A stretch of DNA of 64,000 nucleotides from Rebecca billardiae RCC1528 (lineage: Eukaryota; Protista; Haptophyta), in NCBI GenBank assembly GCA_965240325.2, contig OZ251246.1, forward strand, positions 930,001-994,000. The letters are read 5' to 3'. Positions 1-64,000 of the stretch are shown here, piece by piece. Position 1 is the stretch's first letter, and every line of letters starts with the position of its first letter. The notes below the pieces were generated by a model. The model had not been told where the DNA came from. It made no database searches and saw nothing but the letters and a program-made list of their open reading frames with translations. The position numbers and the translations under genes are program-made.

Positions 1-532
1 CCCCAAGCCCAAGCTCAGCACCGCTAACCTCACGCACGTGCCTCTGGACGCGGTGTACCACCTCGAGGGGCTGGCGCGCGTGCCGCCCGAGCGCACGCCG
101 CCCCTCTCGGCGGCCGCGCCGCCGCCGGCCCAGGCGTCCGCCAAGGCCAAGGGTGCGCGAGGTCGTCGTCCGCTTCGTCCGGCAGCGGGCGGAGAGATGC
201 CCGAGGAGGTGCGCGCGCAGCTGCGCAGCACGACGTGGCGCGCGCTGCCCGCGCTCACGCCCGCGGCGCCCGCGGCGGAGGGCGCGCCGCCGCCGCGCGC
301 GGTGCACGCCAGTGGCACGCTCCTGCTCCCGCACCTGCACGCGGGCGCTACCCACGCCGCCGCCCTGAGCGCAGAGCAGCGCGCGTGCGTCGTCTCGCGC
401 GAGGACCTGGGCCGGGAGCTGCAGCGCCAGCTGTGCGCGCACTACGCGCAAGACTACGTGTGCTTTGACTACCCGCTGCCGCCCGAGTGCCAGCCGCCCT
501 CGTCAGTGCGAGTGCGAGGCAGTGAACAGTGA
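1..532 (+). CDS. 3' end of a probable carbohydrate sulfotransferase-like gene (5' part outside window)
   Basis: Open frame ending at TGA 530-532. The C-terminus LCAHYAQDYVCFDYPLP resembles the L-x2-Y-x2-D-F-x2-F-x-Y end of Sulfotransfer_2 proteins. No other motif is visible. Confidence 0.45.
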   Translation, partial: PKPKLSTANLTHVPLDAVYHLEGLARVPPERTPPLSAAAPPPAQASAKAKGARGRRPLRPAAGGEMPEEVRAQLRSTTWRALPALTPAAPAAEGAPPPRAVHASGTLLLPHLHAGATHAAALSAEQRACVVSREDLGRELQRQLCAHYAQDYVCFDYPLPPECQPPSSVRVRGSEQ

Positions 533-1605
533 TCCCGGGGCCGTCGATCGCCGCCAGTGAACGAATGATATAGTAGCTAGAGTGATGCAGCGGCGCGCAG
601 AGTGAGAGTGCAATCACTAATCAGATACAGAACGCCTGCTACGAATCTAAAGCGGCCTATATACTGCCCGGGCTATGGCACCGGCGCCATGCAAGTGACG
701 GCCACGGGCGCGGATGATATTCGGCGGCCCGCGCGTATTGCAGCCCGCTGCTAGGCGGCCATATGCCTATGGCCGATGGATAGCGCGGTCGACCAGCCAA
801 CTCTGGCCGATGGGTATTCGGGCTGATGGGGCCCTGTCCGGCGGCCGGACCGCCGGAGGCCCGCGCCGGCCGCACGGCGGCACGGCGCCACCGCGGGCGC
901 GTGCGGGGCCGGCCGGCCCGCCGCGCGCGGCGCGCCGCGCGCGGGTGGCCGCGTACGTGCGCGCGCCGCGCCCGGCGCGGGCTGCAGCAGTGAGCAGCAC
1001 TAGTTAGTACTCGGTCGAGTTATCATCCGCGACTACTCATCAGCACGCGCGGTCGCGTAGTCCGAGAGGGCGGCCCCGGGGCTCGGCCGACCCAACTGGC
1101 GGACTTGTTGAGCTCCAGTGGCGCGCGGTCTCGACCAGACCGCGAGGCCGAGCCGCTTGGCAGGTGCGGCATGTGTAGTATGCACAGCACTGTGACTGTG
1201 ACTGTATTATGAGTGCTCGTGAGTCCGACTCCGCCTCCGGGTCGGCGGGTGACGCGAAGAGACTCCGAGAGAGTGCCACTACTACGTGACTCAGTGAGAC
1301 GGCCCGGAACTTTCCCGCCCGGATCACTGCTTCGCCGAGGCCTCAGATATGATTGATCGTCACGTCGTCGCGACGAGCTATAGTCATCATCATTGACGGT
1401 GCTGATGATGATGACGCGGCCGGCGGGCCATGCGGCATGCCACATGGTCATGCCCTGCGCACAGCCCAGCACGCGCAGCTGGCAGCGGGGCTGGCGCGGC
1501 GCATTGTGCGCGCGCGCTGCCAAGCCGCCAAGCTGCAGATCAAGCCATTTGCATTGCTTGGCCACGCGCGCGAGTGTATGCCCGGCCGCGCGGCGCCACT
1601 GTCAA

Positions 1606-2726
1606 TCACGCCGCCTTGGGCTTGCCCGCTTGCCGCGCGCCGCGCGCGCCGCCCGCCTTGCCCGCGAGCAGCGCGTCCTCCGCGCCGTCCACCACCCACG
1701 CGTGCTCCGTCAGCGTGAGGTTCTCCTTCTCAGCCTCGAAGTTCTTCTTGTTGTCCACGGGCTGGCCGGGCATGCCGCCGCCGCCCGGCATCCCGCCCAT
1801 GCTCTGCTGCATCAGCACCGCGTCGTCCGCCTGGTTGTCGCCCAGCACGAGCTGGAAGAGCCCGCGCATGCCGAACATCACCAGGAAGTACCTGCACGCG
1901 CGCGCGCACGCAGCCGCACACGCGGTGTGTGAGAGAGATGGAGAGCGGGGCCGCAGCGGCGCGCGCGCGGAGCGGCGCGCCGGGGCGCGCGCGCTCAGCC
2001 TCTCCGGGGGTAGCGCCAGGACGCAGAGGCGGCGGCCGCGCGTGCGCCGCTCGCGCGCACCGCGCGCCGATGCGCGCCCGCCGTGTCGCCCCGCACGCTC
2101 GCCCCCACCCCGCCCGACGCATGCCGCCCCGTGCGCGCGCGCGCGCAACGCCGCACCAGCCCGCGGCCGCGCGCGCGCGCGCGCGCGCTGTGCGCGTGCG
2201 CGGCGCACCAGGAGAGCGAGGTCACGTAGGACACGTCGAGGGAGGCGAGCGGGATGCCGCGCTGCAGCATGGTCTTGAAGGAGGGCGTGAGCGGGAACGG
2301 GATCTTCACGAGCACGAACCCCGAGAAGAAGTAGTTGACGATGCCCATCATGAAGACCTGCGGCACCATCATCGCCATGTTGCCCTTCATCATGTTCTGC
2401 ATCATGTCCGGGTCGGAGAGCATCGCCATGGCGTTGGCCTGCGAGTCGAGCTTCGCGGCGAAGACGCCGGTCTCGGGGTGCGCGAAGTGCTGCCGCCTCG
2501 CCGCGAACGCGCCGTACGGGATGTGCTTGCAGTTGGCGCGCAGCCGGCGCGAGCGACCGAGGTCCATCGTCTGCTTGAGCACCGCCTTGTCGCCGCCCTT
2601 CCCGCCTTCGCTCTTGAGGAGGAGCGTGACGTTGTGCCGCAGGATGCCCATGAAGAACATGAGCAGCACGATCGGGATGAACACCCAGTCCCTGATCGCC
2701 GGGTCGATCACAAGGTCGTGCTCCAT
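1606..2726 (-). CDS. EMC3: ER membrane protein complex subunit 3; exons 2726-2209 and 1891-1606
   Basis: MEHDLVIDPAIRDWVFIPI...MMKGNMAMMVPQ...VNYFFSGFVLVKIPFPLTPSFKTMLQRGI...LDVSYVTSLSW|YFLVMFGMRGL...NFEAEKENL. A GT-AG intron at 2208-1892 splits the W codon and restores the canonical SSLSWYFL-type motif. Confidence 0.95.
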
Positions 2727-2854
2727 CGCGCCGCTCGCAGCGCCGCGCTTGAGGCGCTGGCGACTGCTCTCGGGCGCGGCGGCCACTTCCACGCGCTGCA
2801 GCTATGAAGAGCGCGCAAAGGACTGCAAAGCTTGTGGGGGCAGGCCGGCGCACG
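2727..2854. promoter_or_regulatory. Putative bidirectional promoter between EMC3 and the HPAT-like gene
   Basis: The divergent ATGs at 2726 (-) and 2855 (+) are only 128 bp apart. Confidence 0.55.
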
Positions 2855-3961
2855 ATGGCGGGCGGTGGATCCCGGCGCAGCGATGGCATGCTTTTGGGCA
2901 CACTCGTGCTCGTCATCGTGTGCGCCGCGTTCCTGTACACGTCGGGCTCGCTGCAGCACACGACCGAAGCGCACGTCGAGGTGACGACGCTGCGCGAGGT
3001 GCGCGACTCGCGCCAGCTCATCCAGCAGGCAGCGCTCGCGGCGGCGGGCGAAGATGCGGACGACGACTTGGGCGACGGCGCGGCGGCGGCGGCGGCGGCG
3101 GCGGTGCCCGTGGCGGCGGAGCCGGGTGGTGGTGCGACGGCCGCCGCCGGCGCGCCGGGCGGGTGCGGCCGCGAGCTCAAGCCGTACCACGTCCTCATCA
3201 CCTCGTCGTCTGGCGCGTACCAGCAGTGGCAGACGCGCATCATGTATTATCACGTCGTCGAGATCAAGCGGACGCAGGGGCCGTGCGGCGAGATCGGCGG
3301 GATCACGCGGCTGCTCACGATGCCCGGCGGGCGGCCCGACGAGCTGATGGACGTGATGCCCACGTACGTCGTCACCGAGCTCAAGCCGGGCGCGGAGGAC
3401 CTCGGGTTTGTCGTGATGAACCGGCCGCACTCGGTGCGCGCGCTGCTGCGCGACGCGGAGGCGGCGGCGCGGCTGATCAAGGAGGAGTACGTGATGATCG
3501 CCGAGACGGACCACGTCTGGCTCAGGCCGGTGGTCAACGTCGCCACGCCCACCGTGCCGCTCGCCTACCACTTTGGCTACATGTGCGCTGCGCCGCGCTG
3601 CGCGCGCCGGAGCGAGCTCGGGCTCGATCTCGATCTCGAGATCGAGATCGAGATCGAGCCCCCGTGGGCGCGAGGGGGCGCGCGCCGGACGGGCGCGCGC
3701 GCGGGGGCGCGCGGAGCGAGCGCCGACGCGCGCGCTCCTGCGCCCCGCCGCGCGGCGCCCCGCCCCGGCGCGCGCGCAGGGAGGCCCACTTCCGCGCGCC
3801 GTTGATCGACCGCTTCTGCGCGGGCGCGTCCAAGACGATGGACCCGGTGGGGCCGTCCCCGCTGCTCGTCTCGGTGCAGCAGCTGAGCGCGCTGGTGGAC
3901 GGGTGGAACGAGACGTCGCACACGCTCAAGGTGCGCGCACCGCGGGGCTGGCGTGCGGCGC

Positions 3962-4009
<48 letters not shown>

Positions 4010-6508
4010 TGCTGGGCGCGTGCCCGGCCGAGCGGTGATGCGCGCGCTGCCACTGCCGCGCGCTCCGCGCCCCGCGCCGCGCGCCGCCGCGGCAGACGGA
4101 CCCGGACGCGGACTCGCAGCTGGGCTGGGTGCTGGAGATGTGGGGGTACAGCATCAGCACCGCGTGCGCGGGGATCCGGCACGCCGTCAGCGCCACGCTG
4201 CAGTTCGAGGGCGGCTCGATCGGCTCGCACGACCGGCCGCTGCTCGGCGTGTACGACATTGTGCACTACACCTACGGCATGGAGTACTCGGCTGCAGGCG
4301 TGCCGATGGAGCTGCAGGTGCGCACGGCGCGCGGGGCGGGGAGGGGAGGGGGGCGGGGAGGGGTGCACTACACCTACGGCATGGAGTACTCGGCTGCAGG
4401 CGTGCCGATGGAGCTGCAGGTGCGCACGGCGCGCGGGGCGGGGAGGGGAGGGGGGCGGGGAGGGGTGCACTACACCTACGGCATGGAGTACTCGGCTGCA
4501 GGCGTGCCGATGGAGCTGCAGGTGCGCACGGCGCGCGGGGCGGGGAGGGGAGGGGGGCGGGGAGGGGTGCACTACACCTACGGCACGCAGTACTCGGCGG
4601 CGGGCGCGCCGATGGAGCTGCGCGTGCGCACGGCGCGCGGGGCGGGGTACGGGCACGGGCGTGGAGCTGCAAGTGGGGCACGGTGGCACGGCCTCACGGC
4701 TGCGTGGCTGCGCGCGCATGCAGGGCCCAGGGGCTTAGGGTTAGGGTTTAGGGTTTCGGGTTCGGCCCAGGGGCGCGCGTGGCGGCAGTGGCGGCGCACT
4801 GGCCCACGCGGCACCCGCGCGCGCGCACAGGGGGGCGCACCTGCGCCCGCGCAGTACGCCAGGCGCGCCTGCTGACACGAGCCACGCCGCTCCCCGGCAG
4901 GTGGGGCACTGGTCTCTGGACAAGCGGCACTACGGCGGCTCGTACCCGCCCCTCGGCCTCTCCCCGCCGCCGCGCTGCGCGGACGAGCGCGCGCGCGTGC
5001 TCACCGCCGCCTTCAACAACGCGTCGGCCAACCAGCGCGCGGTTGGGCTGCCGCCGTGGCCGGAGGCCGGCGGCGGCGGCGAGCTGCGCGACGGCAGCGG
5101 CACGCGCGTGCGCATTGGCTCGGACACGTGGCACGTGCGGCCGGAGCAGCTGCCGGTGAGCGCCGCGGTGCTCGAGCACTCGGCGCTCGCGCGCACGCTG
5201 CTCGGCACCGGGCCGTGGCGGTGGCAGGGCGCGGGCTGCTGCGGCGGCGGCGAGGCGGACACAGACGGCGCGTCCGGCGTGTCCCTCTTCTTCATGCGAG
5301 ACGGCTTCGTCTGGTCGGAGATGGGCTCGGGCACGTGGCGCGTGCAGGGCGCTGCGGCCGCGGACGGCGGCGGCGCCGCGGCTGCAGCGGAGGCCGAGGC
5401 CGAGGTCGCCATCGTCGACTTCATCGGCCAGACCTCCAGGCTCACGTTCACACTCGAGCCGGGCGGCGGCGGTGACGGCGGCGGAGGGGGCTGGTCGTTC
5501 CGGTCGTCCGTCGTCGAGCTGAGCGCGCGCGCACAGCGCGGCGCGGCGGGCGGCGCGGCGGGCAAGGGCACGCTCGAGGCGCCGCCGGCCGTGCTCGCGC
5601 GCTGGGCGCCGCCCGTGCCGCCGCCGCCGCCGCTCGCGCGCGCGCGAGTCGACGGCGGCGCGGGCGCGGAGGAGACGGTGGCAGCGGCCAGGCTGCAGGG
5701 CTCCGGATTCTACCGGACCTGGGGCTGCCTGCTGCGCGCGGGCGTGGCGTGGCGCGGGAGGCACGCGATCGACGAGTGGCAGCTGTGGCGCGTGCGCGCA
5801 GACCCGCACGCGCCCGACCCGGCGGCACGCGGCGTGGGCGGCAGCGTGCACTCGGCGAGCATGGCGACGGGCGTCGGCCTCGGCCGCGCGACCGACCAGC
5901 CGGGCGGCTGGGGCGAGGGCGTGCTGCTCGAGCTGCTGCCGCTCTCGCGCGGCGCGGAGGTGCCCACCTCCGCGTGGGCGGCGCCGCCCGCCGCCGCGCC
6001 CGCCGCGGCCGCCGCGCCGCCCCTCGCCACCCTCGACTTCGTGCGCTGCTGGGCGTTTGTCGAGAGCTCGATGCCCGCGGGCCGGCCGCCGCACGAGTGG
6101 GTGATCCCAGCCGCCGCCAAGCGCGTGATCCCCGGCTGCTCGGGCACGCTGCCCAAGCTCGGCCGCTTCCTGGGCGAGGGCCACGAGCTCGCGCAGTGGC
6201 TGCTCCACCCGAGCAACAAGCCGGGCTGGGCGTGGGCCGGGATCAAGGGCATGCACTTTGAGCCCGAGGGCGTGCTCACCACGCCGTGGGGCCACGGCTC
6301 GTGGGGCCTCGTGCCCGGCCACGACGGCCAGCTCGCGTTCGCAAACTTCGCCGCGCAGGTGCACGTCCTCGACTTTGGGCGCGGCGCGGCGGCGGCGGCG
6401 AAGGCGGCGATCGGTGGCGGCGAGGGCGGCCCGCCCGGCCCCTCGCGCTTCCACTCGAGCCGCTGCTCGGACGGTGAGAACGTCGAGGGGCTGCGCGTGA
6501 CCGAATGA
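2855..6508 (+). CDS. Hydroxyproline O-arabinosyltransferase-like (GT95/HPAT) type II membrane glycosyltransferase with long C-terminal extension; exons 2855-3582, 3780-3930, 4096-4317, 4901-6508
   Basis: N-terminal TM anchor, then HPAT-type motifs YQQWQTRIMYYH, GGITRLL, GRPDELMDVMPT, VVMNRP, EEYVMIAETDH, GWVLEMWGYS, HYTYG, WSLDKRHY. Three GT-AG introns join these in frame. Confidence 0.88.
3963..4000. repeat. (CT)n microsatellite in HPAT intron 2
   Basis: Uninterrupted tc dinucleotide run. Confidence 0.9.
4261..4647 (+). repeat. Tandem repeat with 102-bp unit, about 3.8 copies, spanning the exon 3/intron 3 junction of the HPAT-like gene
   Basis: Units start at 4261, 4363, 4465 and 4567 with GTGCACTACACCTACGGC. 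The first three are essentially identical; the fourth is diverged. Confidence 0.95.
4735..4765 (+). repeat. Short interstitial telomere-like tract TTAGGG TTAGGG TTTAGGG TTTCGGG TTCGG
   Basis: Seen directly, inside HPAT intron 3. Confidence 0.7.
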
Positions 6509-6835
6509 TGATGATATATATAAGAACGTGACGACATATTGACGACGCGCGCGGCGATGACGCGGCGGCGGTCGCCCAGCATCGTAGTCGTAGATATCGT
6601 CGTCGGTATCGCCTCGTCATCGTCAGCATCGCGTCGTAGTAGCAGTGACGATAGTCTTAGTCAGCAGTCAGCTGTCAGGAGTCGTCTCCCGACTCTAGCT
6701 CTGAGAAGCACTGCGTGCCGGCTGGCCTCGGATCATGATGGCAGTGATGGCTAATACGATGCCGCTGTGCTGATGCGCGCGCGCACTCATCAGCGACAGC
6801 AGCATGCATCGTCATCATCAATAAAATATTGACGA

Positions 6836-6879
6836 TATATATATATATTAATTAAAGACATATATATATATATATATAT
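6836..6879. repeat. (AT)n microsatellite tract
   Basis: Two AT runs separated by a few bases. Confidence 0.8.
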
Positions 6880-7159
6880 GAATAAACGGCACTCGCAGCT
6901 GTTCGCTCGTCGTCACGTAGATCGACACGAGTACAGTACGTAGTCAACGTCAGTCACTACCGCCAGACGACACCAGCATATCATCAGCCGATCGATATAC
7001 TACCGGCCGCCCTGACGTGAGTGACGATACGCATCGGGCGGGCTATGCCTAGTAACATGCGCGTCGTAGCAGCTAGCAGTATAGACGATAGAAATCGTCA
7101 TTGTCCCGGGGGCGTTGGGCTCGGCAGCAGCGCAGCGCACTGCTGCGCCATCACACTGC

Positions 7160-7810
7160 CCGGACCATGACTGTTGTCAATACTACGTGATGACGATGCC
7201 CGACGCCTGATACCGGCTTGCCCGACTTCGCACCACGCACGGCAGTGCGGCTTGTGTGCCTTCCACGCGTACCGCAGGTGCGGTCGTGCGAGCAGAAGAC
7301 CGCAACGCGGCACCGGTCGCACTTCTTTAGAACACGGACGCCGGCTTGGCACACACCACGCAGCACTTGGACGCCACGTCGCGATCGCCGGCCAACGTCG
7401 ACAGCTCAGTGCTCAGGTCGAAGGAGCTGTCGAGCTGGTGGGCTTGGCGCAGCAGCCGCGCGCCCTCCTCCATACCGCGCTGCGCTCCCTCGCCAGCGAG
7501 CAGCAGCATCCCAAGACTGGCGAGACAGAGGCCCATAGGCCGCTCGTGCACGTCACCACTTACGGCCAGCCGGTACCAGCGCACCGCCTCGGCAGAGTCG
7601 CGGCACGCCTGTGCCAAATTGGTAGCACAGGCCTACATTGAACTGCGCGCCTGCATCGCCCTGCTCGGCCGCCAGCAGAAACCAGCGCGCCGCCTCGGCC
7701 CAGTCCTATGGCACGCCCTTGTCATATTAATAGCACCAGCCTAGACTAAGCTGCACACATTCGAGTTGCCCTGCTCGGCCGCCAGCCGGTACCAGCGTAT
7801 ACGGCTAGAT
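7160..7810 (-). pseudogene. Degenerate tandem copy of the 3' part of the Sel1-repeat/MYND gene
   Basis: Clear nucleotide and peptide similarity to 8240-8900: DSAEAVRWYRLAV, CLASLGMLLLAGEGAQRGMEEGARLLRQAH, VLKKCDRCRVAVFCSHD, AWKAHKPHCRAWCE. These are spread over different frames, with stops and deleted Sel1 units. Confidence 0.8.
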
Positions 7811-8255
7811 TGTCGATGCAGATACATGCTGCTGACAAGGTCGAGTGCCGCTGTTGAGTGTTGTCCAGCTCAAAGCTGTGAACCGACTTTGGCAACTCGC
7901 GCCACGCCCACGGGCACCGACAGACGCCACCGTGTGACCGTGGCCCGACTACGGGCCGGGGCACGGACGGTCGTGCGCCTCGTGCGGCACGGTGCGCGGC
8001 GCGTGTGCGGAGTGTGGCTGTGGTCTGATGTGACTCTGACAAGAGACATATACGAACACAACCATCAAATAGTTATTCATCTGAAAACCGTCATATATAT
8101 ATATATGATAGATATAAAAAATTAAATCGGTGCACCGCGCAGGCCAGAGTCAAGCGCGTTTCACACGTGCAGACGGCCATCGGCCCGGCGTGTGGACCGT
8201 CCTGCTCGTATGCTGTATGACGTATCACTGCTGCATCTCCCGGGGATGACTGTCG

Positions 8256-9239
8256 TCAGCACGTGCCTGCTGCCTGATGGGCTTCTTCGCACCACGCGCG
8301 GCAGTGCGGCTTGTGCGCCTTCCACGCTTGCCGCAGGTGGTCGTGTGAGCAGAAGACCGCGACGCGGCACCTGTCGCACTTCTTCAGACCACGGCCCGTC
8401 TTGGCACACACCATGCAACACTTGGACACCACGTTGCGATCCGCCGCAAACTTCAAAAGCTTAGTGCTCAGGTCGCTGACGGCGGAGGTGTCACACTCGT
8501 GGGCTTGGCGCAGTAGCCGCGCGCCCTCCTCCACGTCGCGCTGCGCTCCCTCGCCAGCGAGCAGCAGCATCCCAAGGCTGCCGAGACAGACGCTGCGATG
8601 AGCATTAGTAAGGTAATCTGGCATGATGCCACAGATGTCACCATATACGGCGAGCCGGTGCCAGCGCACCGCCTCGGCAGAGTCCTGCGGTACGCCATCG
8701 CCCGACAAGTAGCACCTGCCCAAATAGTGCTGAGCATCTGCGCAGCCCTGCTCGGCCGCCAGCCGATACCAGCGCACCGCCTCGGCCATGTCCTGTGGCA
8801 CGCCCTTGCCATCGCGGTAAGCCAGGCCCAGCGTGAACTGCGAATCTGTATTGCCCTGCTCGGCCGCCAGCCGGTACCAGCGCACCGCCTCGGCAGAGTC
8901 CTGTGGCACGCCCTGGCCAAGTTGGTAGCACGAGCCCAGAATAGACTGCGCATCTGCGTGGCCCTGCTCGGCCGCCAGCCGGTACCAACGCACGGCCTCC
9001 GCAGCGTCTTGAGCCAGCCCGAACAGGCCGCGGTGATGAAGGGCACCGAGCTTGTACTGCGCGTCCGCCAGCCCGCACTTGGCAGCGACGCGATACAGAT
9101 GAATCGCCTCGCGCGCGTCCGCTGCGACGCCGTCTCCGGAGGCGAGGCGATCGGCCAGAAGCAGCGCGGCGCGCCCGTCGCCTCGTGCTGATTTGCGCCG
9201 AAGCAGACCCAGCGCGGCGGCGCGAGAGCGCTCCTCCAT
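8256..9239 (-). CDS. Sel1-like repeat protein with C-terminal MYND zinc finger (intronless, about 327 aa)
   Basis: About 5-6 Sel1 repeats (AQxxLGxxYxxGxGVPQDxAEAVRWYRLAAEQG), then CMVC-x8-CDRC-x4-FCSHDH-x4-W-x2-HKPHC. ATG taken at MEERSR. Confidence 0.88.
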   Translation of the reverse strand: MEERSRAAALGLLRRKSARGDGRAALLLADRLASGDGVAADAREAIHLYRVAAKCGLADAQYKLGALHHRGLFGLAQDAAEAVRWYRLAAEQGHADAQSILGSCYQLGQGVPQDSAEAVRWYRLAAEQGNTDSQFTLGLAYRDGKGVPQDMAEAVRWYRLAAEQGCADAQHYLGRCYLSGDGVPQDSAEAVRWHRLAVYGDICGIMPDYLTNAHRSVCLGSLGMLLLAGEGAQRDVEEGARLLRQAHECDTSAVSDLSTKLLKFAADRNVVSKCCMVCAKTGRGLKKCDRCRVAVFCSHDHLRQAWKAHKPHCRAWCEEAHQAAGTC

Positions 9240-9343
9240 CCGCGCCGCCCGTGGGCGAGTGCGAGGCGGTGGGAGGCGGCGACCAGTAGGTAGCCAAGCC
9301 AGACGACCGGTGCACGACTGGCCAAGCCGAGACCGGACTTGAC

Positions 9344-10456
9344 CAAGGGGAGTCAGGGTACAGCACGTCCAGTTGGGCTGCAGCTGGAGCTTGGGTCCAA
9401 AAGCTTCCCGCGGCGCAGCGGCACTCGCCGCCGCCGCCGCCGTCGAGGGGCGGTTGTGGCGCGCACGGCGTGAGCCGCTGCGGGCGCTGAGGTGCGCGCG
9501 ACGGCGGCGCGCCCGGCGGCGCTGCTGTAGGAGGCCTCTGCCCTCCTCTCTGCCCCGCGCGCTTCGCTCGTCGTCGCCGTCTCCGCGCCTGCGACTCAGC
9601 GCGCACGCGAGCGCCGCACCGCCCGGCCGCCGGGGCAATCTCAGCCGTGACTGCGCATGTGCGTCGCGACCTGGTCGGCCCAGCGCGCGAGGCGCGTGTG
9701 GGCGAGGTAGGGCCAGTATGGGCGCGCGCCATGCCGCCTCTAGTAACCATCAGAGCGTACATCAGGAGACTGAGCACGCGTGTCTGGTTGGCCGCTTGGA
9801 CTGTGTTCAAGCAATGCACGGGCCATCGTCGAGGCGATTTCGAGGCACTCAGTCAAAACGCCAGTTCCGCGCGCAGACGACCTGGACGAGAGCCACTGAC
9901 GATGTATGTTTCGAACGATCACAAAAGGCTCTGCAACTATGGCGTCTGTACGCCTACTGCCTCGATCGTGCACACTGACGTCTGCGCTTGGGTGCCGCAT
10001 GTTTGTCAACGTTGTCGACAGAGGTGCAAGGCCCGCGACATGCCCACCGGCGCAAGGTCGAGGCGGCATGGCGCGCGCCCATACTGGCCCTACCTCGCCC
10101 ACACGCGCCTCGCGCGCTGGGCCGACCAGGTCGCGACGCACATGCGCAGTCACGGCTGAGATTGCCCCGGCGGCCGGGCGGTGCCGCGCTCGCGTGCGCG
10201 CTGAGTCGCAGGCGCGGAGACGGCGACGACGAGCGAAGCGCGCGGGGCAGAGAGGAGGGCAGTGGCCTCCTACAGCAGCGCCGCCGGGCGCGCCGCCGTC
10301 GCGCGCACCTCAGCGCCCGCAGCGGCTCACGCCGTGCGCGCCACAACCGCCCCTCGACGGCGGCGGCGGCGGCGAGTGCCGCTGCGCCGCGGGAAGCTTT
10401 TGGACCCAAGCTCCAGCTGCAGCCCAACTGGACGTGCTGTACCCTGACTCCCCTTG
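9344..10456. mobile_element. Non-autonomous foldback DNA transposon (P/Galileo-like): ~397-bp TIRs (9344-9740 and 10060-10456), 319-bp spacer, 7-bp TSD ACTTGAC
   Basis: The arms are reverse complements with only a couple of mismatches seen. Termini are CAAGGGGAG...CTCCCCTTG. ACTTGAC lies at 9337-9343 and 10457-10463. Confidence 0.88.
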
Positions 10457-10823
10457 ACTTGACCGGACTCGGCCAACGGCCGTCCGGCTCAGGAACCGCA
10501 GGGATCTTCGACTGTGGCGTAGTAGTTCACTACCGCATGCGAATACAGATGCCGCTGCACTGGGTCGGACCAGGCTACGAGTACAGCAGTAGCATATGTC
10601 GCATCACAGTGTGGGTGGGCCCGGCTCCGCCAGGTGCGCCAGGTGCCCAGCACTCCTGCCCCGGAGCGCGGCTGATCAGACCGGGACGTGGCGAGCCCGA
10701 GGCGGCGAGCTGATTGTGTGCCGTCCGCTCGTCGAGCCCGTCGATCGATCGCGCTGCGGCGTGCGCGGACGCCCCCGTCGGACGCCCCGGCGCGCGCGGC
10801 GCAGCAGGTCGCGGCGGCGGCCG

Positions 10824-13743
10824 TCACGACACCTCCGCCGCGGTGAGCGCGTCGAAGCCGGAGAGCTCCGCCGCGGCGTCGCGCCGCCGGTGCAGCCGTC
10901 CTCCGTGGTGCGGGTTGAACACGGCGAGGTTGCCGGCGGAGGGCTGGCCGTCGAGGATGGCGGCCTGGATGGCGGCGCCCTCGGCGACCGCGGTCTCGGG
11001 GTCGATCGTCGGCCGCGCCGTCACGCCGGTGACGCGCTTGATCAGCCTGCCGATGCACGGCATCCGCGTGGCGCCGCCCACCAGCACCACGCGCGAGATG
11101 GGCACACCCGGCGCGAACCGCTGCAGCTTGTGGTTGCCCTCCGCCCAGCGGCGCGCCATGCGCTGCCAGCGCCACGCGACGTTGGCGCGCGCGCGCGCGG
11201 CCTTGGTCTGCTTGCCCAGCCGCGCGGCGGCGGCGCCATCGCCCAGCGCCGCCTCCTCCGGACTCCCGGACTCCGGGCGCTGCTCCGCGACGTTGAGCCG
11301 AATCCCGGCGTCCTGCGCTGCCTTCACCAAAGGCGGCACCATCCGCTCGAGCAGCGGGCGCGCCAGGGCCTCCATCTTGCGCCGGCTGAGCGGCACGTCC
11401 AACTCGACGCCCGTCACCGCCACGCCCGCGCCCGAGCCGCCGAGCGCGCCGTCGGACGACGCGTCGGCGGCGCCGCGCCGCGCGGCGGGCGCGCGCGTGC
11501 CGCTGAGCCCGCGCAGCCGCACCGCCGCGGAGGTTTGAGTGGAGAGGGCGTGCCGTGCCTCCTGCGCCGCGCATACGATGCTGCGGCGGCGGGGCGGGCG
11601 GCGCGCGGCAGGGTGGGCGGCGCGGCGCGCGGGGCGTGCGTTGGGCGTGAGCGCCGGCTCGGGCGCGCGCGGGGGCCGCGCCGCGCGGCGCGGCGGGCCA
11701 CAGCGCGCGCGCGGCGGCGCCCGCTCGTGCGCGCACGCGCGCCGGCGCGCCGCAGCCGCAGCCGCGCCGCCGGGGAGCGCGCACAGATAGTGCGAGCGCG
11801 CGTCTGGCTGCACGCCCGTCTGCGCGAGCAGCTGCGTGGTGGCGTACGCCGCGATCGCCTCGTCAAAGTCGTCGCCGCCCAGCGAGACGTCGCCGCCCGT
11901 CGAGATGATCTCGATCGTGTCTGCGCACGCGCGGCGCGCGCGGCGGCGCGGGGCGTGTGCGCGGCGGGCGTGGGCGGTGCGCACGGCGCGCGCGGTGCGG
12001 CGCTCTGTGCGCGGTGCAGTGGTGTGTGCGGCCCTGCAGGCCTGCACTGGCCACCGGTGGCGGCCGATCGGGCGCAGCGGCCGGGCACGGCCGGGACCCA
12101 GCCGAGCGCGAGGGCGGGCGGGCGGGCGCCGCCCCCTCTGCCCAGCCCGCCGCCCTCCTTGCGCGCCCCCTCCTTGCGCGCCGCAACTCCCGCCAGAGCG
12201 GAGGCACGCGCGCGCGGTGTGTCGCGCGCGCCGCGCAGCAGCAGCAGCAGCGCGCGGCGGCGCGTCAGCAGCGGCGCGTGCGCAGCGGCGCGCGAGCGCG
12301 CACTCCCGCCCACATCGACGACGCTCACGTCGAACGTGCCGCCGCCCAGGTCGAAGATGAGGCAGCGCTCGTCCTGCGCGCGCCCATGGCCGTACGCGAG
12401 CGCGGCCGCCTCCGGTTCGCGCAGCAGGTAGGTCTGCTCGAGCCCGGCCAGCTGGCACGCCGTCTCGGTCGCGGCGCGCTGCGCGTCCGAGAAGTGCGCA
12501 GGCACCGTCACGACCGCGCGCCGCACGGGCGCGCCCAGCTCGGCGCACGCGCCGTCCAAGAGGGTGCGTACCACTTCGGCAGACACCTCGGCCGGGCTGA
12601 CGGCGACCTCGAGGGCGGGGCACGAGAGGAGGAGCTCGCCCGTGCCGCCCGCGCCGCGCACGCGCAGCGCCGAGAGCCAGCGCATGCGCGAGACGTCCTC
12701 CGCACCTGCTCGCGCGCGGGCCAAGGCGGCGGCGGCGGCGGCGCGGCGGCGGCGGCGGCGGCGCGGCGGCGGCGGCGGCGGCAGCGCGGCGGCGGCGCGG
12801 GCCGTTCAGGGGTGGCGCGGGGTGGCGCGGGGTGGCGCGGCGCGCGCGCGCGCGCACCGAGGTCGCGCCTGCCGAGGATGCGCTTCACCGAGCGCACCGT
12901 CGCCGACGCGTCCGCGCTCGCCGCGTGCGCGCGCGCGGCCGTTCCCACGAGCACGCCTGTCGCCTCGTTGCGCCCAGAGTCGCCGCCGCTGTTGAGCGGC
13001 GCGCAGATGGCCTCGCGCGCGCCCTCGGCGACAGCGTCCTCGTGGACGTACGCGACGGCGGAGGGCACGATGGGCGAGCCGTTCACCTCGAGCACGCGCG
13101 GCGCGCCGTCGCGGAACACCGCCACCAGCGAGTTGGTCGTGCCGAGGTCGATCCCCACAGTGCTGCACGCACGCTCGCGCGCGGGCGCGCGGCCGGCGCG
13201 CGGCGCGCGCGCCTCCGGCTCGGTGAGCCCGGCGGCCCACGCGGCGGCGAAGTCGGCGTCGTCGGCCTCGAGCTCGGAGGCGAGCGCACCGTCGCGCTCC
13301 TCCACCTCCGCCGCCGACGCCTCGTTCTCCGCCGCCGTCGCGTCGAGCGCGCGCCGCTGCGACGCGGCGAGCTCGGCGCGAGCCGCGCGCTCCACCTCGG
13401 ACGAGCGCCGCCGCCACGCGCGCCGCTCCTCGCGCGCGACGATGCGCTTCCAGAGCGAGAGCTTGCGCTCCTCGCGCTCCCACCGGCTCAGCTCCTCCAC
13501 GCCCAGCTCGTCCAGGCACGCCTGCCACTCGCTGTACAGGTCGTCCGCGCCGCCCGCGTCGCGGCCGCGCGCGCCGCCCGCCGCGGCCGCGCGCACGCGC
13601 GCGCGCGGCGCGGACGGGCGGCACGCCGCGAGGATGGCGGGCGGGCGCGGCGCGCGGGCGCGGGCGGGCGCGCCCGCCGCGCCGCCGCCCAGCGCCGCGC
13701 CTGACAGCAGCGCGCACGCCGCGAGGGCGAGCGTGGCTCCCAT
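10824..13743 (-). CDS. Hsp70/DnaK-family protein, nucleotide-binding domain only, with N-terminal signal-like peptide; exons 13743-12858, 12705-12304, 11920-11785, 11580-10824
   Basis: VGIDLGTTNS, VVTVPAHFSDAQR, LLREPEAAALAYG, IFDLGGGTFDVS, LGGDDFD, VVLVGGATRMP, DPETAVAEGAAIQAAIL. Three phase-compatible GT-AG introns. Confidence 0.88.
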
Positions 13744-13900
13744 GCGGCTCGCAGCGGTGGCCGCGCTCGCTCGTTGCGCCACCCGCCCGTTCTTGCACCG
13801 CCGCCGGGTGCGGCCGCGCGCCCGCGCGGCGTCGACCGGTGGCGCACGGCGAGACTCGATGCCGATCGAGATCTCCCGCCAGATCCAGACTGATCGCGCG

Positions 13901-16900
13901 ATGGCGGCTGAAGCGCCGCGCGACGTGGTGGAGCTACACGCCGCGTCGGGCGAGCTCGCGCCAAACCAGGCGCGCGCGCGCGGCGCGTCGGCACACGCGC
14001 CACCGCACACGCACCCCCGCCCGACGCGCACGCCCCGACCCACCCGCTCCCCACCCCCCGGCCCGCAGGCGCGCGCGCACCCGGCAACCCTCTCAGCGCT
14101 CGCGCTCGCGCCGTACAGCTGGGTGCGCCTGGTGGCGGCAACCGGCGCGGCGGCAGAGGCCGCGTGCTGCCAGCTCGCGCCGGAGGCCGCCGTGCCCCGA
14201 GAAGCTGGCCTCGTCGTCGGCCGCGCGCTGCGTGCGCACCTGGGTGCCCGCGCGCGCATCCACCGCCTGGGCGGCGGCCGCGGAGGCGGCGGTGGCGGCG
14301 GCGGCGGCGAGGAGGGCGACGGCCTGGCACTGGCCGAGAGCATCGAGCTCGAGTGGCCCCCCACCGAGCCGCTCGACCCGCCCTCGCGTGCGCGCGTCGA
14401 GCGCGCCGCCGCCCGGCAGCTCGGCGGCGCGCGCGCGCGCGTGAGCGAGCGCGCCGCGTCCGAGCTGCTTCTCCTGGGCTCGACGCGGGCGCTGCGAGTG
14501 CTCGGCGTGGGCGCGGCGTGGGCGGAGGCGCGCGAAGGGCAGGGCCTGCGCGAGCGCGACGAGGCCGCGCCGCCACCGCGTGCCGCGCAGTGCACGCCGC
14601 GCACGCTCGTGCGCGTGCGCTGCGCGCCGGACGCCGCAGCGGCGGCGGCGGGCGGCGCCCTCCCAGCTGCGATTGCTGGCGGACGGCGGAGCGGCGGTGG
14701 CGATGGCGAGTCGGGCGGTGCGCCCGGCGACGCGGGCGACTCCGCGCACGCCGAGCTGACCGCGGCGCTGCTCGCGCACACGCGCAGCGCGCTCCAGCCC
14801 GGCTCCGCCCCGCGCGCGCCGCATGTGCTACTGACAGGCAGCCCGGGCGGTGCATCAGCCGCCGTCCTTCGGGACGTGTGCACGCGCGCGGGCGTGTGCT
14901 CGGTGCGCGCACACGCGCTGAGCGTGCTCGCGGCGCAGTGCGAGTGGGCTGAGCGCCACGCGCGGCCGGGCGCGACGGGCGGCGCCGCCGCGCCGCGCGC
15001 GGCCGACACACGCCTGAGCGGCGGCGGCGGCGGCGGCGGCGGCGGCGTGTCGCGGCACTCCGCGCGCACGGCCTCTGCGCGACACGCGCTGCGCGCACTC
15101 TTCGCGCGCGCGGCCGAGCTCGCGCCGAGCGTACTCGCCATCGAGCAGCTCGACGTGCTCACGACGGCCGCCGCGACGCGCGCGCGCGCACGAGCAGGCG
15201 ACGACGACGCCGACGATGACGACGACATTGGCAGCGGCGGCGGCGCCGGCGGTCGGTTTGGCGGCGGCGCGGGCGCGGACGACGCGGGTGGTGGCGCCGT
15301 CCTCGCGGCGCGCACGTTGCTGCTCGCCGAGCTGATCAGTGGCCTCCCGCCCAGCGTTGTGCTGCTCGTCTCGGCGCGCGAGGCCGCCTCCGTGCCCGAC
15401 CGCCTGTGGCCCGCGCACGCGCCGTGCATCGCGGTGCGCGTGCTGCCGCTGGCGGCGCCCGCGCGCGCCGCCGCCGTGCAGCGCTGGCTGAGGCCGGCAG
15501 CACGGCAGCCCACCGGCGGGGCGAAGGGCGGCGCGCGGGGCGCGGCGCACGCGGTCGAGCTGATGCGCGCGCTGGCCGACGCGGCTTCGGCCGAGGCCGC
15601 AGGCCTCGGCCACGACGATGCGCAGGGCGCGCCGCCCTCGGCGGGCGGGGACGGCGGCGGCGGGGATGGCGGCGGCGGCGGCGGCGCGGCGGCGCTGCCG
15701 AGCGCAGAGCTGCTCGAGCGCTGCCGTGCGGCCGCGGCGCTCGCTCTCGCCGCCGCGGCTGGCGACCTGCCGGGCGACGCGCGCGAGAGGCCGGCCGTCG
15801 AGAGCGGTGGCAGCGCCGTGCAGCCCGGCGCCGCGCGCGCGCTCTGGGCCCAGGCGGCCGCGCTCGCTCGGCGCGCGCGCCGCGCCCAGGAGGGCGGCGG
15901 AGGCGTCGGCGTCTCTGCGCCCGTCACTGTGCTCGAGCCTGCGGCCGGGCTCGCGGCGAGCGGCGCTGTGGCGGGCGGCGTGGCGAGGGCGGGCGGCGCG
16001 GCCGTGGGCCCGGAGCAGGCAGGCACGCACGCCGCGGCGGTGGGCGGCGCGGTGCGCACAGCGGCGACTAGGCCCCGCGCTCTCGAAGAGGCGGAGGAGC
16101 CTCCGCAGCCGCAGCCGCAGCCGCCGCAGCAGCTTGAGGAGGAGGCGGGGGCGGAGGCGCGCGTGTGGGCGGGGCTGGGCGGGTACGACGCGGAGAAGGC
16201 ACTGCTGCTCCGGCTGCTCGTGTGGCCGCGCTCCCGCGCGGCCGGCCTCGCCCGCCTCGGCGTGCGCCCCACGCGCGGTGTGCTGCTACACGGCCCTCCG
16301 GGCTGTGGCAAGTCCGCGCTGGCCGCGGCGGCGGCGCGCGCGTCCGGCTCGACCACGCTACGCGTGCACGCGCCACGGCTCTTCCGGCGCTGGCTGGGCG
16401 AGACGGAGGCGGCGATCCGCGCGCTCTTTGCGCGCGCGCGCTCCGCCTCGCCGTGCGTCCTGCTGATCGACGAACTCGGCGCGATCGGCGCGCCGCGCTC
16501 GCTCGGCGGCGCGGGTGGCGGCGGCGGCGACGCTGGCGCGTCGGAGCGCGCGCTCTCCGCGCTGCTCAACGAGATGGACGGCGTGCAGGCCGCGGGCGTG
16601 CCGGCGGCGCTCAGCGCGCCGGACGAGGCGGGCGGGGAGGCACTCGCGCGCTTCTGCGCCCACGGCCGCGGCCGCGACGGCGCGCGGCCGACCGAAGATT
16701 TTTGCGTCGTCGGCTGCGTGGTCTCTCCTGCCGAGGTGGACGCCGCGCTGCTGCGGCCGGGGCGGCTCGACCAGCTCGTGCACATCGGGCCGCCGGACGA
16801 GCGATCGCGGCTTGCCATCTTGCGCACGCACACGCGGCGGCTGCCGCTCGCAGCCAGCGTCGATCTCGCGGCGCTCGCGCGGCGCACGGCGGGCTGCACG

Positions 16901-17095
16901 CCCGCACGGCTCGCGTGGCTGTGCCGGCGCGCGGCGCTCGCGGCGGTGCGGCGCGCGGAGATGGAGCGGGGCACGGACGCGCCCGTGTGCCGTGCCGACG
17001 TCCTCGTGTGTGCGGACGATTTTCAGCATCGGATTTTGGGTGCGCTCGACACTGCTCACCCAACGATCGGTTCCGAATTGTGGCCCCCTGAATGA
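13901..17095 (+). CDS. CDC48/PEX/SPATA5-clade AAA+ ATPase with degenerate D1 and intact D2; probable in-frame GC-AG intron 13970-14068
   Basis: D2 motifs GVLLHGPPGCGKS, WLGETEAAIRALFARAR, LLIDELGAI, ERALSALLNEMDG, VDAALLRPGRLDQ. D1 remnants LLTGSPGG, ALFARAAELAPSVLAIEQLD. Start codon uncertain (13859 or 13901). Confidence 0.8.
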   Translation: MAAEAPRDVVELHAASGELAPNQARARGASAHAPPHTHPRPTRTPRPTRSPPPGPQARAHPATLSALALAPYSWVRLVAATGAAAEAACCQLAPEAAVPREAGLVVGRALRAHLGARARIHRLGGGRGGGGGGGGGEEGDGLALAESIELEWPPTEPLDPPSRARVERAAARQLGGARARVSERAASELLLLGSTRALRVLGVGAAWAEAREGQGLRERDEAAPPPRAAQCTPRTLVRVRCAPDAAAAAAGGALPAAIAGGRRSGGGDGESGGAPGDAGDSAHAELTAALLAHTRSALQPGSAPRAPHVLLTGSPGGASAAVLRDVCTRAGVCSVRAHALSVLAAQCEWAERHARPGATGGAAAPRAADTRLSGGGGGGGGGVSRHSARTASARHALRALFARAAELAPSVLAIEQLDVLTTAAATRARARAGDDDADDDDDIGSGGGAGGRFGGGAGADDAGGGAVLAARTLLLAELISGLPPSVVLLVSAREAASVPDRLWPAHAPCIAVRVLPLAAPARAAAVQRWLRPAARQPTGGAKGGARGAAHAVELMRALADAASAEAAGLGHDDAQGAPPSAGGDGGGGDGGGGGGAAALPSAELLERCRAAAALALAAAAGDLPGDARERPAVESGGSAVQPGAARALWAQAAALARRARRAQEGGGGVGVSAPVTVLEPAAGLAASGAVAGGVARAGGAAVGPEQAGTHAAAVGGAVRTAATRPRALEEAEEPPQPQPQPPQQLEEEAGAEARVWAGLGGYDAEKALLLRLLVWPRSRAAGLARLGVRPTRGVLLHGPPGCGKSALAAAAARASGSTTLRVHAPRLFRRWLGETEAAIRALFARARSASPCVLLIDELGAIGAPRSLGGAGGGGGDAGASERALSALLNEMDGVQAAGVPAALSAPDEAGGEALARFCAHGRGRDGARPTEDFCVVGCVVSPAEVDAALLRPGRLDQLVHIGPPDERSRLAILRTHTRRLPLAASVDLAALARRTAGCTPARLAWLCRRAALAAVRRAEMERGTDAPVCRADVLVCADDFQHRILGALDTAHPTIGSELWPPE

Positions 17096-17563
17096 TGACT
17101 ATGGAGTCGTACCCGTCATGTTTTCACCGGCTCGCATAAGATACCGGTATACAAAAATCGTTTCAGTGTACCACGGGAGAGGTTAACCGTACTCAATATA
17201 GCTGGTACTGTAGTAGCTAACTGTCCGTTTAATTTGTGAGCGGGCTACCGAGCGCCGCTCGTATTAATCGTCGTCGGCGAGTAGACCCGCCACGTGCCGG
17301 CACGCGTAGGCCACGAGGTCGTATTTTACCTGCCGCGCGCGGGAAGGCGCAATCATTATATTCATCGTGTGACTAGTCCCGCTCGAATTGTTGCGATACG
17401 TGGCAATTTGCGACCCTGTGATGAGCAAGAAGGTTGTATGGGACCGCTTGGTACATAGGATACCGTGCTCTCGCGACAACACAAAACGCGCGCGTGGCCT
17501 CATTTCGGTTGGTGAGGCGGCACTGATATTGAAGCAGCACCGCCGGCGCGAAACACATCGGCC

Positions 17564-17938
17564 ATGTTCGTCGAGGCGCTCGACGATCTGGATCCCGAGT
17601 CAGTGCGCGAGGTTCTCGACCTCTACGAGGCCGACTTCCGGCGGCTCGTCGCAGACGTGCAGTCGTACCCGTCCGTGCGGAGCGCCATCCGCAACCCGAC
17701 CGTGCAGACCCTGTTGCAAAGGCTGAAGGGCGACTCGATCACAATCGGCCTCAAGGAGGCGGCCAAGCTGGTCGACATGCTGTACGGGTGCTCGACGCCC
17801 GAGGGCATCTTGGAAGCGGCGTGCTCGCAGGTCGCATCTGGCGTGGCGGCGCTCCGCGCGCGGGCCGATGAGCGCAGCCCAAAAGCTCACGGCCCGCTCT
17901 TCCAACCGGAGCCGTCCAAAGTCCGCTCAACCTCTTGA
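17564..17938 (+). CDS. Hypothetical small helical protein or gene fragment
   Basis: 124-aa ORF with protein-like composition and GC3-biased codons. No motif recognised. Confidence 0.35.
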   Translation: MFVEALDDLDPESVREVLDLYEADFRRLVADVQSYPSVRSAIRNPTVQTLLQRLKGDSITIGLKEAAKLVDMLYGCSTPEGILEAACSQVASGVAALRARADERSPKAHGPLFQPEPSKVRSTS

Positions 17939-18508
17939 ACGTGCTGGCGGGTCTGCGACGACCCGCGCGCCGGCGGCGAAGACGAGTGTGCGAGCGCCGG
18001 CGACTGTGTGAGCATATGGATTGCATGCGTACCCAGGCTGGCACTCAGGGGAACCATCGCAGCGACTACCCATGCCACTGACGGCGCGGCGGCCGGCGAC
18101 GGCGCGGCAGCCGGCACGGCCGTGCCGCTGCGCCGCGTGCCAGGACAGCCTGCGGTGAGCGACGGTCCGATGAGAACTCGTGTCTGTGCTGATGCCAGCA
18201 CTCAGCAGCAAGCACTACGCTGAAGTGTCACCTGTGATGATCCAAGCTAGAGTTTCGGCGATAGCACTCTGTCCGCGGGCGAGAAGGGAGCCTGAGCCAC
18301 CGAGTCGTCCGACGACGCCGAAGGGGCCCGCTCAGGCGCTCTCACTTCGATCGTCGTCGTCGTTGTCAGTTGGGCAGTTGGATCAAAGTAATAGAAGGGG
18401 TTATTAAACTGCGGCCAACTGACAGGGATGAATACCGTTTACCATCAAGCACGTAGATTGCCCATCCGCCATCGCCCAGCGGCCATCCCGCCGCTTGGGG
18501 TCCAAGGC

Positions 18509-19894
18509 ATGGGGGCCATGATCACCGCGCCGCTGGCGTCGTGCGTCGGCTCGTGCTGCGGCGCGGCGGCATGCGCGGGGTTCACGGCGTGCTGCTCGTG
18601 CAACGTGTACCTCTCGCTGCGCGCCTCGCGCGTCGTGTACACGGCCGTCGTCTTTGTCGCCACGGCGGCAGCGCTCGCGGCCAAGTACTGGGGCGCCGAC
18701 CTCGCCGCGGGCGGCGGCGACGAGTGCTTGTTCTGCGGGGACGCGGGCGTGCTGCGCATCACGTTCGGGCTCGCCTGCACCTTCCTCCTGCTCGCGCTGC
18801 TCACGCTCGGCGACACGCACTTTGGGCGCGCAGTGCACACGGGCTTTTGGTTTGCAAAGCTCGTCGTGCTGGGCGGCACGATCGCCGGCGGCGCCTTCTT
18901 GCCCGTGGCGGGCCTCGCGCTCTTCTCCGAGGTGTGCCGATGGTGCGCCTTCCTCTTCCTCCTCTTCCAGATCGTCATGCTCATCGACTTCGCCTACTCG
19001 TGGAACGAGGCGTGGGCCGTGCGCGACGACGAGGGCGCGGGCGAGTTCCGGTGGCGCGGCGCGCTGCTGCTCGCCTCGCTCGCGCTCTTCGCGTTCGCGA
19101 TCACGGGCGTGACGCTGATGCTGCGGTACATGAGCCCGCCGGGCTGCACGCTCAACGTCACCCTCGTCTCGTGCACCCTCGTCGCCTTCGTCGCCTTCTC
19201 CGCGCTCTCGATCTCGCCGCTCGCCGAGCACGGCGCGCTGCTCACCTCGGCGGTGCTGAGCGCGTACCTCGTCTTCGTCGCCTTCTCCGCGCTCAAGGCG
19301 GTGCCGGACGCGGCGTGCAACCCGCTCGCGGCGGGGGAGTACGACGACCTGCGCCTCGCCGCCGGCCTCGTCTTCGCCGCGATCAGCCTCGCCTACCCCA
19401 CGTGGGCGTACGGCGGCAAGTATGGCGAGGAGGAGGAGGAGGAGGCGGCGGCAGCGGTCGGCGCGCCGCCCGCGCGCCGTGCGTACCAGCCGAGCGGCGG
19501 CGGCGCCGACCCGTTCCAGACGCTGGCGGGGAGCCGGCGCGGCGCGGGCGGCGCGGTGAGCGTGCACAGCTCGCCCGCGAGCCTCGGCGAGCGCGGGGCC
19601 GAGCCGCCGCTCCCGCCGTCGGGCGCGCGCGCGCTCGCGGCGTCGCACGCTGTCGGCTTTGCCGTGAGCGCGTACGCCGCGATGCTGCTCACCGGCTGGC
19701 GCACCGGCGCGCTCGAGCTGGACCAGGCGCCAGGCGGCGCGGCCGGCGGCGCCGATGGCGGCCTGCCGTACCAGTTCTCGTGGGCGAGCGTGTGGATCCA
19801 GGTCGCGAGCGTCGCGTGCGCCGCGTGCCTGTACACGTGGACGCTCGTCGCGCCCGCCCTCTTCCCCGACCGCGACTTTGGGCTGGCGGCCTGA
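18509..19894 (+). CDS. Serine incorporator (Serinc/TMS membrane protein), intronless
   Basis: MGA...SCCG N-terminus, VLRITF, VHTGFWFAK, FLLFQIVMLIDFAYSWNEAW, GALLTSAVLSAY, SAYAAMLLTGW, SVWIQV, LYTWTLVAPALFPDRDF. About 11 TM segments. Confidence 0.93.
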   Translation: MGAMITAPLASCVGSCCGAAACAGFTACCSCNVYLSLRASRVVYTAVVFVATAAALAAKYWGADLAAGGGDECLFCGDAGVLRITFGLACTFLLLALLTLGDTHFGRAVHTGFWFAKLVVLGGTIAGGAFLPVAGLALFSEVCRWCAFLFLLFQIVMLIDFAYSWNEAWAVRDDEGAGEFRWRGALLLASLALFAFAITGVTLMLRYMSPPGCTLNVTLVSCTLVAFVAFSALSISPLAEHGALLTSAVLSAYLVFVAFSALKAVPDAACNPLAAGEYDDLRLAAGLVFAAISLAYPTWAYGGKYGEEEEEEAAAAVGAPPARRAYQPSGGGADPFQTLAGSRRGAGGAVSVHSSPASLGERGAEPPLPPSGARALAASHAVGFAVSAYAAMLLTGWRTGALELDQAPGGAAGGADGGLPYQFSWASVWIQVASVACAACLYTWTLVAPALFPDRDFGLAA

Positions 19895-20487
19895 GAGTGA
19901 GAACTGAGATCGGGGCCATTGACACTGACGGGGCAAGCATCTGGGCCGAGCCCAGAGGGCGGGGGCGCGGAGCAGAGCACGCGAGGGTGCGCGCTCCCCG
20001 TAGTGGTGGCGGGAGGGCCGCAGGCACCGCATACGGTGACTACTGACTGACGGCCCGGACGCGGGCGACCGTGATTTCATCAGAACTCATTGTCATTGAC
20101 TCATCAGTCATCGTCGTCAACGCTTACGCGGTCCGAATTTCGGCACCGAGTCCGACGTTCGTCATTGCCATTCAATTTACGATGTCGGCCAAGCTGCCGC
20201 CCGGCAAGGGCCGAATACGGCCTGGAAGGCGGGACTCATTCAGTTTACTAAGAATAAGAGACGCACACAGCTCAGGCAACAGTTACAGTGCCCCGCCGCC
20301 GGGACTCCCGGCCGCCTCGTTCGTCAGTAGGCAATTTCAATTGTTTTTCTACCGCCGCGCCCTGTTGTCGTTGATGATTTATAGTTTTACGCGCGTCGTC
20401 GCCGCGACAGTTGAAGTTGGAAAATGGAAAGTCGACATCGCGCGATCACACTTCAACGATGGCGGCTGCTCCTCCACGCGATCGGAT

Positions 20488-22466
20488 ATGAGTGGGAGGA
20501 GACGACCCGGGCGGCTGCAGGTGGCGTTCCTGTCGCTCGTGCTGCTGGTCGCGAGCCTCTTCGTGATCAACCTCGAGGTCCTCCGCGGCTCGCTGCGCGA
20601 GCGCCGCATACGATGGGGGGCGCGAGACATGTCGAGCGACGACGCGCGCGCGCTGGCGGAGGTTGGCGCGCTCTCGGGTGGCGAGGCCGTGCGCAGGCTA
20701 CGCGCCGAAGTGGATGCGCAGGCATTCGCCATCTCCAATCTCACGCGCAGCCTCGACGACATCGTCGCTGTCCAGCGCGCGCTCGCGCTGCAGATGGGTG
20801 CGCGGGCGTGTCGCGCCGGCGCGCGCGCGTCGTGCGTCCTGCCCGCCCCCGCGCGCTCACGGCTGACGCTCGGCGCGGCGCGCTCGCGCTCGCGCAGACG
20901 CCATGCGCGGCTCCGGCGTGCCCGCGGTACACGCCGCCGATGCCACCCCGGCCGCGTTGCCGCTTGCCGGTAGCACCCAGCCCGAACCAGCCGCCGCGCA
21001 GGCCGCGTCAGCCGGGGCGGAGCCGAGCACGGCCGAGGCAGCCGACCGGGCGGCGCCGGGCACGCGCGCTGTGGTCATCTTCGCGTACAACCGCCCCGAG
21101 TACCTGGAGCGCGCGATGCGCTCGGTGCTCAGCCACCTGCCCACCGACGGCAGCCACACGCTCGTCGTCTCGCAGGACGGCGCCGACGCCGCCGTCGCGG
21201 GCGTGGTGCAGCGCGTGGGCGGCGCCTCCGCGGTGCACCTGCGGCACACGCGCACCGAGCTGAGCCTGCCGGCCAACCAGAAGCGGTTCGCCGGGTACTA
21301 CTATCTGTCCGCGCACTACAAGTGGGCGCTCGGCCAACTCTTCGACGTGCGCGGGTACGAGAGCGTGATCATCCTCGAGGTGTGCGCGCGCGCTCTGGCG
21401 CGTGCGGCCGGCGCGCGACGCGACGCGGCGCGCACGGGCGCGCGCTGACCGCTCGTCTCGACGCGGCCATGCGCGTGGCTGCCGCCGGCGCGCGGCGCTG
21501 CGCGGCGTGCAGGACGACATCGAGATCGCGCCCGACTTCTTCGACTACTTCCGCGCGCTCGCGCCGCTGCTCGAGCTCGACCCGACCGTGCTCACAATCT
21601 CGGTGCGATCTCGCGCCCACCGGCTCGGTGCCCCCGCGCCCCGGCGCCGCAGCGCCGCAGCCACGCGCCCGGTGGGCCGGCGGTCGGCGGAGCGCGCGGT
21701 CGGCCGCGTCGGCTGCGCCGATGGCTTGTGGCGGGCAGCGCGTCGCGCCCCGCGCCTCACGCGCGCGCCGCCGCCCTCCCTCGCTCCCTCCCGCTCCCTC
21801 CCCCGCTGCCTGCACGCGCAGGCGTTCAACGACAACGGCCAGCCCGGCCTTGTGCACGACCCCGCGGCCGTGTACCGCTCCGACTTCTTCCCCGGGCTGG
21901 GCTGGCTGATGACCAGGCGGCTCTGGGCGGAGCTGGGGCCCAAGTGGCCGCTCGCGTTCTGGGACGACTGGCTGCGCGAGCCGGCGAACAGGCGCGGGCG
22001 CGCGAGCATCCGCCCCGAGGTCTCCCGCACGTACACATACGGCGTGAAGGGCGTGAGCAGCGGCCAGTTCTCCGCGTTCCTCAAGAACATGCAGCTGGCG
22101 CAGGGCGGGGCGGACTGGTCGCAGCTCGACGTGCGCTCGCTCGTCAAGCCGGCGTACGACGAGCGCTTCCGCGCGAGGCTGGGCGCGGCGACCGAGAGCG
22201 GCGTCGACGAGCTCCCCGCTGCCGGCGCCGCCGCGCAGCCGGACGCGGCGTGCACGGAGCGTCGCGTGCCGTACAGCTCGCACAAGGAGTTTGAGCGCAT
22301 CGCCAAGGGGCTCGGGCTGATGAGCGAGCTCAAGGCGGGCGTGCCGCGCACCGGGTACCAGGGAGTTGTCAGCTTCCGGCGCGCTGGCTGCCTGGTCCAC
22401 GTCGCGCCCGCGTACGAGATCGACGCGGAGACGCACTCCATCGTGCTGAAGGACGGCAAGGGTTAG
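20488..22466 (+). CDS. MGAT1: Alpha-1,3-mannosyl-glycoprotein beta-1,2-N-acetylglucosaminyltransferase I (GnT-I, GT13); exons 20488-20797, 20898-21379, 21513-21602, 21822-22466
   Basis: Type II TM anchor; AYNRPEYL, VVSQDG, GYYYLSAHYKWAL, IILE|DDIEIAPDFFDYF, IS|AFNDNG, RSDFFPGLGW, WPLAFWDDWLR, IRPEVSRT, GVSSGQF, GVPRTGYQGVV. Confidence 0.95.
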
Positions 22467-22851
22467 CGCGATGCGGGCGTCTGCGCGGCGTAGTGCTCGG
22501 TGGCGGGCCCTGCGTCGGCAGCCGCGCCAGGTGGATCACGCCATCGCCGCGCGATGGTGTGCTCGTCGGTCGGCATCACGATTCACGGCAGCAGCTTTTG
22601 CCGCCTTCGCGTCGAGCAATCTCGATCGGCCCGAGATACATACGTCATCTGCGCAAGTTGAGCTGATTTACATTGTTCGTACTGCTTTAACCCTGACTAC
22701 TACCACTAAAAGACTGTAATAAGGTATCGTTTCGCGAGATTCTCTCCGCGGCTCCGGCGCGCCGACCCATAAATAAGCAACGCCCCGCGCCCGCCTGCCC
22801 GGCTTGCCGTTCATCGCGCCCGCGGGACGACGGGCGCGCGCAGCCTACACG

Positions 22852-25017
22852 ATGGCACCGATGGCGTCGCGCAGGGCGTGCGCGCTGCTCGCCACGGCCC
22901 TGGCGTGCCTTCGCGTCGCACGCGCGCACCCCACGCCGCCGCACGCCAAGCGGCCCGCCCGGTGGCACGACGTGCACGGCCTCTCCGCCGCGCGCCATGG
23001 CCGCTCGACCGAGGGCGTGCACGAGCACCTGTCGCTCTCCTTCCACGCGGACGGCGCGCAGCACCGCATCAACATGACGCACTCGAGCGTCTTCGCCCCG
23101 GGCGCCGAGCTCACCGTCGTCCGCGACGGCGGCCGCGTCGAGCGGCGCAAGGCGCCGCAAGTCGGCACCTACGTCGCGCGTGACCTCGCCGGTCGGCCGA
23201 GCGCCGCGGCCGTGCTGCGCGCGGACGGGCGGGTGCGCTCGGCGGTGATCCGGCGCGAGGAAGACTACCTCGTCCTCGGCGAGGCCGCTAGCCTCGCCCT
23301 CGGCGCCGAGGCCGCGGGCGAGCTCGTCGCGTACAGCCTCAAGGATGCGCCGCACTCGCGCGGCGAGTGCGGCGCGCGCGGCCCCGCCTCGCAGGCGGAG
23401 GCGAAGGCGCGGACGGAGATGAAGCTCGCCGAGCTCGGGCTCAAGCCGAACGGGCGCCGCCTCGCGCGCGCCGACGCCCACTCCGCCGCGCCCGCGCGCG
23501 GCGCGCCGCCGCCATTCCTGCGCGAGCGCTCGGCGGCGGGCGCGCGCGCGGCCGGCGGCCGCAGCGCCGCACCCGCTGTCCACTCGCACTCGCACGGCGC
23601 TGCGCCGCACGAGCACGGCGCGGCGGAGGGCGAGGACGGCCACCTGGCGGCGATGGACTTTCCGTTCGACGGGCGCGGCGCGCGCGCCGCCGCGGCGCGC
23701 GGCCGGCGCCTCGCCGGCTTCGACGAGTGCGCGTGGAGCGCGCTGCAGCGCATCGGCATCGGCATCGTCGTGGACGCCTCTTGGATCAGCCGGGTCGGAG
23801 GCGTCGAGCCCGAGGCCGTGACGTCGATCGCGGAGATCGTCGTGCTGGCGAACGTGCCGTACGGCGACCAGGTGTGCGCGCGCGTGCGGGGGCGCGCGGG
23901 CCTGCGCGCGCCCGCGCCCGCCGGCCCACGCCGCGCGCCACCTGCCTCGGCGCGCCGATGCGCGGCCGGCGCGCGCTCACCGCCGCGGCTGACGCGCGCG
24001 CCGCGCGCCCGGCGCGCCCTCGGCCGCCCCCCGCCGGCCTCCGCTCCTCCGCGCACGCAGTTCAACCTCGAGATCCACCTGGAGGAGGCCATCTTCATCG
24101 ACGCGGTCTCCACCGACCCGTCCATGTCCGCCGACCCCACGCTGCCGCCGAGCTACCGCAACGACCAGCCGTTTGGTCAATGCGCCACGCCTGCTGACGG
24201 CATCCGCACCGACATTGACATGCTAACTGACCTCGCGGTGTGGGTGGCGGCGCACGCGAGCGCGCGCACGCTGTGGCACCTCTTCACCGGGTGCAACTTT
24301 GGCAACGACGAGACGGGGTACGTCATCGGCAAGGCGTACCAGGGCGTGCCCTGCAGCGAGGACGGCGGCCTCAACAGCGGCTGGACGGCGTACGACCCCG
24401 TGCTCTCGTGGAGCGTGTTTGCTCACGAGGTGCGGCGCACGCGCACTGCGCACGCGCACTGCGGGCGCACGCGCAGCGCGCAGCGCACGCGTGCGCGCGC
24501 GTGTGTGTGTGTGTGCGTGCTGCCGAGTGTGTGCGTGGGGTGTGCGCGCGGAGGAGTGGGGACACGCGCGGCCACTTGGATCGCCGGCGGCCCACCCGCC
24601 CTCCCTCCGCGCGCACGCCCGCGCACTCGGCGCCACCCGCCTCCCGCCCGCGCACACGCACACGCTCACGCGCACGCGCACGCGCACGCGCACGCACGCG
24701 CAGATTGGGCACAACTTCAACGCGGTGCACGACGACCTGGTGGCGGACCCGTGCCGCCTCTCCGACCCGGTGGACGAGCCGCCCGAGGTCGGGTGCAACA
24801 TCATGTCCGCCTTCGTCACCGAGGGCCAGACCGAGTTCTCCGCGCAGTCCGGCGGCGACATGTGTCCGCACATGACGAGCATGATCAACGACGGCTGCAT
24901 CGTCGAGGCGCTGGGCGACCCGGACACGGACTCGTCGCTGATCTCGTACCCGAGCCCGCCGCCGTCCGCGCCGCCGAGCCCGCCGCCGAGCCCGCCGCCG
25001 CCGAGCCCGCCGCCCTC

Positions 25018-25049
<32 letters not shown>

Positions 25050-25676
25050 TCCCGCCCACGCCGCCGCCGCTCCCGCCGCTGCCGCCCGTGCCGCCCTACT
25101 CGCCGCCCGCGCTGTGCACCGAGGCCTCCAACGACGAGTGCGAGGGCACCAAGGTGCTGCTCGAGCTCTCGGCCGGCGGGGACGTCGCCGACTACACGAC
25201 AGCCGTGCAGGACACAGTGTGCACCACGCTCACCTCCGAGGTGCGCGCGCGGGGGCCTGGCGCGCCGCGCGCCGGTCGGCGGCGGCGGCGAGGCTGGCCG
25301 AGCGCGGCGGAGCCCGCGACATCGAATGCGCGCGCGCGCTGACCGCCGCGCGCCCACGCCGCCGCGCGCGCGCGTGCGCCCTGCCCCTCTGCGCGCCGCG
25401 CGCCGCGCGCGCACAGCTCGGCCTGCTGCCCCGCCGGTGCGAGGTGCTGAGCGTGCAGGGCGGCTCGGTGCTCATCAGCCTCGCCCTCTGGGCAGTGGAC
25501 GGCGAGTTCGTGGACAGTTCCGGGAGCGGGCTGGACGGGCGGATCAGCTCGGAGGCGGTGGACCTCGCGCTCGCGCTCACGATGGCGGTGGGCCTGACGT
25601 TCGGCCAGCCGAGCGTCACCGGCACGAGCGTGCTCGGCAGCACGAGCAGCGGCAGCAGCAGCAGCACCGGCGACGA

Positions 25677-25710
<34 letters not shown>

Positions 25711-26361
25711 AGCGGCAGCAGCGGCAGCGGGGGCAGCCCCAACACCTCCGGCGGCCTCGACGCCACCCTCGGCGGCGTGAGCACGCCGCTGCTGATCGGG
25801 CTGAGCGCGGCGGTGGGCGCGGTGCTGATCCTGCTGATCGTGCTGTGCGCGTACTGCTGCGTGCGCCGCCGGCGGCAGCAGAAGGCCGAGGCGGAGAAGG
25901 GCGCTGGGCTGAGCACCGCCAAGGGCGTCGTCCCCACCGTCGCCGTGGAGGGGGGCCCGCAGCCGGTCCGCCGGGGCAGCCTGAGCGCCTTCATGGCGGG
26001 CGGCGGCGCCGCAGTCGCGGCGGGCGCCGCGGGCGCCGCCGCGGGCATCCGGCGCGCGTCGATGGGCAAGGCGCCACCCGTCTCCAAGCCCGCCAAGCCC
26101 GTCGACGACGAGACGCTCATGTTCCAGCGCACGGAGGCGGTGCGCAAGCGGCTCAAGCTGCCAGAGGCGCCCGACAACATCATCGTCAGCATGGCGGAGA
26201 CGCGGCTGGGGCTCTCGGCCGAGCGCGGCACGTCGACCGAGCGGCGGCTCGAGGCGGTGGAGGCGGAGCTCGACGGGCGCAGCCGCGCCGAGGAGGACGC
26301 AAAGGCGCGCCGCCCGTCGCTCTTCGTCGTGCTCCCGGTCCGCTCCGGCGCCAAGGCGTAG
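22852..26361 (+). CDS. Membrane-anchored M12B/reprolysin-like zinc metalloprotease; exons 22852-23871, 24061-24429, 24704-25240, 25417-26361
   Basis: Signal peptide, prodomain with CGA (cysteine-switch-like), HLFTGC, VIGKAY, HE|IGHNFNAVHD zinc motif split by an intron, Met-turn CNIMS, SPn stalk, poly-Asp, TM helix and cytoplasmic tail. Confidence 0.85.
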
Positions 26362-28584
26362 CGTGGACTCGGCACGGCGCCGCGCATCGGCCAGGGCGCG
26401 CGCGGCACGCACCGCGCAGCTGCTGCGCACTCGAAAGCGCGGGGCAAAGCGCGCTCCGATGAACGATTGCTCGGTGCTCGCACGGTCCATCGGGCTTCTG
26501 GGCGGCGCCAACGCCGGCGCCGGCCTGGACCGCCAGTGACGGTGTGCTTTGAGTACCTGCCAGGGGGGCTGGGGTGGGCTGCTGGGGTGGCCGAAGGCCC
26601 GATGAACTGTGAAGCCGAACGCCCGAAGGCGCGCGCGCGCTGACCGATATACTGATTCCGATACTGATGACATGACGTCGTCGTCTGACGGCGTAATTAG
26701 CCTTTCGCCGTCACTGACGACGGGCGAATATCGTCAGTAAGCTAGTCAATACGTGGTGTTATTGGTACAATAACTGAGTGTGTACGAGCTGCGTGACGGC
26801 CGCGGCGGGGCTCGCCGTGTGGCCTCTCACTCTGTTGCACCCAGCTCGCAGAATTCGTCATGAACCTTCTACGGGTACACGGCTGGCTGCTGCATCACCT
26901 GGAGTGAGAGTGGCTTCTCGGGCGCCCCCGAGCCATTCCACTTCGATGCAAGGCGAGCTGCTCTGGCTCTTGCCGCCTCGTCGGAGCCCCAAAAGGGGGC
27001 ATTCAGCGGGCATCATCGGCGCGCACCTCGCTCCTCGATCCGCGCGAGGTAGGACTCGGCAGCGCACAACAGCTGCGCGCCCGAGACACCTATCGCCTCG
27101 ACCTCCAGCAGAGGATGCCCAACTCGTCTCAGCGACAGCAAGCCGCTCGGCTGCGCGCCTACCGCCGCACGCCCGAGCCGCGCATTGCCACGACCAGCAG
27201 CTGCTTTGTTTGGCCCGCCCTTCCCGCCCCTGTCTGTCTGCCTGTCTGGCTTGCCGGTCCTGCCTATATATATTAAATATATTATTATATTTTTACTTAT
27301 ACATTGGGCCAGCTGATCTGAATTGATCAGGCCGTGAATAAGGGCGTGATGCCGCTCGTCATCGGATAATAATCATAATGCTCAGATACGCCAGCCAGCT
27401 GGCTCGAGCGGCAGGCGCGTACGCGACCGCTCGCGGGGAGCACGGGGCAGGCTCGACCGGCGGCTGCTACCAGCGGCTGAGACTGCCAGCTGACATCCGG
27501 ACCTGGCACCATCGCCCTCGCTCGGGGCACAGCAGGGCCATGCGAGCCGCGCAGCGCAGGTGGATCGCGCTCCAGGCCCAGCAGCTCAAGGCCGCGCTCA
27601 AGCTTTACGATCGCGGTGCAGGCTATGCTTGCTCTGCCGCACCAACGCCGACTCACTCGGCCGGACTAGGACTAACTACCCGGAGTTCGTGTCGACGATC
27701 GGGCACTGCCGCCGACGAATCAGGGAGCTAGACCCGCGTCGTCCTACCTGTGTCGTTAAATCATCATAGAATGAGTATGATGCGCATCATAATACATGGT
27801 ATGCAGCATATGAGTCTCACTCTCTAAGCAGTCGGTCATCCGAGTCATATCACTCATAAGCCCGTGGCTGCCGACGACTGCCGAGTCTCATCCGCTGCGG
27901 CGCGCGCGCGGGCGCCACCAGTAAGTGTAACACTGCGCGCGTTCGTCGCGGGTGCGCGAACCGTGACAGCGGTGGCAACTCGCTCGGAACAGCCGGGATG
28001 ATCATGATGGATTATTATTATAATTGATGCTGGTGTCACCCGTGAACGCGGCTCGTCGCTGGATCGGCGGATCAGAGCGCCGCTGATACCGTCACCGACA
28101 GCCGGTGCTGGCGCGTCGTGGCCTCCTTCGCCGGACCTTGCCGATGGCAGGCACGCCCCAGCAACGCGCGGGCAGCTGCCAGGCCGAGCCTCGCCGCAAG
28201 CACCTCGGGCCTCAGCAGCCCTCCGCGCGGCAGCAGCCTCGGTCGGCAGCGGCGGCGCAGCAGCGTGCACGTCTGACGTCAGCAGGGGCGATCCCGCCGC
28301 GCAGCTCGGGCAGCGTGGCCCGCGCAGCCGGCAGGCCGGCGCAGCGCCGAGCGAGCACGCGCCACGCGCCGCCGCCCGCGCGGCATCGCCCCGGACGGAG
28401 CGCGTCGCCAGCGGGCAGCCCACCACCACGACGCACGCGCCGCGCCGCGCTGCGGCTGCCCTGGCTGGGCGGCGCACTTGCCAGGCGGCCGGTGCCAGGG
28501 TGCCATGCGAGCTGCGCGGCCGATGGCGCGCTGGCGACAGCTGCGCCGCCCGGGACGGCGGCGCGGGTGGGCGCGCGAAGCCGC

Positions 28585-29734
28585 TCATTCGGCCGCCGCT
28601 GCTGGTGCGGCCGCGCCCTTGGCGGCGCCCTCGCTCGCCGCCGCAGGCGCCGCCTCGGCCGCGCCGCCCGCGCCGCCGGCCGGCGCCTCGCCCCCCTTCC
28701 CGACCCCAAGCTCCCCGTTGCCCTTTTGGTGCGACTCGAATTCCGTTTTGAATTTGAGCGCGTCTGCGCGCGCGGGGCGGGCGCGCGGCGCGCAACGCGG
28801 AGGCGGCGTGCGCGCGTGAGCGCTCGGCGGGGCGCGCCCACCGGCGCAGCGTGCGCCGTGCGCCCGCGCCCAGACCCCACGCCGAGCGCGCGTGCCGGCG
28901 CGTGCCGCGCCGCGCCGCGCGCGCACTCTCGCTGTTGGCGAAGCGGATGGCGAGCATGTCATTTGAGAGCTCGCCCTCGGCGAAGTCCTGCGCGAACCAC
29001 ACCCACGAGCGGTCGGAGCCGGCGTTCTCGACGAGCTTCATGGAGGGCGAGACTGGCGAGCGCGCGCGCACGGCGGCCGGGGCGGAGCCGGGGGCGAGGC
29101 GGCGGCGAGGAGGCAGGCGCGGAGGGGTTGGTTGGGGCGCGGCGCGCGGGGGCGCGTGGAGCACGGCGCGCGCGGGGCGGCCGCGCGCCGAGGGCACGCG
29201 CCGCCGCCGCCGCCCATGCGCGCGGTGCGGGTGGCGCGCCTGCGCGTGCGCGTGCGCGGCTGCCGCGCTCCCTCACCGGTGTGGTTGGCGCAGATTTTGA
29301 GCGTCTTTTCGCGGCGCATGAGGAGGCGGACGATCTTCGTCTCCTTGTGCTTGAGGAATTTGACGTCGCCCGTGCCACGCTCCTTCCACTGGTTGTTGGG
29401 CTTGTCGAACCGGAAGAGCTTGGCGCGCCTGCGCGCCGCGCGACCGGCGGAGGACCGGGCGCGCACACGCATGCCGCCTGCCGTGAGCGCGAGCGCGCAC
29501 GCGCGGCCGCTTGGGCCCGCGCCCGGCGCGACCGACGCGCGCAGGACGCGGCGCGCACATCTTGAAGAGCACCTCCTCGTCCTCCTCGTGCGTCTTCACC
29601 TTCACCTCCTCCAGCTGCACCAGCGGCGCCCACTCGCCACCCGTCTCCTCCTCGGGAGCGAGCTGGTTGTCGTCGCCGTCGTCGGCGCCATCCTCGCCCT
29701 CCGCGGCAGGCTTCTTCGGCTCGTCGTCGGCCAT
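28585..29734 (-). CDS. RANBP1: Ran-binding protein 1; exons 29734-29559, 29428-29277, 29052-28927, 28763-28585
   Basis: [23 protein letters not shown]|RAKLFRFD...[15 protein letters not shown]...[16 protein letters not shown]...[10 protein letters not shown]...DFAEGE...AIRFANSE|NALKFK. Confidence 0.95.
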
Positions 29735-30036
29735 CGTGCACGGGGGACCTGCGGCAGGCGCGGCCGGGCGCGCGCCGATCGCCCGGTCAGCCTCGGGCCC
29801 GCGCGCGGCGGCAGGCGCGCGCTGTCGCGCGCGCGGACCAGACGCTTGCCTGGCGAGCCGCTGAGCGTGGCCTCCCCGGACCCATCGTTCGTGAGATCCG
29901 GGCGCACCGCGCGTTCGGTGCACGAAGACTGCACGAGTGCGCGCGGTCCCCCGGACTGACGCGGAGCGGTCGCCCGGGCGTGTTGTACACGCCCGTCCAC
30001 ACAAGCGCACGCGGCGTCGCCGTGCAAACTCCTTGC

Positions 30037-30777
30037 ATGACCACATGGAGAGACACGCCGGAGCTGACTGACTCTCGCTGGGCAGAGACCCTTGCATGCA
30101 TCGACATCGCGAAGTTCAAGAGGAGTCCGCCGTTTCCTACCCTAGGGACCTCTCCCCGTTCGAGCACGGAGTTCCTCGAGAAGCTCACCAATCGACAACG
30201 TCGATGCGAGCTGTGCAGGTTGGGTTTCGACAGGAGCCACACGAACACTCACATGCTTGGCAGGCCCCATGCGGAGATGTACGCGCTGTACAAGGGCCAT
30301 TTCGATCGGATCATCGAGGCTCAAGAAAAACGGCACGGCATGGCGCAGTTCAACGCACTCACCAGCCACTTTAGATCGCACGATGAGGCCTGTTGGAGAG
30401 GCCTCCTCTCAGCGCACCGCGCGGACGTTTTCGACGCTCTTCGCTACCGGCTTCTCGAGAGATACGTTCGACCTAATGGGGAGCCGCTGCTGTTCCGAGA
30501 CTACCTCGCCGACTTTGACAGGAGAATGATGCGCGAAGCGATTGCGAACGCCGTTGCACTGGCTGTCGTGCGCTCGTCCGTGTGCTCGGCATTCGAGAGT
30601 ATGGCGAGCTTTCGCGTGGCCTGTGCGCTGGCAGAGACGAGCCATTCCTGGGTCCAGGATGACATCGAGCACGCCCGGCGGCCAGTCGCGCAGAGGCAGC
30701 CGATCCTCATCCAGCTGCTTCAGGAGCACACGCTAGCGGCGCATGCAGTGGTGGCGCTTGTCATGCAGTACGTCTAA
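30037..30777 (+). CDS. Hypothetical protein with a possible C2H2/U1-type zinc finger
   Basis: Intronless ORF of lower GC with CELC-x11-H-x5-H (CELCRLGFDRSHTNTHMLGRPH). Divergent from RanBP1. Confidence 0.5.
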   Translation: MTTWRDTPELTDSRWAETLACIDIAKFKRSPPFPTLGTSPRSSTEFLEKLTNRQRRCELCRLGFDRSHTNTHMLGRPHAEMYALYKGHFDRIIEAQEKRHGMAQFNALTSHFRSHDEACWRGLLSAHRADVFDALRYRLLERYVRPNGEPLLFRDYLADFDRRMMREAIANAVALAVVRSSVCSAFESMASFRVACALAETSHSWVQDDIEHARRPVAQRQPILIQLLQEHTLAAHAVVALVMQYV

Positions 30778-31985
30778 CGTCACAGCGATCTGAAAATGAT
30801 GCTACTCGCGAACACCTAGGCGTCTGAGGAGGCGCCGGTGTTTGGTGCTCACTGCAGCGGTGGGTCATCCTGCCTGATCAAGGCCGTTGGCTGGCCGGCT
30901 GGGCCGCCGCCGGCGAGGCACGACCACTCGTGACACTCGAGTCCGCGCGCTAAGTTCTCACACGGCCCGATCCGGAAACTGACGACGAGGGGCGGTCGTC
31001 GCGCTGGGCTCGGCGGCTGTATAGTGTATGCGAGCGCGCTGGCTGAGGCTCGGGGTGTGAATGCCGCTCGCCACGGCGCAGCTAGTAGCGCAATGTAGCG
31101 CGCTCGGGTCGCACACCGCTCCGAAGACATGCCGGCGCCGCGCTCCGGGGCGCGCAACGGGCCGCTGAGTTGACGTCGTTAGCTGGCATAGCTGCCGGCG
31201 CTGGGCCGGACCGCCGGAGCGACGGCCGCGCCGTGTATAGGTCGTACCATATGCAGGCACCGCGTCCGCGACTCCGCGGCGGCCGTCACAGTCCGATAAC
31301 CGCCGTGATGAATCTTGTACATGCATACTGTATGTATGCTGCTCGGACTCATAAAACGCGGATCACTCATCGATCAACGAGTTCAACGACCGTGCTGATA
31401 CCGCACCGACGGTACGACTGCTACCATGTATTTACAGCAGGCTGTCGTCCGACATTCGGCCACGATGACGATTCCGGATTCGCCGCCGTAGTAGCGTCGT
31501 AATAAGTATTCGCGATTCGGCACTTCCGGCCCGTGCCCGTGGCCGTGACGTCACAGGCTGCACCCGGTGTGCCGCCAATAAGACAGTCACAGTGAGTCTG
31601 AAGTGTGGAGCGTCGTCTCGGACCGCGATCAGGCATCAGCATGCGTCTGCACTCTGCATGGCTCGTTGTCGCTGCGGCGGCTGAGACTGAGTCCGGGAGT
31701 ACGTGAAGTGACGAGTGGCGTTCCGTTAGACCGTGCCCTCCGTGACTGTCCGCCGCGGCTCCGTGAGTCTGACCGTCAGCACACTCGTATGCCCATCGCG
31801 CATCGGAAGCGATTCAAACGACCCTGACCGTCATCAAATGCCGCCCACGGCCACGGGGCGCACCGGCGGTGCCCATTCGACTCATATCCGACGTCTGCCG
31901 TCATCGTTACCAGCCCCAGGCATCGGCGGCACCGCGCAGGCTCGTCCAGAGGACGGGCCTTCCCCACAGACCGCACGTGCCTGAG

Positions 31986-32486
31986 TCAGCAGGTCTCTGC
32001 GGGCTGAGAGGGCGGCGAGGATGTCGTCGAGGCGGCGCGATTGCTGCCGGGCGCGCTGAACAGGTGGCCCAGGCAGAACGTACCCAGCGTGTGCCCGCCG
32101 ACCACCGAGCTGAAGTAGCCGACGTTCAGAGTCATCACGACGAGCATGAGCGCGTAATCAGTGGTGAGCACCGCGAGGGACAGCGCCGCGCGGCGTGCGT
32201 TGTCGGCCGCGGGGAACGGGGCTCGCTTTAGGGGGAGCAGCGCCGACGTGGCGCCGCTGTGATGCGCCTGCAGCAGCGACCCCTCCAGCCGCACGCGCCA
32301 CGCTTTCAGCGCGACGTTGCCAAACGCAATCGCGACGAGCAGGAAGCACACGCCGACGTACTGCGCCATGCTGGCGGGAACGACCTGCCGAAAGAGCAGC
32401 ACCTCGGGCACCTTCGAGTGGAAGTACATCCCCATGCTGCCGCCGCCGTCGCCGTCCATCATCATGGACGGCGACGAGGCCATCAT
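31986..32486 (-). CDS. Ctr/COPT-family copper transporter
   Basis: Met-rich N-terminus MMASSPSMMM...SMGMYFH, LLF, TM1, YALMLVVMT (MxxxM), NVGYF and GxxxG in TM3. Confidence 0.92.
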   Translation of the reverse strand: MMASSPSMMMDGDGGGSMGMYFHSKVPEVLLFRQVVPASMAQYVGVCFLLVAIAFGNVALKAWRVRLEGSLLQAHHSGATSALLPLKRAPFPAADNARRAALSLAVLTTDYALMLVVMTLNVGYFSSVVGGHTLGTFCLGHLFSAPGSNRAASTTSSPPSQPAETC

Positions 32487-33003
32487 CGATTCCAATCCCG
32501 AGGGAGCAACCCAACCAAGCCGGCAGCTTGGGGAGCAAACCCTCAGGATCGGGCGATGGCGACCAATCTGACACGCACCACGCGCGCTGCGCAGGCTGAT
32601 GCGCGGCCCTCGCGGCGCGCACGCCCGCGCGCGCTGAGCGGATGGTACCGGGAGACATGGAAGATCATCCCCGTCCCTTCTCGCCCCGCACTCTCGCCTC
32701 TCTCCGCCGCGCAGGCCTGTTGCATTCCGCCCGGCCCGGCCCGGGCTGCGGCCGCGCCGTCTCGAGGCTGCGCGCGTGGCCCATCCAGGGCGAGTTTCGA
32801 GGCGCTCTCGAGCTTGGCACGTCGGGGCATATACATGGGCAACTGCTGCAAGCGCGCTCGCCTGTGCGCGCGGCGAGTCGCCGGCGCTGGGCGATCTACT
32901 GAAGGTGGTGCAGTGTCGCAACTCAGCTCGACAGCCGCCGCCATCCGCGTAGGGTTGCGTGCGCCCACTTACGGTCACGTCGGCGCGTCGAGATGCGCGC
33001 AGA

Positions 33004-33999
33004 TTACGGCCTATAGATGCTGCTACGATCATATATATATAGTAGGCGGCGTCGATCGCGAGCGTGCGTGCGGTAGCCTGAGCTGAGGCGCGGGCCGGTG
33101 CGCCGCGGCCGCCACTGCCGACTGCGCCGGGGCCCGGGCCCGACCGGACCGGAGTCAGAGGCGGCCGCAGTCCGCAGACCAGGAGCTGACGGCGGCAGTC
33201 GTCGACGTCGACGGCGACGGGGCGGGCGCTTGTGCGCGAGGCTCGTCGTGGCCTGCAGCTCACTTCGTGCCGACGTGCGTGAGGATCGACTGGCTGCAAG
33301 CCTTGCTACAGGTTTGGGCGACATGCGTGCCCAAGCGACGTGCCGCCGCCGCCGGCCGAGGCGAGGCGGCGGCTGCGTGCGCCTGCGCGCGCTGCTCGAG
33401 CGCATGCGCCTTGGCCGGGAAGCTCGCGCCCATGCCTTAGAAGGCTGCGGCGATCGCGGCGAGATCCGGGCGCGCTCGGCGCGCAGAGCAGGCGCAGCTT
33501 GGCCGACCATCTTGCCGTGCGCGAGCAGGTGCTGCGCAACGGTGAGCACGTCGTCGGCGGTCATCCATGGCATCTGCGACAGCCACGGGCGACCGGAGGC
33601 ATGCCGCGCCGCACGCTGAGCTTTGTTCAGCTGCCTGCGGTGCGTCTGGGCTTTGAGCAGCAGGTAGTGAGTCGGCGCCGTCAGTTCAGCGGCGCAGATG
33701 CGCACGCCTTTCAGGTTCCGGCCGTCCACAAAGCACGCGGGGCTGGAGAAGACGTGCGGGAACCAGCGCGGGGCGAAGATGGCAAAGAGCAGGCGGTCAT
33801 GCGCCTGCGCCTGCCACGCGCACGGCAGTGCGGCCGCATTGTCCGACGTGAGCGCGAGCGCGTACACGTCGAGGTCGCCGGCCGATATGACGAGCACAGC
33901 GTCCCAATGCTCAGGGTCGCCGTTTTCGAGGAGGAGGTCGATCTGGGGCAGAGATGGCAGCGCGGCGCTCGCCTGGCCCTCGTCAGGCTGCGCGCTCAT
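33004..33999 (-). CDS. Orphan ORF (about 331 aa) inside the TIR element
   Basis: MSAQPDEG...; the first ~170 aa look globular (LLLENGDPEHWDAVLVI, LLFAIFAPRWFPHVF, LTVAQHLLAHG) and the rest is low-complexity. No DDE motif recognised. Confidence 0.4.
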   Translation of the reverse strand: MSAQPDEGQASAALPSLPQIDLLLENGDPEHWDAVLVISAGDLDVYALALTSDNAAALPCAWQAQAHDRLLFAIFAPRWFPHVFSSPACFVDGRNLKGVRICAAELTAPTHYLLLKAQTHRRQLNKAQRAARHASGRPWLSQMPWMTADDVLTVAQHLLAHGKMVGQAAPALRAERARISPRSPQPSKAWARASRPRRMRSSSARRRTQPPPRLGRRRRHVAWARMSPKPVARLAASRSSRTSARSELQATTSLAHKRPPRRRRRRRLPPSAPGLRTAAASDSGPVGPGPRRSRQWRPRRTGPRLSSGYRTHARDRRRLLYIYDRSSIYRP

Positions 34000-34114
34000 C
34001 CGCGCGGCAGCTTCGCGCAGCGTACCTCCCGCCGTCAGCGCCGCAGGGCAGCGGCGGCCACACGCCGCCGAGCCGGAGGCTGGTGCCAACGGACTCGCTG
34101 AGTGCGTTGGCTGT

Positions 34115-34155
34115 CGACTGCGCCGTGACTCCCAGTGGGAGTCACGGCGCAGTCG
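34115..34155. repeat. Perfect palindrome with 20-bp arms and 1-nt centre
   Basis: CGACTGCGCCGTGACTCCCA-G-TGGGAGTCACGGCGCAGTCG. Confidence 0.9.
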
Positions 34156-34211
34156 GCTCGCCCGATCCTGAGGGTTTGCTCCCCAAGCCGGCAGGCAACT
34201 TGGAGCTGTGG

Positions 34212-36008
34212 CAAGGGCGGTACAGGTCGATGAGGGCAGAATGAGACAGAGGGCACTTTGAGACAAAGGTGGCGGCCCAGTGGCGGTCCACTGGCGCCCA
34301 CTGGGCGTGGTACATGGCGCCCGCCTCGCACGCGCTACAGCGCCCGGTGAGGTGGACGCAAGTCTGTCGAGACGCGTCACATGTGTGCCCAAGGTGCATG
34401 CCTGGCACCTCCGCTCGTTTGCAGGCCGCTCCGCTGCCCATGCCTGGCCTGCACGCACCAAACGTAGCCGCCGAACGTGCCCCGCCACTGTGAGACGGCC
34501 GCGAACCGCGATGCACGGTGCCCTTCAGTGACGTGAGCAAGGTAGTCTACTACTGCAAGGGAACGCCAACCTGACGGCTGGCCATGCCATGGGAGGTAGT
34601 AGGGACGTCAGACACGCGCCAAGAGCCCATGGGAAGCTTGCTCTCCCCATTTGGTGAGCTCGTCGGGCGTGCGCACGCGGTTTGTCTCAAAGTGCCCTCA
34701 CCCCCCCAAAGTGAGACAAACTTGATGGTGCTCGTGCTCCTCAACGGCATGGAGTTAGCCCACGAGACTCGCAGCTTGAACTCTTCGTCTGATGCCCTCC
34801 ACGACGACGTGCGCGAAGGGCGTGAGCGCCATCGTGCTGGAGCGCAAAACACGATCCGGGATTTTGTCTCATTCTGCCCTCACCCACCTGTAAGGGCTGT
34901 CAACTCCCAGTGGCGGCAGCGCCAGAGGTTGGCTCCCGCTTCGCTGCTGCGCGGCCTCGCTCCAGCGACTAACTCTCGTGGGCGCCCGCCCCGGGGGGCG
35001 AGTGGGGCGCGCACGGCGCGAGCTCCTGCGGCCGTGTACGCGCGCGCGGAGGCGGCGCGCGCGGCTGGGCAGGTGCTAGGGAGTGCATGTCGCCCTCCCA
35101 CGCCGCGCGCCTTGCTCGCCGCCGCTTTCGCCGCGCCTCAGGCCAGCGCGCACGCGTGCGCCGCCTCCAGAGCCAGCCTCGGGCCCGCGGCAGCCGGCCG
35201 CGCGCGTGTGGTGCGCGGTCTGGTCGGCGCGAGTCGGTCGGGGCCATCGGGCGAGGTTCGCATACTATAGACGCGCGCTCTGCCGCCGCGCGCCGCCGCG
35301 CACGGTTGTCATGGGTCGACACGCAAGCATCTTAGGTCTGACACGAACTGCAGCACGAATGCGAAAATGCTCATGTTTGGACGCTCATGGAGACGTTGAA
35401 GAGCACAACAGACGAGCGCAGGCGATGGAGAGCGGGGCAATGCACTCATTGGACGCCGTACACGCACCCGATGCGGCCGCCTATCACGCGCATGGGCGCT
35501 CACTGTCGCGTGTTCGAGCTCATTTCTGCTTGTCGTACATTCATCGATCAGCTTCCTTCAACAGCTTCACGGGATGGTACAGGTCCCATGCGCGGCGGCG
35601 CGCGGCGGCAGAGCGCGCGTCTATAGTATGCGAACCTCGCCCGATGGCCCCGACCGACTCGCGCCGACCAGACCGCGCACCACACGCGCGCGGCCGGCTG
35701 CCGCGGGCCCGAGGCTGGCTCTGGAGGCGGCGCACGCGTGCGCGCTGGCCTGAGGCGCGGCGAAAGCGGCGGCGAGCAAGGCGCGCGGCGTGGGAGGGCG
35801 ACATGCACTCCCTAGCACCTGCCCAGCCGCGCGCGCCGCCTCCGCGCGCGCGTACACGGCCGCAGGAGCTCGCGCCGTGCGCGCCCCACTCGCCCCCCGG
35901 GGCGGGCGCCCACGAGAGTTAGTCGCTGGAGCGAGGCCGCGCAGCAGCGAAGCGGGAGCCAACCTCTGGCGCTGCCGCCACTGGGAGTTGACAGCCCTTA
36001 CCGCCTTG
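34212..36008. mobile_element. Second foldback (P/Galileo-like) element: ~420-bp TIRs (34212-34220 plus 34891-35302; 35589-36008), 286-bp spacer, 7-bp TSD GCTGTGG; left TIR interrupted by a mariner MITE
   Basis: 34891-35302 is the reverse complement of 35589-36000. Termini are CAAGGGCGG...CCGCCTTG. GCTGTGG lies at 34205-34211 and 36009-36015. Confidence 0.87.
34223..34890. mobile_element. Non-autonomous Tc1/mariner-type element (668 bp) with TA TSD
   Basis: TA|CAGGTCGATGAGGGCAGAATGAGACA ... TGTCTCATTCTGCCCTCACCCACCTG|TA. Extra internal copies of the GAGGGCA-x4-GAGACA motif at 34249-34267 and, inverted, at 34681-34699. Confidence 0.85.
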
Positions 36009-36126
36009 GCTGTGGGGCCGGACCAGCGGTGGTCCGGATTTGAGATGATTCGAAGTCTCGCGCCCGCCCGCCGCTCGGGAGCCGCTCGGCCGCGCGAAGC
36101 TGACGATCGCCATCTCGAGCGGCAAG

Positions 36127-38270
36127 ATGGTGCCACGCGCGACCGTGGGCGTGGTGCTGCTCGCGGTGCTCGCGCCGACCGGCGTGGTCGCGCTCGGCCG
36201 CACCGCGTCCATCGCACGCGCGCGCGCGCGCGCGCCGCTCGCCAGGCGCGCGTCCGCCGCGCGCGGCCCGGCGTGGCACGTGCGCGCGTCGAGCGCGCCG
36301 CCGGCCGAGGCGCCGAGCGCGGCGGCCGCGCCGACGCGGCCGCCCAAGGGCCACGGCGTGTGGCTGCCGGTGGGCTCGATCAGCTCGCTCAGCGGCCTCG
36401 GCCCCGTCCGCGTCGAGATCGCGCAGCGCACGCTCGCCGTCTGGGAGCACGCGGGCGAATGGTCGGTGGTGTCGGACGCGTGTCCGCACCGGCTGGCGCC
36501 GCTCTCGCAGGGCCACGTGGACGCGGCGACGGGGTGCCTCGAGTGCCCGTACCACGGCTGGCAGTTCGACGCCTCGGGCGGGTGCACGCGCGTGCCGCAG
36601 GCCGAGGACGGCCTCAAGGGCGGCGTCGCCGTCACCTCGTACCCGGCGAGGCCGCTCGGTGACATTCTGTGGGCCTTCTTTGAGGGCGTGGGCGGCTCTG
36701 CGGCGCTGCCGATGGCGGAGGGCACGCCCGAGGCGCTGTTCCCCGCGCTGCGCGAGGCGCCGCCCACGCTCGTGCGCGACGTCCCGTACTCCTTCGACTT
36801 CCTCGTCGAGAACTTCATGGACCCGGCTCACATTCCGTTTGCCCACCACGGGCTGCAGGGGCTGCGCACGGACGGCTCGCCCATCCCGATGCGGCTCGTC
36901 TCCGAGAACGCGAGCACGGTCGAGCTGGGCTTCGACGACGTGGTGCGCGGCAAGGCGCGGCAGGGGGTCGTCTCGTTCCGCGCGCCGTGCTACTACCACT
37001 TCCGCACCTTCTCCGAGGTGAAGGGCTGGGAGTTTGGGCTGATCATCCTGACGGTGCCCGTGCGGGTGGGCGCACCGCACGCGCCGGCACGCGCACAGCA
37101 CGCGCACCGCACGCGCACCGCACGCGCACAGCACGCGCAGACACGAGCGGGCGCGCGGGCGCGCGGGCGCGCTGCTGCGCGCCATGCGGGCGGGCGCGTG
37201 GGGCGCGGGAGAGGGTGGAGAGGGGTAGGGGTAGGGGTAGGGGTAGGGTTAGGGGGGCTCGGCGCGCACTCGGCACCCCCACCGTCGCGAGCACCTCGCT
37301 GCCGGGCCCAGCGAGCGCGCGGCTCAGCCGACTCTGCGCTCCGTCCGCCCTCTGGCGCGCGGCTCACTGCCGCCGCCCGCTGCGTGCCGTGCGCGCGCGT
37401 GCTGGCGCGCGACCCCGCCCGCCCGCCACGCGCGCGCGTGTGCGTCTGGGACGCCCCCGCGCGCGCAGCCGGGCCACTCTCGCATCCTGATCACCTCGGA
37501 CAGGCAGCGCTTCCCCAGCTGGCTGCCCACCTGGTTCCTGCACGCGCTGAGCAACCGCTTTGTGGACACGGACGTCTGGCTGCACGACGCGGAGCGCTGG
37601 GCGCGCGGCACCGCGGCGCAGAGCGCGCTCGGCCGCAACGGTGCGCGCGCGCTGTGGCCTCGACGCGTGCGCGCGCGCGTGCGTGCATGCCGCTGCTGCT
37701 GCGGCGGCGGCGGCGGCGGCGGCTGCGCGCGCGCTCTGCGCGCGACTGCGCCGCACTCCAGAGACTCAGAGCCCGTGCGCACCCGTCCGCGCCCCCCTCG
37801 CCGCGCGCCGCGCCGCAGCCAAGCCCGCTCCCCGGCAGACTGCGGAGGCGGGCGCGGGCAGCGCGGGCCTGCGCAACCTGCCGTACGCGCTCCCCACTAG
37901 CAGCGACATGGGCGCCATGCAGTTCCGCAGCTGGTGGGCCCGGTACGGCCTGGCCAACGCCGGCGACGGTTTTGGCCCCGCGCCCGGCGCCGAGCTCCGC
38001 TGGGTGCCGCGCACCGAGCAGCTCGACCGTTACGCGTACCACGTGCACTCGTGCGCGCCGTGCCGCGCGGCGCTCAGCCGCGCGCGCGCGCTGCGGCAGT
38101 GGGCACCCGCCGTCGCGCTCGTGCCCGTCGCGCTCGGCGCGCCGCTGCCGCTGCGCGTGGCCGGGCTGCTGCTCGCCCTCGCGCTGCGCGCCGGCGCCGG
38201 CTGGGCGGAGCGAATGATCGCGGGCGCGCCCGACGCGCACGAGCTCGGCCTGCGCGCGATCGAGGACTAG
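36127..38270 (+). CDS. Rieske non-heme iron oxygenase, PAO/TIC55/PTC52 family, probably plastid-targeted; exons 36127-37065, 37469-37640, 37819-38270
   Basis: Signal plus transit-like N-terminus; DACPHRLAPLSQG...LECPYHGWQF (Rieske), ENFMDPAHIPFAHH (mononuclear Fe), VPVR|PGHSR, HVHSCAPC CxxC and C-terminal TM segments. Confidence 0.9.
37221..37257 (+). repeat. (GGGGTA)n plus GGGTTAGGG telomere-like, G-quadruplex-forming tract in Rieske intron 1
   Basis: Seen directly. Confidence 0.7.
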
Positions 38271-39461
38271 CACTGGGCAGCTGTGCCGTGTGCGTCTTGA
38301 TCTAGTCGTGCCCACCGGCCCGCGGCTCGTCGCGCGCGCGGCGCGCTTACTCGATCGTCGGTCGTCGACGTAATTGTCGTCGTAGTGATGTCTGAATGCC
38401 GCGTCAGCTCAGATGCCGCACTCGAGTGCCCAATCGCAGTCGGGCACCCCGTCACTAGGCTCCGACAGACCGACTGCCGTCATGCCGGGCCGCGAATCCG
38501 GGATAGTCGCGGCGGTGATTCTCTCCGCGGCAGCGCCCGCAGCCCCGCACTCACTGCTATAAGTGCTAGCCGTGCCAGTGCGGTGAGTGCCGGCCCCGGA
38601 TCATCATCATCGTAGTCATCAATATATCGTCGTCATCAGCCATCAGAGCCATCAGAGCAGGTATATATATATATATGTCTAGCCGTCCTCGGAGCGCCTG
38701 GCGCCATCCAGATGCAGCGAGGAGGCGAGGCACACGCCGGGCAGGGCGGAGCCACGCGGCGAGAGACCAGACTCTATACATTGTATGGGATTTTTGTTCC
38801 TCGAAACAAAGTGCGAGCGGCAGCCAGCGCTCGGGCCGAGCGCGCGGCAGGACTGGCCGCTCAACGCCGACAGACGCGCGGTGTGAGATGGATCCCAGCT
38901 TGGACGACGCAGCTCGAGAGCCGCCAAGCCGCACGACAGCGAGGCACGAAGGACATCGCGCACAGGGCGCCTCGAAGCTGCGGGCCGCCGGAAACAGCTG
39001 CAGCCATCAGGACAGTGGGCACTTCCGACGGGTGCTCGCTGCGAGTGAGCGGGAGGCATGCAGCAGCGACGGTAACGGTTGGCTCGGCGCCTGATGAAAA
39101 ACCCAGTTCACGAATTGGCCGTCCTGACCGCCATGCCAACCATGCCTAGTTAGCCTATGGCCCAGGAGCAGCGCAGTGAGTAGGTCGTTCTAGGCCGCCG
39201 TGCGTGCACACAGAGCACGGGCTCGAAAGTCCCTTGTGGCACGAGAAGAGGGTGGCCAAGATGGCAGCCGGACTTGAGCTCGACCGCCTGGCTCAGGCTG
39301 AATGGCAGGCAGGTGTTGATACGGCGCATTGCGCTCCCACCGTCCTCTTAGACAATCAGTTATATTGTGCCAATAACCCCACATATAGACTCTCGCGTCG
39401 TCGCGACAGTGAGAAAGTAGACTGAAAGACAGAGAGCTAGACGAGCAGATCGAGAGACAGT

Positions 39462-39463
39462 CT

Positions 39464-39494
<31 letters not shown>

Positions 39495-39512
39495 TCGAGC
39501 TAGAGAGAGAGA
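39462..39512. repeat. (GA)n microsatellite tract
   Basis: Interrupted GA runs. Confidence 0.75.
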
Positions 39513-40649
39513 ATACGGCTATGACGATGCGGGTTTAGTTCATGCTGGCTGAGCCGAGCCGCATGCTGCGAGCCATCAGTCAGCCCCGCGATGATCATGC
39601 TGCCGCGCATCGCCGTCGGCAAAGCAGGTATCCTAATCCGGCGGATGAGTCGTTATAGATATAGCAGAGTAGCGGTTGTCACGCCGGGACGGACGGACCG
39701 CCACGGACTGACTAGATACATTATATAATAAACTGCTATACTGCTACTACCGCGTCGCGCGCGCGATTATCCGGATCATTATATATATATATATATATAC
39801 ATATATAATATAATATAATATAACGATGTGGCAGCAACGAACAAGCGTCAGGCAATCAGAGTGCAGCAGACACATAGAATGCGTCCGCGCCTTCCGTCCA
39901 GACGGTCCAGGTCAGACAGTGGCACAGTGCGCCACCCGCAGCCCTGCCCCCCTACGGGAGCGGGGCCGGGATGGAGCACCGCCTCTGCCTGGGGCACGCG
40001 GCGGCGACGGCAGATGCCGCCGCGGCCGAGCGCCTTCCGGAGCTGAACTTGGATGAGGGTGAGGTGGTAGTCGATGTCGCCGCCCGCCGACCTAGCGGCG
40101 AGTAGCTCCGGCAAGCGGCAGCCGCGGCTGTCGCCCCCGTGCGCCCGCGTGGGCGCCTGGATCAAGGCCATCAGAGGTCGAAGTACGCGTCGCCGCGCGC
40201 CGGCCATATATATATATGCTCCATATATATTAGTTACGTGACGACCTAGACGAGCGGCGGAATAAAATAATCAAAGCAGGTGCGCAGACAACAAGCACCG
40301 CCGCGCCGGTCGTCTGGCCGCTTCGATCGAATAACGAGTGCTGCGCATCACATCACTACCGGCGGGCCCACCGAGGTGTGACATAGCAGCGATCAGATGC
40401 GCCCCATATGGTCAGCAATATGAGCTGTCTCGAAAGTATAGATACGATATAGTCCTATCGTAGCGTGCAGCACCCCCGGAGCCGGGGGAGCGTGCCCCCC
40501 CCCCCCCCCCCCCCGTGCACACGTGAGCCATGCCAGCACGCACGCAGTCGCAAGCCGGATAAGCATCTTGGCCCTGCTGGCCGTGCAGGCAGCGCGTGCC
40601 GAGCCAAAGCAAGACACTAGACAGTGATGGGGGCTCCAGCAACAGGCTC

Positions 40650-42301
40650 TCAGCCCCTGGCTGACGGAACGCACCCGGGTGGGCACTTCGGCTTGACGAA
40701 AACGCCAAAGAGTAGAGTATGGCCACCGTTCAGCATCCGCCGCTGCCGCCCACGACGGATGCGCACACACTCAGCGGGGCAAGTGACACGTGGGGTAGGT
40801 GTGGGCTTGACGCCTGGTGCTGGCGTGGGCGTGGGCGTCGGCGTGGGCGACTGGACCGGGGTCGGCGTGGGCGACGGGACCGGCGTGGGCGACGGGACCG
40901 GCGTGGGCGACGGGACCGGCGTGGGCGACTGGACCGGCGTGGGCGTCGGCGACGGGACCGGCGTGGGCGTGGGCGACGGGCCCGGCGTGGCCCGGACGAC
41001 CACATCAAGACCGTAGTCGTAAGACACGATGTCATCCCCCGGGTCAGCTCTGATGTAGTCGTAAGCGTTATCCGCAGCATAGATCTTGTCGACCTCACCG
41101 TCGACGGCCTCGATGTACGTGCGGTGCGTCGAGCCCCCCGATGACTCTCGGTTGGCAACGAACAGGTCCTCGCCTGGCCCACCTGCACGCAGCAGCCAGC
41201 AGCAGGGCGCGTGGTGAATGGCCGCCACAGCAGGGGAGTGTGAGTGTCATCATCATGATGCATGGCAAGTGTGGCGCGGGTCGAAAGGGCTTGTGGCCCC
41301 GCTGCCAGACTTGCGACGCTCGGCGACGGACGCCCAGTCCCGCGATGCGCCCACCTGTGAGGTAGTTGGTCACATTCGAAAGCATGGCACTGTTGCCCCA
41401 TGATGCTCTGCCTTCATTGAGCTCGTCAGCACCCTTGCCACCTGCGGGAAGGGAGCAAGGGCGTAGCATCCAGCATGGATTGAAAGCAGGGGCAAGGGAG
41501 GCCACGCTTCAGGGCAGGCGGTCGATTGAGCGCCGCAGCGTGGATGGCGCGTGAGCGTGCGCGCACCGAACAGTCGGTTTGTGACGTCGCCGACTGAGCC
41601 GGCGACTTCGTCTAGGATCCGAGGCTCCCACGCCCACCCATGGTTTCCGCCGTGCAGGACGTCGTCACCTGCTCCACCGTACAGGGTGTTCTCCACGGAG
41701 CCACCATGACCCAACGAACCTCCCCCTAGCTGCGGGAGGATGTACGGGAGTCCAGAGTCTCCGCCAAAGAGGACGTCGTTCCCTCCCAGGCCGAACACAA
41801 CGTTTGTTGCGGGCGCGCCCTCAGCACAATTAGTGGATCCATCTTTCGTCTGAACGCATGGAGCGTCATCGCCGTTGCCACCGTAGATACGGTCGTCACC
41901 CTCGGTCCCCGCGTACGGCGGATTGTTGGTCCCATCCGGAAGCTCAACCGAGTTGTATTGGAGAGAACGTCGGCCGGCCGGCTCCTTCTCGTCGAACCTG
42001 CATGGCGGTCAGCGTGGCGCATTGGGGGCGGTGGGCTCGTTGGTGATGATTGCAGCGCCGCACGAGGGCTGTGGCACATAATCCATACTGAGCGCGAGCG
42101 CAGACGGCAGAGCCCGCCGAGCAGCGGCAGCGGCAGACACCGCACGCATGCATCGTGATGATCGACGTGATCCGTCAGCGCAGGGAAGGAAGCCCGAGCG
42201 GGCGGCACGCACCGAGGCCCTGCACGGGGCAAGGCTGCGTCGGCAAACTGCTCTGCATTGGCAGAGGCCGCGAGGATTGCCAACGACAGCGCCGCCCGCA
42301 T
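40650..42301 (-). CDS. Secreted protein with RTX/hemolysin-type Ca-binding glycine repeats and Pro-Thr/Ser stalk; exons 42301-42213, 41997-41567, 41441-41355, 41182-40650
   Basis: Signal peptide [16 protein letters not shown]. Spliced frame gives [41 protein letters not shown]|GGKGADEL, T|GGPGEDLF, then (PSPTPTPV)n and a Cys-containing C-terminus. Three phase-compatible GT-AG introns. Confidence 0.78.
40816..40990 (-). repeat. 18/24-bp coding tandem repeat encoding [14 protein letters not shown]
   Basis: Repeated ggcgtgggcgacgggacc units. Confidence 0.85.
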
Positions 42302-42542
42302 CGTGCACGCGCGGCCGGGGTCTGGACGCCGCGCGGCGGTGACAAATATCCACGCGACCAGGCGACTCGGCACCGGCGCGGTCAACACGGGCACCGGCGC
42401 GGCAATATCTGACGAGCAGGGTGTGGCTACAAAAAACAATCTTGATCACTTGCTATCTGCGTGTCTCCGTAGTATACACTTGACCATATAATTTATTTTT
42501 AACGTAGTGCACTCTTGGTTAAGGCAGTTGGTTAACGCACAC

Positions 42543-45500
42543 TGTCAAAGGGTGAAGAGAGCGACGGGGCCGTGAGGCCCGAGGCGTGACGCTGAGGCTC
42601 GTCGATGCGAAGGACGAGGAGCTAGGAGTTCGACTCGAGGTGCGGTGAAGCGACACGAAACTGAACTGCCCTGGCGAGGAAGGAATCCCGAGCCGTCTAA
42701 GACTGTGCTGGAGGCACTGATAGCCATCAACGGGTAAGTCGGGAAAGTGGCCATGATGGGCGCGTGTATGATCCCGACTCGATAATGAATGTCGGTGTAG
42801 TGTGACGGTTGGTGATCCGGGTGTGTACGCACGGGAGAGCGAGTCCGGGTAACGTTGGATCTTGACACCCCCACCCAATCGCAGCGGTGGTCGTACGAAA
42901 CCTGGTCGACCCGAAGGGACTGGGTGTAGACGTGCGACCATCGTGTGATTGTAGATGATGCGATGTTGCCGTATGGGATGCATGCGTCGGAGCGGTTGTC
43001 CGAGTAGACGATGTAGAAGTCGGGCGAGTCGGTGCCGGCAGCGTCTCCGTTCAGAAGAGACAACGTGAGGTCAATGTGCGTCCGACGAGCGGCGACCGAT
43101 GTAGTACTGGGACTTCGTGTATGCGGCGAGGCCTTACATGCCCAGGATCTGAGCACGAAGTTTGAGGAAGGCGGCCGGGCCGAGCGGCTTGGTCATGATG
43201 TCGGCCGGGTTCTCGGTGCCGGGGATCAAGAAGAGCTTGAAGGTGCCGGCGCGGGCGTGCTGACGGTTCCAGTGGTACTGGACGTCGATGTGCTTGGTGC
43301 GGTTGTGGTACTTCTCGTTGTCCGTGAGGTCCACCACCGCCTTGTTGTCCTCGAAGAGCTTGGTCGGCGCGAGCTGCGGGTAGCCGAGGTCGGTGAGCAG
43401 CTTGCGCATGAAGATGATCTCCTTGCCGGCGGAGGTGACGGCCATGTACTCAGCTTCGGTCGAGCTCAGAGCCGTCGTGCGCTGCTTCTCGCGGCGGCCG
43501 CTCACCGTCGAGCCGCAGAGGTGCATCACGTAGCCGGTGACAGACTTGCGCTCGTCGTGGAGGTCGTTGGCGTAGTCGGCGTCCACGTACGCGACGAGCA
43601 TGACGTCCGAGCCCGAGCGGAAGAAGAGGCCGTGGTTCGGCGTGCCGGCGAGGTAGCGGATGACGCGCTTGGCAGCCTCGAGGTGCTTCTTGCCCGGCTT
43701 GGACATGAAGTGGGTGAGCGTGCCGACGGCGTAGGCGATGTCCGGGCGAAACTGCGTGATGTGGATGAGCGAGCCGACCACGGAGCGGAAGAACGTCGTC
43801 GTCTCCGCGTCGAGCGCGTCTGACTCGGAGCACGGGCCGAGCTTGAGGCCCTCGGTCATCGGCGTGTCGGACGTGTTGCAGTTCATGAAGCCCGTCTTCT
43901 CGAGGAGCTCGAGGATGTTCTTGGTGACGGTCACCATGATGCCGTCCTTGGAGCGCGTGAGCGTGGCCGACAGGTAGCCGTCGATGTCGGCCGTGATGGT
44001 CATCTTGTACGAGGATGTGATCTTCGAGATGAAGTGGTCGCAGGCGGTCGGGTCGTCGCTGTCGTCGAGGATGAGCATGTCGTCCACGTAGATGCACACG
44101 GCGATGATGCCCGACTGCGTGTTGAGGACATAGAGGCACGGGTCGGCCTGGCTCTGCGCGAACCCGTACTCCTTCATCCAGTCGTCGATCATGAGACGCC
44201 AGTTGCGGCCGGACTGCTTGAGACCGTAGAGGCTCTTGAGGAGGCGCAGCACGACGTCGCCCTTCGTCTTCGGCTTGTACCCGAGCGGCAGCTCGAGGTA
44301 GATCTCGTAGTCGATCGGCGCGTTGAGGTACGCCGTCGTGAAGTCGCCGTGGAAGAGGCGGCGCTGCTTGGCCGCGGCGATGGCGATGATCATCTTGAGG
44401 GTCTCGTAGCGGACGACCGAGGAGAAGGTCTCGTCGTAGTCGATGCCCTCGATCTGCGTGAAGCCCTTGCCCACGACGCGGGCCTTGAACCGCTTGATGT
44501 TGCCCTTCTTGTCGCGCTTGATGTTGAACACGGGCGCCGCCTTCAGCGTGCGCATCCCCGGCTTGCGCGGCACCTCCACCCACGTGTCGTTGGCCAGGAT
44601 GGAGGCGTACTCGGCGTCGAGAGCGGCGGCGAACTGCGTCGCATGCGGGCCGTTGAGTGCTTGCACCGCCGTCGGCGTGTCCGAGAGTCCGATGGCGAGC
44701 AGGAGCGCGTAGATGCGCGGCAGCTTGGAGTAAGTCGGCGACGCGACCGAGTTGACGTGTGCGCGCGCGCGCGTGCGAGATGAGGGCGGGTCGTCGTCGT
44801 TGAGCGCGTTGTCGACATCGAGGGAGTCCTCGGCGCCGGCGGCGTCGTCGTCAGCGTCTCCGACGTAGGCGTGCGGTGCGTCCCCCACCCGCTCAGCGTG
44901 TCCGAATGCGCCAGCGCCATCGCGGCGCCGGACGGCGCCGTGGGAACTTCCCCCATTACCCACATCGGCAGCATGGAGGTCGAGCGGCGGCGACGTCGGC
45001 GGCAGCTGCGGCGCGGCGGCGAGCGGGTCGCGCGCGATGTGAGCGGCGTCGGGGTGGTCGACGTAGAGCGTGTCCTCGTCGAAGCGCACGTGGTGCGAGA
45101 TGATGAACATGTCCGGGACGATCTGGCCGTCGCCGGGCACGCGTACGATGATCGCCTTCGTGTAGCGCGTGCGGTTCTTGGGCGGGACGTTCACCATGTG
45201 GCCGTCGTCGCCGTGGCCGACGTAGACGCCCATGACGGCGCGCGGGTCGAGCTTCTTGAAGTGCGTGTTCGGCGGCACGACGTAGGCGACGCAGCCGAAG
45301 ACACGCAGCTGAGCGAGATCTGGCGGGAAGCCGCGCAGCAGCTCGAACGGCGTCTTGTCGAACGTCACCGGCGTGGCGATGCGGCGGATGATGTACGCGG
45401 CGTGGCGCAGCGCGTCCTTGGCGTAGGCGTCGATGCGCAGCTTGGAGTGGAACAGGATCGAGCGCGCCGCGTTGAAGAGCGTCTGGATGAAGCGCTCGGC

Positions 45501-48500
45501 GATCGGGTTGTGCTGCGGCGTGTCGGGCGGCGTGACCTGGTTGGGGGCGATGCCGTGCGCGCGGCAGATGCCCTCCCAGTCGGTCGAGTTGAGCTCGGGG
45601 GCGCCGTCGACGCGGAAGCGGCTGACGGTGCGGCCGTAGACCGACATGTCGTCGATGAAGCGTCGCATCGCCTCCGGTGCGTCCGAGCGGCGGTCGAGGA
45701 AGTAGATGAAGCCGGCCCGGGTGTAGTCGTCGACAAACACGATCACGTAGAACTTGGCAAAATCGTCCGGGTTCACGATGAACTTGCCGTCGACGTAGCC
45801 GGCGACGTCGACATGGACGAGCACGAACGCCTTCTCCGAGCGGGGCGACGTGGACGTGAACGAGTTGCGCTTCATCTTGGCGAGCGCGCACGAGCAGTCC
45901 GACTTGAGGTTGCGCGCGCCGAGGTGCTTGGATGCGGCGAGCGTGCGGTTGACGGCAGCTGCGTGAGCGTGGCCGAGCCGGAGGTGAGCGACGCGCGAGA
46001 GCTCGTCGGTGTCCTTGAACTCGACGCAGCACTCGTCGCAGAACGTGTCGTCGTCCGGCGCGAGGTCGGCGGTCTGCGAGGCCTGGTCCATGGTCACGAT
46101 GACGAGAGCGCCGTCGGACGTGGGCGGCTGCGCCGGCGGCGGCGGCAGCGAGGACTGGAGCGGGGCGGGCGGCACGTGGAGGCCGGACGCGGTGATGGTG
46201 GGCGACGGCGAGTCGTCGTCCGGGATGAAGACGGCGCATGCGAGATCGCGGCCGTGCAGAGGAACGAGCTTGTCGCCGTACAGCAGGTACCGGCCGCCCT
46301 GCGCGTGGATCGGGGTGGCGCCGGACATGAAGGTGGTCGGCGCCGCGAGCGAGATGAACGAGATGCCGAGGCGGGTCAGCCAAGTGTCGCTCATGTAGAA
46401 GCCCGGGACGTCTGGAGAGAGCGGGACGTCCGTGAGCGGCAGCGTGATGAGGTCGCCGTCGATCGAGCGCATGCCGAGGGCGAACGAGGCCGAGGTGTTG
46501 ATCTTGATCCGCGTGCCGTTCGCCGCGCGCGCCTCCGAGAACTGGCGGAAGGACTTGGCGGCAAACCGAGAGAACGCGGTCGAGGCGATGGTGGTGTCCG
46601 CGCCGGTGTCGATCATGATCGAGATGCTCGCCTGGGCGATGTCGCCTGTGAACGGCGTGCCGATGGCGAAGGAGATCGTCGAGTGCACGTTCTCAATCTC
46701 CTCCGGATCGGCGAGCAACGGCTGCTGGATGCAGGTCGGGTTGATCGGGTCAAACGAGCGGGAGACGCCGCAGATGATGGGCGGGCCGGTGCGGGCGCAG
46801 CAGGTGACCGCGGTGAGGATCGAGATGATGGCGAGGACGGCGAGCGCGACGAGGAAGAGGAAGGCACCGTGCGAGGACTTGAAGAGCGCGCGGAGCCGAC
46901 CCTCGTGCTTGAACCGCGGCGGCGGCGGCTCGTACCGGACGATCAGGTCATCGATGTAGGCGCCGGCGTCACCGAAAGACCGTGCGCGATGGATCTCGGC
47001 CTCGGCCGCGGCGGCTGCGGCGAGGAACTCGTACGGGCTGAGCGTGAGCGGCTCTCCGGCGAGCTGGCCGAGGTGGCCGAGCGGGTAGGTGTAGTTGCCC
47101 GCGGTGGAGACGTCGTCCAGGCTGGGGCAGTCGTCGGACGTGTCCGAGGCCGCGTCCGAAGCCGAGGTCGTGGACGAGGGAGTGCACGGGACAAGGTCCG
47201 GCAGCTCATCGTCCGTCTCCGAGGCCGAGTCGGAGGCGGAGTCGTCGCGGTCGTCCGGGGGGTTGGCGAGACGGAACGGCTTGAGGTGGAACGGCTCGTA
47301 GGAGGCGGGCTTGCGGATGGACTGGCGCAACGCCATGATGAGCACATTCTGGCCGCGCTCGAGCTCGGCCGCCGTCGCGAGCTGGATCGGGGAGCCGGCC
47401 TCAGACGCCGGCGGCGACGGCGAGTCGACCTGCGTCGGCGGCGACGGCGGGCCGAAGGGCGGCGGCGGCGAGCTGGCCTGCGTCGGCGGGTCGAACAGTG
47501 GCGGCGGCGGCGAGTAGAGCGCCGGCTGCTGGTCGATGAGCGACAGCGCCGGCTGCTGCGAGTCGGCGGGCGGCGGCAGCGGCGGCGTGTTGGTGAGCGC
47601 CGGCTGCGAGTTGGAGTGCGCCCGCGACAGCTGCGGGTCGGCGGGCGGCGGCGAGTTGGCGGGCGCCGGCGGCGGCGGCGGCGCGCCGGCGGGCTGCCGC
47701 GACGACGGCGTGAGGACGAGCGTCGGCAGCGAGTTGAAGCGCGCCCGCGACAGCGGCGAGTCGGCGGGCGGCTGCGAGTTGGCGGGCGGCGGCGGCGGCG
47801 CGTCGGCGTCGGTCGCCGCCGGCTGCGAGTTGGGGCCTGACGCCGAGCCCGAGATGGAGATGGCGTTGAGCGTCGGCGTGCCGTCCTGGATGAGCCGCAC
47901 GCGCGTCGTGGTCGCCGACGGCTTCGCCCGCTGCGGCGTCGGCTGCGGCTGCGACTGCGAGGGCGCGGAGGGCACGCGCTGGAGCTTGTTGGACTTGTGA
48001 GTCGGGCGGCGCGCGCCGCCGGAGCGAGCGTCGGCTGCGGGCGTCGCGCCCGAGGAGCGCGAGGTGGACGTCTGGGGGCGGTTCGGGCAGTCGCGGTTCC
48101 AGTGCATGCCGCCGCAGTACTTGCACGGGGTAGGAGGCATGGATGCGCCGGGCTGGCCCTTGGAGGTGAGCGCGTTGACGGCCTGGCGGTTGGGGTTCGT
48201 GCCGTTGGCGGCGGCGGCGACGCGGTCGAGATCGTGCACGCGCTCGATGAGATCCTCCACCGAGATGGGCTGGTCGTTCATCGTCGCGATCACCGAGCTG
48301 ACGAAGGACGGGTTGCGGCCGTAGAGGTTCACGAGGATCACGACGAGCGTGAAGATGTCGTCCTTGATCTCGACGCCGCGCAGCTCCGTGGCGTTGGACA
48401 TCACGCGGGCAGCAAAGGCGTGGAAGCTCTCGCTCGGCGACAGTTTGATCGAGAGCAGGGCGTACAGCTTGGCGACGAGCGAGGAGGGGCGGGAGCTGTT

Positions 48501-49216
48501 GCAGCGCACGTTGAGCGCGTTGACGAGATGAGACAGCTCGAGCCCGAGACTTGAGTGCTGCAACTGCGCGATGATCGGGTCGAGGATGCGAGGAGCGACC
48601 GCCTTGAGAAGCAACTGCACGATGAAAGCCTGCGTGCGCAGCTGCTTGGCCTGGATGGTGGCGGCGGCGGTGGACGGGGGGCAGACGATGGGCTTGTCCG
48701 CGCCGGTATCGTCCTTGCCCGGCTCGAGGGGCGAGGACGGGTTGGAGAACGCGAGCGCGACGTCCATGTCCGGCTTCGACGTGACCATGACCACAAGAAC
48801 GGAGATGGCCGTGCGGAGGTCCTGCGGCTTGAGGACGAGAGCTCGCGGCGGGAGCTGGTCACGCATGTCGCCACCCGGCGGCTCCGCCATGTCAAAGGGT
48901 GAAGAGAGCGACGGGGCCGTGAGGCCCGAGGCGTGACGCTGAGGCTCGTCGATGCGAAGGACGAGGAGCTAGGAGTTCGACTCGAGGTGCGGTGAAGCGA
49001 CACGAAACTGAACTGCCCTGGCGAGGAAGGAATCCCGAGCCGTCTAAGACTGTGCTGGAGGCACTGATAGCCATCAACGGGTAAGTCGGGAAAGTCGGGC
49101 CATGATGGGCGCGTGTATGATCCCGACTCGATAATGAATGTCGGTGTAGTGTGACGGTTGGTGATCCGGGTGTGTACGCACGGGAGAGCGAGTCCGGGTA
49201 ACGTTGGATCTTGACA
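42543..49216 (-). mobile_element. Full-length Ty1/copia LTR retrotransposon; 5' LTR 48890-49216, 3' LTR 42543-42867, 5-bp TSD CACAC
   Basis: TG...CA LTRs of 327 and 325 bp, near-identical (one 2-bp indel seen). TSD at 42538-42542 and 49217-49221. PPT GGGTGGGGG at 42876-42868. TGG-starting putative PBS abuts the 5' LTR. Confidence 0.97.
43134..48890 (-). CDS. Copia gag-pol polyprotein (single ORF, 1918 aa)
   Basis: Zn knuckle CKYCGGMHWNRDC, protease IDTGA, HLRLGH, integrase HVDVAG/VFVDD/RVDGAPE/NPIAER, RT FKARVVGKGFTQ..GIDY, LKSLYGLKQS, YVDDML, RNase H YVDADYA, SSTEAEY, RTKHID, NPADIMTK. Order is PR-IN-RT-RH. Confidence 0.97.
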   Translation of the reverse strand: MAEPPGGDMRDQLPPRALVLKPQDLRTAISVLVVMVTSKPDMDVALAFSNPSSPLEPGKDDTGADKPIVCPPSTAAATIQAKQLRTQAFIVQLLLKAVAPRILDPIIAQLQHSSLGLELSHLVNALNVRCNSSRPSSLVAKLYALLSIKLSPSESFHAFAARVMSNATELRGVEIKDDIFTLVVILVNLYGRNPSFVSSVIATMNDQPISVEDLIERVHDLDRVAAAANGTNPNRQAVNALTSKGQPGASMPPTPCKYCGGMHWNRDCPNRPQTSTSRSSGATPAADARSGGARRPTHKSNKLQRVPSAPSQSQPQPTPQRAKPSATTTRVRLIQDGTPTLNAISISGSASGPNSQPAATDADAPPPPPANSQPPADSPLSRARFNSLPTLVLTPSSRQPAGAPPPPPAPANSPPPADPQLSRAHSNSQPALTNTPPLPPPADSQQPALSLIDQQPALYSPPPPLFDPPTQASSPPPPFGPPSPPTQVDSPSPPASEAGSPIQLATAAELERGQNVLIMALRQSIRKPASYEPFHLKPFRLANPPDDRDDSASDSASETDDELPDLVPCTPSSTTSASDAASDTSDDCPSLDDVSTAGNYTYPLGHLGQLAGEPLTLSPYEFLAAAAAAEAEIHRARSFGDAGAYIDDLIVRYEPPPPRFKHEGRLRALFKSSHGAFLFLVALAVLAIISILTAVTCCARTGPPIICGVSRSFDPINPTCIQQPLLADPEEIENVHSTISFAIGTPFTGDIAQASISIMIDTGADTTIASTAFSRFAAKSFRQFSEARAANGTRIKINTSASFALGMRSIDGDLITLPLTDVPLSPDVPGFYMSDTWLTRLGISFISLAAPTTFMSGATPIHAQGGRYLLYGDKLVPLHGRDLACAVFIPDDDSPSPTITASGLHVPPAPLQSSLPPPPAQPPTSDGALVIVTMDQASQTADLAPDDDTFCDECCVEFKDTDELSRVAHLRLGHAHAAAVNRTLAASKHLGARNLKSDCSCALAKMKRNSFTSTSPRSEKAFVLVHVDVAGYVDGKFIVNPDDFAKFYVIVFVDDYTRAGFIYFLDRRSDAPEAMRRFIDDMSVYGRTVSRFRVDGAPELNSTDWEGICRAHGIAPNQVTPPDTPQHNPIAERFIQTLFNAARSILFHSKLRIDAYAKDALRHAAYIIRRIATPVTFDKTPFELLRGFPPDLAQLRVFGCVAYVVPPNTHFKKLDPRAVMGVYVGHGDDGHMVNVPPKNRTRYTKAIIVRVPGDGQIVPDMFIISHHVRFDEDTLYVDHPDAAHIARDPLAAAPQLPPTSPPLDLHAADVGNGGSSHGAVRRRDGAGAFGHAERVGDAPHAYVGDADDDAAGAEDSLDVDNALNDDDPPSSRTRARAHVNSVASPTYSKLPRIYALLLAIGLSDTPTAVQALNGPHATQFAAALDAEYASILANDTWVEVPRKPGMRTLKAAPVFNIKRDKKGNIKRFKARVVGKGFTQIEGIDYDETFSSVVRYETLKMIIAIAAAKQRRLFHGDFTTAYLNAPIDYEIYLELPLGYKPKTKGDVVLRLLKSLYGLKQSGRNWRLMIDDWMKEYGFAQSQADPCLYVLNTQSGIIAVCIYVDDMLILDDSDDPTACDHFISKITSSYKMTITADIDGYLSATLTRSKDGIMVTVTKNILELLEKTGFMNCNTSDTPMTEGLKLGPCSESDALDAETTTFFRSVVGSLIHITQFRPDIAYAVGTLTHFMSKPGKKHLEAAKRVIRYLAGTPNHGLFFRSGSDVMLVAYVDADYANDLHDERKSVTGYVMHLCGSTVSGRREKQRTTALSSTEAEYMAVTSAGKEIIFMRKLLTDLGYPQLAPTKLFEDNKAVVDLTDNEKYHNRTKHIDVQYHWNRQHARAGTFKLFLIPGTENPADIMTKPLGPAAFLKLRAQILGM

Positions 49217-49409
49217 CACACACCTCTGCAGGCAGGCGAATATAAGCACGCAGATTTTGAGATTTAACGTTCAGCACGCTGCTTGGTTCAGGCGTGATTT
49301 CAACCAGCCAATCATATCATCCGCCTCATCAGCCGAGGACGATATGACAATATCAAATATGAAATATCAATGATCAACCGACAGGCCCCAGCCAATAAGG
49401 GCCGAGTAA

Positions 49410-50423
49410 GGGTCGTTCTTCCGAGCCCCCCCACGCTTTTTCCCCAGCCCGAGCCCGAACATTGTTGTATGAGGACCTATTGCGAACGCGGGGGCGTGGA
49501 GGCCTCCCCAGGATGACGAAACTTGGCCGGGACCAAGTGTTGTTGGAAATCCAAACAACACTTGGTCCCGGCCAAATTTCGTCACATACTATCTCGTCCC
49601 GAAAGATCGCAGGACGGAAGCTTCTGTGCCTTCCAACGTCGGCCCACGAGAGGGTCAAGAGCATGCCGTGCGTGCTTGCGGCGGTCGGCGGGGACAAGTA
49701 CGACCGGCGCGTTCGCGCGGGATCTCGTATGCTCGGCGGCGTTGGTGTTGCGGCTGGCCAGTCACATGTGACGCCTGGTTGCGCTCGCGTGCTTGAGCGC
49801 AGCTTGTGCGGCGCAAACCTCCGTTGTGCAGATCCGCCGACGTGCGCCGAACGCACTCCTCGCGCCGTGCACCCGGAGCGTTTGAATTCGTAGAAGATTT
49901 CGACCCAGCCACGATGTACACGGTCGTACGTGTCTCCAGAAGACACTTACGAGCAGGGCTCGATCGTGGCATGCCCTCCGTCTCCTCATATCATCTCGCT
50001 TAGCTGTCTGCGCACACGCGACCAGCTCCACGGTCCACCGTGCGCGGCTCGGCGCCTTGCGCGGTCGGTGGGACACCTGGTTGCCTACATTGCACACACG
50101 AGCTTCTCTGTGCCGCTCAAGGGTGCGTTGGCGCTCTGACTGCCGCCCCTCGCCGACATCGTGCGCACGAGAAGGGCCTGCACGTGCACGACAGGGACGC
50201 TAAGGTCGCGGGCTGCCCTCGCTGCTTCTCCTAAACTCCCTTGTGCCGATCCTCCCGCAATCTCAATAGCTACCGGCGCAACTCCAAAACGGAAAGGAAA
50301 TGCTCGCAAGAACGCCCGCGGCCCCTCGTTTTGAGCCCGAACATTTTTGTAAGCCACCCTAGACAAATGCTTCAGGACAGATACCCGTCTGGGCGAGCTT
50401 GCGGGGGCTCGGAAGAACGACCC
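49410..50423. mobile_element. PIF/Harbinger-like non-autonomous element (1014 bp) with 21-bp perfect TIRs and TAA TSD
   Basis: TAA|GGGTCGTTCTTCCGAGCCCCC (49410-49430) ... GGGGGCTCGGAAGAACGACCC|TAA (50403-50423). Confidence 0.82.
49514..49584. repeat. Long imperfect hairpin (stem about 34 bp) inside the Harbinger-like element
   Basis: TGACGAAACTTGGCCGGGACCAAGTGTTGTTGGA-AA-TCCAAACAACACTTGGTCCCGGCCAAATTTCGTCA. Confidence 0.85.
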
Positions 50424-51143
50424 TAAAGTAACACCAGCCTAAACTTTACGGCCCTTGACCAGCCGCCCGCGGCCACGACTCATGAAGTGCTCGCTCGCGT
50501 GCGGAACACCAGCAGCAATAATTATAAAACTGCGGGGGCCGCCTGGCGGCCTTGTCCCGGTGGGGCTGGTTGAACACAGCGCGTCTAGCCAGAGCGGTCT
50601 AGGACGCGACGGAGAAGCTTGCCAGGTCAGCCAGCACACCCGACGACGATGGGACGAGTTAGCCGTTCAGCGCTGACTAACGGTATATATCCGTATATCA
50701 TTCGGTGCGGCGCCGGCGCCGCCGAGGCGCGTCACGCGTGCCGGTGCGGCAGCGCGGCCACCGCACCGCCACCGCGCGGTATTACAAGGCCCATCGAGGC
50801 GCACGGCGAGGCGCGCGTCGATGCAGTCGTCGCTGCGCACGGCCGCTCGGGTAGGACGGTGCGGCAACGGCACGCACCGTGGATGGCCCACCGACCGGTA
50901 GACCAGGACCTGCAGGCGCGGGGCAGCGAGCGGCGCAGCGGGGCACAACCTGTACGGCGTAGACTTGCGCAGCCGTCGCTGAGCATAGCCCGTCGGGCAC
51001 GACGTGGTACGATCGGCTCGCGTCGGTGCGCATGTTGTGTTGTGCAGTTCGCGAGCCCGTGTGCGCTCGTCACGATTACTGTCCACAGCTGCTGGATGGC
51101 TATTCCAGCATGCAGTGTCAGTGCCTATATATCATCATCAGTA

Positions 51144-51145
<2 letters not shown>

Positions 51146-51191
<46 letters not shown>
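51146..51191. repeat. (AT)n microsatellite
   Basis: About 22 uninterrupted AT units. Confidence 0.95.
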
Positions 51192-51193
<2 letters not shown>

Positions 51194-51667
51194 TCATCGG
51201 TAGTAGTACGCACACGCCCGCCGGTTTCTATTTCGATCTAACTATGACCGGACTGGCAGGGGTCAACCGGAGCCAGAGCCTACTTAAATACGATATATAT
51301 TAACGACGAATCTCGCCATCAGAAGCGCAGCGGCAGCCTCTGGCTGCAGTAGCATGGCGCCCGCGCTGCCACTCTGACTCGGCCGCGCACTCGGCTGCCA
51401 GCCTGGCCGCTCCGCGCGTGGCCGTCCGGGCTGGCTGTGATGGATGGACTGATAAGTCGTAAGACTTCAGCAGACGACTGGCCTCGCGGCCGTCCCTGCC
51501 GGGGCGCGCGAGCGCGGCCGCCAGCGCGCGCTTCGGACGGACGCCCGGCGGCATGGAGAGCGGGCGGCAGCTTGCACGGCCGGCAGGCGCCACTGTCGGC
51601 GGCACGCCGCGGGCGGCCCCACCACGGTGCCGCCACTTGGCGGCGCGCTGCGCCACGCTCGCGGCGC

Positions 51668-53314
51668 TCAGCCAGCCGTGTGTCGCCTGTCGCCCACGCC
51701 CGCCTCGACGAGCTGCGGCACCTCCAGCGTCTGCCCCTTGGTGGTCGAGGAGCGGCTGCGCCGGCGCATCAGCCGGGCGATCGGGTTCTTGGGTCCCTCG
51801 TCGTCCAGCACGTTTGCCGTCGCGCGCCGCGAGCCGAGGCTGGGCTTGGCTCTGGGCGCGGCGGCGGCGGCAGCGGCTGCCGGCGGGTCCGCGCGCGGCG
51901 GCGACTGCGCCTCCGGCGGCGTGTTGCGCCGGCTGATGAAGTTGAGCGTGTTCGAGCGCGAGAAGAAGCGCCTGGCCATCGCCGCGGGCGAGGCGGGCGC
52001 GGTGCCGACGGGCGAGGCGCTGCTCGCAGGCGCGTCTGCCTGCTTAGGCGCGGCGGCCAACTCCTGCTGCGCCGCGGCGCGCGCCGCGTGGGCGGCGTAG
52101 GAGACGTCGTTCACGGTCTTGTTCCGCGGGGCGAGGCGGCGCTGCCGCTGGGGCGTGTTCTTGGGCGTGACCAGCGGCGTCGCGCTCGTCGGCGGGACAA
52201 CGTTGCCCGCGGCGGCGTCGGCGGGCGCGAGCGACTGAGCCGCCGCCAGCTGCTGCGCTGTCTTGCCGTGGCCGCTGTCCACGTCGAAGCTCGTGTGCAA
52301 GCGCGGGCTCTCGTACGAGGGCGCCTCGAGCGCGCCCGTGCGCGGGTTGATCACCAGCGCGCCCTCCGTCACGCGCCGCCCGCCCAGCGCGCTCACCGCG
52401 GGCTGCTCGAGTGAGCCCGCCGCCGCCGCCGCGCCCACCCCGCCCGACAGCAGCCTGCGCCGCCGGTGCTGCGGCGAGTTCTTGGGCGTGTACAGCGGCG
52501 TGACCGGCTTCGAGCGCGCGACCGCGGCGGGGAGCGTCTGGTCATCGATGCGCAGGTCGCCCGAGTCCGTCGCCGGGATCCGCCCGGCGGGGCGCAGCGC
52601 CGTCCGGCCGGGCGAGCCGTCGGCGCGCGTCGGCGCCGTCCGCCCAGGCGAGACGTCGGCGCGCGCCGGCGCGGGCGCGGGCGCGCCATCTGCCTCGCCG
52701 TCGACGGACAGCTCGAGCGCGGAGAGCTGGACGGCGGCCCCGGTGGCGTCGGGCGGCGGCGCATGCTCGCGCGCCGGCGCGGTGGGGTCGATGCCGTCCG
52801 CGACAACGGTGTGCGCGTGGCGCTGCTCGGCGCTCGCGCCACCGGCGGGGCCAGAGGGCCGCTCAGCCGGCTGGGTGGCGGGTTGGGCGGGCGGGTTGGG
52901 CGGCGAGGGCGGCGCCTCGGGTGCGGCGGGCGCGCCCGTGTCTTGCGCTGCCGCGCCCTCTGCGCTCCCCGCCGCGCCCTTGCCCGCCGCCTCCTCGGCG
53001 GCGGCGGCGGGCGCGTCTGCGGGTCGCGTCTTCTTCCGCGCGATCGGCGGCTGCCGCTTGCTGCCGGGCACGCGGTCGGAGTTGTTCGCCTCGGACATCT
53101 TGTCGTCCTCGCCTTCGCTCTCGTCGCTCGACGTGAGCGTGATCACGACGGCGGGCAGCGTGTGCCGCACGCGCCCGCCGATCGTCGCGACGCGCGGCCG
53201 CAGCAGCACGACCTGCTCGGTGTCCGCATCGCACGCCGGCATCTCAAACTTGATCTCCTCCTCCGCGCTGCTGCGCGTGAAGCGCTTGGAGAGCATGCGC
53301 CCGCGCTTGAGCAT
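51668..53314 (-). CDS. Hypothetical disordered Ala/Pro/Ser-rich protein
   Basis: Intronless ORF with GC3-biased codons and Lys/Asn/Glu use unlike the shadow frames. Duplicated motif TPLYTPKNSPQHRRRRL / TPLVTPKNTPQRQRRL. Confidence 0.6.
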   Translation of the reverse strand: MLKRGRMLSKRFTRSSAEEEIKFEMPACDADTEQVVLLRPRVATIGGRVRHTLPAVVITLTSSDESEGEDDKMSEANNSDRVPGSKRQPPIARKKTRPADAPAAAAEEAAGKGAAGSAEGAAAQDTGAPAAPEAPPSPPNPPAQPATQPAERPSGPAGGASAEQRHAHTVVADGIDPTAPAREHAPPPDATGAAVQLSALELSVDGEADGAPAPAPARADVSPGRTAPTRADGSPGRTALRPAGRIPATDSGDLRIDDQTLPAAVARSKPVTPLYTPKNSPQHRRRRLLSGGVGAAAAAGSLEQPAVSALGGRRVTEGALVINPRTGALEAPSYESPRLHTSFDVDSGHGKTAQQLAAAQSLAPADAAAGNVVPPTSATPLVTPKNTPQRQRRLAPRNKTVNDVSYAAHAARAAAQQELAAAPKQADAPASSASPVGTAPASPAAMARRFFSRSNTLNFISRRNTPPEAQSPPRADPPAAAAAAAAPRAKPSLGSRRATANVLDDEGPKNPIARLMRRRSRSSTTKGQTLEVPQLVEAGVGDRRHTAG

Positions 53315-53878
53315 GCTTGGTGCCGGCGGCTCGCGCGCGCGCGAGTCCCGTCTGCGTGCGTCCGCGTGCGGCGGGTGCGGCAGTCCACACGCCTTTCGCA
53401 ACCACTCGCCGGGCTGCCCCGCGGAGCTCTCCTCTCAGTTCATCTGGCGCCGTCCACCGGAGGGAATCTTTGTGTCGAGGGCGCATCAGGAACTGAGCGT
53501 TGATCACGGCGCAATAGGCGCTCGTCAGGCGCTCGTTGATATGTATGGGTAAATGTGAGCCTGCGATTGGAGAATGGCGGTCGCCAATCGGCGCAGGAGC
53601 TCTCAAGGAGGAATTTCGTCAGCCGGCGAAGATGCGCGCGCGCTCGATCGATGCAACATTCGCGTCGTCGTCGCCTTCATGAGTCCGGCTCGTGAATGAT
53701 CGCCCGCTAAAATGAATATCGCCAATGTTGTGGAATAGGGATACATACGGGGGTACCCGAATGAATAGTGAGCTGCTTGCGCCTTGCCGATCCCAAGTCC
53801 GGCGCATCTCCCAGAATCTCTCAGACAGGCAAACGGCTGCATGCAGCATGACGCATGGCTCCCACTCATGGCCGCAGC

Positions 53879-54558
53879 CTAGTCGCGGTCGAGGCGGAAG
53901 AGCTCCGCCTTGAAGTCGTACTGCGTGTCGCGCGGCGCGGCGTGCCCCTGCGTCGCGCCGAGCAGCCCCGCCTGGCTCACCGCCCACAGGCTGCCCGGCT
54001 TGCTCGTCGCGCCGACGCCGCCCGCCTCTGCGACCTTGCGCGGCGGCGCGGCCGCCTGCCGGCACCAGCGCGCGGGCACGCAGTGCACGGCGGTGGGCGG
54101 CGGCTCCTCGTCGGAGCACGTCGCGACGAAGCCGAGCGCCACGTACGCCGCCGACGGCGCGATCGGCCGCCACACGTACAGCGGGCGCGCGCCCAGCTGC
54201 GTGCTCCACACGAGCTTGTACCGGTGCGGGTGCGGCAGCGCGCTGCGCGCGACCTCGGCGAAGCGCTCGCTCGCGCCGAGGCCGCCGAGGCCGAAGCTCG
54301 ACGCGGTCGAGGCGAGCTCCACCAGCATGCGCGCGGGCTGCGGCGCGCCCTTCGCCTTCGCCGGGTTGCCCACCGTCGACGCGTAGTGGCCGATGCACAG
54401 CTTGAGGCTCGCCTTGGTGAGTCCGACCGAGTCGGGCGCGGGCGCCCACACGGAGACGGCGGGCTCGGACCAGCCGCCGCCGTGCTGCGCCGCGGAGGAC
54501 CAGACCTCGGTGAAGGCGGACGCCTTGCGCACGCGCACCTCGAACCCGCGCATGTCCA

Positions 54559-54590
<32 letters not shown>

Positions 54591-54625
54591 GCGGCGCCGG
54601 CCGCGGCGGCGCCGGCCGCGGCCGT

Positions 54626-54658
<33 letters not shown>

Positions 54659-54822
54659 CAGGCTGGTGCGCCGCTCGTCGCCGCCGCCGCCCATGCGCAG
54701 CGGGCCGAGCTCGGGCACGGCGACGGGGCGGATGGTGCGCTGCACCTCCTCCAGCCCGCCACCCAGCCCGAGGCTCGCGAGGCCCGACGCGCCGCCGCCT
54801 CCACCCGCGCCGCGCGAACCAA

Positions 54823-54858
<36 letters not shown>

Positions 54859-57800
54859 TGAGAACGCCCCCGCCGCCGCCGCCGGCCGACGGTCCGCCGA
54901 GGAGGTCGTCGAGGTCGGAGCCGAGGCTGCTCGCGGCGGCGTGCGCCGCGTCGGCGCGCGCGAGGCCGAGGTACCCGCCCGCGCCGCCCTCGCCCGCGCC
55001 GCCCCCGCCTGCGCCGAGCAGCGCGGCCGGCGGCGGCGGCGGCGGCGCCGGCAGCCCGTCCGCGCGGCCGAGGCTTGGCGCAGACGCCGCGTCGGCGTCG
55101 ACGTCGTCCTCGCGCCTCGCGGCGAAGGCGGCGCGGAAGTCGTCGGCGCCGAGCACGCCGTCGCCGCTCGAGTCGAGCGCGCGCACGGTGGCGTGCAGCT
55201 GCTCCACGCTCAGGCTGACGCCGAGCCACGCCACGCCCGCCGCCAGCTCAGCGCAGGACAGCTGCCCCGAGCGCGACTTGTTGAAAAGGGAAAACGCGTC
55301 GCGCGCGGAGAGGCCCTTGGCGGCGAGCGCGCCGCGGAGCCGGCGCAGCACGGCCGCTTGCTCGAGGAGCGCGAACTCGTCGGGCGCGGCGAAGAGCGAC
55401 TCGAGCGCGGCGGGCACGCCGTGCCGCGCGCGCTGGTGCCGCCGCCGCCGCACGACAAGCAGCCCGCCGCCCGCGCGCGCCGCGTCCGCAGCCATCTGCT
55501 GCTGCCGCCGCCGGCACGCGCGCACGTCCACGAACCAGACCTGCCGAGGGCACGGGCGCGGGGCGGCGGGCGGGCGGGTACGGGGCGCGGCAGCGGCGCG
55601 GCGCAGGGCAGCGCGCGGCGCGGCGGCGTCAGGGCGGCGGCGGTGCGTGCGCGCAAGCGCGAGCGCACGGCACGGCCCGCGCGCACGCGCCGCGCGCCGC
55701 CGTGCGCGCGCCTTGCGCGAGGTGGGCGGCGTGCTGCGCAGCGCGCGCAGCAGCGAGATTGCATCTCGCTCGTCGTATTCGGACTCGGAGTCGACGAAGC
55801 GGAAGCACTGGCGCGCGACGTACTCGACGTAGTCGGGGCGCGCTGCCCAGCCGGGCGAGGCGTCCAGCAGCGCGCCGTGCGCGCGCAGCGCGAGCTGCGT
55901 GCGCCCGAGCCCGAGACCGCCGGGCGCGTGCGCGGCGATGTGCACCGCGCCGCGCACCGCCTCCGCCTCTGCGAGGGACAGGAGCACGAAGCAACGGCCC
56001 GGCGCGCCGCGCCGCACGCGCACGAGCTGCTCGCCCGCGATGCGCATGAAGTCCGCCAGGTCGAAGCCGTCAGAGCCGCCGCCGCCGCCGCCGTTCGCGC
56101 CGCCCGGCGCGCCGCCCGCCGAGCCGCCGAGCGCGGCAATCTGGGCGCCGAGGTGGCCGCCCAGCATGGCCGCCGCCTCGGCCGCCGCCGGGCGCAGCTC
56201 GTCGGGCAGGTCCACGTCGATGGCGCGCAGCGCGGCCGCGAGCTCCTGCGCAGCGGCGGCGCGGCGCGCGCGTGCGGGCGGCGGAGCGCGCGGGCGGCGC
56301 GGCGGCGCGGCGGCGCGGGGGCGCGGGGGCGCGTTTGAAGTGGTGGGGGCGAACCAACGCCGCCGCCGGCTGCGCCCGGTGGGCGGGCGGGCGGGCTGCC
56401 TCCGCGCCACACCGCCAGCAGCGCCGCGCTCGGCGCGCGCTGCGTGCCGCGCGCGCGGCGCGGCGCGGCGGCGGCGCGCGGGCGCGCACCGCGCGGCTGA
56501 GCTGGCCGCGGCCGCGCGAGTCGAAGAGGCTAAAGATGGAGCGCATCTGCGCGTGCTGCGCCTCCGAGTACTGGAACGTCTCGCCGCCGGCGGAGGAGTA
56601 GGCGGCGCGCACGCCGCTCAGCCGCGCGCGCAGCCAGCCGCTCGCGCCGCCGCCGCCGCCGCCCTCGCCCTCCGCCGTCGGCAGTTGCAGCTGCGGTAAG
56701 GCGGGCGCGCGGCGCGCGGCGCGCGGCGCGCGGCGGCGCGCGTGAGTCAGCTCCCGTGCGCGCGCACAAGCCGCCGGTGCGCCCGACGCCCCGCGCGCCG
56801 CGCGCCCGCCGCGCCCGCGCCCGCCCCGCCACGCGCGCCGTTGGCAGCCGCCGTGCGCGCGCGCGCACCTCAAGCGCCATGATGACGTTCTTCAGCCGCC
56901 TGTGGTGCTTGCGCCACGCCGGGTGGTACCAGTTGTGCGACTGCCGCAGGTACTCGGGGAAGGAGAGGGCCGAGGCCCTGGCCACGAAGGTGCGGTGCAC
57001 GGCGAACTCGGAGGTGCAGTAGAAGGGCAGGCTGGCTGCGCTGGGCGCGGGGCGGCCATCGGGCGCGGCGAGGCTGTCCAGACGCCACGGCCTGCGGCGC
57101 CGATGGGCCCGGGCGGCGAGGCGCGCGGCGGGCAGCGGCGTGGCGGGGCGGAGGGCGGGCGGGCGGGCTCAGCCGTTGGCGCGAGCGCTCGCGCTCTCGC
57201 TCGCGCGCGCGTGCACGCCAGCGGCAGCGGCGCGCGAGCCCAGCCGCGCCGCGCGGCGCAGCGCGCGCGGCGCGGCGCACGCAGCGGCCGCCCGCGCCCG
57301 CGCCCACGCGCGGCCGCGCGTGGGCGCGCCGCCTCACCGCAGCGTTTCGTCATCTCGGGAGAAGGGAAGGCGCGCTGGCTCCTCAGGCTCTTCCTCCTGC
57401 TGCTGCTGCTGCTGCACCTGCTGCTGCTGCTCCTGCTGCTGCTGCGCCTCCTGCTCCTCCTCCGCCTCCGCCTCCGCCTCCGCCTCCGCCACCTGCTCAG
57501 ACTCCAGACCGCCCGCGCCCACGCCGCCGCCGCCGCCCGCCGCCGCCGCCGCCGTGTGCCGGTTGCCCGCGGCCACGATCGCGTCCGAGCCGGTCTCGCG
57601 AGCGTCGCGCAGGATCGTGTCGACGGTCGAGAGCTCGGCCGCGTCGGCGAGGAGGTGCGCGTGGCACTCGGCCTGCTCCGAGAGCACGTCCGCCCACGCG
57701 CTGCGCAAGCGGCCGCCGGGCGCGCGCGCGCGCGCAAGGGTGGGCCGGGCGAGCGCGCGGCGCGCGCGCCCGGCGGTGCGCGCGCTTCGTGTCGAGGCGC

Positions 57801-57943
57801 TTTGTGTCGAGGTGCGGCGCGCGTGCGGTGCGCGCGCCGCCGCGCGCGCGCGCACCGCACGCTGGGCACGCCGGACTCGACGGCGAACTCGAGCGGCTCT
57901 CGGAAGACCTCCAGCGCCGCGCGCACGTCGGACACGCCCGTCA

Positions 57944-57991
<48 letters not shown>

Positions 57992-60900
57992 GGCCCAAGC
58001 GTCCGCGGTGCCGGCCGCTGCTGCCGTCGGCGACGGCGGCGAGGGCGAGCGGCCTGCGCTGCCCCGCCGCCACCTCCTTGGCCGGGCCGACGACCTCGTC
58101 GCGCTTCTGCCGCAGCAGCCGGAACGAGCGCTTGCGCCACACGTTCGCCAGCCGCTGCTCGTTGAGCAGCGCGTGCTGCATGCACTCGTGCCGCACCGAG
58201 TTGAGCACAAGCCAGGCGCACACCTCTGCGAGCGTAGGTGCTGGCGGCGCCGCGCCGCCCGCGCCGCCGCCGCCGCCGCCGCCGAGCGGCGCGCCGCCGC
58301 CGCCGCCGCTGTCCAGCTCGAGGAGCGAGCCGGCGGCGGCGCCCGGCGGCAGCGGCGGCGGCGGGCTGGGCAGCCCGCCGCCCAGCCGCCCGCCGGAGAG
58401 CGCGCGCGCCGCCGCCACGAGCTGCGCGACCTCCGGCTGCACGAGCACACGCACCGTCTGCCCCGCGCCGATGCCGCGCATGCGGAACGCGCCCTGCGCG
58501 AGGTCGCGGAAGGTCATCGCGTGGCCGAGCGTGATCGCCGCGCGCGCGTCGGGCGGCTGCTCGATGTCCGTGCCCGTCGTGTTCACCTGCGCCGGGCGCG
58601 CGCGCGCGCGCGCGAGCGCGGCGCGCGCGCGCGGTGGCGCGCGGCGTGAGGCGCGCGCGGGCACGGCTTGATCTCGCTCGATCTGGCTGGCTGGGCCGGC
58701 CCGCCGCCCGCGTGCTTGCTGCCGCCACCACAGCGCACGCTTGGCCCGCATGCGCACATTCACGCACACTCACATACACGCACGCACACACACGCGCACA
58801 CGCACACACGCACGCGCGCACACGCACACACCTGGTCGTAGTAGGTGAAGCGCTGCGCGGGCGGCACGCCGCACTGCGACAGCGGCACCGGCCTCGCCGA
58901 GCGGCGCGTGAGCACGAGCTTGTCGCCCGCCTCGTCGAGGAAGACCACCGCGGCGAGCGGCAGCCCGGACTCGAGCAGAGTCCGGGCGACTTCGAGGTTG
59001 GAGAGTCCGGTGATGATGGCGCCCGTGTCGATGAGCGCGTGCAGCGGCGGCCGCGCGCTCGCGACGCGGCGCAGCAGCGACTCGGGCGACCAGCCCGCCT
59101 CGACGGGCTCGACCGACGCGACAAAGTCGGAGGTGAGCACGTGCAGCACGCGCCCGTCGTCGCCGCGCGCGTACCGGCACTGCCCCAGCTCGAGGGGCAG
59201 CAGGTCGTTGGGCGTGCCGGAGAAGCCGACGCGTGTGGGCGCGAGCATACTGCCGCCCAGGTCCTGCCCGCACGCGCTCAGCTTGGCCTGCTGCCGCGCC
59301 ATCGTGACCGGGAAGGCGAAGTCGTGCAGGTAGTGGCCAATCACCTCTGCACGCACGCACGGTCGGGCGCACGCACACCCAGCGACAGCGGCGCACGGCG
59401 GCGGCGGCGCGCGTGAGCGGGTGGCCCCGCCCGGCGGAAGGACGGGGCCATGGACGGCGGCCATGGACGGCGGCCATGGACGGCGGCCATGGACGGCGGC
59501 CATGGACCGGGCCATGGACGGGGGCGGCGCGAGTTGGGGCGGCTCCGCGCAACGCGCAGCGCGCGCACGCACGCGCACAACCACACGAATGCGCACATGC
59601 ACACACGCGCACGCAAGCACAACCACGCGCGCGCACACGCACGCGCACGCACGCACGCGCACGCACGCACGCGCACACCTGGCAGGTTGCGCAGCAGCGA
59701 GTCCAGCAGCTCGACCAGCTCCACGTCGCGCACGTCTAGCAGCTGCAGTGGCGGCACCTCCGGACGGCCGCCCGCGCCCGTGCCCACGGACGACGGGCCG
59801 GCCGAGTCGTCGGGCGCGGAGAGGCGGAGGAGGTCGGGCGGCGCGGCGGGCTTGGCCGCGGCGGCGGCGGCCGAGAGCGGCACGCCGCGCACCACGCCGC
59901 CGCCCAGCTCGACCCAGCGCGCAAACATCTGGCACGCCGGCCGCTGCCGGTACGGCCCCTCCTCCTCCGCCATCAGGTCCAACAGGTTGAGCAGCACGCC
60001 GAGCACGTCCGTGCGCCGCAGCCCCTGGTACCGGTACGCGAGGATCGTCAGCCCGATCAGCACGTCCGGGTTTGCAAACTCGGACGCGGCGGAGGGCACG
60101 CCCTTGCCCACGTACGGGATCGCGAGCAGCAGCCTCGAGCGGGAGTTGGCCGCGAGGCGCGGGCCGCCGCCCGCGGGCTCGTCCGCGCCCGCGCCCAGCC
60201 CGGCCATCTCGGGCGGCAGCAGCCCGTAGTGCACGAGGCACACGCGCGAGACGAGGTGCGGCAGCACGTGGTCCACCCACGTGCGGCACAGGTTGACGCT
60301 CTTCGCGTGCTCCTCCGAGAGCACCTCGCGCACGCACCGCGCCGCCTCGGGCGCGTGCTCGGGCCCGCCGAGCAGGTACGCGAGCGCGTGCTCATCTGAG
60401 AGGCCGCGCACCTGCTCCGCGCGCAGCCAGAGCACCGCCCAGCGCGCGAGCAGCGGCCGGAGCTGCCGCCGCGCCGCCGCGCCGCGCAGGCACACACCGC
60501 GCGTGCACGCGCGTTCGCGCGCGCGTCAGTCAGAGAGAGACAGGGGGGCAGCGGCCGCGCGCGCGCGCGCCCACACACGCGCACACACGCCCGCCCGCGC
60601 CGAGCGCGCCGCGCGCGGCGCCTCCGCGCGCGCAGCGAATGCACCTGGTTGGCGTAGAAGCTGTCGTCGAGCACGAGCAGGTGCGGGTGCGTCTGCACGA
60701 CGCGCTGCGCCACGCCCGCGTCGAGCGCCGAGCCCAGCTGCCGCAGCAGCGCCTGCGCCTCGGACGAGTCGGCAAAGTCGACGGAGAGCCGCCCAGTGCC
60801 CGCGTGCAGCAGCGCGTCCAGCAGGTGCCAGCCCGCCTCCCAGCGCGCCGGCGAGTGGTCCAGCGGCGCGCGCTCGCCCAGCGGCCAGTTGAGCTCCGAC

Positions 60901-63900
60901 TTGAGCGGCGTGAGCAGCGAGTCCACCTCGTCCAACACCGTGACGCCCGTCTCGAGGATCTCGAGGATGCCCACGCACAGCTCCAGCTGCGACGCGGCGG
61001 CGTCGGCGTCGGCCGAGGCGTTGAGCGGCCGGCGGCGGCGCAGGCCGAGCAGGCGCGACAGCGAGCGGAAGCGGAAGCGCGCGAGCCGCGCCGACGCCGC
61101 CGTCGCTGCCGCGCTCGGCCCGCGGCCGTGCGAGGTCTCGTCGAGCACGTGCAGGCACTCGACGGCCTTGAGCAGCACGGACTTGAGCGAGGACGCGTCG
61201 GAGAGCACCACGCCGCACCGCTGCCGCGTGGCGCGCAGGCAGCGCAGCGTGTGCGCCGAGACGGGCCGCGCGCGCTCGACGGCGAGCGTGAAGACCGGCC
61301 GGTGCAGCGGGCCGACGAGCTTCTCGCGCAGCACCGCGCGCGAGAAGGTGACGAGGTGCGTCGGCATCGTCATCACGATCAGGCGGTGCGGCCGCGCGAG
61401 CAGCAGTGCGAGGGCGGGCCCGATCACGGTGGTCTTGCCCTGGCCCATGAGCAGCTGCTGGCAGAGCGAAGTGCCGGCCTCGACGTCGCGCACAAACGTG
61501 CGCAGCAGCGTCGACTGCACCTCGCGCAGCATCAGCGAGTGCGAGAACTCGAACGCCAGCAGCCGCGCGTCCACGCGCCGAGGCGCGCCGTCCGCGTCGG
61601 ACGCGGCGGCCGCGCCGCCGCCGCCGCCGCCGCCGGCCGGCGCGGCGGGCGCGGGCTGCGCCGCCGCGCCGGGCGGTGCGGGCGCGGGCGTGGCATAGTG
61701 GCGCCGCTCGCCCAGCGCCTCGGCGAGCGCTCGCGCCTTGAGCGCGGTCGCGTGCACCGCCGAGCGCAGCTCGGCCGCGCCCGCCCGGCCCGCGCGCAGC
61801 CCGTCCAGAGAGCGGAGCATCGCCAGCAGCTGCCGGCCGAGGCTGTCGCACCGCGCCGCCTGCGCCGCGCGCACGGCCGCCGCCTCTGCTGAGAGCGTGA
61901 GCGCGAGCACGTCGTCCGCCGCGGGCGCGCCGAGGAACGGGTTGAGCTCGGCGAGCAGCGCGCCGCCGCGCGGCGAGAGCGTCAGCCGGAGCAGCGTCTC
62001 GAAGGACAGCCCAAGCTCCGAGCCCGCCGCGCGCTGTAGAGCGTGCGCCGCCGCCGCGGCGGTCGTCGGCTCGTCGGCCGCGCCCGGCGCGGTGGGCAGT
62101 GCGGCGGCGAGCTGCGGCAGCGCGAGCACCGCCGCCTCGACGAAGCGCCGGTCCTTCTCCGCCAGCGCGCGCAGCGCGCGGCGCAGCCCCTCGATGTGCC
62201 GCGTCGCGCGCTGCAGCGGCGTCGCGTCCGCCGCGGCCGCGTACGCCGCGAGCTGCTCCTCCAGCAGATGCAGCATCTCAAGCCCGCCGCCGCCGTCGTG
62301 CGCTGCCGCGAAGCTGGCCAGGTCGTCGGAGAGGCGCGCGATCATGCCGCGGCCGACGCGCGTGCGCGCGAGCGGCTGCGCCGAGAGGTCGAACGGCAGG
62401 CGCGACGGCGTCGTGCCCGCCGGCTTGGCCGGCCGTCGGCCGACGTACGTGGCCAGCCCGATCGGCGCGAGCGGCAGCGTGGAGAAGGCGCGGGCGTCCG
62501 CCTCGGAGACCGCGAGCGTGGCGGCGTGGACGGAGCCCGACGCGATGGAGGAGGCGGGCTGCACCGCGCGCAGCGTGGCGAGCGGGGGCTCCGAGCCCGC
62601 CGTCGCCAGCTCGGCGGCGAGCGTCGTCGGCGCGAGCCAGCGCCGCTCGCGCGCCGAGAGCGGAGGCGGCGCGCCGTCGAGCAGGTCGGCAGCCGAGCCG
62701 CCGCCGCCGCCGGCCGCGCCGGCCGTGCCGCCGCCCACGCGCGCGAGCGCCGCGAGCGTCGCGGCGGAGACGCGCACCGAGTCCGGCGGCGAGTAGAGCG
62801 AGGGCACCTGCGGCCAGTGCAGCTGGCCCGACTTGGTCGAGAGCGCGCCGCGCACCTGGCGCGCGCGCGGCGCGTGCGCGCAGAGAGGGGCGGGCAGGCG
62901 CGGGCGCGCGCGCAGCGCGGTCGGCGGCGGCGTCGGCGTCGGCGTCGGCGGCGCGGCACGGCGTCGCGTGCGCGGTCGGCGCGCGCGGCGGCGGCGCGGC
63001 GGCCCACCTGCGCGAGCAGGTCCTTCACGATGTCCTGCCCCTTGAAGATGGTCGAGATCTTGAACTTGCGCGTGTCCTCGAACCTCGGCATGGTGGGCGC
63101 CACGTGCGGGTTGGCCGCCAGCACTCGCAGGATGGAGATGAGCGCGCCCTCCTTGTTGGTCTCGGCGGGCGGGAGCATGCGGAGGAGGGCGCAGCCCCAC
63201 GCGTACCCCGTGTCCGTCGGCAGCACGCGCAGCGCGAGCGAGCCCGTCATCAGCTCGTACAGGAAGAGGAAGCCCAGCGAGTCGCGCCCGCCGCCCAGCT
63301 CGAGCCCGTGAGCCAGCCAGCGGCGCAGCGCGCCCACCGCGGCGCTGCCCTCGAGCGAGTCGGGCTCGGGGCGGGTGTACGAGAGCGTGCCGAAGCCGGA
63401 GGCCCAGGAGGACTTCTCGGCGAGCAGGCAGGTGCGGTCGACCACCAGGTCGAACGCGCTCGAGACGCTCGCGCCCGCCTCGGGCTGCGCGGGCGGGCGC
63501 ACGCGCACGGCAAACGAGCGTGCGCCGTGCCCCGCCGCCGCGCCCGCCGTGAGCGCTCGCAGCAGCGCGAGTCGGTTGCCGATCTCGGTGGGGACGGAGG
63601 CGCCGGCGGCCTGCCGCGCGTACCGCTCGAGCAGCCGCGTCTCCTCCAGCGGCGACAGCCGGCACGCCGCCGAGAGCAGCGAGTGCTGCACCACGTACGG
63701 CTCGAGATCCAATCTCGTGTCCCACGGAAACGCCACGCCCGCCGCGCTGCCGCCCAGCCACTCGCCCAGCCGCAGCCGGACGGCGCGGAGGTCGGGCGGG
63801 CAGGTGGGCGTGGGCGCGAGCAGCCGGCAGAGGCGCGCGAAGAGCTGCGACGCGTCGGCGCCGTACGGCGTGTCGTCGCCGCACGCGGGCACCAGCTCCA

Positions 63901-64000
63901 CCGCGCGCGTGTACTCCGCGCGCAGCAGCCGCACGGTGAGCAAGTAGAGCGCCGCTGCGGCCGAGGGCGGGGTGAGCATCGCGCGCGACGGGTGGACGGA
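53879..64000 (-). CDS. 3' part of a giant DUF3638-like P-loop/helicase-fold protein with EF-hands and Vps62-like C-terminus; exons >64000-63008, 62855-60645, 60462-59679, 59346-58832, 58586-57856, 57700-57338, 57091-56869, 56690-56490, 56245-55712, 55540-53879
   Basis: LLAFEF...LREVQ, QLLMGQGKTTVI, VLDEVDSLL.PLKSELNWP, LAIPYVGKGVPS.ASEFANPDV, GFSGTP, ALIDTGA, YDQ|VNTTGTDI, RDLAQGAFRMR, Q/E-rich linker, EF-hand-like DSRGRGQLS and DSSGDGVLG, and VWRPIAPS..YVALG..AT. Nine phase-compatible introns, one GC-AG. Confidence 0.8.
59440..59523. repeat. 13-bp minisatellite (GGACGGCGGCCAT), about 6 copies, in an intron of the giant gene
   Basis: Seen directly. Confidence 0.9.

Follow-up and report, generated by a model that had tools for sequence, protein, structure and literature searches.

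The window, which is the whole stretch of DNA analysed here (64,000 nucleotides), corresponds to positions 930001-994000 of contig 30 in an assembly of 72 Mb (41 contigs, ~70% GC), and the searches described below covered that assembly. The first of two foldback elements in the window, designated E1, occupies positions 9344-10456 and has the termini CAAGGGG...CCCCTTG. Its left arm, a long terminal inverted repeat that begins CAAGGGGAG, extends over 9344-9740 on the plus strand, and the right arm, which ends CTCCCCTTG, over 10060-10456 on the minus strand. The repeat search indicated that the two arms, each of 397 nt, are 99% complementary. Between them, the sequence and the repeat search delimit a non-coding spacer (loop) of 319 nt with lower GC at 9741-10059. 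The heptamer ACTTGAC, read directly as the left target-site duplication at 9337-9343, recurs as the right target-site duplication at 10457-10463. The arms, the lower-GC spacer and the flanking ACTTGAC on which a first-pass annotation had based its description of a foldback transposon are all present.

E1 is located upstream of a minus-strand Sel1-repeat/MYND gene, at ~100 bp from its conserved coding part. This adjoining gene (8256-9336) belongs to a large Sel1-repeat/MYND-finger family with 108-bp repeat units, which has ~300 further matches in the genome, many of them clustered on contig 5. A search with the left flank of E1 for an allele lacking the insertion matched only paralogous Sel1-repeat genes.

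The second element, E2, extends over 34212-36008 and lies between two divergent genes, one encoding a Ctr copper transporter and the other a Rieske-domain protein. It has arms of ~420 nt, carries CCTTG at its right end (36008) and is flanked by the target-site duplication GCTGTGG, read directly at 34205-34211 and 36009-36015. The left arm is broken after its 11th base, where a nested insertion (34223-34890) severs the terminal stub CAAGGGCGGTA (34212-34222, plus strand) from the remainder of the arm (34891-35305, plus strand). In the repeat search, 34890-35305 paired with 35586-36001 over 416 nt at 100%, which places the spacer (280 nt) at 35306-35585. The right arm (35586-36008, minus strand) ends in CAAGGCGGTAAG as read on the reverse strand, and so lacks one G of the family form. 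At other places in the genome, intact E2 copies have a length of 1128 bp and 424-nt arms, and their left terminus reads CAAGGGCGGTAAGGGCTG; in the comparison of right ends, other E2 copies match the E2 query from position 4. The start at 34212, the terminal sequences, the ~420-bp arms and the clean 7-bp duplication given for this element in the first-pass annotation were all recovered, and the spacer length of 286 bp is corrected to 280 nt.

The nested insertion is a MITE-like element of 668 bp with inverted ends of ~26 nt (CAGGT..GAGGGCAGAATGAGACA), and a related motif, GTCTCAAAGTGCCCTC, recurs inside it. Its insertion site within the E2 arm is a TA, which is present at both 34221-34222 and 34891-34892; immediately after the second TA, the arm continues. 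The TA on both sides points to a Tc1/mariner-like target, and the nested element is no part of the foldback family. Both E1 and E2 are inserted on the promoter side of genes, a sample of two that proves nothing alone. A preference of P elements in flies for promoter-side sites is cited in one study (10.1101/158386).

The genome-wide distribution of E1 was determined with a 29-nt sequence from its end. It occurs 95 times (49 forward and 46 reverse), exactly or nearly exactly, and the reversed control sequence gave 0 occurrences. Nearly all of these ends are paired at a distance of 1.11-1.13 kb, corresponding to ~48 E1 copies. The E1 spacer was found at ~50 places with 90-100% identity, all of them inside E1 copies; the genome search detected no spacer outside E1 copies, and thus gave no lead to a master element. 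With the E2 arm, a first look at the genome yielded 709 candidates, 40 of which were scored and were 94-100% identical, and further matches were found at 73%. E2 is represented by dozens of near-identical copies plus diverged relatives.

An exact 7-bp duplication, whose sequence differs from site to site, flanks 50 of the 56 copies fetched (36 of 39 for E1 and 14 of 17 for E2), and a flank match of 8-10 bp was seen in none of the 56. The flanks of different copies part exactly at CAAGG or CCTTG in both families. The target sites (n = 50) show a weak palindromic preference, G-Y-Y-N-R-R-C. Tabulating the arms genome-wide, as had been proposed from the window alone, therefore gave multi-copy families with CAAGG ends and 7-bp duplications, and neither single-copy elements nor 9-bp duplications.

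The mean identity between the two arms of one copy is 99.2% for E1 and 99.05% for E2. Between copies, the identity is 98.35% (E1) and 96.65% (E2) for the arms, and 96.6% (E1) and 97.8% (E2) for the spacers. The insertions of both families are very young. The near-identical arms had been attributed either to recent activity or to arm homogenisation; the identities favour recent activity, and homogenisation is not needed, because the within-copy excess is small. The E1 and E2 arms had also been described as different in sequence, which does not hold: they align over their whole length and have many invariant blocks of 9-19 nt in common. In particular, the GC-rich sequence GCGCGCACG occurs twice in the arms of E1 and of E2, with a spacing of 139-140 nt in both. 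The copy counts, the 7-bp duplications, the arm identities and the lack of coding capacity bear out the earlier proposal of two sub-families that are non-autonomous and recently active.

No coding copy was found among the E1 ends, and the two longer pairs are ordinary copies with nested elements. These pairs, L031 (contig 13, 1050817-1053433) and L032 (contig 14, 453822-455824), have their ends 2.6 and 2.0 kb apart, respectively, and their foreign insertions (~1.5 kb and ~0.9 kb) are located at nearly the same place, 46-57 nt inside the arm.

Several copies lie close to one another. At four loci (L049, L055, L022, and L076), an E1 or E2 copy is separated by exactly 7 bp from another CAAGGG/CCCTTG end, a gap that suggests shared targets and double insertions. 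Neighbouring ends spaced by 7 bp have been described as the signature of double insertion for P elements (10.1101/158386). On contig 5, two E1 copies are 24 bp apart (L042, 3098854-3101108). On contig 14, two E1 copies with unmatched flanks (L048, 2339300-2340418, and L049, 2397174-2398292) are separated by 58 kb. In one of them, the left flank is GTTTGCG, whose reverse complement, CGCAAAC, forms the left flank of the other and directly abuts an E2 end. A double insertion followed by recombination between the copies, with inversion of the DNA, probably accounts for this pair. The remaining two flanks are unpaired, which indicates a more complex history.

A candidate source of the transposase was sought with Pfam profiles. 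PF21787, which represents the N-terminal RNase-H part of P-type transposases, matched exactly one place in the 72-Mb assembly, an uninterrupted minus-strand frame of 1322 codons on contig 21 (1532845-1536810; L037:1046-5011). A second P-type gene was detected in the assembly neither with PF21787 nor with the contig-21 protein as query. A word-based protein search with the contig-21 protein gave no relatives; an exhaustive search gave 538 relatives at E<=0.001, the closest with ~33% identity, and transcripts of the pelagophyte Aureoumbra and of a diatom are among them. A profile built from 30 relatives and compared with solved structures matched only the Drosophila P transposase (6P5A, E 5.9e-41), and the match spans the N-terminal RNase-H part, the GTP-binding insertion and the C-terminal RNase-H part. 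PF21787 was matched by 24 of these 30 relatives and PF21788 by 19.

The residues D46, D159, and E445 of the catalytic part, which form the DDE triad, are invariant or nearly so among the relatives. The motifs D-x-P-H-x-x-K-x-x-x-N and D-x-x-E-H-x-F-x-x-x-R are kept in the contig-21 protein. An AlphaFold model of this protein (pLDDT 80, pTM 0.80) had 6P5A as its top fold match (E 4.6e-19, TM 0.70), with ~17% identity in the structural alignment, and the next matches were RAG1, Transib, and Hermes (~1e-5, TM ~0.3). The third-position GC of the catalytic part, 0.91, indicates a true coding frame in the style of this genome. Judged by its sequence and predicted fold, the contig-21 frame is a real P-type transposase frame. 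In its N-terminal 779 residues, neither a THAP domain nor any other Pfam domain was detected; this region has a Cys-rich motif, R-x-P-x-C...C-x2-C, that is also present in the relatives L084, P0001, P0005, and P0008.

The surroundings of the contig-21 gene were searched over 19 kb and then over 49 kb for inverted ends, for CA[AG]NG ends with 7-9-bp duplications and for similarity to the E1 or E2 arms, and none of these was found; the matches consisted of GC-rich low-complexity sequence only. The search for a P-type transposase frame flanked by CAAGG ends, suggested in the first-pass annotation, thus had a divided outcome: the intact frame exists in the genome, and flanking CAAGG ends are absent within 49 kb. 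Beside the gene, at 1525111-1531797 of contig 21, a 2229-codon frame encodes a Ty1/copia-type polyprotein with RVT_2 and retroviral SH3-like domains, and is situated in a low-GC island (48-60% GC).

Metagenome contigs were scanned with an alignment of six sequences, which gave eight loci. On one contig of 7054 bp (L084), a homologue that matches the contig-21 enzyme over its full catalytic length with 27% identity (E 5e-41) lies between inverted ends at 209-244 and 6864-6899. These ends begin CAAGGGGAG, the first nine bases of E1. The flanks of this element, GTTATTC and CTCTGAG, do not match each other, so that no 7-bp duplication is visible for a coding relative. Two other contigs (L086 and L087) contain a single 4-kb relative inserted at two different sites: their sequences agree at 100% from the base preceding CAAGGGGAG inward, and the sequence outside the element is unrelated. 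The boundary of identity defines where the mobile unit ends without recourse to a duplication. Both the L084 element and the L086/L087 element encode proteins of the PF21787/PF21788 type, and the inverted ends of these coding elements are short (36-37 nt). The loci L081-L083 and L085 represent a clade of 564-residue proteins, whose genes have introns and a hairpin after the gene and gave no usable ends. In this marine clade, the P-type gene is immediately followed by a 290-500-bp hairpin, at 2050-2544 of L082 and at 1285-1572 of L083, which may be either the end of a foldback element or a nested element of that type.

The L084 and L087 elements contain a second gene on the opposite strand, which encodes a protein of ~680 residues with 52% identity between the two. 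Pfam contained no match to this protein even at E 10, and the Atlas offered no useful neighbour. It has a single homologue in the present genome, a 739-codon frame on contig 3 (E 1.8e-10); in the pairwise comparison, the similarity extends over 220 residues with 28% identity (E 2e-15). The contig-3 frame is carried by an element of 3.2 kb (657786-660986; L089, L090, and L092) with inverted arms of ~455 bp that are 92.5% identical. Its termini are CAAAGGAATCAAGGGGGG (CAAAGG), and it is flanked by the exact 7-bp duplication GTAGACT. Derivatives of 1.9 kb on contigs 35, 16, and 5 also have exact 7-bp duplications, so that all four pairs in this family match. Duplication length, end sequence and companion gene together tie the CAA(A/G)GG long-arm elements to P-type transposons.

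Long perfect palindromes can come from long-read assembly errors, and the foldback structures might on this ground be assembly artefacts or local inverted duplications. The ~48 E1 and dozens of E2 copies are spread over many contigs with identical ends and their own 7-bp duplications; we excluded an artefact on the basis of this copy number and of the site-specific duplications, and give it practically no chance. Several superfamilies have CA...TG ends, and the CAAGG...CCTTG ends would also fit the Y-A-R-N-G pattern of hAT elements, which could make E1 and E2 non-autonomous elements moved by a hAT transposase; there is one match to PF05699 in the genome. However, hAT elements make 8-bp duplications, whereas 50 of the 56 copies have exactly 7 bp. 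The sole PF05699 match is a weak one (31.5 bits) to a broken 89-codon frame with an internal stop, and CAAGGGGAG ends are found on elements encoding P-type enzymes. We rejected the hAT superfamily, which we regard as very improbable, on the duplication length and the state of the PF05699 match. An origin from Mutator/Foldback-type elements (FB, FARE, or Tm1-like) moved by a MULE transposase seems extremely improbable. MULE ends are usually G-rich, but the ends here begin with CA. Although the Mutator group includes the classic foldback elements known from flies, plants and nematodes (PMC3169594), duplications of ~9 bp are typical of that group, as opposed to the 7 bp in all matched copies of E1, E2 and the contig-3 family, and the link provided by the metagenome is to P-type enzymes.

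The elements could also be of P-type origin with a mover that is gone from the assembly or is an unrecognised protein, in which case the contig-21 gene would be domesticated or an unrelated P-type gene. In keeping with this explanation, the contig-21 gene is single-copy, without inverted ends and beside a copia retrotransposon, and its third-position GC is host-like. However, the arms are 99-100% identical, and with copies so young the source should still be in the genome. The Pfam-family and protein searches offered no other P-type gene as that source, and the catalytic triad of the contig-21 enzyme is intact. We therefore consider a lost or unrecognised mover unlikely, though the least improbable of the alternatives.

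Our preferred interpretation, which we hold with good confidence, is that E1 and E2 represent two sub-families, related to each other, of non-autonomous foldback transposons with a "two-arm" structure, that they belong to the P superfamily and that they are probably mobilised in trans by a P-type transposase. The features of that superfamily found here are the 7-bp duplication, the defining inverted arms, ends in common with P-type coding elements and a P-type transposase in the genome. The proposal of a P-like system moved in trans, made from the window alone, is strengthened by the 7-bp duplications, the intact P-type frame and the shared CAAGGGGAG ends, with the trans-acting enzyme itself being deduced. 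As judged against the literature, E1 and E2 would form a new foldback family, the enzyme that mobilises it being predicted from sequence.

A plausible mechanism can be outlined from the P-element literature on binding, pairing and cutting (PMC7776569, PMC3698922, PMC3688188). A P-type transposase (TNP/THAP9-like, with an RNase-H-fold DDE domain) supplied in trans would bind sites in the long arms, pair the two identical ends and cut at the CAAGG termini. The excised DNA would enter a staggered 7-bp cut, whose repair would give the 7-bp duplication. The blocks conserved between the E1 and E2 arms, such as the repeated GCGCGCACG (no more than a lead, given its GC-rich sequence), are candidate binding sites, and the protein encoded by the contig-3 second gene may assist transposition.

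The contig-21 gene is the most likely source of the enzyme for E1 and E2, at roughly even odds because it has no physical tie to the elements, and it could instead be domesticated or a dead end. A transposase gene is absent from all copies of E1, E2 and the contig-3 element. The link from E1 to the coding relatives consists of the nine shared end bases and one homology of 220 residues (28%), and the carriers are metagenome organisms whose enzyme is 27% identical. More tentatively, and with the balance somewhat against it, the three components could constitute a split P-type system, in which an immobile, end-less transposase gene and a companion protein of ~700 residues, which accompanies P-type transposases in relatives and is encoded here on its own long-armed element, jointly drive hundreds of gene-less copies of several sub-families. 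If true, this would be an immobilised yet active P transposase, a natural counterpart of THAP9-like genes before or without domestication, and P-type transposition would gain a new accessory factor in the companion.

Flies and a few animals are the best-known hosts of P-type transposons, and to our knowledge the foldback P-type form (Galileo) is known only from Drosophilidae. Our literature search gave no description of foldback or P-type elements from haptophytes. A young multi-copy family in a haptophyte-type alga widens the range of the P superfamily, and considered together with Galileo it suggests that the long-arm design has arisen at least two times within the superfamily. A candidate enzyme (contig 21) and a candidate accessory protein (contig 3) can now be named. 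A young cut-and-paste system with promoter-side insertions could become a mutagenesis tool for this group of algae, for which few genetic tools are available. The E1 and E2 copies are also likely to drive inversions, with the contig-14 pair as one probable case.

Like the Drosophila P transposase and human THAP9, the contig-21 protein has an RNase-H fold into which a GTP-binding domain is inserted, as well as the D-D-E positions and both motifs. It differs from them in that no THAP domain was detected in its N-terminal 779 residues, which have the Cys-rich C...C-x2-C motif instead, and in that the 1322-codon gene has no inverted ends. The FB, FARE, and Tm1 elements are similar to E1 and E2 in hairpin architecture and in that most copies are gene-less, while they have duplications of ~9 bp and MULE-type enzymes (PMC3169594) in place of the 7 bp and the P-type link observed here. 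BuT5 of the Drosophila repleta group, a gene-less element of ~1 kb, was assigned to the P superfamily by the similarity of its ends to those of a coding P element (PMC3698922), and the same logic of end similarity ties E1 to L084 and L087. BuT5 has inverted ends of 3 bp, duplications of 8-9 bp and ~100-260 bp in common with its master, as compared with the nine end bases that E1 has in common with coding relatives from other organisms.

The closest parallel in architecture is Galileo. Galileo and 1360 make 7-bp duplications, whereas those of the P element are 8 bp (PMC3698922). Copies of the "two-TIR" kind are known in Galileo (PMC3573991). Like E1 and E2, it combines long foldback-like arms with a short middle, a 7-bp duplication and many gene-less copies, and in both cases there are several sub-families with related arms as well as chimeric copies whose 7-bp flanks are unmatched (PMC3573991). 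The enzyme is P-type in both, known for Galileo and presumed for E1 and E2. The present elements differ from Galileo in their host, a very GC-rich haptophyte-type alga, in arms without tandem repeats, and in that the genome has no full-length coding copy with E1 or E2 arms. In addition, the metagenome coding relatives have ends of 36-37 nt and a second gene, which Galileo does not have. The likeness to Galileo, as established from its published descriptions, is therefore one of architecture, and a relationship to any fly element at the family level is very unlikely because the transposase and the P transposase share only ~17% identity when aligned by structure.
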